From assembly GCA_964501135.1 (NCBI GenBank), contig CAZCRI010000004.1, positions 1 to 45,237 on the forward strand: a stretch of 45,237 nt of DNA, in the 5' to 3' direction. Each line of letters begins with the position of its first letter. The first letter of the stretch is position 1. A program made the translations under genes and the position numbers. Under the pieces are notes generated by a model. That model saw only the letters and a list, made by a program, of their open reading frames with translations, had not been told where the DNA came from and searched no databases. The stretch is from an uncultured Candidatus Saccharibacteria bacterium. Lineage in GTDB: Bacteria; Patescibacteriota; CPR2; UBA1875; CAIMLA01. This document shows, piece by piece, positions 1 to 45,237 of this stretch.

Positions 1-1
1 T

Positions 2-77
<76 letters not shown>

Positions 78-126
78 AAAACCTTGAACAATCTGGTTAA
101 TCCCACTCGTAGGGAATGCATTACGA

Positions 127-201
127 GCGAGAGTAGCTTAGCGGTAGAGCGCAACCTTGCCAAGGTTGAGGTCGCGGGTTCGATCCCCGTCTCTCGCTCC
201 A
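127..201 (+). tRNA. tRNA-Gly(GCC)
   Basis: Acceptor GCGAGAG/CTCTCGC, anticodon stem CAACC/GGTTG with TT-GCC-AA loop, GTTCGAT, ends TCCA. Confidence 0.97.
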
Positions 202-214
202 TTATTGTTTATAA

Positions 215-288
215 GGCCTGATGGCGGAGTGGTTACGCAGCGGTCTGCAAAACCGCGTACCCCGGTTCAATTCCGGGTCAGGCCTCCA
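215..288 (+). tRNA. tRNA-Cys(GCA)
   Basis: Acceptor GGCCTGA/TCAGGCC, loop CT-GCA-AA, GTTCAAT, ends TCCA. Confidence 0.97.
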
Positions 289-315
289 ATTAATTATAAT
301 CTTTACCACTAACGT

Positions 316-401
316 GCCCGGGTGGTGGAATGGTATACACGAAGGACTTAAAATCCTTTGGTCTCACGATCTTGCGGGTTCGAGTCCCGCCCCGGGCACC
401 A
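316..401 (+). tRNA. tRNA-Leu(TAA)
   Basis: Acceptor GCCCGGG/CCCGGGC, loop CT-TAA-AA, long variable arm, GTTCGAG, ends ACCA; the Gly-Cys-Leu order is widely conserved. Confidence 0.96.
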
Positions 402-402
402 A

Positions 403-432
403 AGTAAAGACCTCCGCAAGGAGGTCTTTACT
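403..432. terminator. Bidirectional hairpin terminator between the tRNA cluster and the convergent SBP gene
   Basis: Perfect 13-bp stem AGTAAAGACCTCC/GGAGGTCTTTACT with GCAA loop and A/T-rich base. Confidence 0.75.
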
Positions 433-447
433 AATAGTAACTTATTC

Positions 448-2205
448 TTAACTTTTTACGTTTAGATACCACTTATAGACATTGCTAAACGCATCGGTCG
501 GTAACCCTAGCTTTGTTTGGGAGTAGCCCTTTAGTTGTGTCGAAAATGCAGACAGATGTGTCGGTCGATACAAATAGATAACTGGCGCTTGGTCGGAAAT
601 AATCTGCTCAGCCTGCTTTAATCTCTCTGCGATATACTTCTTGTCAGTACTCTTCCGAACCTGCTGCACGAAACGATCCAGTGATTTATCGGTAAAACCG
701 CTGGCGTTCATTCCCGGACTAGCCACCTGGCTCGAATCCCAAAGACTGTACCAGTCGTTTGAATATCCAACATTCTGAGTCACCAGTAATAAATCAAAAT
801 TGCGGGGTTTAATATAATTTGAGCCAATCTTTTCCTCACTGGCCGCAATAAGTTCAAGGTTAACCCCAACCTTCCCAAACTCGGACTTCAGCAGCTTCGC
901 GTCTTCCCTTGACTCGTAAGTATCAGAGTAAACGATTTTTAAAGTGAGTTTTTTACCCTCTTTTGAGCGGATGCCATCTGTACCGAGTGTCCAACCAAGC
1001 TTATCTAGAGCAGCCCTGGTAGCCTCCGGGTTATATTCGACTCCCTTATTCTTTGGGTTATATCCTGGTTGGCCTGGAAGCAACATTCCAACTTGTTTTT
1101 CGCCGTTACCCAACAACACTTTATCAATTATTTCCTGCCTATCAACGGCGCCCACTAGGGCGAGACGCAAATCCTTATCTGCAAGAATCGTATTCTTCAG
1201 GTTAAAATATACCATCTGATACTCTGGCAATAACTTTTTCTCTACTACACTTGCGCCACTAATTTGTGACAGATTTTTGTAGTCACCAGCCGAGATTGTA
1301 AAGACACCATCAATCTGTTTGCGTAGCAGTCCTTGGTAGGCCAGGGCGTCATTTTCATACATCACAATCTTTATCTGATCAAGGTAAGGAGTCGAGATTG
1401 AGAAGTGTTCATTCTTCTTAAAGATTACTTCCTGTTGACTACCCAACTGATCGAAACGAACAAACTTATATGGTCCCGTGCCGACTGGATTATTATTAAA
1501 TTCGGCGATTTTAATATTTTTAGGATCAATTGCACCCAGCAAATGCTCCGGGAGCATTGCCTGGCTCGCAACCGACAAGAACCCTGGATAAGATGTCGGC
1601 AAAGTGAATTTAACCTCAATGTCGCTAACCTTATTCACTTTTACACCCTTCCAGACACTCTCCAGTCCTGTCTTGGTATCAGGGTTTTGTAGTAAACCAA
1701 CTGTGTAAATGATGTCTTCAACCGAAAATTTTACCCCATCGTGCCACTTCACATTATCTCTAATTTTAAAGATATATGTCTTGCCGTCGTCCTTCACTTC
1801 CCACGATTTAGCGATGTCAGGAATTACCTGATTTCCATTTTCTATTCGCGTGAGCCCAGAAAAAACCAACTCACTTGCCGCCCGCTCCGAATCGTTTTGA
1901 ATAAATAGTGGATTGATCTTATTTACCGTACCCACAACCCCCTCAGTATAGATTCCCCCAAAATCAGGCTTCTCTACCACGTAGTATTCACGAAGGGCTG
2001 AAAATCGCTGTACAAAAAGCGCCAAGGTAATAAATGACAAAATAGAACCGAAGAAAACCAGATTCCGAAGGTGGATTATGTCTGGTAGTTTCTTAAGGGA
2101 AGATAAAAAAGAATTACGCACATCCTTGAGATGGGTGTGACGGATATCGATTAGAATTTTTTTCATCAAAAGGCGTAGCCTGATGATGAGACTTCTTACT
2201 TTCAT
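448..2205 (-). CDS. Family 5 (OppA/DppA-type) ABC solute-binding protein, N-terminally membrane anchored
   Basis: 585 aa; TM segment, then [58 protein letters not shown] motifs. Confidence 0.9.
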
Positions 2206-2421
2206 CTAGACAAAAAGGATTAAGGTTGCCGCAATACACATCACGACGGCTGAGAAAACGGTGAAGAAAACCAAAAATTTTTCGGCTCCCCTTTTGGACA
2301 TATAGGAAACATCCGAACCGCCAAAGACGCCAGATAATCCCGACCCCTTCTGCTGCAGAACAACAGAAGCAACTGTGAGTACCGCGAAAACTAGAACAAT
2401 AATGTTTAATGTGTTTTTCAT
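2206..2421 (-). CDS. secG: Preprotein translocase subunit SecG
   Basis: 71 aa, two TM helices flanking QQKGSGLSGVFGG...KRGAEK. Confidence 0.92.
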   Translation of the reverse strand: MKNTLNIIVLVFAVLTVASVVLQQKGSGLSGVFGGSDVSYMSKRGAEKFLVFFTVFSAVVMCIAATLILFV

Positions 2422-2427
2422 ACAAGG

Positions 2428-2457
2428 ATTTTACCAAAATTGGACTACTTTGTCCAA
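2428..2457 (-). promoter_or_regulatory. Putative sigma70 promoter of secG (leaderless)
   Basis: TTGGAC-18-TAAAAT with TGn extension; ATG follows 6 nt after the -10. Confidence 0.5.
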
Positions 2458-2479
2458 CTACGGGACCTCGGATTAATTA

Positions 2480-3904
2480 TTATAGGTATTCACGGAGGCT
2501 CTTTAAGACCTTTGCGCTAATTAGTTGTATCAACTCTGAGTCGTCGACGGCCTTAATCTTTTCAACAGATCCATATTTCTGAATTAATATCTTTTTTGTT
2601 TTTGGACCTATCCCTGGCACATTATCAAGTCGAGAGCTCGTCAAGTCCTTGGACCGCAAATTACGATGATAAGTGATGGCAAAGCGGTGTGCTTCATCTC
2701 GAATACGCTGTACCAGAAAATACGCTTCCGAATTTATCTCTAAATTTACAATCTGGAAAGTTCCGTCGGGGTTCATTAGCACTAGTTCTTCCAAACGTTT
2801 TGCGAGACCAACAAACTTGGTTCCAAGTCCCAGAGGCTTCACGATTTCTAAAACTGAGGAAAGTTGCCCCTTACCTCCATCGATAATCACCAGATCTGGC
2901 TCCTCGGCAAAAGAGCCCTTACTTTCCTGTCCAAGCTGCTTGAAGCGCCGCTTCTGAACTTCTTGATGCATAGCAAAGTCATCAATTCTCTTTACCGTTT
3001 TGATCTCGAAACGACGGTAATCACCCTTATCTGGGACTCCGTCTTTAAAGACCACCATAGAGCCCACTGCTGCCTTTCCAAAAATATTTGAAATATCGTA
3101 ACATTCTATGCGATGCGGTACATCTGCCATACCCAAAACATCACGTAACGTAGTAAGCGCTTTATCGAGGCGAACTTCTCTTTTATCTTCTATCACATGT
3201 TGAAAACGCATTTTCTCAAGAGCTGCAATTCGATCCCTAAACTCTGCAGCTTGTTCAAATTTTTTGTTCAAGGAATAAGTCTTCATCTTACGCTTCAGGT
3301 CGGTAAGAACAGCTTCCCTCTTCCCCTTCAAAAAGTCAACGAGTCCCCTAATATTCGCCTGATAATCGTTTTTTGAAATATATTTACTGCCATGGCCATG
3401 ACAAAGATTCAGATGATAATAAAGGCAAGTAGCATCAGGATTCAGGGTGCAAGTACAGAAAGGAAATGCCTTGCGAAGTACTTTAAGGCTAGTTCGTACG
3501 GCATTAGCGTCGATATACGGCCCCAAATAATCGGCCTTGTCATCCACAACTTGCCTCACAACATATATTCGAGGGTAGTCTTCCTTCGTTATTTTGATGT
3601 AGCAATAATTCTTATCGTCTTTCCAATCTATATTGTAGTGAGGTTTATACCGCTTAATCAGCTCTGCCTCGAGGAGTAAGGCTTCGATCTCTGAGCCTAC
3701 TACAATCCACTCGAGATTAGCAATGTTTTTAACTAATTCAACTGTTTTAGGATCGTGGTCACCACGGAAATATGAAGAAACTCTATTCTTTAAGTTTATC
3801 GCCTTACCAACGTAAATAATGCGCCCTTTAGTATTACGATAAATGTATACCCCAGGATCTTTTGGCAGGTCTTTTAGTTTTTCTTGAACAATTTTTGTAG
3901 TCAT
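2480..3904 (-). CDS. uvrC: Excinuclease ABC subunit C (compact form)
   Basis: GIY-YIG N-terminus (PGVYIY..IIYVGKAINLKNRVSSYF), UVR helix, RIECYDISN, DLVIIDGGKGQL, RIRDEAHRFA, HhH GIGPK. Confidence 0.96.
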   Translation of the reverse strand: MTTKIVQEKLKDLPKDPGVYIYRNTKGRIIYVGKAINLKNRVSSYFRGDHDPKTVELVKNIANLEWIVVGSEIEALLLEAELIKRYKPHYNIDWKDDKNYCYIKITKEDYPRIYVVRQVVDDKADYLGPYIDANAVRTSLKVLRKAFPFCTCTLNPDATCLYYHLNLCHGHGSKYISKNDYQANIRGLVDFLKGKREAVLTDLKRKMKTYSLNKKFEQAAEFRDRIAALEKMRFQHVIEDKREVRLDKALTTLRDVLGMADVPHRIECYDISNIFGKAAVGSMVVFKDGVPDKGDYRRFEIKTVKRIDDFAMHQEVQKRRFKQLGQESKGSFAEEPDLVIIDGGKGQLSSVLEIVKPLGLGTKFVGLAKRLEELVLMNPDGTFQIVNLEINSEAYFLVQRIRDEAHRFAITYHRNLRSKDLTSSRLDNVPGIGPKTKKILIQKYGSVEKIKAVDDSELIQLISAKVLKSLREYL

Positions 3905-3915
3905 TTTGACTTTCT

Positions 3916-3941
3916 CTGGCGGCGCCTTTCGGCGCCGCCAG
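3916..3941. repeat. GC-rich perfect hairpin (GGCGCC type, copy A)
   Basis: CTGGCGGCGCC-TTTC-GGCGCCGCCAG; no U-tract on either side. Confidence 0.7.
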
Positions 3942-3953
3942 CTAGATAGCGAG

Positions 3954-4223
3954 CTACACCAGCTTGAGGGAGATTTCCATCTCGATCAGTTCGATTCTCT
4001 TCCGGGCCACTGCCACCGCTTTTGCAGCAACTACTACCCTAGCTATGTGACCCGCTGGAAGAACCTTCACTACCTCAGAACCAAATTCGTTGACTAGGTC
4101 CGTGAAGTTATCGAGGTAAAAGAACTCCTCGATATGAATCAACGTTTCGAGATACGATGCCTCCGCCCTAAGTTGGCCTATACTCATTTGTGAATACTCG
4201 GACGGTTCTGCGAATACTGCCAC
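3954..4223 (-). CDS. Hypothetical protein (89 aa orphan) between uvrA and uvrC
   Basis: GTG start preceded by GGGAGG; fills the gap; no family recognised. Confidence 0.6.
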   Translation of the reverse strand: MAVFAEPSEYSQMSIGQLRAEASYLETLIHIEEFFYLDNFTDLVNEFGSEVVKVLPAGHIARVVVAAKAVAVARKRIELIEMEISLKLV

Positions 4224-4292
4224 GACTGCCTCCCGTATTTATGGGTGACATGCTACGACTATTGCTCCTTTCCCGAGTATGGGTTCTATTGT

Positions 4293-7103
4293 CTATGTAA
4301 GGACCTTGGCGAGGAATTGACCAGTGAAAGAACGTGGGTTCTTTGCAACCTGTTCTGGGGTACCAACGGCGACAATCTCACCGCCAGCATTCCCACCCTC
4401 AGGGCCAAGATCGACAATCCAATCTGCACACTTGATGACTTCTAGGTTGTGCTCAATCACTAGGACAGTATTTCCAGTATCTACTAGTTGATTCAAAACT
4501 ACCATTAGTCTACTAACGTCATCAAAGTGTAATCCTGTAGTCGGTTCATCTAGAATATACAGTGTTTTGCCGGTAGCCCGTCTGGCAAGCTCAGAAGCAA
4601 GCTTCACGCGCTGCGCTTCACCTCCAGAGAGAGTGGTTGCCGGCTGCCCCAAACGAATATATCCAAGACCTACCTCTACAAGCGTCTCTAGCTTACGCTT
4701 GATTTGAGGGATATTCTGAAAGAAATCAAAAGCCTCAGCTACTGTCATGTCGAGAACGTCGGAAATATTCTTGCCTTTGTAGTGTATCTCTAGGGCTTCT
4801 TTGTTGTATCTCTTGCCGCCACACTCTTCGCAGGTTACATAAACGTCAGGTAGGAAGTGCATCTCTATCTTCAGGATTCCTTCGCCTCGGCAAGCTTCAC
4901 AGCGACCACCCTTTACGTTAAAACTAAATCGTCCCTGCTTATAACCACGAATACGAGCCTCGGGAGTCCCTGCAAAAAGGTCTCGAATATCAGTGAACAC
5001 ACCTGTGTATGTCGCTGGGTTGGAGCGTGGAGTGCGTCCAATCGGAGATTGATCAATATCGATTACCTTGTCGAGATGCTTGAGACCCATAATTTCCATG
5101 TGCTTTCCAGCTGGTTGCTGAGCATGATGGAAAACCTGAGAAAGCTTTCTTGCCAGGATATCATTTATTAAACTCGACTTGCCTGAACCAGAAACACCCG
5201 TTACTAAAACTAGCTTCCCAAGTGGTAAAGAAACAGTCACATTCTTCAGGTTGTTTTCGGCCCCACCAACCACGGTAATCTCCTTACCATTCCCCTTGCG
5301 TCGCTTCTGTGGCACCGCAATGGTTTTTGCGCCCGAAAGATACTGTCCGGTTATTGAGTTTTTGTCCTTCTTGATTTGTTCTGGTGTGCCTTCGGCAATA
5401 ATATTGCCGCCGTGCTCCCCGGCTCCAGGACCAACATCAATAATCCAATCTGCTTCGTTCATGGTATCTTCGTCATGTTCGACAACAATCACCGAATTTC
5501 CAAGCTCACGAAGCTTTTTTAGGGTTTCTATCAGACGATAATTATCTCTTTGATGTAGACCGATTGATGGTTCGTCGAGGATATAAATTACTCCCATGAG
5601 AGAAGACCCTATCTGGGTTGCCAAACGAATACGTTGAGCTTCACCACCAGAAAGAGTATTAGCTGAACGATCAAGAGTAAGGTAGCTAAGGCCAACATTG
5701 AGCAAAAACCCGAGTCTTTCCTCGATTTCCTTGCGAATCTGTTTTGCTACAACTTTATCCCGCTCGTTTAGATGAATCGACTTAAAGAACTCCAAGGTTT
5801 CATTGATTGGCATTGTAGTAACGTCAAAAATCGACTTATTATCGACGGTCACAGCCAAGACTTCCGGCTTAAGGCGTTTTCCGCCACACTTTGGACACAC
5901 CGTGAGTGCCATGTATTTCTCGATTTCTTTCCGGACATAATCAGAATCAGTCTCATGATAACGGCGTTCTAGATTTGCGATTACACCTTCGTAAGTCGCT
6001 TCATAGGTACGAGTTCCCATCCGAACGGTAAATGATTCGTCTCCTGTGCCATACATCACAATATCAATCGCCTTCTGCGAGAGGCTCTCTACCGGCTGAT
6101 TCACATCAAAACCATACTTCGCCCCTACGGCCTCCAAAAGCTTCGTATACCAGCTCATGCGTGCTGTAGTACGACTCCATGGACGGATAGCTCCCTCAGC
6201 AAGAGTAAACTTCTGATTTGGCATCACGAGCAACGGATCAATTTCTAGCTTGGTCCCAAGACCAGTACAGACTGGGCAAGCCCCGTGTGGACTATTGAAG
6301 GAAAAACTGCGCGGTGAAATCTCCGGCAAACTGATGTGGCAGTTCGGGCAAGCGAAATTCTGCGAAAAGACTTGTTCGTCACCTGTATCACTATTTAGGA
6401 AAACCATTACGCCCTCGCCAAGATTCAGGGCGTTTTCAACTGATTCGGTTAGGCGCTTTTGAATTTCTGGGTCAACGATAAGTCGATCCACGACTGCTTC
6501 TAGAGTATGTTTTTTGTTTTTATCTAAGGAGTGCTCTTCGTCAATATCATAGATCTTACCGTCTACACGAACTCTTGCGTACCCAGCCTTCTTTAAGCCT
6601 TCAAAAACATACTTATGGACGCCTTTTTTATCATTAATAATCGGCGCCAAGATCATAAAACGAGTGTCTTTGGGCATTTCTAGAATCTGCTCTACAATTT
6701 GCGGAATCGTCTGCTTGGCAATGGTCTGCCCACAAACTGGACAATGAGGTACGCCAACACGCGCAAAAAGTAAACGAAGATAGTCATAAACCTCAGTTAC
6801 AGTCCCTACGGTCGAGCGCGGATTGCGGGTGGTTGATTTTTGATCAATAGAAATAGCTGGCGACAGTCCCTCTATCTGATCGACATCTGGCTTCTCCATC
6901 AGACCCAAGAACTGCCTTGCATAGCTGCTCAGGCTTTCTACGTAGCGACGCTGCCCCTCGGCATAGATGGTATCAAAAGCGAGTGATGATTTTCCCGAAC
7001 CAGAAAGACCCGTAATAACGACTAGTTTATCTCTAGGTATCGTGACATCAATATTCTTTAAATTGTGCTCTCTGGCACCGCGAATTACGATATTATCGTG
7101 CAT
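4293..7103 (-). CDS. uvrA: Excinuclease ABC subunit A
   Basis: Two ABC ATPase cassettes ([26 protein letters not shown] twice, LDEP twice), CxxC zinc modules; start taken at ATG 7103. Confidence 0.98.
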
Positions 7104-7143
7104 AATCACCCCTCATCCCAAAATTAGCGCTGAAATCTTCCCA

Positions 7144-7172
7144 ATTCTACCGCTAATGTCAAGATTTTTCAA
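7144..7172 (-). promoter_or_regulatory. Putative sigma70 promoter of uvrA
   Basis: TTGAAA-17-TAGAAT. Confidence 0.5.
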
Positions 7173-7190
7173 GGGTTTTCACCGGCTGCT

Positions 7191-9260
7191 TTAGAGACTT
7201 TTAATCCGTTTATTGACCTTATTCTGATCTTTTCTTTGCTGTATGGAGGCAATCTGGTCACGAAGCTCTGCGGCTCGCTCAAATTCGAGATTCTTTGCTG
7301 CCAGATCCATCTTGCGCTCGAGGTCCTTTACCAAGCGACCCAGATCTTCTGCGGGAATCTTGGTAATATCAAATTCCGGCTCCATTTTTTCTTCGTGTTT
7401 TGCATGGACAATATCGTTTATCGCCTTCTGGATGCTCTGCGGAGTAATGTGATGTTCTTCGTTGTAAGCAACCTGAATCTTTCGACGACGTTCAGTTTCT
7501 GCAATCGCTCTCTCCATCGAACCGGTAATCTTGTCGGCATACATAATCACCCGCCCATCTTGATGCCTAGCCGCTCGTCCGATGGTCTGAATCAGAGCCT
7601 GCTCACCGCGAAGGAAGCCTTCTTTGTCAGCATCCAAGATTGCCACCAGTGAAACCTCTGGCAGGTCGATCCCTTCACGAAGAAGGTTGATGCCTACGAT
7701 AACGTCATAAACTCCCAAACGAAGGTCGCGTAGTATCTCCGGTCTTTCTAAGGTATGAATATCGCTGTGCAAGTATTTCACCTTGATTCCCATCTCGGCG
7801 AGATACTGAGAAAGCTCCTCGGACATTCGTTTGGTCAGTGTTGTAATAATTACCCGTTGCTTCTTTTCGGTTGCTTTACGAATCTCGGCAATCAAATCGT
7901 CAATTTGCCCTTCTATTGGCCGTACTTCAATTGTGGGGTCGATCAGTCCTGTAGGCCGAATCACCTGTTCGGCAATCCCTTCGTATTCGATGCCCTTGCG
8001 TCGATTCTCGTAGAATTCGGCACTTGTAGAAACCTTCCCTGCGGTACTCGAACGCAGCTCATACTCGGCTGGGGTTGCTGAGACGTAAATCGCCTGCTTG
8101 ATGTGTTTCTCGAACTCAGGAAACTTCATCGGCCTATTATCTAGCGCGCTAGGCAAACGGAAACCAAACTCTACCAAGTTTTCTTTACGGGCGCGATCGC
8201 CATTATACATTCCTCTAATCTGAGGTACGGTCATGTGTGATTCGTCAATTAGGAGGAGAAAATCCTCCGGGAAATAATCGATGAGAGTGGCCGGTTCGCT
8301 TCCTTCCTCTCGGTTTGAAAGAAAGCGAGAGTAATTCTCAATCCCAGAGCAATACCCGAGTTCATTTAACATCTCCAGGTCATAATTTGTACGCTGGGCA
8401 ATTCTTTCTGCTTCTAGCAATTTCCCCTGAGATTCGAATTCCTTTACTCTCATTTCGAGTTCATTCTGAATCTTCTTTGAAGCCTCGTTAATCCTATCTT
8501 TTGTAGTCACGAAATGCTTTGCAGGATAGATCGTAATATGGTCAAAGGAGTTTAGTATTTCCCCCGTAAGAGAATTAATCAAACGAATTTTCTCAACCAT
8601 GTTGCCAAAAAATTCTATTCGGTAGGCAAACTCTTCATAAGAGGGTAAGATATCCAAAATATCGCCTCTCACGCGGAAGTTACCACGCTCCAAGCTCTTA
8701 TCATTGCGCTCATATTGAACATCACTAAGCAGACGAAGTAAACGATCCCGGCTTCGCTCTTCGCCAACCTTGATCTCAACCGCTAGATTCTGATACTCCT
8801 CTGGGTTTCCGAGACCATAGATACAGGAGACAGAGGCAATAATCAGCGTGTCTGTTCGTGATAATAGTGCACTAGTCGCAGCATTACGTAGCCTATCAAT
8901 TTCCTCATTGATATCAGCATCCTTTTCGATATAGGTATCGGTACGTGGTATATAGGCCTCAGGCTGATAATAATCATAATATGAAACAAAATAATGAACC
9001 GCATTTTCAGGGAAAAATTCCTTGAATTCAGCATAAAGTTGCGCCGCTAAAGTTTTATTATGAGAAATGATTAGGGTCGGTTTCTGTACGTGCTCAATAA
9101 TTTTCGCCATACTAAAAGTCTTACCGGAGCCCGTTACCCCGAGTAGCGTTTGATGTTTTATCCCCGCATCAAGACCCGCCGATAGCTTTGCTATCGCGGT
9201 AGGCTGATCTCCTTGCGGCGAATATTTTGATTTTAAAACAAATTTATTTTCTTCCATCAT
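7191..9260 (-). CDS. uvrB: Excinuclease ABC subunit B
   Basis: [23 protein letters not shown] beta-hairpin, [25 protein letters not shown]-terminal UVR domain. Confidence 0.98.
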
Positions 9261-9269
9261 GCCCTAACT

Positions 9270-9297
9270 AAAAAAGGAGGTGTTACCCTCCTATTTT
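9270..9297 (-). terminator. Putative intrinsic terminator just upstream of uvrB
   Basis: On the - strand AGGAGG-GTAACA-CCTCCT followed by TTTTT; an extended -10 (TGTTAAAAT) abuts it. Confidence 0.55.
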
Positions 9298-9311
9298 AAC
9301 ACGTTTATAAC

Positions 9312-9575
9312 TTATTGCTTTGTGGTGGCAGTGCTGCCAATTGCGACATTATTCTTACTCAATGTTTCCTGGGTTTTTACCGCTGTCTTTAACTGAATGA
9401 GCTGTTCTTCAAGAGAAGTAATGTGAGCATCTGTAGTCTTTGATACGCTACTCTGCTCGAGGTTAACAAAAACCCACATTGACGCAGAAACGACAGCCGA
9501 GGTGACAACCAGCAAGACGGCAACGGTTACAATCTTACCAAAACTAAAATTATCTTTTGAGAATATCTTCTTCAT
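9312..9575 (-). CDS. Hypothetical single-pass membrane protein with short coiled coil
   Basis: 87 aa, hydrophobic residues ~15-37, ATG 3 nt after the upstream stop. Confidence 0.7.
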   Translation of the reverse strand: MKKIFSKDNFSFGKIVTVAVLLVVTSAVVSASMWVFVNLEQSSVSKTTDAHITSLEEQLIQLKTAVKTQETLSKNNVAIGSTATTKQ

Positions 9576-9578
9576 CTA

Positions 9579-10217
9579 TTACTTACTGATTTTAAATGAT
9601 TTTACAATAGTTACTAAGTTCTTCTGGTACTTATCATTGTCATCAGTCCCAATGTACAAGGTTTTATCACGGAGAGGCAATAATACAAATGAAATGTTCT
9701 TTTTGCTCTCGGTATCTAGCCCTGTAAATTTTCGGCCTTTGACCCCACTAACAACAGTATCTTCCTCCTTGAAAGGATTTGATGACCTAAGAGTATACTT
9801 GGAATGCATATCTTTAATCACGCTCTCGGAACTAGCCTTGTAAACCTGAACTCTCATGGCAGTATACGGTCCACCCTGATCCTTATCATCTACAATTAGA
9901 TTTGGATCGGCCAAAAATACTAATTCTTCGGTAGCACCCTTTGCTTGCCCTACATTTGTGGACCACACTTTCGGATAACTAAAACTAAAAGAACCAAAGA
10001 TATCGTCTGCAGTATAGGTTGAAAGCACCGTTTCGCGCTCTGCCTGAAAGTCGGCCTTGAGCTGCTGTTCCTGCTTTGTTAGGTTTGATTTGATTTCAGC
10101 CAACTTTACTGTACCGGCTTCTGATAGTCTAACGCCAAACAACACTAGCAAGCCAAGAGAAACTAATAAAAGTCCTCCTAATACAATGGCTATAATCGAA
10201 ATGGTTCGCTGATTCAA
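9579..10217 (-). CDS. Hypothetical exported/anchored protein, possibly PsbP/Mog1-like fold
   Basis: N-terminal TM helix; FSFSYPKVWS motif and alternating beta pattern typical of PsbP-like domains. Confidence 0.6.
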   Translation of the reverse strand: MNQRTISIIAIVLGGLLLVSLGLLVLFGVRLSEAGTVKLAEIKSNLTKQEQQLKADFQAERETVLSTYTADDIFGSFSFSYPKVWSTNVGQAKGATEELVFLADPNLIVDDKDQGGPYTAMRVQVYKASSESVIKDMHSKYTLRSSNPFKEEDTVVSGVKGRKFTGLDTESKKNISFVLLPLRDKTLYIGTDDNDKYQKNLVTIVKSFKISK

Positions 10218-10219
10218 CG

Positions 10220-10411
10220 CTATTCCTTGTCAGTTACGCTGATGGCCTGCACTGGGCAATTTAGTGCTACCTCTTCGAGATCGCAATCACAAGTTGCACC
10301 CTCAATTACAATTGATTTGCCATCTTCGTTGAGTTCAAAATACTCAGGACAAGCGCTTACGCAAGCCCCACACCCTATACAAAGATCATCATCAACATTT
10401 ACTTTAGACAT
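10220..10411 (-). CDS. Monocluster ferredoxin
   Basis: CIGCGAC...CPVQAI cluster motif; ATG 10411 with GGAGGA SD. Confidence 0.92.
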   Translation of the reverse strand: MSKVNVDDDLCIGCGACVSACPEYFELNEDGKSIVIEGATCDCDLEEVALNCPVQAISVTDKE

Positions 10412-10476
10412 ATAGTCCTCCATTCAACTCTTTATTACTTATAAAGTATAACAAAAATACCCTGGTAACACCAAAC

Positions 10477-11139
10477 CTATTTATCGCTTTTGATTTTTGA
10501 CTGAGCATTTCGCCAATTCTCGATTTCCGCATGGTTCCCTGATTTTAAAACTGGTGGAATTGCCTGTCCATTCCATTCTTCTGGCCGAGTATAATGTGGA
10601 TACTCAATTCGGCCCTCGGTGGCATGAGTCTCGTCCTGATGAGACGCTTCGCTACCCAAAACTCCAGGCAACAGCCGTGAAATTCCATCAATTAGCATCA
10701 TTGCTGGCAATTCTCCTCCAGTCAGAACAAAATCTCCAATCGAGATTTCCTCGTCTACCATAGATCGAATTCTCTCATCAAACCCCTCATAATGTCCGCA
10801 AAGAATAATGTAATCGCAAGATGAATCCGCCATCTCTCGGAGCTTGGGCTGTGTTAGTCTCGAACCCTGTGGGGTCATAAGCAGTACTTTATGGTTTTCC
10901 TTTTGCACCTTGTCTCTTGCTGTCTGCAAGGCTGCTGCCATCACATCCACCCGAAGAACCATTCCTGCGCCACCGCCATACGGAGTGTCATCGACCTGTT
11001 TTCTAGGACCGACGCCAAAATCGCGCAAATTTACAAACTCAAATTCGACAAGACCCTTCTCTTTGGCCCGGCCCAAAATACTTCCTCCAACGATCTCGGA
11101 GAACATTTCTGGAAACAAAGTAATTACTACAAATTTCAT
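10477..11139 (-). CDS. trmD: tRNA (guanine37-N1)-methyltransferase
   Basis: VDDTPYGGGAGMVL, CGHYEGFDER, SIGDFVLTGGE, YPHYTRP. Confidence 0.98.
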   Translation of the reverse strand: MKFVVITLFPEMFSEIVGGSILGRAKEKGLVEFEFVNLRDFGVGPRKQVDDTPYGGGAGMVLRVDVMAAALQTARDKVQKENHKVLLMTPQGSRLTQPKLREMADSSCDYIILCGHYEGFDERIRSMVDEEISIGDFVLTGGELPAMMLIDGISRLLPGVLGSEASHQDETHATEGRIEYPHYTRPEEWNGQAIPPVLKSGNHAEIENWRNAQSKIKSDK

Positions 11140-11150
11140 CTCTACCTCTT

Positions 11151-11183
11151 AACAAAACGGAACCAGGAAAACGTTCTGGCTCC
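11151..11183 (-). terminator. Putative intrinsic terminator after the KH gene
   Basis: GGAGCCAG...CTGGTTCC stem followed by GTTTTGTT on the - strand. Confidence 0.5.
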
Positions 11184-11209
11184 GCTTATAATAATCAATT
11201 TATATTTTC

Positions 11210-11605
11210 CTAGATATCTAGATCGGCCATCAGGTCGTCGTCATCGTCTTCTACTACGGTTTTCTCTGGCTCTACAGCCGAAGCTTCCTCTTCGGTAACG
11301 ACTTCCGCCATTTCTTCTGTACGATGCTCGCGTGGTTCTCTAGGCTCACCACCCTCTGGTTCCACAATCTTGAGATTGATGCGAGAGTCGCTCTTGGCAC
11401 CCAAAACCCGGAGTAAGGTACGGATTGCCTTTGCAGTCTTTCCTTCTTTACCGATGATTACGCCCATGTCTTCACGATCAACGGTGAGCTCAATAAGAAC
11501 TCCTAGTTCATCGATTTTACGAGTTGTTACGACCGCCTCTGGCTTAGTGACAAGCTTTCCGACGACGTATTCCACGAATTCCTGATCTGCTTCTTTTGCT
11601 GCCAT
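11210..11605 (-). CDS. khpA: KH-domain RNA-binding protein KhpA/YlqC
   Basis: DMGVIIGKEGKTAKAIRTLL GxxG loop; conserved position after rpsP; acidic tail. Confidence 0.9.
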   Translation of the reverse strand: MAAKEADQEFVEYVVGKLVTKPEAVVTTRKIDELGVLIELTVDREDMGVIIGKEGKTAKAIRTLLRVLGAKSDSRINLKIVEPEGGEPREPREHRTEEMAEVVTEEEASAVEPEKTVVEDDDDDLMADLDI

Positions 11606-11643
11606 GGATTCTCCCTCTTTATATGATTTGATTATAAAGCATC

Positions 11644-11670
11644 AAAAAACCTGGTGCAACCAGGTTTTTT
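11644..11670. terminator. Bidirectional terminator after rpsP
   Basis: AAAAAACCTGGT-GCA-ACCAGGTTTTTT. Confidence 0.8.
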
Positions 11671-11674
11671 ATAA

Positions 11675-12145
11675 TTATTCAGTTTCTGTAGTTTCGGCTG
11701 GGGTCTCTTCGGAAGCTGCTTCCTCGACAGGGGCCTCTTCTGCGGCTGGTGCCTCGGGGGCAACTTCAGGAGTAGCTTCTGCTTCTACCGGCGCCTCTTC
11801 GGCAACTTCTGGTGCAGTTTCTTCTGCAGCGGGTGCCTCAACCTTAGGCTCTTTTACCACTGGCTCTTTCTTGGGCTTGCGGTTCTTCTCGGTGATTACA
11901 ACCCAATCTGGAAGCTTGATTCCCTTTTCTTTGAGTAGTTTAGCTACAGTGTTTGAAGGCTGAGCGCCTTTTGCAATCCAAGCGTTTACAAGTTCTTCCT
12001 TTAGCGAAACTTCCTTGGTCTTTGGATTATACCAGCCTAGGATTTCGATAAATTTAGAATTTACAAAACGACGTGAATCTGCAGCCACGATACGATAAAA
12101 TGCTTGTTTCTTTTTTCCGGTTCTAGTGAGTCTAAGTACTACCAC
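11675..12145 (-). CDS. rpsP: 30S ribosomal protein S16 with long acidic Ala/Glu/Pro tail
   Basis: LRLTRTGKKKQAFYRIVAAD...EILGWYNP...GAQPSNTV; GTG start at 12145 with GGAG SD. Confidence 0.95.
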   Translation of the reverse strand: MVVLRLTRTGKKKQAFYRIVAADSRRFVNSKFIEILGWYNPKTKEVSLKEELVNAWIAKGAQPSNTVAKLLKEKGIKLPDWVVITEKNRKPKKEPVVKEPKVEAPAAEETAPEVAEEAPVEAEATPEVAPEAPAAEEAPVEEAASEETPAETTETE

Positions 12146-12211
12146 TTTGCTATGCTCCTCTGATTTTTTACGCCCCACAATTTTACTTGAAATTGGGCAT
12201 TTTGTCAACGA

Positions 12212-15200
12212 TTAGCTCTTTGCGGCTACCAAAGCTTCTGTCAGCTTCACAGATAAAAGCTTTGAAATATGGCTTTCGTCCATAGTGACACCATAAAGAG
12301 AAGAGGCGCATTTCATCGTATCCCGGTTGTGGGAAATGATGATAAACTGAGTCTTTTTGGCCAGATCCTCGAGTATCTTTATGAACCTGGTAGTATTTGA
12401 CTCGTCCAGCGCTGCGTCTACTTCGTCCAGCACCACAAAAGGACTTGGATTTACCGAAAGTATCGCAAAGAGCAGGGCCAGCGAAGTCAGAGTACGCTCC
12501 CCACCGGACAGGGCCGTGAGGCTTTGCACGCGTTTTCCAGGAGGGTTAGCACTGATTTCGATCCCAAAACTACCCTCTTCGTCCTCGCCCAAGGTTAGTT
12601 TGGCTGTGCCCCCACCAAAAAGCATTGTAAAATAGCGATTAAACTCGGTGGCAATATTCTTAAAGATGTCGGAGAATTGATGCTTAATGCGTTCGTCTAG
12701 CTCTCGCACCACTTTCGTCAGGTCCTCTTTTGCCTTCGTAAGATCAGTGACCTGAGCTGCCATTTCGGTCGCTCGAGTCTCTAGTTCGTGATACTCAGCT
12801 TCAGTTTCCGGGTCAATTCCGGCTGTATTATCCAACTTACGGCGAATATTCTCTATTTTGAGCTTCAGAACGTCCTTTTCCATCTGGTCCAGATGCTCGT
12901 GTTTTGCTTCCCTGTCAAACTCTAGGCCCGACACTCGAATCTCTTCCGTGACATCCTCGAGGCGAATTGTTGCCTTTGCAAAATCTACATCAAGCGCTGC
13001 CAATTGGCTCTGAATTTGAACCTTACTACTCTCGAGCTCTCGTCTTTCATTCTCCAAGAATCTTCCACTCTGCTCAAATTGCCGTTCTTTCTCAATAATC
13101 TGAGTAAGCCCGCCCCGAAGCTTAGCAATGTCCTCTTCCAGTCTAGAAAGTTCCCTTTCCTTAACCTCCAATTTCTCACTTGTCGTCTCATCGCTTGAAT
13201 TATCAACTGTCAGGCCGGCCTTCAGCTCCTGTTTTATCGTTTCCATTCTTGACACTGCCTTCGCCTGGTCTCGTTTGAGATTCTCAAGGGTCGCCTCGCG
13301 ACGAGAGAGTTCCATATCCAGGTTATAAATCCCCTGCCTTAGCTCACGAGCTTCTCCCCGGAGTGAATCTTTTTCTCTGAGAATAGCGTTTTGTCTTTCG
13401 CTTACAACCCCGCTATATTTACGAATTTCAGACTGAACCGCGGAAATCTCATTTTCTAATTTCTTGATGTCGGCAAGGAGTTCTGTTTCTAGTTCCGCCG
13501 AACTAACATTCTTCTTATCAGCAGGGTACGAAGATAATTCTGTCTCTTTGTCTTTCACTCTAGACTTCAAATCAGCGAGCTTTTCTTTCCCAGAAACAAT
13601 CTCCGCCTCTAGCCTCACTAGTTCATGACTAAGCTGCGCCAGCTCGCTCTCCAATACCCTACCCTTACCGCGTGCTTCCAAAAGCAGGCTCTCTAGTTTT
13701 TCTCTCTCCGTATTGTTCACCGCTTTTGTAACAGCACGAAAACGTGTAATTACCTTATCTAAATTCTGACCAAAATCCTTAAATTCATTTCTGATTGCCG
13801 CAAAGTCCTTCTCGGTCTTCGCACTCTCAAGTCTTTCGTAAAGCTTACGATGAACATCAGAAACCATACCTATTTCACTCTCAAGTTCCGTTAGACTTGC
13901 CTCAGTAACTTGTTTTGCTAGAGTGTGAGCCTCTATCTCCAAGCGCTCTATTTCTCCATGATTCTGCGCAACCAAAGTTTCTTTTGCTTTTACCTCAGTT
14001 TTTAGTTGCTTACTCCTAGCATCACTGTCCGCAATCTTCTTTTCTGTGGCACTCACGCTCTCACGGAGCGACAAGATTTCCTCTTGGCAACGCGCCTTGG
14101 CGGCCTCACTCTGTTCAGCTCTCGCTTTGCGTAAACTGACCTCTTGACGGAGTGCATAGAGCTTGTTACCCAACTTTTCTTTTTTCTGTACTAGACTTTC
14201 TTGCTTCGTCTCAAGAGAGGCAACCTTCTGACCTTCTTTATCGGCGGCTGGTTCGGTAAGCTTGTGTTCTAAACCAGTAATCTTATCTTCAATGACAGAC
14301 ATTTTCCCTGTCTCATTTTTTATCTTCGCTTTAGTAGCCGTAACTTCTGAGACTTCGCCCAAAAGTTGCTTTTCAATATCGGCGACAGTAGCCTTAAGCT
14401 CCAATATTTCGGCTTCAAGTTGGGTCTTTCTTTGCTCCGCCTGTTTGGCGTTACTTTTAGCACTCTCAATCTGACCTCGCATGAAGGCCACCTTTTCACG
14501 CAAAGCATCACGTTTTTCTGCTTCGTGCCTTATCGAAATCTCTGCTTCTCTTCTCTCGCCAGAGAAAGGATTATCACGATTCTCCTGTACCTTTAGCGCC
14601 AGGGCAGCAAGCTTCGCTTCAATATCCATTATTTTTGTATTGAGCTCGCTCTTCTTTGTCTCTGCGCCTTTGACCATAGAACTATATTCCGAATGTAATG
14701 ACCCGTAATATTTCTCCTGGATAGCTCTGATTTCCGCCTCTAGCTCCTTGCGACCCTCAGCTCGCTTTACCAAACGTCGCAGATTCACAACCCTTGGTTC
14801 TAGCTCGGTCAAAATATCACGCAAACGGATCAGGTTTGCGTCTGTGGATTCCAGCTTGCGTAGACTCTGTTCTCGTTTAATCTCATACTGTTTGACTCCG
14901 GCCGCTTCATCAAAGAGTACTTTTCTTTCAGATGCAGTAAAGAACAACAGTCGGTCGACCATGCCCTGACCAATCACAGTATAGCTAGACTGACCAAAGC
15001 CAAGCGAAGCCAAAAGCTGTTGCACGTCGGTCAGACGTACTTTTTTACGATTGATAAGGTATTCACTTTCGCCGGAACGATAAAGCTTCCGCGCTACCTC
15101 GATTTCCGCAAGTTCGTGCTGTTTCCCATTAAGTTCAAACTTTACAGGCTTATCATCCGTGAGGACCAAGGTGACCTCAGCATAAGAACCTCTTGGTTTT

Positions 15201-15424
15201 GCGGCACTTCCACAGAAAATCACATCTTCGCTCTTTTTGCTTCGCAAATTCTTGCTGCTCTGCTCCCCGGTAACCCAACGGATTGCGTCAGCAACATTAC
15301 TTTTCCCTGAGCCATTTGGACCGACTACCGCGGTGATATTTCCGGAATTTTTGTAATCAAAATCCAACACACTTTTTTGTGCGAAAGATTTAAAACCATA
15401 AATTTCAATTCGTCTTAGATACAT
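12212..15424 (-). CDS. smc: SMC-family chromosome segregation ATPase (no recognisable hinge domain)
   Basis: GFKSF, Walker A GPNGSGKSN, Q-loop IGQG, signature LSGGE, LDEVDAALD, H-loop IISH; long coiled coils; follows rnc. Confidence 0.92.
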   Translation of the reverse strand: MYLRRIEIYGFKSFAQKSVLDFDYKNSGNITAVVGPNGSGKSNVADAIRWVTGEQSSKNLRSKKSEDVIFCGSAAKPRGSYAEVTLVLTDDKPVKFELNGKQHELAEIEVARKLYRSGESEYLINRKKVRLTDVQQLLASLGFGQSSYTVIGQGMVDRLLFFTASERKVLFDEAAGVKQYEIKREQSLRKLESTDANLIRLRDILTELEPRVVNLRRLVKRAEGRKELEAEIRAIQEKYYGSLHSEYSSMVKGAETKKSELNTKIMDIEAKLAALALKVQENRDNPFSGERREAEISIRHEAEKRDALREKVAFMRGQIESAKSNAKQAEQRKTQLEAEILELKATVADIEKQLLGEVSEVTATKAKIKNETGKMSVIEDKITGLEHKLTEPAADKEGQKVASLETKQESLVQKKEKLGNKLYALRQEVSLRKARAEQSEAAKARCQEEILSLRESVSATEKKIADSDARSKQLKTEVKAKETLVAQNHGEIERLEIEAHTLAKQVTEASLTELESEIGMVSDVHRKLYERLESAKTEKDFAAIRNEFKDFGQNLDKVITRFRAVTKAVNNTEREKLESLLLEARGKGRVLESELAQLSHELVRLEAEIVSGKEKLADLKSRVKDKETELSSYPADKKNVSSAELETELLADIKKLENEISAVQSEIRKYSGVVSERQNAILREKDSLRGEARELRQGIYNLDMELSRREATLENLKRDQAKAVSRMETIKQELKAGLTVDNSSDETTSEKLEVKERELSRLEEDIAKLRGGLTQIIEKERQFEQSGRFLENERRELESSKVQIQSQLAALDVDFAKATIRLEDVTEEIRVSGLEFDREAKHEHLDQMEKDVLKLKIENIRRKLDNTAGIDPETEAEYHELETRATEMAAQVTDLTKAKEDLTKVVRELDERIKHQFSDIFKNIATEFNRYFTMLFGGGTAKLTLGEDEEGSFGIEISANPPGKRVQSLTALSGGERTLTSLALLFAILSVNPSPFVVLDEVDAALDESNTTRFIKILEDLAKKTQFIIISHNRDTMKCASSLYGVTMDESHISKLLSVKLTEALVAAKS

Positions 15425-15445
15425 TAACCTATCTATTGTACTAAA

Positions 15446-15470
15446 TAAGCGTTGCTGTGAGCAACGCTTA
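15446..15470. terminator. Hairpin between rnc and smc (possible terminator or processing site)
   Basis: Perfect 11-bp stem TAAGCGTTGCT-GTG-AGCAACGCTTA; weak U-tract. Confidence 0.45.
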
Positions 15471-15493
15471 AATGTTCGATTTGTCTGATAATT

Positions 15494-16177
15494 TTACTTG
15501 CGGTACTTATTTACCGCGTCTGCAGCAGCTTCTTGCTGGGCAGCTTGCTTCGAAGTGCCAGTACCTTCACCCCACTTAGTCTCGCCTACAAAGACTCCTA
15601 CCACAAACTTTTTATTGTGGTCTGGACCGTCCTCGGCTACTACTTCGTATCGTGGAGTCAGGCCATCTTTCTCTTGTGCCATTTCCTGGAATTCGCTCTT
15701 CGGGTCGATGTAGAGCTTGGCCTCTAAGATGTGTGGCAAACGAACCAATAGATTTTTGGTAATAAAATCCTTGGCCAAGTCGAATCCCTGGTCCAGATAC
15801 ATAGCACCGACCATGGCCTCAAATGTATTAGCTAGAATAAGCTGGCGACTTCTGCCAAAACTCTTTTTCTCGCCGCGGCTCATCTGAATGTACTCTTCGA
15901 CGCCAAGTTGCATCGAAACGTCCGAGATAGTCTCTGTTTTGACCAATGCAGAGCGCCAATTAGTCAGCTCTCCCTCTGGATTGGGATAATTCTTGTACAA
16001 AAACTCAGTTGTTACTAGCTCTAGGACCGCATCGCCGAGAAATTCCAGTCTCTCATTATGTTCCTTGATGTCCTTATGTTCATTGAGATACGAACGATGT
16101 GTAAGCGCCGTTTTGAGCAATTGGGAATCTTTAAAAACAACTCCGATGAGTTTCTCTACTTTTTCTACTTCGAACAT
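15494..16177 (-). CDS. rnc: Ribonuclease III
   Basis: ALTHRSY, NERLEFLGDAVL signature, dsRBD DPKSEFQE...GPDHNKKF...KQAAQQEAA. Confidence 0.98.
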   Translation of the reverse strand: MFEVEKVEKLIGVVFKDSQLLKTALTHRSYLNEHKDIKEHNERLEFLGDAVLELVTTEFLYKNYPNPEGELTNWRSALVKTETISDVSMQLGVEEYIQMSRGEKKSFGRSRQLILANTFEAMVGAMYLDQGFDLAKDFITKNLLVRLPHILEAKLYIDPKSEFQEMAQEKDGLTPRYEVVAEDGPDHNKKFVVGVFVGETKWGEGTGTSKQAAQQEAAADAVNKYRK

Positions 16178-16241
16178 ACTACCTTTCCCGACAAGTGTTT
16201 GAAATTCGATTGATCAAATACCAAACACCATATCGTAAATA

Positions 16242-16772
16242 TTATTTTTCGGTTTTTACCTCGGGTTCAATTTCTTTCTTGGTTTTCTTCTCTTGAAGTC
16301 TTTTGTCCTCAAGTGGATCGTATTTCTCACTGGCGCGAAAAACGGTACCCAAAACCCCGTTTACAAATCGTGATGAATTTTGGCCACCAAAAGCCTTTGC
16401 AAGCTCAACAGCCTCATTGATAGCAACCTTCGGAGGAACATCGCTGGTAAATAGCAGTTCATAGATACCAAGACGTAAAATCACCAAGTCCACAAGCGAA
16501 ATCTGATCAATTGGCCATTCTGGAGCGGCTGGAGTAAGAATGGCATCAATTTTTGCCTGGTTTTCTTCGATGCCAAGAACAATCGTATCGATAAAATCTC
16601 TGCTATCAATACTCTTGGCATATTCGTTATAGTTCCGATCCAGGATAGGCTCGATACCCTTATGAGCATCCGCAACATCAGCCACGTCCGAAGAACAGTT
16701 GCGCATTAGGAATTCCCACTCATATAGAGTTTGGAACGCGACTATTCTTGAAAGGTGCCGATTCGATGCCAC
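16242..16772 (-). CDS. nusB: Transcription antitermination factor NusB
   Basis: [41 protein letters not shown]...FVNGVL. Confidence 0.96.
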
Positions 16773-17003
16773 TTACGCCTCTTTTGGTTCTGCTTTTTGT
16801 TCTTTCTTGAGTTTCTTGTCTAATTTTGTTTCAACGTTCAATACCTTGTTGTCGCCGTAAAAGCCACAAGTAGCACAGGCGTTATGCGGAAGAACTGCTT
16901 CGCCACATTTAGGACACTTTGCTAGCTGAATCTTAGCAAGAGCGTCATGTGAACGTTTCTGTTTTCCCTGGGATGAAGTTTTTCTTTTCTTTGGTACAGC
17001 CAT
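16773..17003 (-). CDS. rpmF: 50S ribosomal protein L32 (zinc-ribbon form)
   Basis: MAVPKKRKTS, CPKCG...PHNACATCGFY. Confidence 0.96.
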   Translation of the reverse strand: MAVPKKRKTSSQGKQKRSHDALAKIQLAKCPKCGEAVLPHNACATCGFYGDNKVLNVETKLDKKLKKEQKAEPKEA

Positions 17004-17093
17004 TTGGCTCCTTTCAATCGCAATTTCTATTTACAGAATTACTATATTTTTTGTTTTTAAATTTCAATTTTGGGCTAATGGGTTTGCTTTATA

Positions 17094-17552
17094 TTACTCA
17101 CTTATCTTACATGTACATGCTTCGTGATTCAAGTTTCGCCCACATCCGAGGCAGATTCCAGGACACTCCGACTTGCAGAAATTCTGGGTTGGTACTGCCA
17201 GTATCAGCTCTTCTCGAACTGGCTCGCTGATATCCACCGAACCATATTTATCTACGTACAACCCTTCGTCACTCTGCGCCTTCCTGTCGAGTTGATACTC
17301 TCGCTCGAAGCTAAACTTCACTGGTTTCTCGAAGTTGTCTAGACAGCGATCACAGATTAGACCAGCTTCCGCTACAAACTTTCCCGAAACCACGATGCTA
17401 TCCTCGAGCTTGAAAGCCGTTACTTTACCCGTAATCTTCCCCACGGAGATTGACTCTGGAAATTCAAGATCCTTGCCTGTTTCTTCGATTTCAAAGGTCT
17501 CGGTGGCTCCAACATCTTCTCTGAATAGGTTTTTTACTGATAAAAGCTGCAT
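17094..17552 (-). CDS. yceD: DUF177/YceD family protein
   Basis: CDRCL and CKSECPGICLGCG..LN...CTC motifs; conserved position upstream of rpmF. Confidence 0.9.
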   Translation of the reverse strand: MQLLSVKNLFREDVGATETFEIEETGKDLEFPESISVGKITGKVTAFKLEDSIVVSGKFVAEAGLICDRCLDNFEKPVKFSFEREYQLDRKAQSDEGLYVDKYGSVDISEPVREELILAVPTQNFCKSECPGICLGCGRNLNHEACTCKISE

Positions 17553-17585
17553 TTCGTTCTTTCAAATTACTTTTTTGGCTCGCAA

Positions 17586-17594
17586 ATTATAGCA
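17586..17594 (-). promoter_or_regulatory. Extended -10 promoter upstream of yceD
   Basis: TGCTATAAT consensus. Confidence 0.5.
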
Positions 17595-17600
17595 CAAAAT

Positions 17601-20441
17601 CTACTCGGTGACAATGCTCAGTATCTTACCCTTGATGTAGATCATTTTCTTTACATTCTTATCTAGAATATAGTTTGCAACCTTGGTAGATTCCTTGGCC
17701 AGCTCGATCACCTCCGCCTCACTCGCTTCCGCCGAGATCAAGAGTGTATCTCGAACCTTTCCGTTCACCTGAACAGCAATGGCGAGTGTTTCGTCGACAA
17801 TAAGAGATGGATCATACTCTGGCCAAGGCTGAACATGGATACTACTCGTGTTACCAATATTCGACCAGATTTCTTCGGTAATATACGGGGCAAAAGGTGC
17901 CATAATAACTACCAACTTTTCCAGGGTAATCTTGGTTATCTGCTTCTGTTGCACCAGTTCGTTCACCAAAATCATCAACTGTGGCACAGCGGTATTGAAA
18001 CGAAACGCCTCAATGTCTTCACCGATCTTCTTAACACTCTTGTTGAGTAATCTCCCTACTACAATATTTTCTGGACCATCTGAGAGCTTAGACTCAGAGA
18101 GCTTCCAAACCCGTTCTAGGAGTTTTGTAACACCGGTTAGTCCTTGTGGGTTCCAAGGACCACCATCTTCGAACCGACCCATAAACAAAATATATGTTCG
18201 GAAAGCATCCGCACCAACCTCTGAGATAATGTCGTTTGGAACGATTACATTACCCTTGGACTTGCTCATCTTTTTCCCGTCAGGCCCAAGAATCATTCCC
18301 TGGTGACGAAGTTTCATAAATGGCTCGTCAAAACCAATGATTCCCGAATCGTAAAGTGCCTTGGTAACAAAACGCGAATACAGTAAGTGCATTGTGACAT
18401 GTTCTGGGCCGCCGACGTACATATCCACCGGAAGCCACTTTTTGGTAATTTCTGGATTAAACATTTCAGTATTGTCGCCGACATTTGGATAACGCAAGAA
18501 ATAAAAACTAGAACAAACAAAGGTATCCATAGTATCAGTCTCACGCTCTGCATTACCACCGCACTTTGGACATTGAACGTGAACAAACTCAGAAATACCG
18601 GCCAAAGGTCCCTTGCCGGTCCCCGTTGGACGAACTTGGTCGATACTAAGTTCTGGTAGTAATACCGGTAAACCTTGCTCGGGTACTGGTACCGTGCCGC
18701 ATTTCGAACAGTAAACTACGGGGATTGGGGCTCCCCAATAGCGTTGACGAGAGAAAGACCAGTCACGCAAACGGTAGTTTACTCTGCTCGAGCCAATTCC
18801 TTTTTCCTCAAGCCATTTTGCCATCTGCTCCTTGGCCTCTTCCGAAGTCAGTCCCGTGAATTCTCCTGAATCGACCAAAATCCCTTTGTCTGTATAGAGC
18901 TTATCGCGATCCTGCAAGCGCTCCCAGGTATAACTCTGATTCCAAACATTTAGATACTTTGCTATCTCTTCCTTTTCGAGCCAGACCACGTCATGGGTGT
19001 CCTTCTCATTCTGTTCGACTCCGTCCATTTCCTCATCCACAAGGTCAAATAACACATAGTGAAAATGTGCTATTACATTTGACTTTTTATGAGGACGATA
19101 AAATTCCGCGTAACAAGACCATGGCAGCTGTTCTACAAATTGTAGATTCTTGTACCCGGTTTCTTCCAGCAGCTCTCGTCTCCCAGCTTCCTCTGGAGTC
19201 TGTCCATCCAAGCCACCAGTCGGGAAGGATTGCCATTCTGCTTTCTTCCATTTGAGACACAGATACTTATCGGTCTTTGGATTACGAACAATCATACAGG
19301 CAACTTCGCGCTTCTCCGTCTCGACTTCGGGTTTTGGTTTGTTTACTGGATCCAGAAAATATGGGGCGATAGCCTCTTTGATCGGCAAACCAAACTTCTT
19401 TGCAAATTCATAATCTCTCTCGTCGTGAGCAGGAACTGCCATGACGGCGCCAGTGCCATATGAGCCAATTACATAATCAGCAATCCATACTGGCACTTTT
19501 TCACCATTGAATGGATTGATAGCATAAATACCGGCAGGAACTCCTGTTTTCTCTTTGGCTTCCTGACGCTCTAGGTCGGACTTGCTCTTGGTATCCTGTA
19601 GATACGCTGCGATTTCCTTACTCTTTTCGCCTAGCTGTTTTGCTAGCGCATGCTCCGGTGCCAGCACCACATAAGACATGCCAAAAACTGTGTCAATACG
19701 CGTCGTAAATACCGAGATTTTATCCGCCATGTCTACAACACCTAGGTCGAACTCCACTCCCGTGGACTTCCCTATCCAATTTCGCTGCTTGAGCTTAGAC
19801 GAAGATGGCCAATCCACCTTATTCAGATCTTGGTCCAGTCTATCGGCATAATCAGTAATCTTAAAGAACCACTGCTTCATATTCTTTTGGATTACTTCAG
19901 TTTCGCAACGCTCACAGATACCGTCAATTACTTGCTCATTGGCCAGCACAGTCACGCACTTTGGGCACCAATTTACTGGTGATTCCTTCTGATATGCCAA
20001 ACCTCTTTCGTAGAGCTTTAGAAAGATCCACTGGGTCCAGCGATAATATTCTGGGCTTGAGGTAGTAACCATTTTCTCAAAATCAAACATACAGCCAAAG
20101 CTTTTGAGCTGTGCCGTAGCATGCACAATGTTATCCGCGGTCGAAACTGCAGGATGGACACCTTTCTTTATGGCATAATTCTCAGCTGGAAGACCAAAGC
20201 TGTCAAATCCAATCGGCTCAAAGACATTCTTCCCTGTTGCTCGCATATAACGACCGTAAACATCAGCCCCACTATAGGAATAACCATGACCAATATGAAG
20301 ATATTCCCCGCTAGGATATGGGAACATCACCAAGTTATAAAACTTTTCAGCCTTTGCGGTCAGATCTGTATTATTAAGCTTGGTCGATTCCCAGATACCC
20401 TGCCACTTCGACTCTATTTTTTTGTGATCATATTTTGCCAT
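17601..20441 (-). CDS. leuS: Leucine--tRNA ligase with inserted Nudix domain
   Basis: MFPYPSG..LHIGH, FTTRIDT, GTGAVMAVPAHDERD, RDWSFSRQRYWG, KMSKS; extra ~150 aa carrying RRELLEETG. Confidence 0.97.
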   Translation of the reverse strand: MAKYDHKKIESKWQGIWESTKLNNTDLTAKAEKFYNLVMFPYPSGEYLHIGHGYSYSGADVYGRYMRATGKNVFEPIGFDSFGLPAENYAIKKGVHPAVSTADNIVHATAQLKSFGCMFDFEKMVTTSSPEYYRWTQWIFLKLYERGLAYQKESPVNWCPKCVTVLANEQVIDGICERCETEVIQKNMKQWFFKITDYADRLDQDLNKVDWPSSSKLKQRNWIGKSTGVEFDLGVVDMADKISVFTTRIDTVFGMSYVVLAPEHALAKQLGEKSKEIAAYLQDTKSKSDLERQEAKEKTGVPAGIYAINPFNGEKVPVWIADYVIGSYGTGAVMAVPAHDERDYEFAKKFGLPIKEAIAPYFLDPVNKPKPEVETEKREVACMIVRNPKTDKYLCLKWKKAEWQSFPTGGLDGQTPEEAGRRELLEETGYKNLQFVEQLPWSCYAEFYRPHKKSNVIAHFHYVLFDLVDEEMDGVEQNEKDTHDVVWLEKEEIAKYLNVWNQSYTWERLQDRDKLYTDKGILVDSGEFTGLTSEEAKEQMAKWLEEKGIGSSRVNYRLRDWSFSRQRYWGAPIPVVYCSKCGTVPVPEQGLPVLLPELSIDQVRPTGTGKGPLAGISEFVHVQCPKCGGNAERETDTMDTFVCSSFYFLRYPNVGDNTEMFNPEITKKWLPVDMYVGGPEHVTMHLLYSRFVTKALYDSGIIGFDEPFMKLRHQGMILGPDGKKMSKSKGNVIVPNDIISEVGADAFRTYILFMGRFEDGGPWNPQGLTGVTKLLERVWKLSESKLSDGPENIVVGRLLNKSVKKIGEDIEAFRFNTAVPQLMILVNELVQQKQITKITLEKLVVIMAPFAPYITEEIWSNIGNTSSIHVQPWPEYDPSLIVDETLAIAVQVNGKVRDTLLISAEASEAEVIELAKESTKVANYILDKNVKKMIYIKGKILSIVTE

Positions 20442-20471
20442 AAGTAGGCATATATTAGCACGATTGAGGTT

Positions 20472-21101
20472 CTATTTGAAGGTCTTCTCGATAATACTGG
20501 CGAGCTCATCAACGTCGTGTGCAATCACCGTGTTCAGTTTTCGTAGTGCTACTTCGGTATTGTAGCCCCAGGTGACACTAATGATTTTTATACCCGCTTC
20601 ACGTGCCGCCTCGATATCACGGACCTCGTCACCAACATAAAGAACATCGGCGCTCGAGATTCCGAGCCGTCTCATTATCTTCTTTATTTTTTTATCCTTA
20701 CCAAAAAGACTAAGGCTAGTCTCGATATCATCGAAAATATCTAAATCATTAAGCTTTAAAAACCTCTCAATATTTGGCTTCGAATTTGAGGACATAATTG
20801 CCAAACCATACCCGTCATTCTTGAGCTGTCGGAGCATATCTGAAACGCCCGGAAAAACTGATGTTTTATCAATCCTTCTGGCATTTGCCGCATGGGCATC
20901 CAGAGTCATGCAAAACAGTTTAAACGGCCCGATCTGATATTTTTTTATAATATCCCGAAAAGGCATCTCCCGTAAATCCTCAATCTCAGCCTTGGTGGTC
21001 GCTTGATATCCATACTTTGGAGCGAGCTCCTTAACAATCTCGTATGTAAAAGGGAAGGTATCTGCAATTGTGCCGTCAAAATCAAATATTACTGTTTTCA
21101 T
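20472..21101 (-). CDS. HAD-superfamily hydrolase (phosphoglycolate-phosphatase-like)
   Basis: FDFDGT motif I, SSN motif II, YVGDEVRDIEAA motif IV. Confidence 0.9.
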   Translation of the reverse strand: MKTVIFDFDGTIADTFPFTYEIVKELAPKYGYQATTKAEIEDLREMPFRDIIKKYQIGPFKLFCMTLDAHAANARRIDKTSVFPGVSDMLRQLKNDGYGLAIMSSNSKPNIERFLKLNDLDIFDDIETSLSLFGKDKKIKKIMRRLGISSADVLYVGDEVRDIEAAREAGIKIISVTWGYNTEVALRKLNTVIAHDVDELASIIEKTFK

Positions 21102-21115
21102 GAAACTATTGTATC

Positions 21116-21140
21116 AAAAAAGCAGCCGTTTGGCTGCTTT
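21116..21140 (-). terminator. Intrinsic terminator after the two small membrane genes
   Basis: AAAGCAGCC-AAAC-GGCTGCTTT then TTTG on the - strand. Confidence 0.75.
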
Positions 21141-21154
21141 CTCTCAAAGTGTAG

Positions 21155-21346
21155 TTATTTCTTCTCTTTGCCCAAAACAAATAAATATAGAATCTCAAGC
21201 AAACCAAGGGTATTTATCACAAGAAGCACCGCAAACCATGGCTTACTATCATTTTTTGCGGCACGCCAAAGTGCCATCCCCTTCCAAATTACAGACCAGA
21301 TGAGAACTACTGCCAGCAACCCTGGGTTCGAAAATAACTCTAACAT
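21155..21346 (-). CDS. DUF5652-like small membrane protein
   Basis: WSVIWKGMALWRAAKNDSKPWF..LL.INTLGLLEILY pattern; GGAGG SD. Confidence 0.8.
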   Translation of the reverse strand: MLELFSNPGLLAVVLIWSVIWKGMALWRAAKNDSKPWFAVLLVINTLGLLEILYLFVLGKEKK

Positions 21347-21358
21347 ACGACTTCCTCC

Positions 21359-21631
21359 CTAAAGTTTAAAATTAACAAGTACCTGATAGATCACGATAGC
21401 CGGCCAAACGATTGCCTTGACCACACCCAGTAGACCGTCACCGAAGCTCGTAGCGTGCTGAATAAAGTAGACAAGGGCACCAATGAGTCCCATGCCATAA
21501 ACAGCGCCACCACCGGCGTGCCCACCCATATTCCCATAGTTTTTACTTTTGCAACATCCGCTCCCCTTGGCTTCTTTTGCAACTTCGTGAATTGCGGTTT
21601 CTACAGCCGCTTCTGCCTTACTTTTTGCCAT
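21359..21631 (-). CDS. Small hypothetical membrane protein (90 aa)
   Basis: ATG 21631 with GGGGGAG SD and upstream TGCTAGAAT; Gly-rich GGGAVYGMGLIGALVYF helix plus second TM; the ORF-track start at 21763 is probably too long. Confidence 0.75.
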   Translation of the reverse strand: MAKSKAEAAVETAIHEVAKEAKGSGCCKSKNYGNMGGHAGGGAVYGMGLIGALVYFIQHATSFGDGLLGVVKAIVWPAIVIYQVLVNFKL

Positions 21632-21708
21632 ATCTCCCCCTTTCGTCTGAATATATTCTAGCACTTTTGGAGAAATTGAAAATATCCCACCGTTGTTGAG
21701 ATATTTAC

Positions 21709-21728
21709 TGGTGGAGTATAGGAGACTC
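21709..21728 (-). repeat. Direct repeat of the tRNA-Ala 3' end (att-like scar)
   Basis: TGGTGGAGTATAGGAGACTC identical to 21876..21895. Confidence 0.85.
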
Positions 21729-21838
21729 TCACTGCTATCTTGGCGAGTATACACTAAGCTCATCTCAAAAGCAGTGTCGAGAACTCAAACCAGTAAAAAG
21801 GGAATCCTTTGGCAATTTTAGGAGTCTCGCTCTTATGC

Positions 21839-21878
21839 CCAAGATAAAATCCCCACCAAAGTGGGGATTTTATCTTGG
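21839..21878 (-). terminator. 18-bp perfect hairpin immediately 3' of tRNA-Ala, overlapping its CCA
   Basis: CCAAGATAAAATCCCCAC-CAAA-GTGGGGATTTTATCTTGG. Confidence 0.65.
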
Positions 21879-21952
21879 TGGAGTATAGGAGACTCGAACT
21901 CCTGACCTCTTCGCTGCCAGCGAAGCGCTCTAGCCAACTGAGCTAATACCCC
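21876..21952 (-). tRNA. tRNA-Ala(GGC)
   Basis: Reverse complement GGGGTATTAGCTCAGTTGGCTAGAGCGCTTCGCT-GGC-AGCGAAGAGGTCAGGAGTTCGAGTCTCCTATACTCCACCA; G3:U70 identity pair present. Confidence 0.97.
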
Positions 21953-22101
21953 TCGTCAGCACAAGCTGACGTGTTATGCAGAGTGATTTAAACCAACTGC
22001 TTCACACTCTCGCTGTGCTTCCTCCTCCAGGCAAATCTATTCCGCATTTTCCCGGTTAATGAAGGATTCCGAGATATTCTAGCATAAAATTACAGCAGTT
22101 T

Positions 22102-22950
22102 CTAGGTTCTGATTATAGCAATCCTGTCTATATCGGCATAGTCACCGATGATCTCGACTGTCGCTTTTGGCATGGTTCCTTGCACAACTTTTGTGATCAG
22201 GGGCCCTTGGTTGTAACCAATCTCCAAAAAGACCACGCCGCTATCGGCCAGATAATCTGGTAACACTGGAAGAAACTTCTCGTATATTTCCATTCCAGCC
22301 TTACCCCCGTCTAGGGCAAGCCTAGGTTCGTAATGAATAAGATCTAGGGCCAGTGACTCCATGTCTTCGTGCGGTACATAAGGTAGGTTGGCTACGATAA
22401 GGTCGAATTTTTCACCATTCCAAGGTGACAATAAATCCCCCTTCCTAAATTCCACGAGATTATCGAGCTTGTTCGTTACCGCGTTTTTCCTCGCTACACC
22501 CAATGCTTTCTCGGAAACGTCCGAAGCAAAATAGCTATTATTGACGCCGAGTAGCTTGGCGAGAGAAAGCACTATTGTTCCACTGCCGGTACCAACATCT
22601 AAAATCCGAACGCCCCTACTCTCACGGAATTCAGAGGTAATTTTCTCTATCAAGAGCTCGGTTTCTGGACGTGAAATCAAAACGTCAGTCGTTACAGCAA
22701 GGTCTAGGCCCATAAATTCAATCTCGCCCGTAATATACCAAACTGGTTCATGTTTTGAACGCCTATCAATCCATACTCTATATTTGTCTTCCTGAGACGC
22801 AGTGAGCTTCTCTTCAGAGTGAATATACAGATATGTCTTGTCTTTACCCACGATCTTGCGCAACAAAAAATCCGCCGAGGCTCTCGCCCCCTCGACTTTT
22901 GCATTCTTGAGTATTTCTCGTCCCCATCTTAGAGCTTCTTCAATCGTCAT
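22102..22950 (-). CDS. prmC: Release-factor glutamine methyltransferase
   Basis: EPVWYITG..EF.GL.L.V..DVLISRPETE, LDVGTGSG, NLPY variant of NPPY, EPRLALDGG..G. Confidence 0.95.
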   Translation of the reverse strand: MTIEEALRWGREILKNAKVEGARASADFLLRKIVGKDKTYLYIHSEEKLTASQEDKYRVWIDRRSKHEPVWYITGEIEFMGLDLAVTTDVLISRPETELLIEKITSEFRESRGVRILDVGTGSGTIVLSLAKLLGVNNSYFASDVSEKALGVARKNAVTNKLDNLVEFRKGDLLSPWNGEKFDLIVANLPYVPHEDMESLALDLIHYEPRLALDGGKAGMEIYEKFLPVLPDYLADSGVVFLEIGYNQGPLITKVVQGTMPKATVEIIGDYADIDRIAIIRT

Positions 22951-22956
22951 ATTACT

Positions 22957-22992
22957 AATTATTCTAATATTCTTAAGAATATTAGAATAATT
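22957..22992. repeat. 36-bp perfect AT-rich palindrome with no loop
   Basis: AATTATTCTAATATTCTT|AAGAATATTAGAATAATT, checked base by base. Confidence 0.9.
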
Positions 22993-24284
22993 TATCCCTT
23001 AAACTCAACTGATTTATCGAGGATTCTAATCTTGTCACCAAAGTGAGCGCCCAATTTTTCGGCCTTTTTGATAATGCCCATCTTGGTCATAATGTCATAA
23101 ATTCTAGCTACCGCATAAGGGTTATTGAAGTCAGTTTTTAAGACGAATGGTTCTAAGCGTGAAGAAGTAATAATGTAATCATCTCCTTCTTTCTTGACTC
23201 TCATTTCGACTCGATCCCTCACGTCTTCAATGGTATAAACTTTCTTCTTGGCACCAGGTAGTTTCTTCGGAATCCTAGCAAGCTCCGAGGAAATCTCGAG
23301 AAGTAGTTCCCTAACCCCGACTTGGGTCGCGCCAGAGATTGCGAAGGGTTTCTTATCAAACTTAAAGATGTCTTTATGGGAAGATAATATCTCATTTGCT
23401 TGGGTCATAAGCTGCTGCAATTTTGCTTCGTCCACCAGGTCAATTCTCGAGATTACCAAGACTTGAGGCTTCTTTAAGATGTCTGGATTAAACTCGGCGA
23501 TTTCGGCATTGATAACTTCGAAGTCAGCCACGATGTCCTCACTGGTTGCGTCCAGTAGATGAGCGATCACACGGGTACGCTCAATATGACGAAGAAATTC
23601 GTCTCCCAAACCTTTGCCCTGAGCCGCACCAGCGATAAGTCCAGGCAAATCGGCTACGACAAAACCTTCCTCACCAAAACCTTCAACAACCCCAAGGTTG
23701 GGGCTGATGGTCGTAAATTCATAATTTGCAATTTTTGGCTTAGCGGCAGAAATTACTGAAAGCAAAGTCGACTTACCGATGTTTGGCAGTCCTACAAGGG
23801 CTACGTCTGCAACGAGCTTTAGCTCCAAACGAATATCAAATTCTTCACCCTTGATGCCAAGCTCAGCAAAGCGTGGTGTTTGTCGGGTAGAGGAAGTAAA
23901 GTGGGCATTACCATAACCACCTTCTCCGCCCTTGGCAACGACTGCTTCGGCACCAATTTCGTCCAAATCGGCAATCAACTTACCGCTGGTAGCGTCATAA
24001 ATACTGGTACCAACTGGGACATCAACAATTAGATCTTTGCCGTTCTTGCCATGCTTACGTCTTCCTAGACCCTCTTCCCCAGACTCCGCCTTTAGACTTC
24101 GGTTTGTCTTGTAGTAATACAAGGTATTCCAGCTGGGATGGACTCGGAAAATAACGTTTCCGCCATCGCCACCATCACCGCCATCAGGACCCCCAAACTC
24201 ACGGTATTTCTCGTGCAAAAAACTAAGGTGGCCATGACCACCGCTTCCTGCTTTTATCTTGATTTCTACTTTATCGCAAAACAT
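22992..24284 (-). CDS. obgE: GTPase ObgE/CgtA
   Basis: Gly-rich Obg domain (GGPDGGDGGDGG), GLPNIGKS, YEFTT, DLPG, C-terminal OCT-like domain. Confidence 0.97.
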   Translation of the reverse strand: MFCDKVEIKIKAGSGGHGHLSFLHEKYREFGGPDGGDGGDGGNVIFRVHPSWNTLYYYKTNRSLKAESGEEGLGRRKHGKNGKDLIVDVPVGTSIYDATSGKLIADLDEIGAEAVVAKGGEGGYGNAHFTSSTRQTPRFAELGIKGEEFDIRLELKLVADVALVGLPNIGKSTLLSVISAAKPKIANYEFTTISPNLGVVEGFGEEGFVVADLPGLIAGAAQGKGLGDEFLRHIERTRVIAHLLDATSEDIVADFEVINAEIAEFNPDILKKPQVLVISRIDLVDEAKLQQLMTQANEILSSHKDIFKFDKKPFAISGATQVGVRELLLEISSELARIPKKLPGAKKKVYTIEDVRDRVEMRVKKEGDDYIITSSRLEPFVLKTDFNNPYAVARIYDIMTKMGIIKKAEKLGAHFGDKIRILDKSVEFKG

Positions 24285-24351
24285 TGAATGACCTTTATTT
24301 CAAAGGCCATTCTAACACAATTTTATGATTTTGTCACGATGAAAGACGCCC

Positions 24352-25686
24352 CTATCCGCTACACCCACCGAAGAAGTTACAAGGATTGAGCCTAGTTCCA
24401 CCGGTGATAATTTCAAAGTGAAGATGTGAGCCGGTAGAGCGCCCTGTACTACCCATATATCCAATCACCTGCCCCTTGGATACATAACCGTCAATAATGT
24501 TTAAACTGCTCATATGAGCATAACGAGTCTGATATCCATTGCCGTGATCGATAAGTATGGTATTACCATAGCCACCATTATACCCATATTTCGCTTCGAC
24601 AATCCTTCCCGAGTCTGAGGCATAAATCGGCGTTCCGATTCCGCCAGGAACATCTATCGCCCAATTGTGATAGCCGTTATAGTAGCCTTCGCCGTTACTG
24701 GTTGGGAACATAAAGTTGCCAGAACCGTTAATCGCAGAGGTACTTCCACTTGAGCCACCGAAATCGCTACTATCGTCCGAAGATGTCGTGGCCTTTGCTA
24801 CAGGAGTAGGTTTTGGTGCCTCAGGAATTTCACCACCAGGAATCAAAAGCTTCATTCCCTCTGTAATATCAACTCCCCAAAGATCATTTGTGGAGACGAT
24901 GATTGCTTCTGTTACTAGGTAACGTGAAGCAATACCGGCAAGGGTATCACCCGAAGCTACTGTATGTAGCACGCCCGAGACCGGCAGTATGGTCAGGGTA
25001 TCCCCTGGTTTTAAGTCATCAACGTTTGTAATTCCGTTTGCATAGCGTACAGTATCGGTAGAAATGTTAAATTTACTTGCGATGGTAGATAGAGTATCAC
25101 CACTTTGGACAACATAGCTCTTAACCCCTGCTGCCTGACTAGAGCTACTATCATCGACCGCTGCGACTGGCACGCTTGCCAAATAATTTACTCTTGTGTC
25201 TATTGTACTCAAGTCATTATTCATCTTCTCGGCTACTAACGCTGCGTCCTGACCCAGCTTGTTGCTATACCAACCAGCCAAAGTCGCAACGGCATCAGCC
25301 TCGAGGAGGCGCTGTTGATCAGCGGAAACAAATTGGCTCGCCGATTGCTGCGCCGGGCTAAAAGGATTCGTACTAACACTACCACTATTACTATCGCCAA
25401 TAGAAAGTGTAGAAAAACCACTAAAAAGAGCCAAAACTATGACCATTATGATTGAAAGGTGAGAAACATCAGAGAGTGGACGTCTAAAAGTAGCCAGGAG
25501 ATATCTTCTGATACCAAAAATCCCCTTCTTCGTCGCCTGTGTCCTATCGCCGATCTCCGACTTAAGCGCTGGCGCCACCTTGGAAGCACCTTTTGTAATT
25601 CTTTTTACGTTCTTTACTAGTCCAGAGGCTGCTCGCGCTATCCTGCTGGTTAGTCTCTTTGTGTGAGTACTAATACCCACCTCCAA
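24352..25686 (-). CDS. Membrane-anchored LysM x2 + M23 metallopeptidase
   Basis: TM helix; YVVQSGDTLSTIA and HTVASGDTLAGIA LysM repeats; HNWAID, GYGN, YAHM, GRSTGSHLHFEI. Confidence 0.93.
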   Translation of the reverse strand: MEVGISTHTKRLTSRIARAASGLVKNVKRITKGASKVAPALKSEIGDRTQATKKGIFGIRRYLLATFRRPLSDVSHLSIIMVIVLALFSGFSTLSIGDSNSGSVSTNPFSPAQQSASQFVSADQQRLLEADAVATLAGWYSNKLGQDAALVAEKMNNDLSTIDTRVNYLASVPVAAVDDSSSSQAAGVKSYVVQSGDTLSTIASKFNISTDTVRYANGITNVDDLKPGDTLTILPVSGVLHTVASGDTLAGIASRYLVTEAIIVSTNDLWGVDITEGMKLLIPGGEIPEAPKPTPVAKATTSSDDSSDFGGSSGSTSAINGSGNFMFPTSNGEGYYNGYHNWAIDVPGGIGTPIYASDSGRIVEAKYGYNGGYGNTILIDHGNGYQTRYAHMSSLNIIDGYVSKGQVIGYMGSTGRSTGSHLHFEIITGGTRLNPCNFFGGCSG

Positions 25687-25703
25687 AACTTAAAACAGTG
25701 TAT

Positions 25704-25732
25704 ATTCTAATAGCTGGCTCTATTCGTGTCAA
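25704..25732 (-). promoter_or_regulatory. Sigma70 promoter of the LysM/M23 gene
   Basis: TTGACA-17-TAGAAT. Confidence 0.65.
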
Positions 25733-25736
25733 GTCT

Positions 25737-26777
25737 CTACCTGAGGTATTTCGCCACATTTGCATTATGTTCTTCTATAGTCTTTGCATAGTAGACCTGA
25801 TCGTTTGCTGCAATAAAGTAGCGGAAAGCAGTTATTTCCGGGTAAACCACTGCGTTTATAGAATCCAATCCTGGATTACAAATCGGACCTACGGGCAAAC
25901 TATCAACTAAATAGGTATTATATGGTGAGTTTAGCTGAAGGTCAGCCGCGGTCAACTCTTTTCGATCTTCACCGAGAGCATATGCAACCGTAACGTCAGA
26001 CTGCAGTCTCATTCCTTCGTTCAAACGAGAGAGAAAAACGCCAGCCACAAGTTTGCGATCAGCGGGCTTATTGGCTTCTTTTTCAACAATAGAAGCTAGG
26101 GTAATGGTTTTATAAAGGCCTAGACCAGACTTACTGGCGGCACGCAAATCAGGGGTCACACGCTTACCAAAATTGTCGAGCATCATTTTGACTAGCGATT
26201 CTGGGGTGGCTGTCACCGAAACTTGATAAGTATCAGGGAAAAGGAAACCCTCGAGAGACACGCTATCCGGCTTACCTTCTAGGAAATCGTAAGAGTACTT
26301 GCCCCCTGCCGCAGTGGTAAAATCTGCCTTCTTTGCAATGCCCTGTTTCTCCAGATACTCCCCAATCTGTGAGATTGTCCATCCCTCTGGGATGGTAATG
26401 CTACGACTAGTCACTTTGCCTTTTGTGAGAATATCAGCAATCTGAAGAGGAGCCATGGTCGGTGATATTCTGTACTCTCCAGCCTGAATTGTACCGGAAA
26501 GACCAGATACTTTCAGATAGAGCATAAACATAATATCGCTAGAGATTAGCTTCTGATTTCTCAGATTTGTTGATATTACTCGCAGTCCCTCGCCGTTTAC
26601 AACAGTAAAGCTCTTCTCGGACGCGTTTCTATTCAGGGGTGTACGAACAAAATGATCAAATGTCCCCCAGATAAATAAACCGATGACTAGAATAATCCCA
26701 ATCGCTATAAGTAAATACTTTTGCAACACATTTGCAGCCAAATACTCACGAGTTTTTTGTATAAAAGTTTTATTCAT
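25737..26777 (-). CDS. mltG: Endolytic transglycosylase MltG
   Basis: TM anchor, IQAGEY, ITIPEGW, LEGFLFPDTY, ASIVEKEA catalytic Glu, SPYNTY...LPVGPICNPG; ATG 26777 with GGAGG. Confidence 0.95.
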   Translation of the reverse strand: MNKTFIQKTREYLAANVLQKYLLIAIGIILVIGLFIWGTFDHFVRTPLNRNASEKSFTVVNGEGLRVISTNLRNQKLISSDIMFMLYLKVSGLSGTIQAGEYRISPTMAPLQIADILTKGKVTSRSITIPEGWTISQIGEYLEKQGIAKKADFTTAAGGKYSYDFLEGKPDSVSLEGFLFPDTYQVSVTATPESLVKMMLDNFGKRVTPDLRAASKSGLGLYKTITLASIVEKEANKPADRKLVAGVFLSRLNEGMRLQSDVTVAYALGEDRKELTAADLQLNSPYNTYLVDSLPVGPICNPGLDSINAVVYPEITAFRYFIAANDQVYYAKTIEEHNANVAKYLR

Positions 26778-26796
26778 TTCTTGCCTCCGTAACTGA

Positions 26797-27207
26797 TTAT
26801 TCAACATTATTTTGCCTCGAGAGGTAGCTCTCCAAAATAATGCAAGCTGCCATTGCGTCTATTTCGGATTTCACTAGGCGCCGTTTACCCATTGAGTGCA
26901 GTCTATTCTCTGCTTCGTTTGAAGTAAGCACTTCATTCTCGTATTCTACCTTAATATCAATTTCCTTTTCTAACTCGGAAACATAGGCCTTAACGTCTTC
27001 TGCCTGAGATCCCAAACCACCGCTTGGGAGAAAAGGTAATCCGACCACAATCGCCTCCGGACTTTCCTTCGAAATCATCCCAATCACATATTCCATTGAA
27101 TCATCACGCGACACTGTACCGAATGGGCTCACCGAAATACCTAGGTCATCACAAGTGGCAACTCCGACACGTTTGGTACCTACATCTAGTGCAATATACT
27201 TAGACAA
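26797..27207 (-). CDS. ruvX: Holliday-junction resolvase-like/pre-16S nuclease RuvX (YqgF)
   Basis: ALDVGTKRVGVA, IVVGLP, E.LTSNEA, IDAMAACIILESYL. Confidence 0.93.
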   Translation of the reverse strand: MSKYIALDVGTKRVGVATCDDLGISVSPFGTVSRDDSMEYVIGMISKESPEAIVVGLPFLPSGGLGSQAEDVKAYVSELEKEIDIKVEYENEVLTSNEAENRLHSMGKRRLVKSEIDAMAACIILESYLSRQNNVE

Positions 27208-27208
27208 C

Positions 27209-28834
27209 CTATTTCCTCGAACTGTCTGAAACGGTAATCGTCAAATAAATATTATTCTTTATCCTAGGAAAACTGCGAATAAATGAAGGGAAATACTCTA
27301 GCTTACTGCTCTCTACTCCGTCCAACGCTGCCAAATAATTGGTAGCTTGGGTATTGTTTAGCCCGGTAAGTTCGGCTTTCACTTTCTCCTGGTCTAGTTT
27401 ATTGGCCACGTAAGCGGTTGTGGTTACCGTGCCGGTAATTTTCCCCGTGTCGAGCTCTGCCGTATCGGTTCGTAACTCCAAAGACGAGGAACCGTCGTCG
27501 ATAATTTGCCTCGTACCACCTAGCTGTCTTGTGACTTCTGATTTAACTAAAGATCCCAGATCTTTTGTACTCAAGGCTACTGCCTTGATGCTAACCTTGA
27601 TAGTTAGAGTAAAATCAGAGGCTTCCTGATCCACCGACGGATTTGCTGTCGCCGAAACCACCTCGGTTTTTTTGCTACTATCAATTACCTTGAGCTCGCT
27701 AGATTTAGTCGCGAATTCTGCCGTCGCTTCATTTGTAGTATCTTTCGATAAAGCATCCTTTGCAGAATTAATGTCTCCTTGAGTGACAACAGTCACCTGT
27801 TTTGTGGTACCGCCGGAAACTGCCGTAACGGAAGTAATTGTTGGTTCTTCGTCATTCACCGCCGAAAAAGTTCTACCCGAAGCGACATTATACTTTTCAC
27901 CCGGATTCTGAGCGGAAACTTCAACTTGTGTCACCGAACCTGGGGTCAAAGAGATACTACTATTTGTAAGGTAGATCAAACTAGAATCGGAGCCCAGCTG
28001 AATACGAGTCCCAGAAATCCAATTCCGTGCCGTTTTTCCTGAAGAAAGGTAAACTTCCAGCTTCCCTGTAGCTTTTGTTCCTGCGTCCTTTTTGCCAGTC
28101 GCTGGATATTTCTTGCTGCCATCCTTGGTAACTTCAACAATTTTTGTCGGAATCACCGCTTTTTCAGAGTCGAGTTTGGCGTCCTTATCACCCGTGATGC
28201 TGATTGATACTGGCTTGCCTTCGGATTTCATATATACAGTCGCTCTTGCCCGAGGTAAATAGACATAGCCGACAATCAGCAATATAGCCAACGGAATACC
28301 GCCAAATATTAAAACTTTTTTCCAAGGAAATTTTGGCACTAAGCTCTTCGGGTTACTATCGATTTCATCATCGAGCTCGTTCTGGGATTCATCTGCGCGT
28401 GTTACAAGATCCTCTTTCTCGTCAGCCTCTGAAATCGTAAATTCATCTGGCTCAACAGTGAGTGCTGCGGGAACGGCTTCCTTGTCGAAGATTACCTCGT
28501 TTGTATTCAATAGCGGATCTGCTTCATTCTCTTTGAGCGGGGCTGCCATCACCACTTCTGCTGCACTTAGTCCTGCGACGGCAGAGGCCGCGGCAATTCC
28601 AACCTTACCCGCTAGATTACGCAGCACTTTATCCCCAGTCACTATGGAAATACTTTTATTTAGACTTTCCGCCTTCTTTTTGATCAATTTCAGATTTACC
28701 ACACTTTGCGAAATGCTGGCGCCTTTTGGCACCACCAAGACAATGTCGGTAAACTCGGTTTTGCGAATCTTATCGATAACCGAGGTTATTTCCTCATCTG
28801 GCTCCAAATAAATTGTTTTTGGTGTTACTACCAC
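27209..28834 (-). CDS. Conserved bitopic membrane protein with baseplate-J-like external region
   Basis: N-terminal IYLEPDEEITSVIDKI..VLVVPKG..VNLKLIKK domain, acidic linker, TM at ~174-194, Thr/Ser-rich external part with VSA..PGEKYNV...GG pattern; family call from memory. Confidence 0.6.
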   Translation of the reverse strand: MVVTPKTIYLEPDEEITSVIDKIRKTEFTDIVLVVPKGASISQSVVNLKLIKKKAESLNKSISIVTGDKVLRNLAGKVGIAAASAVAGLSAAEVVMAAPLKENEADPLLNTNEVIFDKEAVPAALTVEPDEFTISEADEKEDLVTRADESQNELDDEIDSNPKSLVPKFPWKKVLIFGGIPLAILLIVGYVYLPRARATVYMKSEGKPVSISITGDKDAKLDSEKAVIPTKIVEVTKDGSKKYPATGKKDAGTKATGKLEVYLSSGKTARNWISGTRIQLGSDSSLIYLTNSSISLTPGSVTQVEVSAQNPGEKYNVASGRTFSAVNDEEPTITSVTAVSGGTTKQVTVVTQGDINSAKDALSKDTTNEATAEFATKSSELKVIDSSKKTEVVSATANPSVDQEASDFTLTIKVSIKAVALSTKDLGSLVKSEVTRQLGGTRQIIDDGSSSLELRTDTAELDTGKITGTVTTTAYVANKLDQEKVKAELTGLNNTQATNYLAALDGVESSKLEYFPSFIRSFPRIKNNIYLTITVSDSSRK

Positions 28835-28842
28835 AATTCCCC

Positions 28843-30102
28843 TTACTGCATCCCGCGAACAATCTTTTGCAAGATTGACGGCATCACTTCGTCTTCTATA
28901 TCCATATCTACGATCAGAGACCCTAGCCCCATTGGGGTGATGTCTTGCTGATCCTTGATGTGACCAGTCTCGTCTACCATATTAGCAACATCAGCAGGCT
29001 TAATAAAGCTCACTTTTGGCTTCTTAGCAAAAGGAAGATCCTTATACCAGTCACTAGCCTCTAGTGCCTGTTTAATCTCGGGCAACGCCGAGCCACCGCC
29101 ACAAAGTAAAATCCTAGAAGGCAACGAATCTACCTCGGAGAACTCAGAAAGGCTTAGCTCCACACCGGATAGCCATACTTCGGCATCCAACTCTAGGGCA
29201 TCCTTCACCTTTTCGGCGTCTTCTTTCTCTAGCTGATCCGTGGCATAAGCAAGCTTAATCTCTTCGGCTTTGGCAAAAGGAACATTAAATGACTGAGCTA
29301 CCCTCTTGGTAAAGCTACGACCTCCGATGGCAAACATCTTGGTACCCTCAAGTCCCCCGTTTCGCACTACAGCTATATCAGAGGTTCCACCACCGATATC
29401 GATAAAGATTGCCGAGAACTCCCCCGCCTCGTCAACTCCTACTGATCTAGCGACCGCATATGGCTCTGCCGCAATACTAACTAGTTCCAAGCCGAGATCC
29501 GAGGCTATGGTCTGCAGCGCCCCCAGATGAACCATAGGTGCAAAGGCATTAAAAATACCAATCGAAACATCTTTTCCCTGGAACCCAACTGGATTTGTTA
29601 CCTTATAACCATCAATTTTGACATCAACAATAGAGGCGGAAACTAGCTTAACGTCTAACTCTGCTTGCCCAGTCTCCCATGCAAGCTGCTCGCGTGCTGC
29701 GTCATATGCCTTCCATTGCACCTTATTCACAATATTTTTGAGCTCAGCAAGATCAATTTTCTTCGTTGGATTCAAGCGCTCATAATGGACCGTGGTCGTA
29801 GTGCCTTTCACGAGCTCACCAGCAATGCCGATAATACATTCATCAGCAACAACCCCAGCCATCTCTTCGGCGATATCAAGCGCCTTGCTACAATTTTCGA
29901 CCACACCAGCGATATCCGTTACTGTACCGCCGTGCATATCACCAAGCCGCTGCCTAGCACGACCCGTACCGACTATAACTCCCTTGCCGTCTTCGATTTT
30001 AAAAATAAGAGCCTTAACAAACTCGGTACCAATGTCTAGTGAGACATAATGCGGTACCTTTGGCTCCTTGGTAGTCTTGATTTTTTCGAGAAAATTCTTC
30101 AT
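28843..30102 (-). CDS. FtsA-like actin-family ATPase
   Basis: SLDIGTEFVKA phosphate 1, IAAEPYAVA, FIDIGGGTSDIAV phosphate 2, AEEIK, ILLCGGGSAL adenosine motif; FtsA-type 1C subdomain. Confidence 0.85.
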   Translation of the reverse strand: MKNFLEKIKTTKEPKVPHYVSLDIGTEFVKALIFKIEDGKGVIVGTGRARQRLGDMHGGTVTDIAGVVENCSKALDIAEEMAGVVADECIIGIAGELVKGTTTTVHYERLNPTKKIDLAELKNIVNKVQWKAYDAAREQLAWETGQAELDVKLVSASIVDVKIDGYKVTNPVGFQGKDVSIGIFNAFAPMVHLGALQTIASDLGLELVSIAAEPYAVARSVGVDEAGEFSAIFIDIGGGTSDIAVVRNGGLEGTKMFAIGGRSFTKRVAQSFNVPFAKAEEIKLAYATDQLEKEDAEKVKDALELDAEVWLSGVELSLSEFSEVDSLPSRILLCGGGSALPEIKQALEASDWYKDLPFAKKPKVSFIKPADVANMVDETGHIKDQQDITPMGLGSLIVDMDIEDEVMPSILQKIVRGMQ

Positions 30103-30116
30103 AACCCTCTTCGTAC

Positions 30117-30145
30117 ATTTTAGAACAAAGAGCCGTAATATTCAA
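30117..30145 (-). promoter_or_regulatory. Putative sigma70 promoter of the ftsA-like...mltG operon
   Basis: TTGAAT-17-TAAAAT. Confidence 0.55.
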
Positions 30146-30151
30146 ATGTGT

Positions 30152-32047
30152 TTATTCGAGAATGGCCTTAATCCTGCGGACACCTGAGGAGCTAGACTGC
30201 TCATTAGTGATCTTGAATTTACCAAGCTCACCTGTATTTTTCACATGTGGGCCGGTACAGATTTCCTTTGAAGCGACTTCGACGGCGTCTATATCCCCAC
30301 CGATGCTATAAACCGTGACTTTGTCACCATATTTATCGGAGAACTCACCCTCGGCTCCTTTCTCTTTGGCAATCTTGGGGTCAGTTTCGCAAACATAAAC
30401 GTCTAGTTTCTTTGCAATACTTTCGTTCACATAATTTTCGACGGTTTTTTTCTCTTCTTCGGTCATTTTCTCAGGGTGCGAGAAGTCAAAACGAATGCGC
30501 TCAGCGGTAATGTTGCTCCCCTTCTGATGTACATGCTCCCCTAGAACTTTACGAAGTCCAGCCAGCATTAGGTGAGCAGCCGTATGATACTGAATTATTT
30601 TGGGATCGTCCTTGTTCTCTAACCCCGACGCAAATTTCTTGTCTTGAACTCCTGCTCTGGAAATTTCCTGGTGCTTTGCAAATTCTGTATCAAAGTCTTC
30701 TTCAGAAACTACCTTTACATTTTGCTCCTCTGCAATTTCTAGAGTCATCTCTTTTGGAAAGCCATTTGTCGTAAAAAGCTCGAACATTTGCTGCCCAGTA
30801 ATTTCTTTCTTCTTTGCTGTAATGCGCTCAAACTCGCGCGTTCCCGACTCAAGTGTCTTTAAGAATTTGGCTTCCTCTAGGTTTAATTCGGAAACTATCG
30901 AGTCGTGGGCAAAACCCAGATTCTTGTAGTGATCTTTGTAATCATTAATAATTGACACCGCAATTTTTGAACAAATATTTTGTTCGTAAAGTCCAGATAA
31001 TTTAGCAAACCGAATCGAACGACGAATTAAACGACGCAAGACATAGCCTTGCCCCAGATTTGATGGCTTGATGCCGTCACCGAGAATAAAGGTCGCTGCT
31101 CTCATGTGGTCACAGAGAACCCGGAAAGATTTACGGACAGTATCGTCTGCCCCCGAATACTTCACGCCAGTAATCTGCTCAATGTCGTTTACAATTTTCT
31201 TAAAAATATCGATATTAAAGACATCTGGATCATTGTTTGCGGCGGCGGCAATTCGCTCTAACCCTCCGCCAAAGTCCACGTTCTGCTTTGGCAATTTACT
31301 AAAAGTGCCGTCTTCGTTTTTGATGTATTGCATAAACACCGAGTTGCCAATTTCCATGAATCTACCGCAATCACAGTTCGGATGGCAGTGCTCACCCCAC
31401 TTCTGGTCATGAGGCGTACCAAAGTCATAAAAGATTTCGCTATCTGGGCCACCTGGCTCGCCAGCAGGCATATTACCCGGAACACCTGCACGGCTCCACC
31501 AGTTCTTCTTGCTATCATAATAGAAAATTCGGCCATCTTCCATGCCAACCTTGTAGCCATTTTCCTCAGAACCAATCTCTACCGCCTTGGCATCTACGCC
31601 CTTGCTTGCAAATAATTTCTGCCAGATAGTCACAGAGTCATCATCTCTTTCAATGTTGTTCTCTGGATCCCCAAGAAAAACCGTAGTATAAATTCTCTTT
31701 GGATCTAGACCTAGCTCACCTGTGAGAAACTCAAAAACCCACGGGAGCTGCTCTTCTTTGAAATAATCCCCTAGTGACCAATTACCAAGCATTTCAAAGA
31801 AGGTTGTATGACGATTATCCCCAACCTCATCAATATCATCGGCTCGAAAACACTTCTGGGAATCGACTAAGCGAGTGCCCTTTTTGTGCTCTTCACCAAG
31901 GAGGTAAGGCATGAGTTGCTGCATCCCAGACCCAGTGAATAAGGTCGTTGGATCATTCTTTGGAATCAAAGAAGAAGACGCAATCTCAGCGTGCCCCTTC
32001 TCTGTATAGAATTTAATAAATTTTTCACGTATTTCGTTTATTGTCAT
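30152..32047 (-). CDS. alaS: Alanine--tRNA ligase, short form (631 aa)
   Basis: DPTTLFTGSGMQQ, SQKCFRADD, HTTFFEMLGNWS.GDYFK, VDFGGGLER, editing HTAAH and CTGPH; ends at GVRRIKAILE. Confidence 0.96.
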   Translation of the reverse strand: MTINEIREKFIKFYTEKGHAEIASSSLIPKNDPTTLFTGSGMQQLMPYLLGEEHKKGTRLVDSQKCFRADDIDEVGDNRHTTFFEMLGNWSLGDYFKEEQLPWVFEFLTGELGLDPKRIYTTVFLGDPENNIERDDDSVTIWQKLFASKGVDAKAVEIGSEENGYKVGMEDGRIFYYDSKKNWWSRAGVPGNMPAGEPGGPDSEIFYDFGTPHDQKWGEHCHPNCDCGRFMEIGNSVFMQYIKNEDGTFSKLPKQNVDFGGGLERIAAAANNDPDVFNIDIFKKIVNDIEQITGVKYSGADDTVRKSFRVLCDHMRAATFILGDGIKPSNLGQGYVLRRLIRRSIRFAKLSGLYEQNICSKIAVSIINDYKDHYKNLGFAHDSIVSELNLEEAKFLKTLESGTREFERITAKKKEITGQQMFELFTTNGFPKEMTLEIAEEQNVKVVSEEDFDTEFAKHQEISRAGVQDKKFASGLENKDDPKIIQYHTAAHLMLAGLRKVLGEHVHQKGSNITAERIRFDFSHPEKMTEEEKKTVENYVNESIAKKLDVYVCETDPKIAKEKGAEGEFSDKYGDKVTVYSIGGDIDAVEVASKEICTGPHVKNTGELGKFKITNEQSSSSGVRRIKAILE

Positions 32048-32053
32048 AAAGGT

Positions 32054-32082
32054 ATTTTACTATTAAACCGCTCTTATCTCAA
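32054..32082 (-). promoter_or_regulatory. Sigma70 promoter of alaS (leaderless)
   Basis: TTGAGA-17-TAAAAT, ATG 6 nt downstream. Confidence 0.6.
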
Positions 32083-32102
32083 TAAAGGTATCTGTTCTCT
32101 TC

Positions 32103-32135
32103 TCTGACCGGCGCCCCTCTGGGGCGCCGGTCAGA
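32103..32135. repeat. GC-rich perfect hairpin (GGCGCC type, copy B)
   Basis: TCTGACCGGCGCCCC-TCT-GGGGCGCCGGTCAGA, 15-bp stem, no U-tract. Confidence 0.75.
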
Positions 32136-32159
32136 CAATTGTCCGCCGCTGCTGTTGTC

Positions 32160-32549
32160 CTAGCTCTGGCACGTGACCGCCGCGATTTTCGCGGCCAAGT
32201 CCTGCATCTCGATACTCGAGTGACCTAGGTCCCCAAGCCTCTCGCCCGCCTTCTTCAGGAACATGGCGAAATCGACCGCGATGCCCGAGGCATACTGGCA
32301 GCAGAGAAGCTCGAGCTGAGAGCCGAGATCCCTGGCCACCACCTCGCGTCCGGTATAGACGGCGAACGAACGGTGGCCCGACAAGCAGACCGGATGTGTC
32401 GCGACAAAGGCGTCATGACGCGCTGCATCAGCCGCAGCAATAGCCTCGCCGACAGTGCCAGGCAACCTAGGCTCGAAGTCGTGTTCGACTCCCACAAGGT
32501 TGTGGACCCCATTGGCCCCGATCCCGGTAACGCGAGTCATGTCATGCAT
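32160..32549 (-). CDS. Hypothetical protein (129 aa, GC-rich orphan)
   Basis: ATG 32549 preceded by GAGGGGAG; upstream TCGACA-17-TACTAT promoter-like sequence; no family recognised. Confidence 0.55.
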   Translation of the reverse strand: MHDMTRVTGIGANGVHNLVGVEHDFEPRLPGTVGEAIAAADAARHDAFVATHPVCLSGHRSFAVYTGREVVARDLGSQLELLCCQYASGIAVDFAMFLKKAGERLGDLGHSSIEMQDLAAKIAAVTCQS

Positions 32550-32678
32550 TGGAACTCCCCTCTCGACAGCAGACAGTAATACTAGACCTTGCAATCTCGC
32601 AGCTATAGTACAACCTCAAAAGTAATTTGTCGATAAGATTATATAGATTTGCATCAGCTAAATAATTAAAAGGAACGA

Positions 32679-32726
32679 GGGCCGCGGACGCTGTACGCGT
32701 CGCGGCCCCCAGGTGACAATGTCACC
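32679..32726. repeat. GC-rich bulged hairpin plus adjacent GGTGACA-A-TGTCACC palindrome
   Basis: GGGCCGC(G)GACGC-TGTAC-GCGTCGCGGCCC at 32679..32708; 7-bp inverted repeat at 32712..32726. Confidence 0.6.
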
Positions 32727-32785
32727 CCAAACGGTCCCACTACTAAGATTCGATGTCTTTTCCGGCAATGTCGAGCGCCCCCTCG

Positions 32786-33022
32786 TCATTTGAAGTACAA
32801 GTACTTCGCCCGATCTACAACCCTCCGTTCCTCCGCCCCTGAGGCAAAGAGTCCCTTGAGGGCGCTGCGCGCCTTCCGTAGCTCGCTGGCTGTGCCTTCA
32901 TTCTGAACCAGGGCCCGCGTACGCTCAGCCTTGAGCAAACGGATTAGCGCTTTTGCGACATCGACGGTAACCCCCATCTCTTCCATCAACGTCTCTTCGA
33001 CCAGCTCCGTGATGCCCGGCAT
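32786..33022 (-). CDS. Hypothetical protein (78 aa, GC-rich helical orphan)
   Basis: ATG 33022 with very strong AGGAGGAGGTGA SD; no family recognised. Confidence 0.6.
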   Translation of the reverse strand: MPGITELVEETLMEEMGVTVDVAKALIRLLKAERTRALVQNEGTASELRKARSALKGLFASGAEERRVVDRAKYLYFK

Positions 33023-33068
33023 CAATATCACCTCCTCCTAGAGGTAGTGGGTACCAGCGATACGCAAA

Positions 33069-33093
33069 CAGGCATCCTATCTTAGGATGCCTG
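33069..33093 (-). terminator. Hairpin downstream of mnmA (possible terminator)
   Basis: CAGGCATCCTA-TCT-TAGGATGCCTG, followed by TTTG on the - strand. Confidence 0.45.
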
Positions 33094-33136
33094 AGTCACT
33101 CGCATATCTGCTTGGATACTTATTATACTCCCTAGG

Positions 33137-34207
33137 TCAAAGCTTTCCAGTGGACAAAATAACTCCCCCGCCTAATACGACTTCTTTATCGTACAAAACA
33201 GCTGATTGTCCAGGAGTAATGGCTTTTTGTGGTTGCTTGAAAGTTACAATAATATTACTATTCTTTTCGATTCGAGAAATAACACAAGCGACGTCTTCGC
33301 TCGCATAGCGAATTTTGGCCGTACATTCATACGGTAGTTCTGGCTCCGCGCTAATCCAATGAGGTTCAGCGACAACCAAGGTGCTGCCAAACAGTTCCTG
33401 TTCTGATCCAATAATCACCTGATTATTCACGGTATCGAGCCCCACTACATACATGATTGACGGGAATCCCCCACCTAGCCCCTTGCGTTGTCCGATCGTA
33501 TAGTGATGCAAACCATTGTGCCTACCCCACACCTTTCCTGCAGAATCTACAATATCACCAGGGCTATCCTCTATTTTGCCATGCAAGAAGCCATTTACAT
33601 CCGTAGTCACAAAACAAATATCCTGACTTTCTGTCTTCTCTGCGGTCCTGAGCTTGTATTTTCGCGCTAGTTCACGCGTTTCCGGCTTCGTGAGTTCTCC
33701 TATCGGAAATTCCAGATGAGCAAGCTGTTGCTTGGTAATGTTATATAAAAAGTACGACTGATCCTTCTTTTCGTCTAAACCACGAAGCAAATGAAAGCCA
33801 AGTTCATCGTGGACAATCCGTGCGTAGTGACCGGTGACCAGTTTCTCCGCACCTAGTTCCTGAGCTTTGCGCAATAGATGTTCATACTTGATGGTTTGGT
33901 TACAACGAACGCAAGGATTTGGAGTAAGTCCAGCTGCATAACTAGCAACAAAATCGTCGATTACCTCTGCCTGAAATTCTTTCTCCAAATTTATAACGTA
34001 GTGGCGAATTCCAAGCTGCTTACAAACCGCTGCTGCATCCGCAATAGCATCTAGCGAGCAACAGCTCTTATCGCTTCCGCCTGCATCACCGTAACAAAAA
34101 AGCTTCATTGTGACGCCAAAAACCGCTTCGGCACCGTACTTTTCGACCATAAGGGCTGCGGCCACAGAAGAGTCAACCCCACCAGACATTGCCACTGCTA
34201 TCTTCAT
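33137..34207 (-). CDS. mnmA: tRNA 2-thiouridine(34) synthase MnmA
   Basis: AMSGGVDSS PP-loop, SCC, TPNPCVRCN, TGHYAR, KDQSYFL, ESQDICF, YTIGQRKGL, TPGQSAV. Confidence 0.97.
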   Translation of the reverse strand: MKIAVAMSGGVDSSVAAALMVEKYGAEAVFGVTMKLFCYGDAGGSDKSCCSLDAIADAAAVCKQLGIRHYVINLEKEFQAEVIDDFVASYAAGLTPNPCVRCNQTIKYEHLLRKAQELGAEKLVTGHYARIVHDELGFHLLRGLDEKKDQSYFLYNITKQQLAHLEFPIGELTKPETRELARKYKLRTAEKTESQDICFVTTDVNGFLHGKIEDSPGDIVDSAGKVWGRHNGLHHYTIGQRKGLGGGFPSIMYVVGLDTVNNQVIIGSEQELFGSTLVVAEPHWISAEPELPYECTAKIRYASEDVACVISRIEKNSNIIVTFKQPQKAITPGQSAVLYDKEVVLGGGVILSTGKL

Positions 34208-34791
34208 TTACTGTCTCCCAAACTTTGGGCAAAATTCACAAAAATTTTGCTAACCTCTCCGAAGGTAAGGTAGCGTGCCACATTGTTGTCCCACCAATTT
34301 TTCTTGCTCCAATTTACGTCCTTTGCGGAATGGTTGATGATTGCAAAGTCCTTCCCCAATTCTTTTTGAAAAAGATCCGAGGCTCGCCTCTGATGGTATG
34401 GGGAGGTCACTAAAATTATGCTTTTATAGCCGTTGTCTTTGATGATCTTAGCGCTAAGAGCAGCGTTTTCTACGGTAGTTTTCGATTTTTCCTCGAGAAT
34501 AATATCTTCTGCAGGAACTCCGGCAGTAATTGCAATTCTTGCCATAGCCAGAGCATTCGAAACGTCTCCTTCTGCAGCTGCTCCAGAGAAGATAATTTTA
34601 GGCGCCCATCTCTGCTCATAAAGTTTGACGCCCTCTGTGATTCTAGAATCGGTATCCCCACCAGAAACTACCACAATAGCATCGGCTTTTTGGAGCGGAT
34701 TTTGTGGTGAAAGGTAGATAGCAAGGGCAAATGGAATAAAAACTACCACTAGTACCGCTATTAATACCGCTGCGATGAGCTTCTTTAACAT
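34204..34791 (-). CDS. YdcF/ElyC/SanA (DUF218) family protein
   Basis: TM anchor, DAIVVVSGG, IIFSG, EEKSKTTVENA, VTSPYHQRRA. Confidence 0.9.
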   Translation of the reverse strand: MLKKLIAAVLIAVLVVVFIPFALAIYLSPQNPLQKADAIVVVSGGDTDSRITEGVKLYEQRWAPKIIFSGAAAEGDVSNALAMARIAITAGVPAEDIILEEKSKTTVENAALSAKIIKDNGYKSIILVTSPYHQRRASDLFQKELGKDFAIINHSAKDVNWSKKNWWDNNVARYLTFGEVSKIFVNFAQSLGDSK

Positions 34792-35747
34792 TAGTCTGTA
34801 AACTCCTGAACAAAGATTTTCCCATGAACCCCACCATCAAAAACCGCAATTCCAACCTTGCCATAATCACCAGAGAGCATATTGGCCTTGTGTCCCGGAG
34901 AAGCCAGAAGTCCAGTCATTGCCTCGTCAGTATCGGCTGCAATTGCTAGATTTTCCCCAGCAAAAAATGAGCTAATACCAGCAGCCTTCATCCGATCAAA
35001 GGCGCTCTTCCCTTCTGGAGTATAGTGCGACAGATACCCTCGAGAGAACATGTCCTTTCCATGAAGCACCGCTACCTTTGCTAATTTCTCATCTGCCTTT
35101 AGTGGTTTTAGCCCGGCCTTTTCTCGCTCTGCATTGAGACGAGCGAACATTCGATCAGCCGAAACCGCGTCCGGAGTAGGGTTTACAATTTTATATCCGA
35201 GGGCGACCTTATCTCGACTGCCACTGGTCACCGTGGCAAACCTTGCCAGATTACTCGCCACCTCACCAAAGGTCGCTTCGAGAAACTTCCCTACCGTTTT
35301 CGAATTTCCCTGCAACTGCCTGCCCACTAGAGACTTGTGGATATTGGCGTCCACTTCTTTCCCTAGAGGGAGAATGACCAAGGTTGCCATCACCAGGGCT
35401 ATGATGCCGGCCGCTTTCACGACGCCCAGGGCGACCCCACACCACTTATTCCACCTGGAATCTATCACCTCTTCGGGAATATATGCTAGTGCGTAACTAC
35501 TTGCAATATATAAAATTAACTCAACAATGAACCAGATAACGAAAAAGGCTCCGGCTTTGACAAAAGTTTCCGGCAAGGAAATCAAATTTCCTAGGAAGCT
35601 CGCTAGCCCAGAGTAAAAAACTAGCGCTGATCCAAATGAAATCAAAAGAATTGCCAGGTCCGCGGCCTCGCGAGCTAACCCTCTACGGAAACCGAGGAGC
35701 CCGAAGACTACGAGAATCAAAAATATAATCAGGTCAATATAATTCAT
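34791..35747 (-). CDS. CvpA-family membrane domain fused to a CAP/SCP domain
   Basis: DLIIFLIL..FGLLGFRRGL CvpA start, about four TM helices; C-terminal NAEREKAGL.PL, HGKDM, SH, GENLA, SPGHKANML. Confidence 0.85.
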   Translation of the reverse strand: MNYIDLIIFLILVVFGLLGFRRGLAREAADLAILLISFGSALVFYSGLASFLGNLISLPETFVKAGAFFVIWFIVELILYIASSYALAYIPEEVIDSRWNKWCGVALGVVKAAGIIALVMATLVILPLGKEVDANIHKSLVGRQLQGNSKTVGKFLEATFGEVASNLARFATVTSGSRDKVALGYKIVNPTPDAVSADRMFARLNAEREKAGLKPLKADEKLAKVAVLHGKDMFSRGYLSHYTPEGKSAFDRMKAAGISSFFAGENLAIAADTDEAMTGLLASPGHKANMLSGDYGKVGIAVFDGGVHGKIFVQEFTD

Positions 35748-35775
35748 AGCCACCCTATTTTACATTTCCAGGCAC

Positions 35776-35806
35776 AAAAAAGCCACCTTGGAATCCCAAG
35801 GTGGCT
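35776..35806 (-). terminator. Intrinsic terminator closing the csoR operon
   Basis: AGCCACCTTGG-GATT-CCAAGGTGGCT-TTTTT on the - strand, 12 nt after the metallothionein-like stop. Confidence 0.85.
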
Positions 35807-35818
35807 CACCCTTAGCTG

Positions 35819-36037
35819 CTATTTACCGCAGCCACACTTACAGACACAGTCGTCGCCACAAGTACAAGGTTTACCCTCGCCACAGCCACAATCGCATTCG
35901 CAATCTGGACCACACTTGCATTCTGACTTCTCAGAGTCAGCGCAACCGCAAGAACAATCTGGACCACAAGTGCAAGGTTTGCCTTCGGCACAACCACACT
36001 CGCAAACACATTTGTCTCCGCATTTACAATCAGACAT
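35819..36037 (-). CDS. Metallothionein-like Cys-rich protein (72 aa, 23 Cys)
   Basis: ATG with AAGGAAAGGAG SD, terminator downstream; four CxCGxxCxC(xC)GC units; no His or aromatic residues. Confidence 0.8.
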   Translation of the reverse strand: MSDCKCGDKCVCECGCAEGKPCTCGPDCSCGCADSEKSECKCGPDCECDCGCGEGKPCTCGDDCVCKCGCGK

Positions 36038-36054
36038 ATGGTCTCCTTTCCTTA

Positions 36055-37368
36055 CTAATTAACAATAAAATCACCCGTATACATTCCCATCGAGCAAGAG
36101 AAATGAATCGCTCCGCTCTGTTTCGGCGTAAAATCAAAGGTGTTTACACCCCGCTTCAACAACTGACTAATGTCTAAATCCGGAGACCACAGATAGCTCG
36201 CACACGTAGAAATATCTTTCACGTCAACTACCCAACGAATCGGGACACCCTTCTGTACAATAAATTTATTCGGCGTATAACCATACTGGGTAACCTCCAT
36301 CCTGGCAATCTGGACACCATTCTCCATAGTTACGGCTGCGGCCTTTGGCTGCAGAAAGCCTATAGAAACAGTGCGAATTCCAAACATATTTAAGGCATAA
36401 ACCCCCTCTATCAGGGCGAACATAATTACTACAACCCCAATAATCTGAAAAACCTTCTTCATCGACTGACTTCGAATAAAGGAAACTAGCCCACCTACCG
36501 CCAGGAGACCCGGTGTGGTACCGAGCGCAAATGCCGCCATCAAGAGCCCTCCCTGCAGGAATCCTCCCGAAGCTACAGCGGTAACCTGTACCGCCTGAGT
36601 AAAACCACAGGGCAAAAAGAAGCTGAGTACACCCAGAGTGACCGCACCCCCATGAGTATATTTAGTGTTTAGATACCGTGTGACCTTAGACGCCCCATTG
36701 GGAAGAGTAACTCGAAAGCCAGCGATACGTGGTGATAGCCCGCTAAGGTCTATCCCGATAAGTAGCATCATAACCGCTGCCATCAAAATGAGCAGCCCAT
36801 TTACATACGGACTGATAGTGATAGAACCACCGAGGACTCCAAGCAAACCACCCAAAACAAAGAACCCACCTACCCGGCCGACATTAAAAAATATGTTTGG
36901 TATGAATGCCCCTATTCCCTGGATTGTAGAGTAATCCTCTCGATATTTGGCAGTAAAGGTCATTACCATCCCACCGACCAGAGCCATACAAGTAGAAACA
37001 CCCGCAACTAGTCCCAGGGTCAAGGATCCCCAAACGCCTATGGCAGTAATATTTATCCCTGGCAATGCCCCACTTACAAATATCAGGCTATACACAATCA
37101 ACACTAATATAGCCGTGAGGACTGCCCGAAGCCATAATCCGATGTCTTTTGAATACAATAATGGTCTTTGATTGGTAACCTGGTAGCCCAAATCCACAAT
37201 CTCTGCCTGTACCATGGCGCTATCAAATTCGCCCCAGACACTTAGTTCACTCTTTCGAGTACTTGCAGTCACCTTCTCAACGCCAGGAACCTTGGAAATA
37301 CGTTCTTCTAGCAGTACTTCACAGGCACGACAGTGCATCCCACCTATTTGCAAGGTAGTTTTGGTCAT
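36055..37368 (-). CDS. HMA + DsbD_2/TauE-like membrane domain + cupredoxin-like fusion protein
   Basis: N-terminal GMHCRAC metal-binding loop; TM domain with STCMALVGG and LPCGF; C-terminal GY.PN.F.V.KG.P.RW...C...FSCSMGMYTG. Confidence 0.88.
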   Translation of the reverse strand: MTKTTLQIGGMHCRACEVLLEERISKVPGVEKVTASTRKSELSVWGEFDSAMVQAEIVDLGYQVTNQRPLLYSKDIGLWLRAVLTAILVLIVYSLIFVSGALPGINITAIGVWGSLTLGLVAGVSTCMALVGGMVMTFTAKYREDYSTIQGIGAFIPNIFFNVGRVGGFFVLGGLLGVLGGSITISPYVNGLLILMAAVMMLLIGIDLSGLSPRIAGFRVTLPNGASKVTRYLNTKYTHGGAVTLGVLSFFLPCGFTQAVQVTAVASGGFLQGGLLMAAFALGTTPGLLAVGGLVSFIRSQSMKKVFQIIGVVVIMFALIEGVYALNMFGIRTVSIGFLQPKAAAVTMENGVQIARMEVTQYGYTPNKFIVQKGVPIRWVVDVKDISTCASYLWSPDLDISQLLKRGVNTFDFTPKQSGAIHFSCSMGMYTGDFIVN

Positions 37369-37635
37369 TTAGCCACGCCTCTTGAAGGCTTCCATTACTT
37401 CCTTGGCAGCTTCGTTTCCCTTGCCTTCCTTGATTTTCTGCACGACACAGCATTGCATATGGTCCCCCAGGACTGCCTCATCCAATTTCTTAAGAGCACT
37501 CTGTACTGCATATGACTGATTTAGTATGTCTATACAATATTCATCGTTCTCTATCATTGAAACCACCTTCTTCAGGTGACCCTCAATGATCTTTGCTCGG
37601 TGCAGTATATCTTTTTTGTTTTCTTTCTTAGTCAT
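37369..37635 (-). CDS. csoR: CsoR/RcnR-family metal-sensing repressor
   Basis: RAKIIEGHL, YCIDILNQ..AVQSAL, HMQCC (x-C-H-C ligand set); ATG 37635 with AAGGAAGG. Confidence 0.9.
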   Translation of the reverse strand: MTKKENKKDILHRAKIIEGHLKKVVSMIENDEYCIDILNQSYAVQSALKKLDEAVLGDHMQCCVVQKIKEGKGNEAAKEVMEAFKRRG

Positions 37636-37665
37636 ATTTCCTTCCTTGTTGAAAATCTTACTGGT

Positions 37666-37733
37666 CCCTATCCCCCGGAGGGGGTGTAATATAGACATTT
37701 TATTATCCCCTATCCATTACGTCAAGGGGATAA
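37666..37733 (-). promoter_or_regulatory. csoR promoter with C/G-tract operator-like sites
   Basis: TTGACG(37725-20)-17-TAAAAT(37702-697); TATCCCCC-GGA-GGGGGTGTA at 37669..37688; TTATCCCCT/AGGGGATAA inverted repeat at 37703..37733. Confidence 0.7.
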
Positions 37734-37742
37734 TTATAAAAC

Positions 37743-38129
37743 CTATTTTTTGCTTCGGTAGTCTTTTATCGCTGCCTGCAGTGCATTCGCCGCTAGGTTG
37801 GAACAGTGCATTTTGACTGGCGGTAAACCGCCTAGTGATGCTGCCACCTCGGCATTTGTCACCTTTTCGGCCTCATCAATAGTCATTCCCTTCACCATCT
37901 CGGTGATGCGACTAGATGTCGCCACCGCGGCACCGCAGCCAAAAGTCTGAAATTTCACGTCCTTAATGGTTTCCTTTCCGTCTACGAGCTCCACATCAAG
38001 GTAGATTTTCATAATGTCACCACAAGTTGGATTCCCAGTCTCACCCACTCCGTTTGCATCCTTTAGTATCCCCACATTACGCGGGTTCATGAAGTGATCC
38101 ATTACTTCTTTTGTATACAAATCTGCCAT
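37743..38129 (-). CDS. iscU: Fe-S cluster scaffold IscU/NifU-N
   Basis: HFMNPRNVG, NPTCGD, FGCGAAVA, LPPVKMHC. Confidence 0.95.
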   Translation of the reverse strand: MADLYTKEVMDHFMNPRNVGILKDANGVGETGNPTCGDIMKIYLDVELVDGKETIKDVKFQTFGCGAAVATSSRITEMVKGMTIDEAEKVTNAEVAASLGGLPPVKMHCSNLAANALQAAIKDYRSKK

Positions 38130-38458
38130 TATTTTTCTCCTTTTTCAATTTTTGTTTCTAGCTCATTCATAGTTTTTATAAACTCATTTTCTATATCAAT
38201 ACTCAACTCGTCCGCGATTACGAGAACTGTCCATAGTATGTCAGAAAGTTCATGGGCCAATTCTGAGTCTATATTTGTCCCTTTATACTTTCTGGTGCCT
38301 GCCTTTGCCATTACTAGCTTCATAAAGTCACCAACGTCTCCCGCCATTCCCTGGCTGCGTTCTACAAAAGTCCAAGGCTTTCCGCTACTTTCGATTTCTA
38401 GAGGTCTATATAAATTTTGGATTTCTATCGCCCGATCGCTTAGTTCCTTGAATTCCAC
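38129..38458 (-). CDS. MazG-like all-alpha NTP pyrophosphohydrolase
   Basis: GDVGDF...ELAHELSDILW..LVIAD.L.ID.E..F acidic helical motif. Confidence 0.75.
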   Translation of the reverse strand: MEFKELSDRAIEIQNLYRPLEIESSGKPWTFVERSQGMAGDVGDFMKLVMAKAGTRKYKGTNIDSELAHELSDILWTVLVIADELSIDIENEFIKTMNELETKIEKGEK

Positions 38459-38459
38459 G

Positions 38460-38819
38460 TCAGTCTCCTATTCTCTTTATACTACTTATTGTTACTAGAA
38501 TTGCCCCTTTGGCCGGGAAACCTGCATGGATTTCTTGGACCATGTCATAATATTTACCCACCGTTTGATATTCTGCCTTACCGGTAATCTTGTAGCCAAA
38601 ACATTCCTTCTCCCATTCCGGGTTCCAAACGACCATCGACACTTTGCCGTTCTTATTAATGTTTTCCCTGGTTTTTGTTAGGTAGTTATCTCCGATAAGC
38701 AATTTCTCATCGACAATCTTGACGTCAGCAACAACCGCCACATCCGGCTCGGTAAATGAGCTTGTCGATATCGCAACTGGATTATTCTCGATTAGCTTTT
38801 TGGCCTCTGTAGAAATCAT
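38460..38819 (-). CDS. Pyridoxamine 5'-phosphate oxidase-like FMN-binding split-barrel protein
   Basis: PVAIST...P.VAV, LLIGDNYL.KTRENI.KN.KVSM, GYKITG.AEY, PAKGAILV. Confidence 0.8.
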   Translation of the reverse strand: MISTEAKKLIENNPVAISTSSFTEPDVAVVADVKIVDEKLLIGDNYLTKTRENINKNGKVSMVVWNPEWEKECFGYKITGKAEYQTVGKYYDMVQEIHAGFPAKGAILVTISSIKRIGD

Positions 38820-40015
38820 CGCACTGGACTCATATCTCTTAGTTTTTTGACAATTCCTGGCAAGTGCTTCATTAGTTCATCTACGTCCTCTTTACGATTC
38901 ATCTTGCCAAGAGAAAACCGAATTGCTCCGTGAGCATCAATATCGGCAAATCCCATTGCCTTAGTCACGTGTGATGGCTCTAAACTACCAGAAGTACAAG
39001 CCGAACCCGAGGAAGCCGCAATCCCAAGCATGTCGAGATTGATCAGGATTGATTCACCTTCGATGTGCTTAAAGAGGAATGCTGCAATATGCGGGAGACG
39101 ATTCTCTGCCCTAACAGGACCTATGAGCTCTACATCTGGAATCTCGGAAGTAATCTTGCTCACCACATATTCTCGAATCTCTTCGGTATGTTTTCGGTTA
39201 TTTTCCCGTTCTGCGGCCGACAATTTCATTGCCGCTGCCATTCCTACTATATAAGGCACGTTCTCGGTCCCGGCCCTCTGATTTCGTTCCTGGGCGCCAC
39301 CTTGTTGCTGCGGCGTAAACTTTGTCCCCCGCTTTACATAAAGTAATCCGACCCCCTTGGGACCATAAAATTTATGCCCGGTAAGACTCAGCATGTCGAC
39401 ACCAAGTTTCTCAACATCGATATCGATATATTGGAATGCCTGGACGGCGTCGGTATGAAAAACGATCTTTAGAGCATTTTCATTCTTCTTTCGCTCTTCA
39501 TTAGCCACTTGGACCACATTGGCAATCTCCGCAATTGGCTCCACAGCTCCCATCTCGTTGTTGCCATACATAACCGATACCAGTGCCGTATTGTCGCGGA
39601 TAGCTTCATGAACATCCTTCGGATCTACTAAACCCTCTCGATTCACTGGCAGGTAAGTAACTTCCACGCCATAGGACTTCTGCAAATATTTTGCGCTATC
39701 CAAAACACAGTGATGCTCTACGGAGCTTACAATGATGTGAGGTGTCGCCTGAAGAATATTAGCAGCAGACTGGCACACCCCTTTCAGCGCAAGATTGTTT
39801 GATTCGGTAGCACCACTTGTAAAGATGACTTCTGAAGGCTTGGCGCCTATCAACGTAGCAATTATTTCCCTAGATTCATTTACGGCGTCCTTGGCATCTC
39901 GGCCCACGGTGTAAATACTCGAAGGATTACCAAATCGCTCCGAAAAAAAAGGTATCATCGCATTAAGAACTGCTTTATCCACCGGTGTTGTGGCTGCATG
40001 ATCAAAGTAAATCAT
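38816..40015 (-). CDS. iscS: Cysteine desulfurase IscS/NifS (group I)
   Basis: YFDHAAT, GNPSS, FTSGATE, HTDAVQ, GHKFYGPKG (PLP Lys), RAGTEN, SSGSACTSG; ATG 40015 overlaps the upstream TAA. Confidence 0.96.
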   Translation of the reverse strand: MIYFDHAATTPVDKAVLNAMIPFFSERFGNPSSIYTVGRDAKDAVNESREIIATLIGAKPSEVIFTSGATESNNLALKGVCQSAANILQATPHIIVSSVEHHCVLDSAKYLQKSYGVEVTYLPVNREGLVDPKDVHEAIRDNTALVSVMYGNNEMGAVEPIAEIANVVQVANEERKKNENALKIVFHTDAVQAFQYIDIDVEKLGVDMLSLTGHKFYGPKGVGLLYVKRGTKFTPQQQGGAQERNQRAGTENVPYIVGMAAAMKLSAAERENNRKHTEEIREYVVSKITSEIPDVELIGPVRAENRLPHIAAFLFKHIEGESILINLDMLGIAASSGSACTSGSLEPSHVTKAMGFADIDAHGAIRFSLGKMNRKEDVDELMKHLPGIVKKLRDMSPVR

Positions 40016-40233
40016 TACATTAGCTCCTTTTTCACGGTAGAAATACACGACTTGCAGGCGTTTACCTGCGCTCGCTCCTGATTCTCAATCTTTTTGTAGT
40101 CCTCCCAGGAGATCAGGACCCCTACTGGGTCAGAGTAGCGCAAAATTACGGTACCGGTACCGCTCTTTAGACCGCTCAATATCTTCGAGGCATTATTGGC
40201 CAGCTCTGCCGTGGTGATAAACTTTTCCTTCAT
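40015..40233 (-). CDS. Phd/YefM-fold protein with C-terminal CxxC, no cognate toxin
   Basis: FITTAELANNASKIL...VILRYSDPVGVLISWEDY matches the Phd beta-alpha-beta-beta pattern; CKSC tail; GGGAG SD. Confidence 0.7.
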   Translation of the reverse strand: MKEKFITTAELANNASKILSGLKSGTGTVILRYSDPVGVLISWEDYKKIENQERAQVNACKSCISTVKKELM

Positions 40234-40244
40234 ACATCTCCCAT

Positions 40245-40295
40245 AAAAAATGTTACCCTACTTCCAGGGTAACATTGACGGTAACATTGTGTCAA
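40245..40295 (-). promoter_or_regulatory. Promoter/operator (and possible terminator) ahead of the Phd-iscS operon
   Basis: TTGACA at 40295-90, TGTTACCCT extended -10; 11-bp inverted repeat 40249..40276; GGTAACATTG direct repeat at 40268 and 40280. Confidence 0.65.
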
Positions 40296-40300
40296 GATAT

Positions 40301-40783
40301 TTACGGTATTGTTGTTAGGTCCTTACTACACCAACCTGTCTTGCCGCTATAAGTGACCTTGAGCCAGCCGGATTTCTCTTCTTCGACGGTTAGTTTTGTT
40401 TTATCAGGAATGATTATTAATACAGCTGCAGTAGTCGCCGCTGTTTGGCGCAGGTTCAGCCCTCCTTCGGAATTTACATAGACACTCTTTGGAGTGACCG
40501 TCACAGCCTCCGTGGTCTCTGCGGATTCCTTGGTTTCCGCTACTATCGAACCCTCGATTTTTTCTTCCGCCTTTATCTTGGTATCACAGCTGTAAACCCG
40601 GTATCCGGTATATGCAACACCGCCTAGAATTACCAAAACAACCCCATAAATAAATACCGTCACCCAGAGATTTCTCTTTGGCTCGTCTAGAGTAATCGTA
40701 TCCGATGGCTTTTCGGCAATCAGCTCTTCTTCTGGTATCGCTACCATAAAGTCTTCGAGGGTCTTTTTGCGTTTTGCATCCAT
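40301..40783 (-). CDS. Membrane-anchored bacterial SH3-domain protein
   Basis: TM helix at ~40-60; V...GLNLRQ.A...A..L..IP....L.V.EE..GWLKV.Y.G.TGW. Confidence 0.85.
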   Translation of the reverse strand: MDAKRKKTLEDFMVAIPEEELIAEKPSDTITLDEPKRNLWVTVFIYGVVLVILGGVAYTGYRVYSCDTKIKAEEKIEGSIVAETKESAETTEAVTVTPKSVYVNSEGGLNLRQTAATTAAVLIIIPDKTKLTVEEEKSGWLKVTYSGKTGWCSKDLTTIP

Positions 40784-40790
40784 TTGGAGC

Positions 40791-41624
40791 CTACTTTAAG
40801 TTAAATAGTTTCACTGCATTCATTGTAGTACGTTCCATAACGGTTTCCAATGGGATATCCAGAGTGTCTGCAATAAACTGCGCCACCAAAAAGGTGTTAC
40901 TAGGTTCATTACGCTCACCTTTTTTCTCCCCAGGAGCCAGATAAGGACAATCCGTCTCGAGTACAATGTGGTCCAAACCGACCTCTCGAATCAATCTCTT
41001 GTAAGTATCCGAGTAGGTTACAATACCATTTAGACCAATGCTGTACCCCAGCGCTATAAACTTCCGTGCCGTCTTGTATCCGCCGATAAAACTATGGATA
41101 ACTCCTGCTTTCTCCACGGGATGCTCGGTAAGAATCGTTAGAAGATCCGGATAGCCGTCCCAACAATGAATCATTACTGGCTTTCCCACCGTGTTTGCAA
41201 TGTCGATAAGTTCCACGAGGGTTTCTTTTTGCTTGGCCTTTAAGGATTCTACATCGTCCGATTCCTCAAAGTGATGATAATCGAGTCCAATCTCCCCGAT
41301 AGCTACCACCTTGTCATCTCTTGCCAGTTCGAGATACTTCTCCTTATCAAAAACCTCACCCCTAGTATGAATCTCTATCGGCTCCAGCTCGTCACTGTCG
41401 GCATAGCTAAAGCTGCCTTCCTGCAAATGAACCGGATGGATGCCCACAGCTGCCCACACATTTTCAAAGCGATGCGCGGTACGAACCGAGCGTTCACTAG
41501 TCGAATATTGAGTTCCCACATTCACTACCCCCATGCCCAGATCGAGTGCGCGCTGCAAAACTTCGTCTCCATCTTCCTTGTAGGCTGCAAAATTTACATG
41601 TGCATGGGTGTCAACTAGCTTCAT
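40791..41624 (-). CDS. tatD: TatD-family nuclease
   Basis: DTHAHVN, AAVGIHP, AIGEIGLDY, PVMIHC, GVIHSF, LETDCPYL. Confidence 0.95.
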   Translation of the reverse strand: MKLVDTHAHVNFAAYKEDGDEVLQRALDLGMGVVNVGTQYSTSERSVRTAHRFENVWAAVGIHPVHLQEGSFSYADSDELEPIEIHTRGEVFDKEKYLELARDDKVVAIGEIGLDYHHFEESDDVESLKAKQKETLVELIDIANTVGKPVMIHCWDGYPDLLTILTEHPVEKAGVIHSFIGGYKTARKFIALGYSIGLNGIVTYSDTYKRLIREVGLDHIVLETDCPYLAPGEKKGERNEPSNTFLVAQFIADTLDIPLETVMERTTMNAVKLFNLK

Positions 41625-42855
41625 GAATCGTCCTTATCTTCGGTATTACGTGTATTGTTCTGTCCTTTTTTACATAAGGTAGCTCGCACTTTGCTCTGGG
41701 CATTAGCCCGGCTGCAAGAGCCCCAGCAGCCCCAGTTAGTAACCCGATTATTATTAGTGTTTTGTCTGAAAATAAGAAACTCAAGGCGAAAAGTGCCGCG
41801 TAGAGGAAAATCTTGCCCACATCGATCCCGGATTCCATCGCGAAAATGTATTCTTGGCGGCTATTCTCATCTGCGTGTAAGTAATACTCCGAGGTATATG
41901 GTGCCTGACGCAAAGAACTCACCAAGCTCCTTGCCATATTTAGTGAAATAATCTGAACGAATGTATCCACAAAAGTAAGCAATACAAAGATAACGCCATC
42001 GAGAACACTACCAGCTGTAATGTAACGGTGACGATTGGCATTATTCACCCGCTTCCCTACAAAATATGTGACAAAAATCGTCACGACTAAAGCCGCTGAG
42101 GTGATAAAACCAACAGATTGATAACTTTTAACGCTTGCATAGACAAAGAGCGGCCAAAAAACTAGAGATACCGATGCCTCGATTCCGGCTCCAGCATAAG
42201 AGAATAGATCCCTCGAAATCTTCCGCAGTTCTATCTTCTTTAGGTCTATCGGCACTCCAGTGTGAACTTCTGTCTTCCTAAGAAGAGGTGTAAAGACCAA
42301 GAGCAACAGCCCGATGACTACCGCGTAGAGTGCAATAAAACCAAAACGACTGACGATGATACCTCCGATTAACGGTGCCACTGCCCCCAAGACAGCTAAG
42401 ATGATGTACATTTTACTGACGTCCTTGGTAGCATTCTTCTTTTTAGTGCTTCTCGAAAAATCGTAGTGGTAGCCTTGCCAGTAAAAAGCCAAGGCAACCC
42501 CACCACAAAAACCGATAAACCAAAGTGGCCAATGATAAGTAGGCAGGGTCGATAACATCCAAAAATGCGCGATTAACGGTGGCATCGAAAGTGCAATTAC
42601 ATGCTTTGGCCCCACCTTGGAGATGTACGAGGCCGAGATAAATTCAAAACAAAATTCTGCAACGAACATTACCAGGTGCAAAACCAAAACGTCTCGCAGA
42701 CTGTAACCAAGCGAAAGTAAATAAATTGGCACGAAGATGCTAATCATGGCGCAAACAAATGACCGCATACTCATCACTAAAAATATTTCGTTTATCTCTG
42801 TGTGTTTGATACGAAACATTTGGTGCTGCACTAATTGATGGTCACTAATAGACAA
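41611..42855 (-). CDS. Major facilitator superfamily transporter
   Basis: About 12 hydrophobic helices in two halves; ISKVGPK loop; APLIGGII. Confidence 0.8.
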   Translation of the reverse strand: MSISDHQLVQHQMFRIKHTEINEIFLVMSMRSFVCAMISIFVPIYLLSLGYSLRDVLVLHLVMFVAEFCFEFISASYISKVGPKHVIALSMPPLIAHFWMLSTLPTYHWPLWFIGFCGGVALAFYWQGYHYDFSRSTKKKNATKDVSKMYIILAVLGAVAPLIGGIIVSRFGFIALYAVVIGLLLLVFTPLLRKTEVHTGVPIDLKKIELRKISRDLFSYAGAGIEASVSLVFWPLFVYASVKSYQSVGFITSAALVVTIFVTYFVGKRVNNANRHRYITAGSVLDGVIFVLLTFVDTFVQIISLNMARSLVSSLRQAPYTSEYYLHADENSRQEYIFAMESGIDVGKIFLYAALFALSFLFSDKTLIIIGLLTGAAGALAAGLMPRAKCELPYVKKDRTIHVIPKIRTIHEAS

Positions 42856-42871
42856 GTCCCCTCCAATTTAG

Positions 42872-44434
42872 CTATTTTTCGATCTCGAGCCGCGGGAAAA
42901 GTTGCTCTGGTTTGGTCACCTTCTGTCCCACTGGCAATACTGACCACGAATCTTTGATGCTTGGATTGTCTGCAAGTAGTCCCTTGATTCCAATGGCTTT
43001 TGCAATCTTTAGCGAAGTCCGTGGCATCACGGGATAAATCATCCAAGCAAGCTGATGGATACCCTCCAAGAGACCCACGACAACCCATTTTAGATTATCG
43101 GTTTCCCCTGTTTTGGCCAACTGCCAAGGTCGAAGCTCCTCGATATATTGATCACAAGTCTTAACAAATGCCTCCACCGCAGCCATGGCGTCTCCAAATC
43201 GAAGCTCGGTAATAGCCTTGTCGTACTCGGCATAAGCCTTTTTCCAATTCCAAATATCTTCACCAACTCGTAGCAGATGTTCATCCGGATCCCTCTCTAC
43301 CTTTGGCACCTCGCCATCGCAGTATTTCTCTACCATCGTGACAACCCGCGAAACTAGGTTACCAATACCGTTCGCTAAATCATAATTATATCGTTCTGCA
43401 ATCTTGGTCTCCGAAATGTCACCATCAATTCCAAAGGGCAAAGCCCGTAGGACCGAGTAACGAACCGCGTCTGAACCAAACTTCTCCACTAGTTCGTGAG
43501 GGCGAAGCACATTTCCGAGCGACTTACTCATCTTCTTGCCATCAACTGTGAAATAACCGTGAACATATAGTTGCTTCGAGGTTGGCAGTTTCAAGGCCAG
43601 TAGCATAGCTTGCCAAATGGTCGAGTGAACTCGGGCAATATCTTTCGCCATCAGCTGTACATCTGCAGGCCAGAATTTCTCGGCAAGCTTGATATCTGTC
43701 GGCCAACCAAGTCCAGTAAGGTAGTTTAGAAACGCATCAATCCAAACATAGGTTGTCTGAGTTTCGTCGAAAGGAAGGTCGATACCCCAAGAAACGTTCT
43801 CTTTCTTTCTTGAGATTGCAACATCCTCGAGTCCACCGCGAATAAATGCAAGAATCTCGTTTTTGCGCTCGACAGGTAGAATCTGGATTTCATCATCCGA
43901 GATGAGCTGTTCCAATTCTTCCTGGTACTTGGAAAGTGCAAAAAGGTACGCTTCTTCCTCGTGAACCTCACACTCCCTGTTGTGATCGGGGCACACCTTA
44001 CCATCCACTAGCTCGGAGATTGTTTTATACTGCTCACAACCAACACAATAAAGAGCCTGGTATGACCCTTTATAGATGTCGCCCTGGTCATATAGTTTCT
44101 GAGTGACCCAACGTACAGCATCCTCGTGATGTGGGTCTGTAGTTCGTAAAAAGTTGTCATAGGTAATATCCAAAGTCTTCCAAGCAGACTTGAATTTAGC
44201 TGCTACCTCGTCGGTAAATTGCTTCGGTTTTTGACCTTTAGCTTCGGCTATTTCCTGTATCTTAGCACCGTGTTCATCGGTACCAGTCATAAAAAAAACA
44301 TTCTCCTTACCGTAAGCGAGACGATAATACCGCGCCAGTACGTCTGCCACTGTCGAAGTATAAACATGGCCGATATGTGGCTCTGCATTCACATAATAAA
44401 TTGGGGTTGTAACATAAAATCTGTTTTTAGCCAT
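42872..44434 (-). CDS. metG: Methionine--tRNA ligase (no C-terminal tRNA-binding appendix)
   Basis: YVTTPIYYVN..PHIGH, GTDEHG, CVGC/CPDH knuckle, YVWIDAF.NY, KMSKSLGN. Confidence 0.97.
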   Translation of the reverse strand: MAKNRFYVTTPIYYVNAEPHIGHVYTSTVADVLARYYRLAYGKENVFFMTGTDEHGAKIQEIAEAKGQKPKQFTDEVAAKFKSAWKTLDITYDNFLRTTDPHHEDAVRWVTQKLYDQGDIYKGSYQALYCVGCEQYKTISELVDGKVCPDHNRECEVHEEEAYLFALSKYQEELEQLISDDEIQILPVERKNEILAFIRGGLEDVAISRKKENVSWGIDLPFDETQTTYVWIDAFLNYLTGLGWPTDIKLAEKFWPADVQLMAKDIARVHSTIWQAMLLALKLPTSKQLYVHGYFTVDGKKMSKSLGNVLRPHELVEKFGSDAVRYSVLRALPFGIDGDISETKIAERYNYDLANGIGNLVSRVVTMVEKYCDGEVPKVERDPDEHLLRVGEDIWNWKKAYAEYDKAITELRFGDAMAAVEAFVKTCDQYIEELRPWQLAKTGETDNLKWVVVGLLEGIHQLAWMIYPVMPRTSLKIAKAIGIKGLLADNPSIKDSWSVLPVGQKVTKPEQLFPRLEIEK

Positions 44435-45035
44435 TAACTTCTCCTAGAAGTAATTGTAGCTCATTTTTACACTGTTCGGGAGAGACAAAGAGTAAAGTTC
44501 CCATTCCTAGCTCTCGTGCCGGAACTAGATTCGCTTCCCGATCATCGACAAAGATCACTTCGTCCGGTCTAACTCCGAGGCTTTTAATGGAATATTCATA
44601 TATATCCTGGTTTGGCTTACGCATCCCAAGTTTACAAGAGACAAACTGCTTGTCCTTATCGAACACTTCGTCGTAATGCCATATCTCTGCATTTGCTTTG
44701 TCATATGCGTCGCCAAAATTTGTCAGAAGTGCCACTGTATGCGTTTTCCGCAGATTTAGAACCATTTCCCGCATATGATCTTTCGGAATATAGCTTTCGA
44801 TATGAACTTTTTCCAAATCCTTGGCAACAAATGTTCTCCCAAAATGGTCAGCTATCTTCTGATAAAACTGTAAGGTGGTTTCACTGCCGTCATCCAAGGG
44901 CTCCGCGAATTTATCAAACACTTTGTGAAGTTCCGTTTCCTCAATATTGAAATACTTTGCGAAATTAGCCACTGTGTTTTCTTTGTCGCTAAGAGTTAAT
45001 ACTCCGTTATTGTCGAATATTACCGCTTTAATCAT
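44427..45035 (-). CDS. HAD-superfamily phosphatase (YihX-like)
   Basis: VIFDNNGVL, LLTN, SCKLGMRKP..DIY, FVDDREANL..A..LGM; ATG 45035. Confidence 0.88.
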   Translation of the reverse strand: MIKAVIFDNNGVLTLSDKENTVANFAKYFNIEETELHKVFDKFAEPLDDGSETTLQFYQKIADHFGRTFVAKDLEKVHIESYIPKDHMREMVLNLRKTHTVALLTNFGDAYDKANAEIWHYDEVFDKDKQFVSCKLGMRKPNQDIYEYSIKSLGVRPDEVIFVDDREANLVPARELGMGTLLFVSPEQCKNELQLLLGEVNG

Positions 45036-45237
45036 TTTTTGGCTCCATGACAACTACAAATTCACCTTTTTCTTTAACCTTAGGTAAGACTTCGCTGATT
45101 CTACCCCTCAGGGTTTCCTCGAATTTCTTAGTGAGTTCACGAGAAACCGAAACTTCCCTATCCCCTACAAATTCCAACAATTCCGTCAGTAATTTTTTGA
45201 TTCGAAATGGTGATTCGTACAAAATGGTTGTTCTGTC
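45028..45237 (-). CDS. rsmI: 16S rRNA (cytidine1402-2'-O)-methyltransferase, C-terminal part (runs off the window)
   Basis: TTILYESPFRI, RELTKKFEET.RG, KGEFVVV. Confidence 0.9.
   Translation of the reverse strand, partial: DRTTILYESPFRIKKLLTELLEFVGDREVSVSRELTKKFEETLRGRISEVLPKVKEKGEFVVVMEPKND

Follow-up and report, generated by a model that had tools for sequence, protein, structure and literature searches.

The operon described here is a previously undescribed form of CsoR-controlled copper defense. It lies in the window, the 45,237-nucleotide stretch of DNA that was analyzed, in the 743-kb, five-contig, 99.4% complete genome (G000) of a candidate phyla radiation bacterium, a member of the Patescibacteria that probably stands close to the Peregrinibacteria/Gracilibacteria lineage. 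Bacterial copper defense is thought to be almost always based on a P1B ATPase. The reading preferred here, to which a probability of roughly 0.65 is given, is a CsoR-controlled Cu(I) defense operon in which a metallothionein gene replaces the P1B pump gene behind a gene for an HMA/DsbD_2/cupredoxin fusion protein. In all likelihood the cell defends itself by holding copper in bound form instead of spending ATP to pump it out. Sequestration is well supported, and export of Cu(I) through a membrane relay in the fusion protein is plausible.

In transcriptional order on the minus strand, the operon comprises a promoter with C/G-tract operators, csoR, the fusion gene, a 72-aa Cys-rich gene and a strong terminator. 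The original prediction, made from the DNA letters, had named a promoter, csoR, the fusion gene, the Cys-rich gene and a terminator within 35776-37733, and every one of these is present there. The cassette inferred from comparison, last in the following list of parts, coincides with that interval:

37703-37733, no strand: 9-bp inverted repeat TTATCCCCT-N13-AGGGGATAA, bracketing the -35 (read from the sequence)
37697-37725, minus strand: sigma-70-type operon promoter TTGACG-17-TAAAAT (10/12 matches, best of the region)
37672-37684, no strand: CsoR-box-like C-tract/G-tract palindrome CCCCC-GGA-GGGGG, just downstream of the -10
37369-37635, minus strand: csoR, predicted Cu(I)-type CsoR-family repressor, 88 aa (Pfam PF02583 and structure-relative alignment)
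36055-37368, minus strand: fusion protein, 437 aa (Pfam, invariant residues, AF2 model, Foldseek)
35819-36037, minus strand: metallothionein-like gene, 72 aa with 23 Cys (composition; homologues in G002, L227, L231 and L234)
35780-35807, minus strand: intrinsic operon terminator (12-bp stem, 7 G-C pairs, T-run)
35784-37743, no strand: putative replaced cassette, 1.96 kb (DNA collinearity with the sister genome G001 lost inside)

The repressor and its promoter

The first ATG of the csoR reading frame (37698) was rejected as the start codon because it falls within the -10 element. The start was therefore placed at the ATG at 37635, behind AAGGAAGG, giving a protein of 88 aa, similar to the 89-aa CsoR of L227. 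The product matches Trns_repr_metal (PF02583) at 3e-23 (82.5 bits; cut-off 22.8), and its best solved relatives are the CsoR proteins of Geobacillus (4m1p, 2e-15) and Mycobacterium tuberculosis (2hh7, 3e-15). In the 2hh7 and 4m1p alignments, C34, H59 and C63 fall on the M. tuberculosis ligands C36, H61 and C65, and the second-shell residues Y33 and E79 correspond to Y35 and E81. In the M. tuberculosis protein, it is through Tyr35 and Glu81 that bound Cu(I) makes the repressor leave its DNA. The C-H-C ligands together with Y33 and E79 support a Cu(I)-type CsoR on sequence grounds. The RcnR and InrS types were rejected, as the W position has no His, and so was the CstR type, as H59 is present. 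The top NCBIfam match is the RicR model, with a score below that model's cut-off. A genome-wide search found no second csoR.

Just downstream of the -10, the promoter carries a C5-N3-G5 site (37672-37684) that a genome-wide scan found nowhere else in the 743 kb. At sequence level it is the G/C-tract pseudo-palindrome expected of a CsoR operator, and it is probably the main one; L227 has a comparable ATCCCC-AGA-GGGGGGAT at the equivalent place. The inverted repeat around the -35, with arms at 37703-37711 (TTATCCCCT) and 37725-37733 (AGGGGATAA), is possibly a second operator. The stop codon of csoR directly abuts the ATG of the fusion gene (TAAATG), and a gap of 17 nt with a GGAAAGGAG ribosome-binding site separates the fusion gene from the 72-aa reading frame. 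The ligand set, the second-shell pair and the promoter box unique in the genome speak for a Cu(I)-type CsoR, and the view of a self-contained operon under such a repressor is upheld.

At low copper, a CsoR tetramer would occupy the C/G-tract operators overlapping its own promoter. Binding of Cu(I) at C34, H59 and C63 would release the repressor and presumably switch on all three genes. The Fe-S assembly genes iscS-nifU lie immediately upstream of the operon, and a homologue of CvpA ('colicin V production') is also near.

The cysteine-rich product and the nifU-cvpA slot

The 72-aa protein is composed of two tandem modules, CxCGxxCxC(xC)GCxEGKPCTCGxxCxC; Cys makes up 32% of its residues, and His, Phe, Tyr and Trp are absent. 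It thus has the composition of a metallothionein (small, ~30% Cys in CxC/CxxC arrays, no His or aromatic residues). It has no match in Pfam or NCBIfam, even at E 10, and falls outside the described metallothionein families (Pfam Metallothio*, BmtA/SmtA, MymT); judged by sequence, it belongs to a small, separate and undescribed family. A word-indexed search with the protein alone found no homologue, and relatives were detected only by phmmer over all representatives and by a module profile. Across 401 genomes of the phylum, the pattern CxCGxxCxCxCGC occurs only in G000, in G002 and in one simple repeat. In metagenome contigs, a degenerate DNA scan for it matched TG/GC simple repeats in overwhelming number and no locus with a fusion gene; a 291-aa protein of L175 with a metallothionein-like N-terminus surfaced in the metagenome pattern scan.

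Homologues in at least five lineages retain all Cys through synonymous change (11/11 Cys columns kept despite 8-14 synonymous changes). In L227, L231 and L234, which represent three other lineages, the gene directly adjoins csoR, and in the latter two it lies behind two canonical tandem CsoR boxes, ATACC..GGGGTAT. Four contexts thus place a member of the family beside csoR or behind CsoR boxes; for three further members of the wider family of small Cys proteins, the surrounding 3 kb contain no csoR. Given its composition, its conserved Cys and this linkage, the most suitable reading of the product is a metallothionein that sequesters Cu(I), in agreement with the original prediction. Bacterial metallothioneins are rare, the known ones being the SmtA/BmtA family and mycobacterial MymT, and this would be a new, eukaryotic-like family wired to CsoR in several lineages. 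The protein would buffer cytoplasmic Cu(I) in thiolate clusters, with a load of perhaps a dozen Cu(I) by analogy with other metallothioneins, and so may shield the Fe-S assembly proteins, whose genes directly precede the operon; the location right behind iscS-nifU fits Fe-S cluster assembly as the protected target. Sequestration alone has a finite capacity, which counts against a defense based on it.

Does the genome encode a pump elsewhere? No gene carrying the CPx and DKTGT motifs reaches the cut-off of TIGR01525 or of TIGR01511, the former model giving zero matches. The sole P-type ATPase (C4, ~70.1-72.0 kb) scores 476 bits with TIGR01522 and 242 bits with ATPase-IB_hvy, against a cut-off of 346 for the latter; it scores as type II and was rejected as a copper pump. 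A tblastn search with the CopA of the congener matched only this ATPase and the HMA domain of the fusion protein, the single HMA domain of the genome; no CopZ was found in the 99.4%-complete assembly. Profile searches, tblastn and the single HMA domain together extend to the whole genome the absence of copA and copZ that had been noted in the operon. The search for P1B ATPases proposed with the original prediction found none, and a CsoR-regulated copA elsewhere, which would have refuted it, is absent too, the only P-type ATPase being type II and csoR single-copy. A search for cuproenzymes found no multicopper oxidase and no NirK, and the only cupredoxin is that of the fusion protein; a sub-threshold multicopper-oxidase match was rejected, the protein being L,D-transpeptidase-like.

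Among Patescibacteria, a P1B ATPase is encoded directly downstream of the fusion in 54 of 63 informative loci. The order within the family, nifU-[csoR]-fusion-copA-cvpA, holds in G001, G003, G004, G005 and G008, and the gene behind the fusion in G001, the sister genome and congener, scores 610 bits with TIGR01511 against a cut-off of 397. The CopA proteins of relatives bear HMA domains, not cupredoxin metal-binding domains (MBDs). In G000 the metallothionein gene stands at the position of copA. G002 has a fusion gene without neighboring copA, its slot being filled by a one-module metallothionein homologue and a CopZ-like reading frame; there is no csoR anywhere in that genome, and an HMA-less P1B ATPase is encoded elsewhere. 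L227 has nifU-csoR-metallothionein-cvpA, without fusion and without copA. G007 was considered as an empty slot and dismissed as uninformative, since an unrelated 1470-aa gene breaks synteny.

By gene order, then, the fusion is the usual neighbor of CopA and not its substitute; the metallothionein gene alone occupies the place of copA. The original prediction had seen the fusion as an alternative to ATP-driven export and had proposed surveying its neighborhoods for copA versus small Cys-rich reading frames; with copA as the standard neighbor in the survey and in G001, that view does not hold. Its rationale, an energy-poor symbiont, is also weak, for a P1B ATPase is retained in 29 of 41 relatives with equally small genomes, among them 9 of the 11 genomes of the same family.

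Could the Cys-rich reading frame be something other than a metallothionein, such as the precursor of a RiPP, a peptide of sulfur or Fe-S metabolism tied to iscS-nifU, or a non-coding remnant? The lack of a Pfam or NCBIfam match and the neighborhood of Fe-S assembly genes and a CvpA homologue would allow it. This is nevertheless very improbable: a strong ribosome-binding site precedes the gene and a terminator follows it, its Cys are kept in at least five lineages, the link to csoR or CsoR boxes recurs in four contexts and no maturase gene lies nearby. Moreover, cvpA and the isc genes hold the same positions whether the slot contains copA or the metallothionein gene.

How the metallothionein gene came to lie there can be approached by comparison with G001. 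Blastn alignments give 77-85% identity in the flanks, as far as 35783 on one side and from 37744 onward on the other, with just two short patches between. Protein identity is 100% for NifU, 91% for CvpA-CAP, 93% for DUF218 and 81% for IscS, and 47% for the fusion. We infer that the cassette arrived by recombination. Rapid divergence of the fusion in place, after loss of its pump partner, was also considered; the share of identical codons at conserved residues is 0.36 in the fusion (72/198) and 0.47 in the pooled flanks (574/1225). The lower value for the fusion favors cassette replacement (z about 2.7, a two-proportion estimate), though with synonymous sites near saturation it does not settle the matter. 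The loss of copA is old, since the two metallothionein repeats of G000 have diverged to 7 identical codons out of 24. The metallothionein-bearing loci are polyphyletic, and the swap between pump and metallothionein must therefore have occurred more than once. Pump and metallothionein genes alternating in one slot among close relatives amount to a natural replacement experiment, which allows export to be set against sequestration in a near-identical genetic background.

The fusion protein and the route of copper

All three Pfam domains of the fusion score over their cut-offs (HMA 2.6e-9, DsbD_2 8.5e-28, Cupredoxin_1 1.5e-7). The HMA domain (PF00403, 37.8 bits; cut-off 24.8) is CopZ-like, carries the motif MHCRAC, of the MxCxxC-loop type and invariant across the family, and takes a ferredoxin-like beta-alpha-beta-beta-alpha-beta fold in the AF2 model (pLDDT 75, seven TM helices). 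C127 (STCM) and C254 (LPCG), also invariant, sit at helix breaks of the DsbD_2 core (PF13386), in core helices 1 and 4, and the six-helix core begins and finishes outside in the model. The model and a positive-inside count over 17 homologues place the HMA domain inside and the cupredoxin outside, so the topology and the membrane cysteines first proposed from the sequence still stand. The top Foldseek match of the C-terminal domain is CupA 4f2e (E 2.6e-8, TMt 0.87, rmsd 1.3 A, 37% identity), with CopA-MBD 4f2f also among the top matches (TMt 0.87-0.88 for the two). C389, C425, M427 and M429 align with C74, C111, M113 and M115 of CupA, its binuclear Cu(I) site (C...CxMxM), and the domain is predicted to be a CupA-like Cu(I) site facing outward.

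The fusion would handle membrane copper through three thiolate stations: the CxxC of the HMA domain, the Cys pair in mid-membrane and the outward Cys2/Met2 site. Most likely it would hand Cu(I) outward by ligand exchange, or else hold it at the outer face.

What does such a protein do in a cell without a pump? It might be only an accessory of CopA, a tethered CopZ inside and a Cu(I) acceptor outside, so that in G000 it would be a leftover and the metallothionein the sole defense. The position of copA directly behind the fusion in most loci fits this, as does L227, which has csoR and the metallothionein alone, and CupA of S. pneumoniae is a CopA chaperone (PMC7558416). Such a leftover is improbable, however: the reading frame in G000 is intact with every family-invariant residue kept, it remains behind the CsoR promoter with its start codon abutting csoR, the loss of copA is old, and G002 likewise keeps a fusion without adjoining copA. 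Because it is intact in a genome without any P1B pump, the fusion would have a role independent of CopA. Since CopA is its normal companion, its native role may still be accessory to the pump, with only partial function in G000.

A second alternative comes from the core. To our knowledge, the characterized members of the superfamily holding it move electrons, not metals, and in CcdA and DsbD the redox-active cysteines are found in core helix 1 and core helix 4. The fusion could be a CcdA-like thiol-disulfide electron conduit that carries no metal and exports nothing: C127 and C254 would pass reducing equivalents, the outward CupA-like cysteines would stay reduced and trap Cu(I)/Cu(II) outside, like CopL, and copper still entering would be bound by the metallothionein. 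Besides the Pfam family DsbD_2, some homologues match DsbD_TM (PF02683), the two invariant Cys lie at the corresponding helix breaks, and outward cysteines require a reductant in oxic surroundings. CupA is reported to reduce Cu(II) via its S1 cysteines (PMC7558416), and extracytoplasmic copper sequestration is a known mode of resistance (PMC11672702). Yet no recurrent thioredoxin-like partner gene was found among the clustered neighbors of 80 fusion loci, where the only recurrent neighbors besides csoR and copA are a two-component pair (10 loci). We know of no HMA domain that serves as electron donor to DsbD-type proteins, and metal hand-over would explain equally well why the fusion nearly always accompanies CopA and has copper-type ligand sets on both sides. 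Fold searches gave no solved relative of the membrane domain: the whole-protein model matched only cupredoxin and HMA structures, the best PDB match of a TM-only model (pLDDT 70) was not better than E 0.09 (Foldseek), and a profile search of PDB sequences found none. The CcdA likeness of the core thus derives from Pfam, as the TM-only model gave no solved relative. On balance, the electron conduit is rather unlikely, with perhaps one chance in four left to it.

Copper could also travel inward, from the outward site through the membrane Cys to the HMA domain and the metallothionein, for uptake, storage or scavenging. MerP, MerT and NmerA are known to pass Hg(II) into the cell from thiol to thiol; the HMA domain matches the MerP and MerTP models weakly, and a high-affinity cytoplasmic sink would be co-expressed. 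But uptake would hardly be switched on by derepression of CsoR at high copper, the search of G000 for cuproenzymes gave none, and the usual partner of the fusion is an exporter; inward transport has very little to recommend it.

Beyond the copper-binding operon preferred here, a broader proposal is offered tentatively: that the fusion is an ATP-independent Cu(I) conduit widespread in Patescibacteria and working by thiolate ligand exchange along its three Cys-pair stations, that together with a new family of CsoR-regulated metallothioneins it suffices to replace a P1B pump, and that the nifU-cvpA slot is a recombination site at which pump and sequestration cassettes have been repeatedly exchanged.

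Comparison with known systems

In B. subtilis and M. tuberculosis, CsoR controls copZA or ctpV operons. The sensor family, ligand set, G/C-tract operators and autoregulation (here predicted) are alike, whereas the cargo of the present operon includes neither an ATPase nor a free CopZ. An earlier, purely computational report likewise inferred that the HMA + DsbD_2 architecture is CsoR-regulated, but describes no cupredoxin domain, function or metallothionein link. The closest regulatory parallel is RicR, a CsoR paralogue that controls the Cu(I) metallothionein MymT in M. tuberculosis (PMC3944814). In both cases a CsoR-family Cu(I) sensor governs a small cytoplasmic Cys-rich copper-binding protein (here predicted). 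However, the 72-aa protein is no sequence kin of MymT, metallothionein and sensor here share one operon, and M. tuberculosis also has CtpV-type pumps, of which G000 has none.

For the fusion protein, the predicted six-helix core, with a conserved Cys in helix 1 and another in helix 4 and with soluble Cys-pair domains on either flank, recalls the CcdA/DsbD carriers. In the fusion, by contrast, these flanking domains are copper-binding folds (HMA and CupA-like) and not thioredoxin folds, and the genomic partner is a copper pump instead of cytochrome c or Dsb genes. With MerP-MerT-NmerA it would share the passage of a thiophilic metal between Cys pairs without ATP, with an HMA domain at one end, but the likely direction is the reverse, another metal and another membrane fold are involved, and a reductase sink is missing. 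CopL, a surface Cu(I)-binding lipoprotein of S. aureus and B. subtilis (PMC11672702), is comparable in that its Cu(I)-binding domain lies outside the cytoplasm, its gene adjoins that of a copper pump and its host lacks an outer membrane; its fold is unrelated, and it is a lipoprotein, whereas the domain of the fusion is part of a polytopic protein.

With CupA and the CopA-MBD of S. pneumoniae (4f2e, 4f2f), the fusion shares the cupredoxin fold and all four Cu(I) ligands. CupA is a single-pass protein with an N-terminal anchor that faces the cytoplasm and feeds a CopA with a cupredoxin MBD; here the domain forms the C-terminus of a seven-TM protein, is predicted to face outward and occurs in a genome without CopA. 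CupA has been described as restricted to a few streptococci (PMC7558416), and the fusion extends this range. It is a very common, uncharacterized membrane protein of the candidate phyla radiation that joins CopZ-like, CcdA-like and outward CupA-like parts, and it suggests a new route across the membrane for copper, or for electrons used in copper handling.

Organization and control of the copper operon

The operon anatomy given in the original prediction stands, with a promoter, csoR, a TAAATG-coupled fusion gene, a 17-nt gap, a Cys-rich gene and a terminator, all on the minus strand.

Sequence features of the copper operon (window coordinates)
37725-37697, minus strand: promoter, TTGACG-17-TAAAAT
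Both sides of the -35: 9-bp inverted repeat, TTATCCCCT/AGGGGATAA
37672-37684: CCCCC-GGA-GGGGG, after the promoter
36055-37368, minus strand: fusion gene
35819-36037, minus strand: 72-aa Cys-rich ORF
35807-35780, minus strand: terminator with a 12-bp stem, end of the unit

In a whole-genome pattern scan, 37672-37684 was the sole C5-N3-G5 occurrence in the 743-kb source genome (G000). A perfect hairpin on its contig C2 (15836-15855, AATCCCCCTTTCGGGGGATT) is also CsoR-box-like and is probably a terminator. In the csoR ORF as listed, the first ATG falls within the -10, and hence translation truly begins at the ATG at 37635, preceded by AAGGAAGG, which yields an 88-aa protein similar to the 89-aa CsoR of the metagenomic locus L227. 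The csoR stop is directly joined to the fusion ATG, and the gap before the 72-aa ORF holds a good ribosome-binding site.

CsoR matches PF02583 (3e-23). Among solved structures it is closest to the Cu(I) sensors of Geobacillus (4m1p) and M. tuberculosis (2hh7), and InrS, CstR-like and FrmR entries score lower. In these alignments C34, H59 and C63 correspond to C36, H61 and C65 of the mycobacterial protein, and Y33 and E79 to its second-shell Y35 and E81. As predicted, this is by its residues a Cu-type CsoR, bearing the Cu(I) fingerprint and not that for Ni/Co, persulfide or formaldehyde.

The 72-aa metallothionein-like protein (MT) comprises two tandem modules with 23 Cys, no His and no aromatic residues, and no Pfam or NCBIfam model matched it, even at E 10. 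A phmmer search of 1.84 billion representatives returned seven matches. A module profile picked up 32 short proteins with E<1e-3, and the form MEEKKCNCGPDCTCGCQEGKECTC... is common among them. Among the MTs of G000, its congener G002 and L227 the Cys columns are fully kept, with 8-14 synonymous vs 7-10 non-synonymous codon changes. csoR lies in the operon or adjacent in four of the eight MT contexts examined, a linkage far beyond chance because csoR occurs about once per genome. The order is csoR-MT in L227 and MT-csoR in loci L231 and L234, where each pair is preceded by two canonical ATACC-N-GGGGTAT boxes and both CsoRs have the YC...H...C pattern. The L231 MT gene (4200-4470) is built of tandem repeats of ~96 nt, and its reading frame apparently slips in copy two or three, perhaps because the assembly collapsed or perhaps because repeat number truly varies. 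For three members of the MEEKKCNC subgroup, no csoR lies closer than 3 kb. On metagenome contigs L232, L236 and L238, proteins of 31-64 aa (MEEKKCNCGPDCTCGCQEGKECTC...) are encoded beside ABC-transporter genes and beside unknown genes of 120-180 aa rather than beside csoR, and may belong to another regulon that uses this metal-binding module. The CxCGC-EGK-CTCG module also occurs inside larger proteins (P0127, of 266 aa, P0125, P0126 and P0123): three copies lie in a membrane protein of the DoxX family, and the module is also present in a secreted EF-hand protein and in long secreted Cys-rich proteins. A DNA pattern scan located a 291-aa ORF with a metallothionein-like N-terminus (MENKECKCGENCTCNEDCQGGDNCRCGENCKCGCGCKC...) on the minus strand of metagenome contig L175 (~7265-8138).

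The pump slot between nifU and cvpA

The P1B search bore out the predicted absence of copA elsewhere in G000, which is 99.4% complete in five contigs. Its single P-type ATPase scores as type II (Ca-type model, 476 bits) and falls below the P1B cut-offs (ATPase-IB_hvy, 242 bits vs 346; IB1_Cu, 178 vs 397). A TIGR01525 profile search of the genome gave no match, and tblastn with CopA of the sister genome G001 recovered the type II ATPase and the fusion HMA domain, nothing else. The only HMA and only Cupredoxin_1 domains of the genome both sit in the fusion, csoR is single-copy, and a genome domain search found no multicopper oxidase or NirK-type domain. Within the GTDB family, csoR occurs only in G000, G005, G006, G008 and G010, and all genomes but G000 and G007 have a P1B ATPase. 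The proposed motive, an energy-poor symbiont, is unsupported, as the pump is retained in most relatives that are equally reduced. G002 has an HMA-less 657-aa P1B gene away from the slot (C2:93754-95415); similar ~657-aa ATPases without the N-terminal HMA domain, off the fusion locus, occur in G005 (C8:18470-20131), G012, G019 and G040.

Five genomes of the same family (G001, G003, G004, G005, G008) share the order iscS-(PNPOx)-nifU-[csoR]-fusion-copA-cvpA/CAP-DUF218-mnmA, and the G001 slot gene passes the CopA model (TIGR01511, 610 bits). In G000 the copA position is taken by the 72-aa Cys-rich gene. The G002 slot holds a 34-aa one-module MT homologue (MSKCDCGSKCTCECGCASGAECTCGSECSCGCGC) and an 84-aa HMA protein; this genome lacks csoR altogether, so transcription of the two genes probably comes by read-through from nifU. 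The pair (L096 4640-5010, minus strand) is followed by a terminator, and the HMA protein has a CGGC motif. The L227 slot reads nifU-64aa-csoR-MT-cvpA, with neither fusion nor copA. In a tree of IscS, CvpA and NifU, G000 pairs with G001, to which it is 87% identical, and L227 pairs with G008 (83%), both with 100% support; the MT-bearing loci are therefore polyphyletic. The gene immediately downstream of the slot in all family members examined (window 34791-35753) encodes CvpA (colicin V production) joined to a CAP/SCP domain.

At the DNA level, G000 aligns collinearly with G001 at 77-85% as far as 35783 and from 37744 onward, and collinearity collapses between. Protein identity is 100% for NifU, 91% for CvpA, 93% for DUF218 and 81% for IscS, and only 47% for the fusion; between G001 and G003 the fusions are 64% identical and the flanks 59%. 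Codon identity at conserved residues of G000 and G001 is 0.36 in the fusion vs 0.47 in the flanks. The interval originally assigned to the operon, 35776-37733, thus probably bounds a replaced cassette; divergence of the fusion by acceleration in place is less likely. The best non-self match to the fusion is also 47% identical, so the donor is apparently unsampled. The PNPOx/MazG-like region (window 38129-38458, and 38460-38819) is a second variable spot within the isc operon: a MazG-like gene separates the PNPOx-like gene from nifU and is absent in G001, where PNPOx abuts nifU and is only 63% identical to that of G000 (neighbours 81-100%).

The membrane fusion and its partners

The HMA, DsbD_2 and Cupredoxin_1 domains of the 437-aa fusion all exceed Pfam cut-offs, and residues invariant among 17 homologues include MHCxxCE, S-T-C127-M, FFLP-C254-GFTQ, C389 and F-x-C425-x-M427-G-M429-Y. 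The AlphaFold model (pLDDT 75) has an HMA fold, seven TM helices, of which 2 and 5 are interrupted at C127 and C254, and a C-terminal beta domain. Fold and PDB sequence searches found no solved relative of the TM domain. Among PDB entries, the C-terminal domain is closest to 4f2e, S. pneumoniae CupA in complex with Cu(I) (E 2.6e-8, TMt 0.87, 37% identity), and to 4f2f, the metal-binding domain of CopA, and C389, C425, M427 and M429 align in sequence with CupA C74, C111, M113 and M115. Family-wide K+R counts are 2.5, 2.9, 5.6 and 2.2 in alternate loops vs 0.3, 0.5, 0.2 and 0.8 in the remaining ones, and the HMA domain is therefore predicted to lie inside and the CupA-like domain outside. Most Patescibacteria versions (P0013, P0043, P0104, P0114 and others, ~600 aa) have an additional tail on the outer side, formed by a Ser/Thr/Pro/Gln linker, in many cases a Cys/Gly-rich segment (GGSCGSGGGGCGCG), and another cupredoxin-like domain, which has GCM...ITCAMG.

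The family has more than 3000 matches in Patescibacteria, mostly annotated "sulfite exporter TauE/SafE family protein"; the sole mention of its architecture in the literature searched is COG2836, in a CsoR meta-regulon that was inferred for gut Firmicutes (PMC4938975). A CsoR homologue is present at 37 of 80 related fusion loci, mostly immediately upstream. Sixty-three of the 80 had enough downstream sequence for an ATPase count, and a CPx/DKTGT P1B ATPase lies directly downstream on the same strand in 54; in several of the other nine, such an ATPase is no more than 2 kb away. It follows that the fusion habitually accompanies CopA, which contradicts its original casting as an alternative to ATP-driven export.

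In G000 the fusion is intact and conserved without any P1B ATPase and must therefore have a CopA-independent function, for which we prefer a metal relay as a plausible role. A CcdA-like electron supply to an outward copper trap is less favored, as no thioredoxin-like partner recurs among the clustered fusion neighborhoods; a residual chaperone role likewise ranks below the relay.

Copper handling and known systems

The locus has a copper-type sensor and operator-like sites, the genome has no pump, an MT gene occupies the pump slot, and both faces of the fusion carry copper-type ligand sets. We propose that Cu(I) would derepress the operon, that the Cys-rich protein, encoded next to Fe-S assembly genes, would buffer cytoplasmic Cu(I), and that the fusion would pass or hold Cu(I) at the membrane through the HMA CxxC, C127/C254 and the outward Cys2/Met2 site.

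Copper defense under CsoR is already known, and two undescribed components are added here; G000 appears to be a clear natural swap of pump for sequestration. RicR-MymT of M. tuberculosis (PMC3944814) follows the same control logic; G000 differs from it in its unrelated metallothionein and in lacking any pump. In the fusion, traits of CopZ, CcdA and CupA come together in a previously undescribed arrangement. CupA has been described as restricted to a few streptococci (PMC7558416), and the pneumococcal protein and the predicted outward CupA-like domain of the fusion lie at opposite membrane faces.

What the first reader, a model, noticed from the sequence alone, without database searches (positions are those of the whole stretch)
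37743..40233. Orphan Phd/YefM antitoxin-fold protein with CxxC heads the iscS...iscU operon in place of IscR
Seen: a 72-aa Phd-type DNA-binding fold whose C-terminal, normally toxin-neutralising, segment carries CKSC. Its stop overlaps the iscS start (TAATG). No RelE, Doc or VapC toxin is adjacent and no Rrf2 gene is present. Established: the first gene of isc/suf operons is usually an Rrf2 or SufR sensor, and Phd domains autorepress through palindromes. Inference: an antitoxin domain repurposed as a redox, Fe-S or metal-sensing repressor of Fe-S biogenesis, a regulator type I do not recognise as described.
Basis: partly seen in the sequence, partly recalled or inferred. Interest (0 to 1): 0.7.

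Follow-up and report, generated by a model that had tools for sequence, protein, structure and literature searches.

The report
Antitoxin-fold CxxC regulator heading nifS-nifU
A tiny, highly conserved protein with the fold of a Phd/YefM antitoxin but a two-cysteine tail and no toxin partner always sits in front of the iron-sulfur cluster assembly genes of Patescibacteria (candidate phyla radiation bacteria), behind a conserved DNA repeat in the promoter. It is most likely an undescribed repressor of those genes.

Summary
ORF 40233..40015 (-) encodes a 72-aa Phd/YefM-fold protein: AF2 pLDDT 92; the top 47 Foldseek PDB hits are nearly all Phd/YefM-type antitoxins; hhalign 98.5% over residues 1-55. 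Its only cysteines form C60-K-S-C63. Its stop overlaps the start of a NifS-type cysteine desulfurase (TAATG), followed by PNPOx-like, MazG-like and NifU/IscU genes. No toxin is adjacent, and I found no Rrf2 gene in the window.

Across 87 related loci from three sequence tiers (25-96% identity, two different flanking syntenies), every assessable copy keeps CxxC and is followed directly by nifS then nifU. The three nearest Cys-less Phd relatives are not: one has a PIN toxin and two sit in phage-like contexts.

A 28-bp palindrome, AAWGTTACCCTA-N4-TAGGGTAACWTT, lies at a fixed distance from a TTGACA -35 box and covers the -10 element. GTTACC/GGTAAC is invariant in 29 loci and occurs once per locus. 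Diverged clades carry variant half-sites at the same promoter position.

Best reading: an exapted antitoxin domain autorepresses the minimal nifSU operon, and the CxxC pair (four Cys per dimer) reports Fe-S status. DNA binding is strongly inferred. The sensing chemistry is untested. I found no description in the literature; databases label these proteins as antitoxins.

The parts
40015..40233 (-). 72-aa Phd/YefM-fold protein with a C-terminal CKSC (Cys60/Cys63 = nt 40056..40045); proposed autorepressor and sensor of the operon
   Evidence: ORF. Pfam PF02604 E 4.2e-5. AF2 pLDDT 92.4. Foldseek hits to Phd/YefM. hhalign 98.5%. Family alignments with invariant R-Y-S-x-P and C-x-x-C.
40290..40295 (-). 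-35 box TTGACA
   Evidence: Read. TTGAC(A) lies 15-16 nt upstream of GTTACC in all 29 loci of the window clade.
40280..40288 (-). Upstream direct half-site AATGTTACC, between the -35 and -10 elements and 12 bp from the next copy
   Evidence: It is present in a subset of relatives (for example L001, L002, L003, L005, L009). In clade 2 the equivalent direct repeat is the main element.
40249..40276 (.). 28-bp palindromic operator AATGTTACCCT-GGAAGT-AGGGTAACATT. Its left arm contains the probable extended -10 element (TGT-TACCCT, 40271..40266).
   Evidence: Arms are 100% complementary. It is the only perfect GTTACC-N10-GGTAAC site in the 45-kb window. There is exactly one per locus in 26/28 relatives, and the other two have one mismatch. 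GTTACC/GGTAAC is invariant across the 29 loci. A terminator scan also flags it as a hairpin followed by a T-run.
38816..40015 (-). NifS-type (class I) cysteine desulfurase; its start overlaps the regulator's stop (TAATG)
   Evidence: Pfam Aminotran_5 8e-84. TIGR03402 FeS_nifS 489 bits, the best NCBIfam match but below its cutoff. The motifs SLTGHK and SSGSACTS are visible in the translation.
38460..38819 (-). PNPOx-like (flavin-binding split-barrel) accessory gene inside the operon
   Evidence: Pfam PNPOx_N 1.7e-6, 28.9 bits against a cutoff of 28.1. Present in only some relatives.
38129..38458 (-). MazG-like NTP pyrophosphohydrolase-like accessory gene inside the operon
   Evidence: Pfam MazG 0.0019, below threshold. 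Absent from the closest relative L001 and present in L007.
37743..38129 (-). NifU/IscU U-type Fe-S scaffold; last gene of the operon
   Evidence: Pfam NifU_N 4e-48. TIGR03419 NifU_clost 192.8 bits, above its cutoff of 187.9.

Best explanation
The 72-aa protein is an exapted Phd/YefM antitoxin domain that acts as the dedicated autorepressor of a minimal nifS-nifU Fe-S cluster assembly operon in Patescibacteria.

**Shown**
- It has the Phd/YefM DNA-binding and dimerisation fold.
- The toxin-binding tail is replaced by a short helical tail carrying an invariant CxxC.
- It is always the first gene of a regulator-nifS-(accessory)-nifU cassette, and in most loci it is translationally coupled to nifS.
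- The promoter of that cassette carries a sequence-invariant palindrome or repeat array. This array starts just after the -35 box and covers the -10 element and the start region.

**Inferred (strong)**
- A dimer binds the GTTACC-N10-GGTAAC palindrome, and a second dimer may bind the extra direct half-site 12 bp upstream. This occludes RNA polymerase and represses its own gene together with nifS and nifU.

**Inferred (moderate)**
- Each chain has only two Cys, so two chains supply four thiolates.
- These could ligate an Fe-S cluster made by NifS/NifU, either within a dimer or between two operator-bound dimers.
- The cluster-loaded form would be the better repressor.
- When clusters are scarce or are destroyed by oxidants, the apo or oxidised form would release the operator and the operon would be induced.
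- This is the same logic as IscR or SufR. The cluster takes the corepressor role that the toxin plays for Phd or YefM.
For: **Fold**
- AF2 with an 87-sequence MSA: pLDDT 92.4, with b1 3-7, a1, a2, b2 27-32, b3 35-40 and a3 43-71.
- Foldseek PDB: the top 47 hits are nearly all Phd/YefM-type antitoxins (Phd, YefM, RelB, VapB46, PfiA), including Phd bound to its operator (4zm2). Probability is 1.0, TM up to 0.85 and rmsd about 1.5 A.
- hhalign against a generic Phd profile: 98.5%, E 3e-15, residues 1-55. R32 aligns with the family's conserved Arg.

**Family**
- 120 clusters at 56-93% identity, with C60, K61 and C63 invariant.
- An HMM search of 1.84 billion representatives finds a second tier at 25-45% identity that still has invariant RYSxP and CxxC.

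**Linkage**
- nifS lies directly downstream in 27/27 genome loci, 7/7 distant members with 4-nt overlaps and 52/52 metagenome loci. The metagenome loci were retrieved with a pattern that required neither Cys nor nifS.
- Two unrelated flanking syntenies occur: MetRS..TatD, and L9/CTP synthase/L27/methyltransferase..PrsW. The three-gene cassette is therefore the conserved unit.
- The regulator is as conserved as NifS and NifU (58-71% identity) where flanking genes have fallen to 30-40%.

**Controls**
- None of the three nearest Cys-less relatives is next to nifS. P0150 is paired with a PIN toxin; P0134 and P0145 lie in phage-like contexts.

**Operator**
- There is one perfect site per locus, always upstream of the gene and 15-16 nt after TTGAC.
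- GTTACC/GGTAAC is invariant in 29/29 loci while the surrounding intergenic sequence is unconserved.
- Diverged clades have symmetric variants (GTTATAC..GTATAAC, GTTATAT..ATATAAC) or 12-bp-spaced direct repeats at the same promoter position. The strict direct-repeat form occurs in 21/41 loci, against 0.007 expected per 200 nt.
- The geometry matches YefM operators, which are hexamer motifs 12 bp apart that overlap the promoter (PMC3920265).

**Alternative regulators**
- No Rrf2 or SufR-like gene was found among the window ORFs scanned.
Against: - No experiment or dimer/DNA model was possible here, so DNA binding is inferred from fold plus operator co-conservation.
- Two Cys per chain is a minimal ligand set, and no His is available. 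A structural Zn site or a thiol/disulfide or persulfide switch fits the invariant CxxC equally well.
- The distance between the Phd core and the CxxC varies by about 12 residues between clades. This argues against a rigid, pre-formed site.
- The palindrome also scores as an intrinsic-terminator-like hairpin (12-bp stem plus T-run; RNA fold z = -2.7). It could therefore double as the terminator of the upstream SH3 gene.
- The proposed -10 element (TACCCT) is a weak match, and the promoter scan did not call this promoter.
- The window protein's own Pfam score is below threshold.
- All loci are from uncultivated MAGs or metagenomes.
Confidence: 0.6

Rival explanations
1. It is a DNA-binding autorepressor of nifSU, but the CxxC is purely structural. 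Two CxxC motifs from two chains clamp one Zn(II), as in a Rad50-type zinc hook, to stabilise the dimer or tetramer. On this reading the protein senses nothing and gives only simple negative autoregulation of operon dosage.
For: - There are only two Cys per chain and no other obvious ligands.
- The CxxC sits in a confidently predicted long helix.
- An intermolecular Zn(Cys)4 site would explain the invariance.
- The operator evidence is equally compatible with this reading.
Against: - It does not explain why this Phd variant is found only in front of Fe-S assembly genes (87/87 loci).
- Ordinary Phd/YefM proteins dimerise through the N-terminal domain without a metal (structures).
- The variable linker length before the CxxC is odd for a structural clamp.
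Confidence: 0.2
2. The C-terminal tail targets NifS (or NifU) as an antitoxin tail targets a toxin. The protein would bind and restrain the cysteine desulfurase, or accept its persulfide on the CxxC. The enzyme or the persulfidated tail would then act as corepressor, giving a toxin-antitoxin-like circuit in which the 'toxin' is an essential but potentially harmful enzyme.
For: - The gene order and overlapping stop/start match antitoxin-toxin operons (TAATG/ATGA).
- In Phd and YefM the downstream gene product is the corepressor (PMC3920265).
- A CxxC is a plausible persulfide acceptor or sensor.
Against: - In 7 of 27 genome loci, one or two unrelated small genes (MazG-like, Nudix, four-helix bundle) separate the regulator from nifS. 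Strict pairwise coupling is therefore not required.
- The tail is only about 17 residues after the core domain, shorter than typical toxin-wrapping tails.
- Known persulfide sensors derepress on modification (background knowledge), which would give positive rather than negative feedback here.
- No interaction data exist.
Confidence: 0.13
3. The conserved palindrome is an RNA or terminator hairpin that ends the upstream gene or attenuates the operon, not a protein operator. On this reading the small protein is not a transcription factor.
For: - The terminator-like scan flags 40276..40249: 12 pairs, 4 G-C pairs, a 4-nt loop and a T-run.
- The RNA fold gives -21.6 kcal/mol, z = -2.7.
- A co-directional SH3 gene ends 25 nt upstream of the palindrome in the window.
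Against: - The element is conserved in sequence, not just in structure. GTTACC/GGTAAC is invariant in 29 loci, while deviations at inner positions are mostly uncompensated mismatches.
- It keeps a fixed 15-16-nt distance from TTGAC.
- It persists where the upstream gene is divergently transcribed, as in L033 and L036.
- In clade 2 it is replaced by direct repeats, which cannot form a hairpin.
- The protein has a bona fide DNA-binding fold.
Confidence: 0.05
4. It is an ordinary type II antitoxin whose toxin is encoded elsewhere or was recently lost, and it sits beside nifS by chance.
For: - Database annotations call these proteins Phd/YefM antitoxins.
- The fold is that of an antitoxin.
Against: - Linkage to nifS is 87/87 across three sequence tiers and two syntenies.
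- No toxin is found in any locus.
- Sequence conservation is very high for an antitoxin.
- The tail is too short and is replaced by a CxxC.
Confidence: 0.02

Closest known systems
Phd (phage P1) and YefM/Axe antitoxins (Pfam PF02604)
   Same: - They share the N-terminal beta-alpha-alpha-beta-beta-alpha dimeric DNA-binding fold.
- The conserved Arg in the b2-b3 hairpin is kept (R32).
- Each is the first gene of its operon, with a stop that overlaps the next gene's start.
- The operator consists of short repeats about 12 bp apart that overlap the promoter (for YefM; here).
   Different: - There is no toxin partner in any of 87 loci.
- The C-terminal toxin-neutralising region is replaced by a roughly 17-residue tail with an invariant CxxC.
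- The regulated genes are housekeeping Fe-S assembly genes.
- The sequence is under strong purifying selection, comparable to NifS and NifU.
- The window protein scores below the Pfam gathering threshold.
IscR (Rrf2 family) [2Fe-2S] repressor of the isc operon
   Same: - It occupies the same operon position, as the first gene ahead of the cysteine desulfurase and U-type scaffold.
- The presumed logic is the same: negative feedback of Fe-S assembly genes by a Cys-bearing autorepressor whose operator overlaps the promoter.
   Different: - The fold is unrelated: Phd/YefM rather than an Rrf2 winged helix.
- It has two Cys per chain rather than three Cys plus one His.
- It is 72 aa rather than about 160 aa.
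- It appears to be a local regulator, with one site in 45 kb.
- Cluster binding has not been demonstrated.
SufR (cyanobacteria, actinobacteria) [4Fe-4S] repressor of the suf operon
   Same: A dedicated repressor of an Fe-S assembly operon that senses through Cys-ligated clusters (cited in PMC13066941).
   Different: SufR has a different HTH-type DNA-binding domain and four Cys per subunit, is a much larger protein, and regulates SUF rather than NifS/NifU.
Antitoxins that regulate other genes (e.g. MqsA)
   Same: They provide a precedent for antitoxin DNA-binding domains controlling genes beyond their own toxin (PMC3920265).
   Different: MqsA still has its toxin MqsR and has an unrelated fold. 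Here the toxin is absent altogether and the target is a biosynthetic operon.

Membership tests
Phd/YefM antitoxin fold superfamily (PF02604) | N-terminal beta-alpha-alpha-beta-beta-alpha Phd/YefM fold | tested here: met
   The AF2 model has pLDDT 92.4 with that topology. The top 47 Foldseek PDB hits are nearly all Phd/YefM-type antitoxins, with probability 1.0 and TM up to 0.85.
Phd/YefM antitoxin fold superfamily (PF02604) | Sequence-profile membership | tested here: inconclusive
   The window protein scores 23.7 bits against a Pfam gathering score of 29.8, and TIGR01552 gives 15.8 against 20.8. However, most relatives carry a precomputed PF02604 hit, and profile-profile hhalign gives 98.5%, E 3e-15.
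Functional type II antitoxin (Phd-Doc, YefM-YoeB, Phd-type VapB-PIN) | Cognate toxin gene immediately adjacent in the same operon | tested here: not met
   The downstream gene is NifS in the window and in 27/27, 7/7 and 52/52 assessable relatives. Inserted genes are MazG-like, Nudix or four-helix-bundle proteins. A Cys-less relative does have a PIN toxin.
Functional type II antitoxin (Phd-Doc, YefM-YoeB, Phd-type VapB-PIN) | Extended C-terminal toxin-neutralising segment | tested here: not met
   Homology to generic Phd ends at residue 55. The remaining 17 residues are a family-specific CKxC tail.
Functional type II antitoxin (Phd-Doc, YefM-YoeB, Phd-type VapB-PIN) | Autoregulation through repeats or palindromes overlapping its own promoter | tested here: inconclusive
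   A conserved palindrome or repeat array lies at a fixed position in the promoter. Binding itself cannot be tested with these tools.
IscR / Rrf2 Fe-S-sensing repressors | Rrf2 winged-helix domain with a Cys3-His (or Cys3-X) cluster site | tested here: not met
   There is no Rrf2 Pfam or NCBIfam hit. The fold is Phd/YefM, with only two Cys and no His.
IscR / Rrf2 Fe-S-sensing repressors | First gene of the Fe-S assembly operon, ahead of the desulfurase and scaffold | tested here: met
   The gene order regulator-nifS-...-nifU holds in the window and all relatives.
IscR / Rrf2 Fe-S-sensing repressors | Binds an Fe-S cluster that modulates DNA binding | not testable with these tools
   This requires anaerobic purification or reconstitution followed by spectroscopy and EMSA.
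NIF-like / minimal (MIS-type) two-component Fe-S assembly system | Class I PLP cysteine desulfurase plus U-type scaffold with three conserved Cys, and no HscAB/Fdx/IscA in the operon | tested here: met
   NifS: Aminotran_5 8e-84; TIGR03402 is the best match at 489 bits but is below its equivalog cutoff. NifU: TIGR03419 scores 192.8 against a cutoff of 187.9. The other operon genes are PNPOx-like and MazG-like only.

The most novel reading that the evidence does not exclude
This is a previously unrecognised class of Fe-S-sensing transcription factor built on the Phd/YefM antitoxin fold. It would be the functional counterpart of IscR/SufR in Patescibacteria, with an Fe-S cluster replacing the toxin as corepressor. 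CxxC pairs from two chains, possibly from two operator-bound dimers, would ligate a cluster delivered by NifU. That would recreate 'conditional cooperativity' with a cofactor instead of a protein toxin.
Probability: 0.35. Interest if true: 0.85.

Novelty: new variant of a known kind. Interest (0 to 1): 0.72.

Why it matters
- **Regulation in Patescibacteria.** This group is a large part of bacterial diversity with tiny genomes and few recognisable regulators, and I found no description of how they control Fe-S cluster assembly. This family offers a concrete, testable candidate. The protein is 72 aa, its roughly 28-bp operator is defined, and the proposed signal can be reconstituted in vitro with the two enzymes encoded next to it.
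- **Exaptation of an antitoxin domain.** It would be a clean example of a toxin-antitoxin DNA-binding module recruited into housekeeping gene control. The toxin-binding tail is swapped for a cofactor- or redox-sensing motif.
- **Annotation.** Public annotations call these proteins 'type II toxin-antitoxin system Phd/YefM family antitoxin'. That inflates TA counts in CPR genomes and hides a regulator.
- **Tool potential.** The small size and simple operator could make it a useful minimal sensor part if cluster or redox sensing is confirmed.

Tried and rejected
- **Wrong spacer.** My first operator search used an 8-nt spacer (GTTACC-N8-GGTAAC) and found nothing because I had miscounted. N10 is correct.
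- **Shallow MSA.** The first AF2 run, with the 38-sequence family-only alignment, gave pLDDT 73 and no beta-strands in the N-terminal half. It was discarded in favour of the 87-sequence alignment.
- **Family-only PDB search.** A sequence search of the PDB with the family-only profile gave only E 0.24 to 3dbo. The broader profile A5 gave E 2.6e-10 to 1e-4 against Phd-family chains. That profile contains generic Phd sequences, so I rely on hhalign and Foldseek instead.
- **Alignment too diverse.** Alignment A2 was too diverse for a metagenome scan, so I used the sub-alignment A3.
- **Universal operator pattern.** A single GTTA-N14-TAAC operator for all clades was tested and rejected, matching 1 of 41 clade-2 loci. 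Clade 2 uses 12-bp-spaced direct repeats instead.
- **Terminator-only reading.** Considered and largely rejected (see rivals).
- **Ordinary antitoxin with a lost toxin.** Rejected on the 87/87 linkage.
- **Literature.** Seven full-text searches or look-ups found no description of a Phd-fold regulator of nifS/nifU or of Fe-S regulation in Patescibacteria. Absence from this library is not proof of absence.
- **Dimer or DNA-complex modelling.** Not possible with the tools provided.


Full report
**1. What is in the window**

Almost all genes in the window lie on the minus strand. The region of the finding is a compact minus-strand operon:

| Gene | Coordinates | Evidence |
|---|---|---|
| 72-aa ORF | 40233..40015 | RBS GGGAG at 40242..40238 |
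| NifS-type class-V aminotransferase / cysteine desulfurase | 40015..38816 | Aminotran_5 8e-84; best NCBIfam TIGR03402 FeS_nifS |
| PNPOx-like gene | 38819..38460 | Pfam PNPOx_N |
| MazG-like gene | 38458..38129 | Pfam MazG, sub-threshold |
| U-type scaffold | 38129..37743 | NifU_N 4e-48; TIGR03419 NifU_clost above cutoff |

- The stop of the 72-aa ORF overlaps the nifS start as TAATG.
- The upstream neighbour is an SH3-domain membrane protein (40783..40301).
- No toxin-like gene is adjacent.
- None of the 26 window ORFs scanned against Pfam is an Rrf2 protein.
- The nearest relative, L001, has 96% identity in the small protein and 100% in NifU. It is a 'Patescibacteria group bacterium' MAG.

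**2. The small protein has a Phd/YefM fold with a different tail**

- Pfam PhdYeFM_antitox matches residues 4-54, but below threshold (E 4.2e-5, 23.7 bits against 29.8).
- A profile of the family against a profile of generic Phd antitoxins gives 98.5% probability, E 3e-15. This covers residues 1-55 only. The invariant Arg32 aligns with the conserved Arg of the family's TRhGKP motif.
- AlphaFold2 with a shallow family-only alignment was poor.
- With an 87-sequence alignment the model reached pLDDT 92.4. It shows strand 3-7, helices 8-13 and 15-22, strands 27-32 and 35-40, and one long helix 43-71.
- Foldseek against the PDB returned 47 consecutive top hits that are nearly all Phd/YefM-type antitoxins (Phd, YefM, RelB, VapB46, PfiA). 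These include Phd bound to its operator.
- The protein's only cysteines are C60 and C63 (CKSC). They lie in the family-specific tail after the Phd core.

**3. The family**

- A word-indexed search found 120 clusters of about 72 aa at 56-93% identity. Many are labelled 'Phd/YefM family antitoxin' from Patescibacteria or WS5.
- In the alignment, C60, K61 and C63 are invariant, as is RYS-PVGVL.
- An exhaustive HMM search of 1.84 billion representatives found only 49 hits at E <= 1e-3. Five core representatives score above 94 bits, followed by a gap to about 60 bits.
- Most members of that lower tier (25-45% identity) still carry the R-Y-S-x-P core and a C-terminal CxxC, at a variable distance from the core. 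A few of the weakest hits have no cysteine at all.

**4. Linkage to nifS-nifU**

| Set | How retrieved | nifS directly downstream |
|---|---|---|
| 28 species-representative genomes | genome scan | 27/27 assessable (one contig ends) |
| 7 distant CxxC members | contig look-up | 7/7, 4-nt overlap, then NifU_N |
| 56 metagenome loci | peptide pattern around RYSxP, requiring neither Cys nor nifS | 52/52 with enough downstream sequence, all with CxxC |

- Among the 27 genome loci, 17 have a stop/start overlap or a gap of at most 14 nt.
- Seven genome loci have one or two small genes in between: MazG-like, Nudix, or a four-helix-bundle protein. None is a toxin.
- Among the distant members, the group of L033, L035, L036 and L037 has completely different neighbours (L9, CTP synthase, L27, a methyltransferase, PrsW). 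The conserved unit is therefore the three-gene cassette and not broad synteny.
- As a control, I looked up the three nearest Cys-less relatives. One is followed by a PIN toxin. Two lie among phage-like genes (Amidase_2; ERF and WhiB). None is near nifS.
- CxxC therefore tracks with nifS linkage, 87/87 against 0/3.
- The regulator is about as conserved as NifS and NifU (58-71% identity) in loci where flanking genes are at 30-40%. This is unlike fast-evolving antitoxins.

**5. The promoter element**

- In the window, TTGACA (40295..40290) is followed by AATGTTACC (40288..40280).
- Next comes the palindrome AATGTTACCCT-GGAAGT-AGGGTAACATT (40276..40249), 15 nt before the ATG.
- GTTACC-N10-GGTAAC occurs once in the 45-kb window.
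- It occurs exactly once in each of 26/28 genome loci. The other two have one mismatch. It is always upstream of the regulator gene.
- Aligned on the site, GTTACC and GGTAAC are invariant in 29 loci, and TTGAC sits 15-16 nt upstream. The sequence between and around them is unconserved.
- The left arm reads TGT-TACCCT, an extended -10-like element 18 nt after the -35 box. The palindrome therefore covers the -10 element and the start region.
- Diverged members carry symmetric variants at the same position, such as AAGTTATACTA-CATC-TAGTATAACTT (L036) and AAATGTTATATTA..TAATATAACATTT-like (L037).
- The large metagenome clade instead has two direct GTTATAT-type repeats 12 bp apart, starting 1-4 nt after TTGAC. 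The strict form occurs in 21/41 loci, against 0.007 expected per 200 nt.
- YefM operators are hexamer motifs 12 bp apart that overlap the promoter (PMC3920265). The architecture is therefore family-typical.

**6. A caveat on the palindrome**

The palindrome is also called terminator-like: a 12-bp stem, 4 G-C pairs and a T-run, with RNA fold z = -2.7. It could terminate the upstream SH3 gene. I consider that at most a secondary role, for four reasons:

- The element is invariant in sequence rather than covarying, and inner-arm deviations are mostly uncompensated.
- It keeps its register with the -35 box.
- It persists where the upstream gene is divergent (L033, L036).
- Clade 2 uses direct repeats, which cannot pair.

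**7. Mechanism**

*Shown:* the fold, the invariant CxxC, the cassette, and the promoter-embedded conserved repeats.

*Strongly inferred:* the protein is the factor that binds these repeats and autorepresses the regulator-nifS-nifU operon.

*Moderately inferred:*
- With two Cys per chain, a dimer, or two dimers on adjacent half-sites, provides four thiolates.
- These could hold an Fe-S cluster produced by the enzymes it regulates.
- The holo-protein would repress. Cluster scarcity or oxidation would derepress.
- This is IscR/SufR logic executed with an antitoxin scaffold, with the cofactor in the corepressor role of the toxin.

*Rivals:* structural Zn; a thiol, disulfide or persulfide switch or NifS binding; a terminator-only palindrome; and an orphan antitoxin. 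Each is listed with its evidence in the Rival explanations section.

**8. Comparison and novelty**

- The protein belongs to the Phd/YefM fold superfamily. It fails the defining features of a functional antitoxin, having no toxin and no neutralising tail.
- It works like IscR/SufR in operon position and presumed logic, but it is not a member of those families.
- NCBIfam and Pfam have no dedicated model.
- Full-text searches found no description.
- I classify it as a new variant of known kinds: Phd-type autorepressor and Fe-S operon repressor, combined.

Noticed in passing
window 35819..37733 (-): Directly after nifU there is a separate metal-handling operon with its own promoter, TTGACG-17-TAAAAT (37725..37697). 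Two palindromes flank that promoter: TTATCCCC-N15-GGGGATAA (37733..37703) and CCCCCTCCGGGGG (37685..37673). The genes are a CsoR-type repressor (Trns_repr_metal 3e-23; its likely true start is the ATG at 37635) and an HMA + DsbD_2 + cupredoxin membrane protein (37368..36055). CsoR plus the HMA protein also follow NifU in L005, L010 and L017.
   Followed up: partly
window 35819..36037 (-): A 72-aa ORF with 24 cysteines in two near-identical repeats (CxCGxxCxCxCGC-EGKPCTCG-DC...). It looks like a metallothionein, sits last in the CsoR operon, and has no Pfam hit.
   Followed up: partly
window 38129..38819 (-); L003-L007, L022, L028, L038: The genes inserted inside the regulator-nifS-nifU cassette differ between relatives. 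The window has PNPOx-like and MazG-like genes. Seven loci have MazG-like, Nudix or four-helix-bundle genes between the regulator and nifS. L038 has SfLAP plus rhodanese between nifS and nifU. One database protein (P0123, 218 aa) is a fusion of the CxxC regulator to a Nudix domain. The recurrent NTP-pyrophosphatase theme is unexplained.
   Followed up: partly
window 33137..34207 (-); L029, L038: MnmA (tRNA 2-thiouridine synthase, a sulfur client of the desulfurase) lies a few genes downstream in the window and directly after nifU in L029 and L038.
   Followed up: no
L018, L022, L025 (also L019, L021), about 100-250 nt upstream of the regulator gene: In these loci the operator and promoter are separated from the start codon by an extra 126-247 nt. 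L018, L022 and L025 share a repeat there (GGAACGAAGAATCT...GATCCTTCGTCGTACCTCCTCAGGATGAC). It may be a small inserted element or a leader.
   Followed up: no
operator centre, window 40260..40265 and L001-L028: The central bases of the palindrome are conserved but asymmetric. They occur as GATG in most lineages and as the complement CATC in others, as if the core were flipped relative to the promoter.
   Followed up: no
L029, L031 (upstream of the regulator, opposite strand): In one distant clade a divergently transcribed HTH_17/MerR-like gene (167-170 aa) lies immediately upstream of the regulator-nifS-nifU cassette. It is a possible second regulator there.
   Followed up: no
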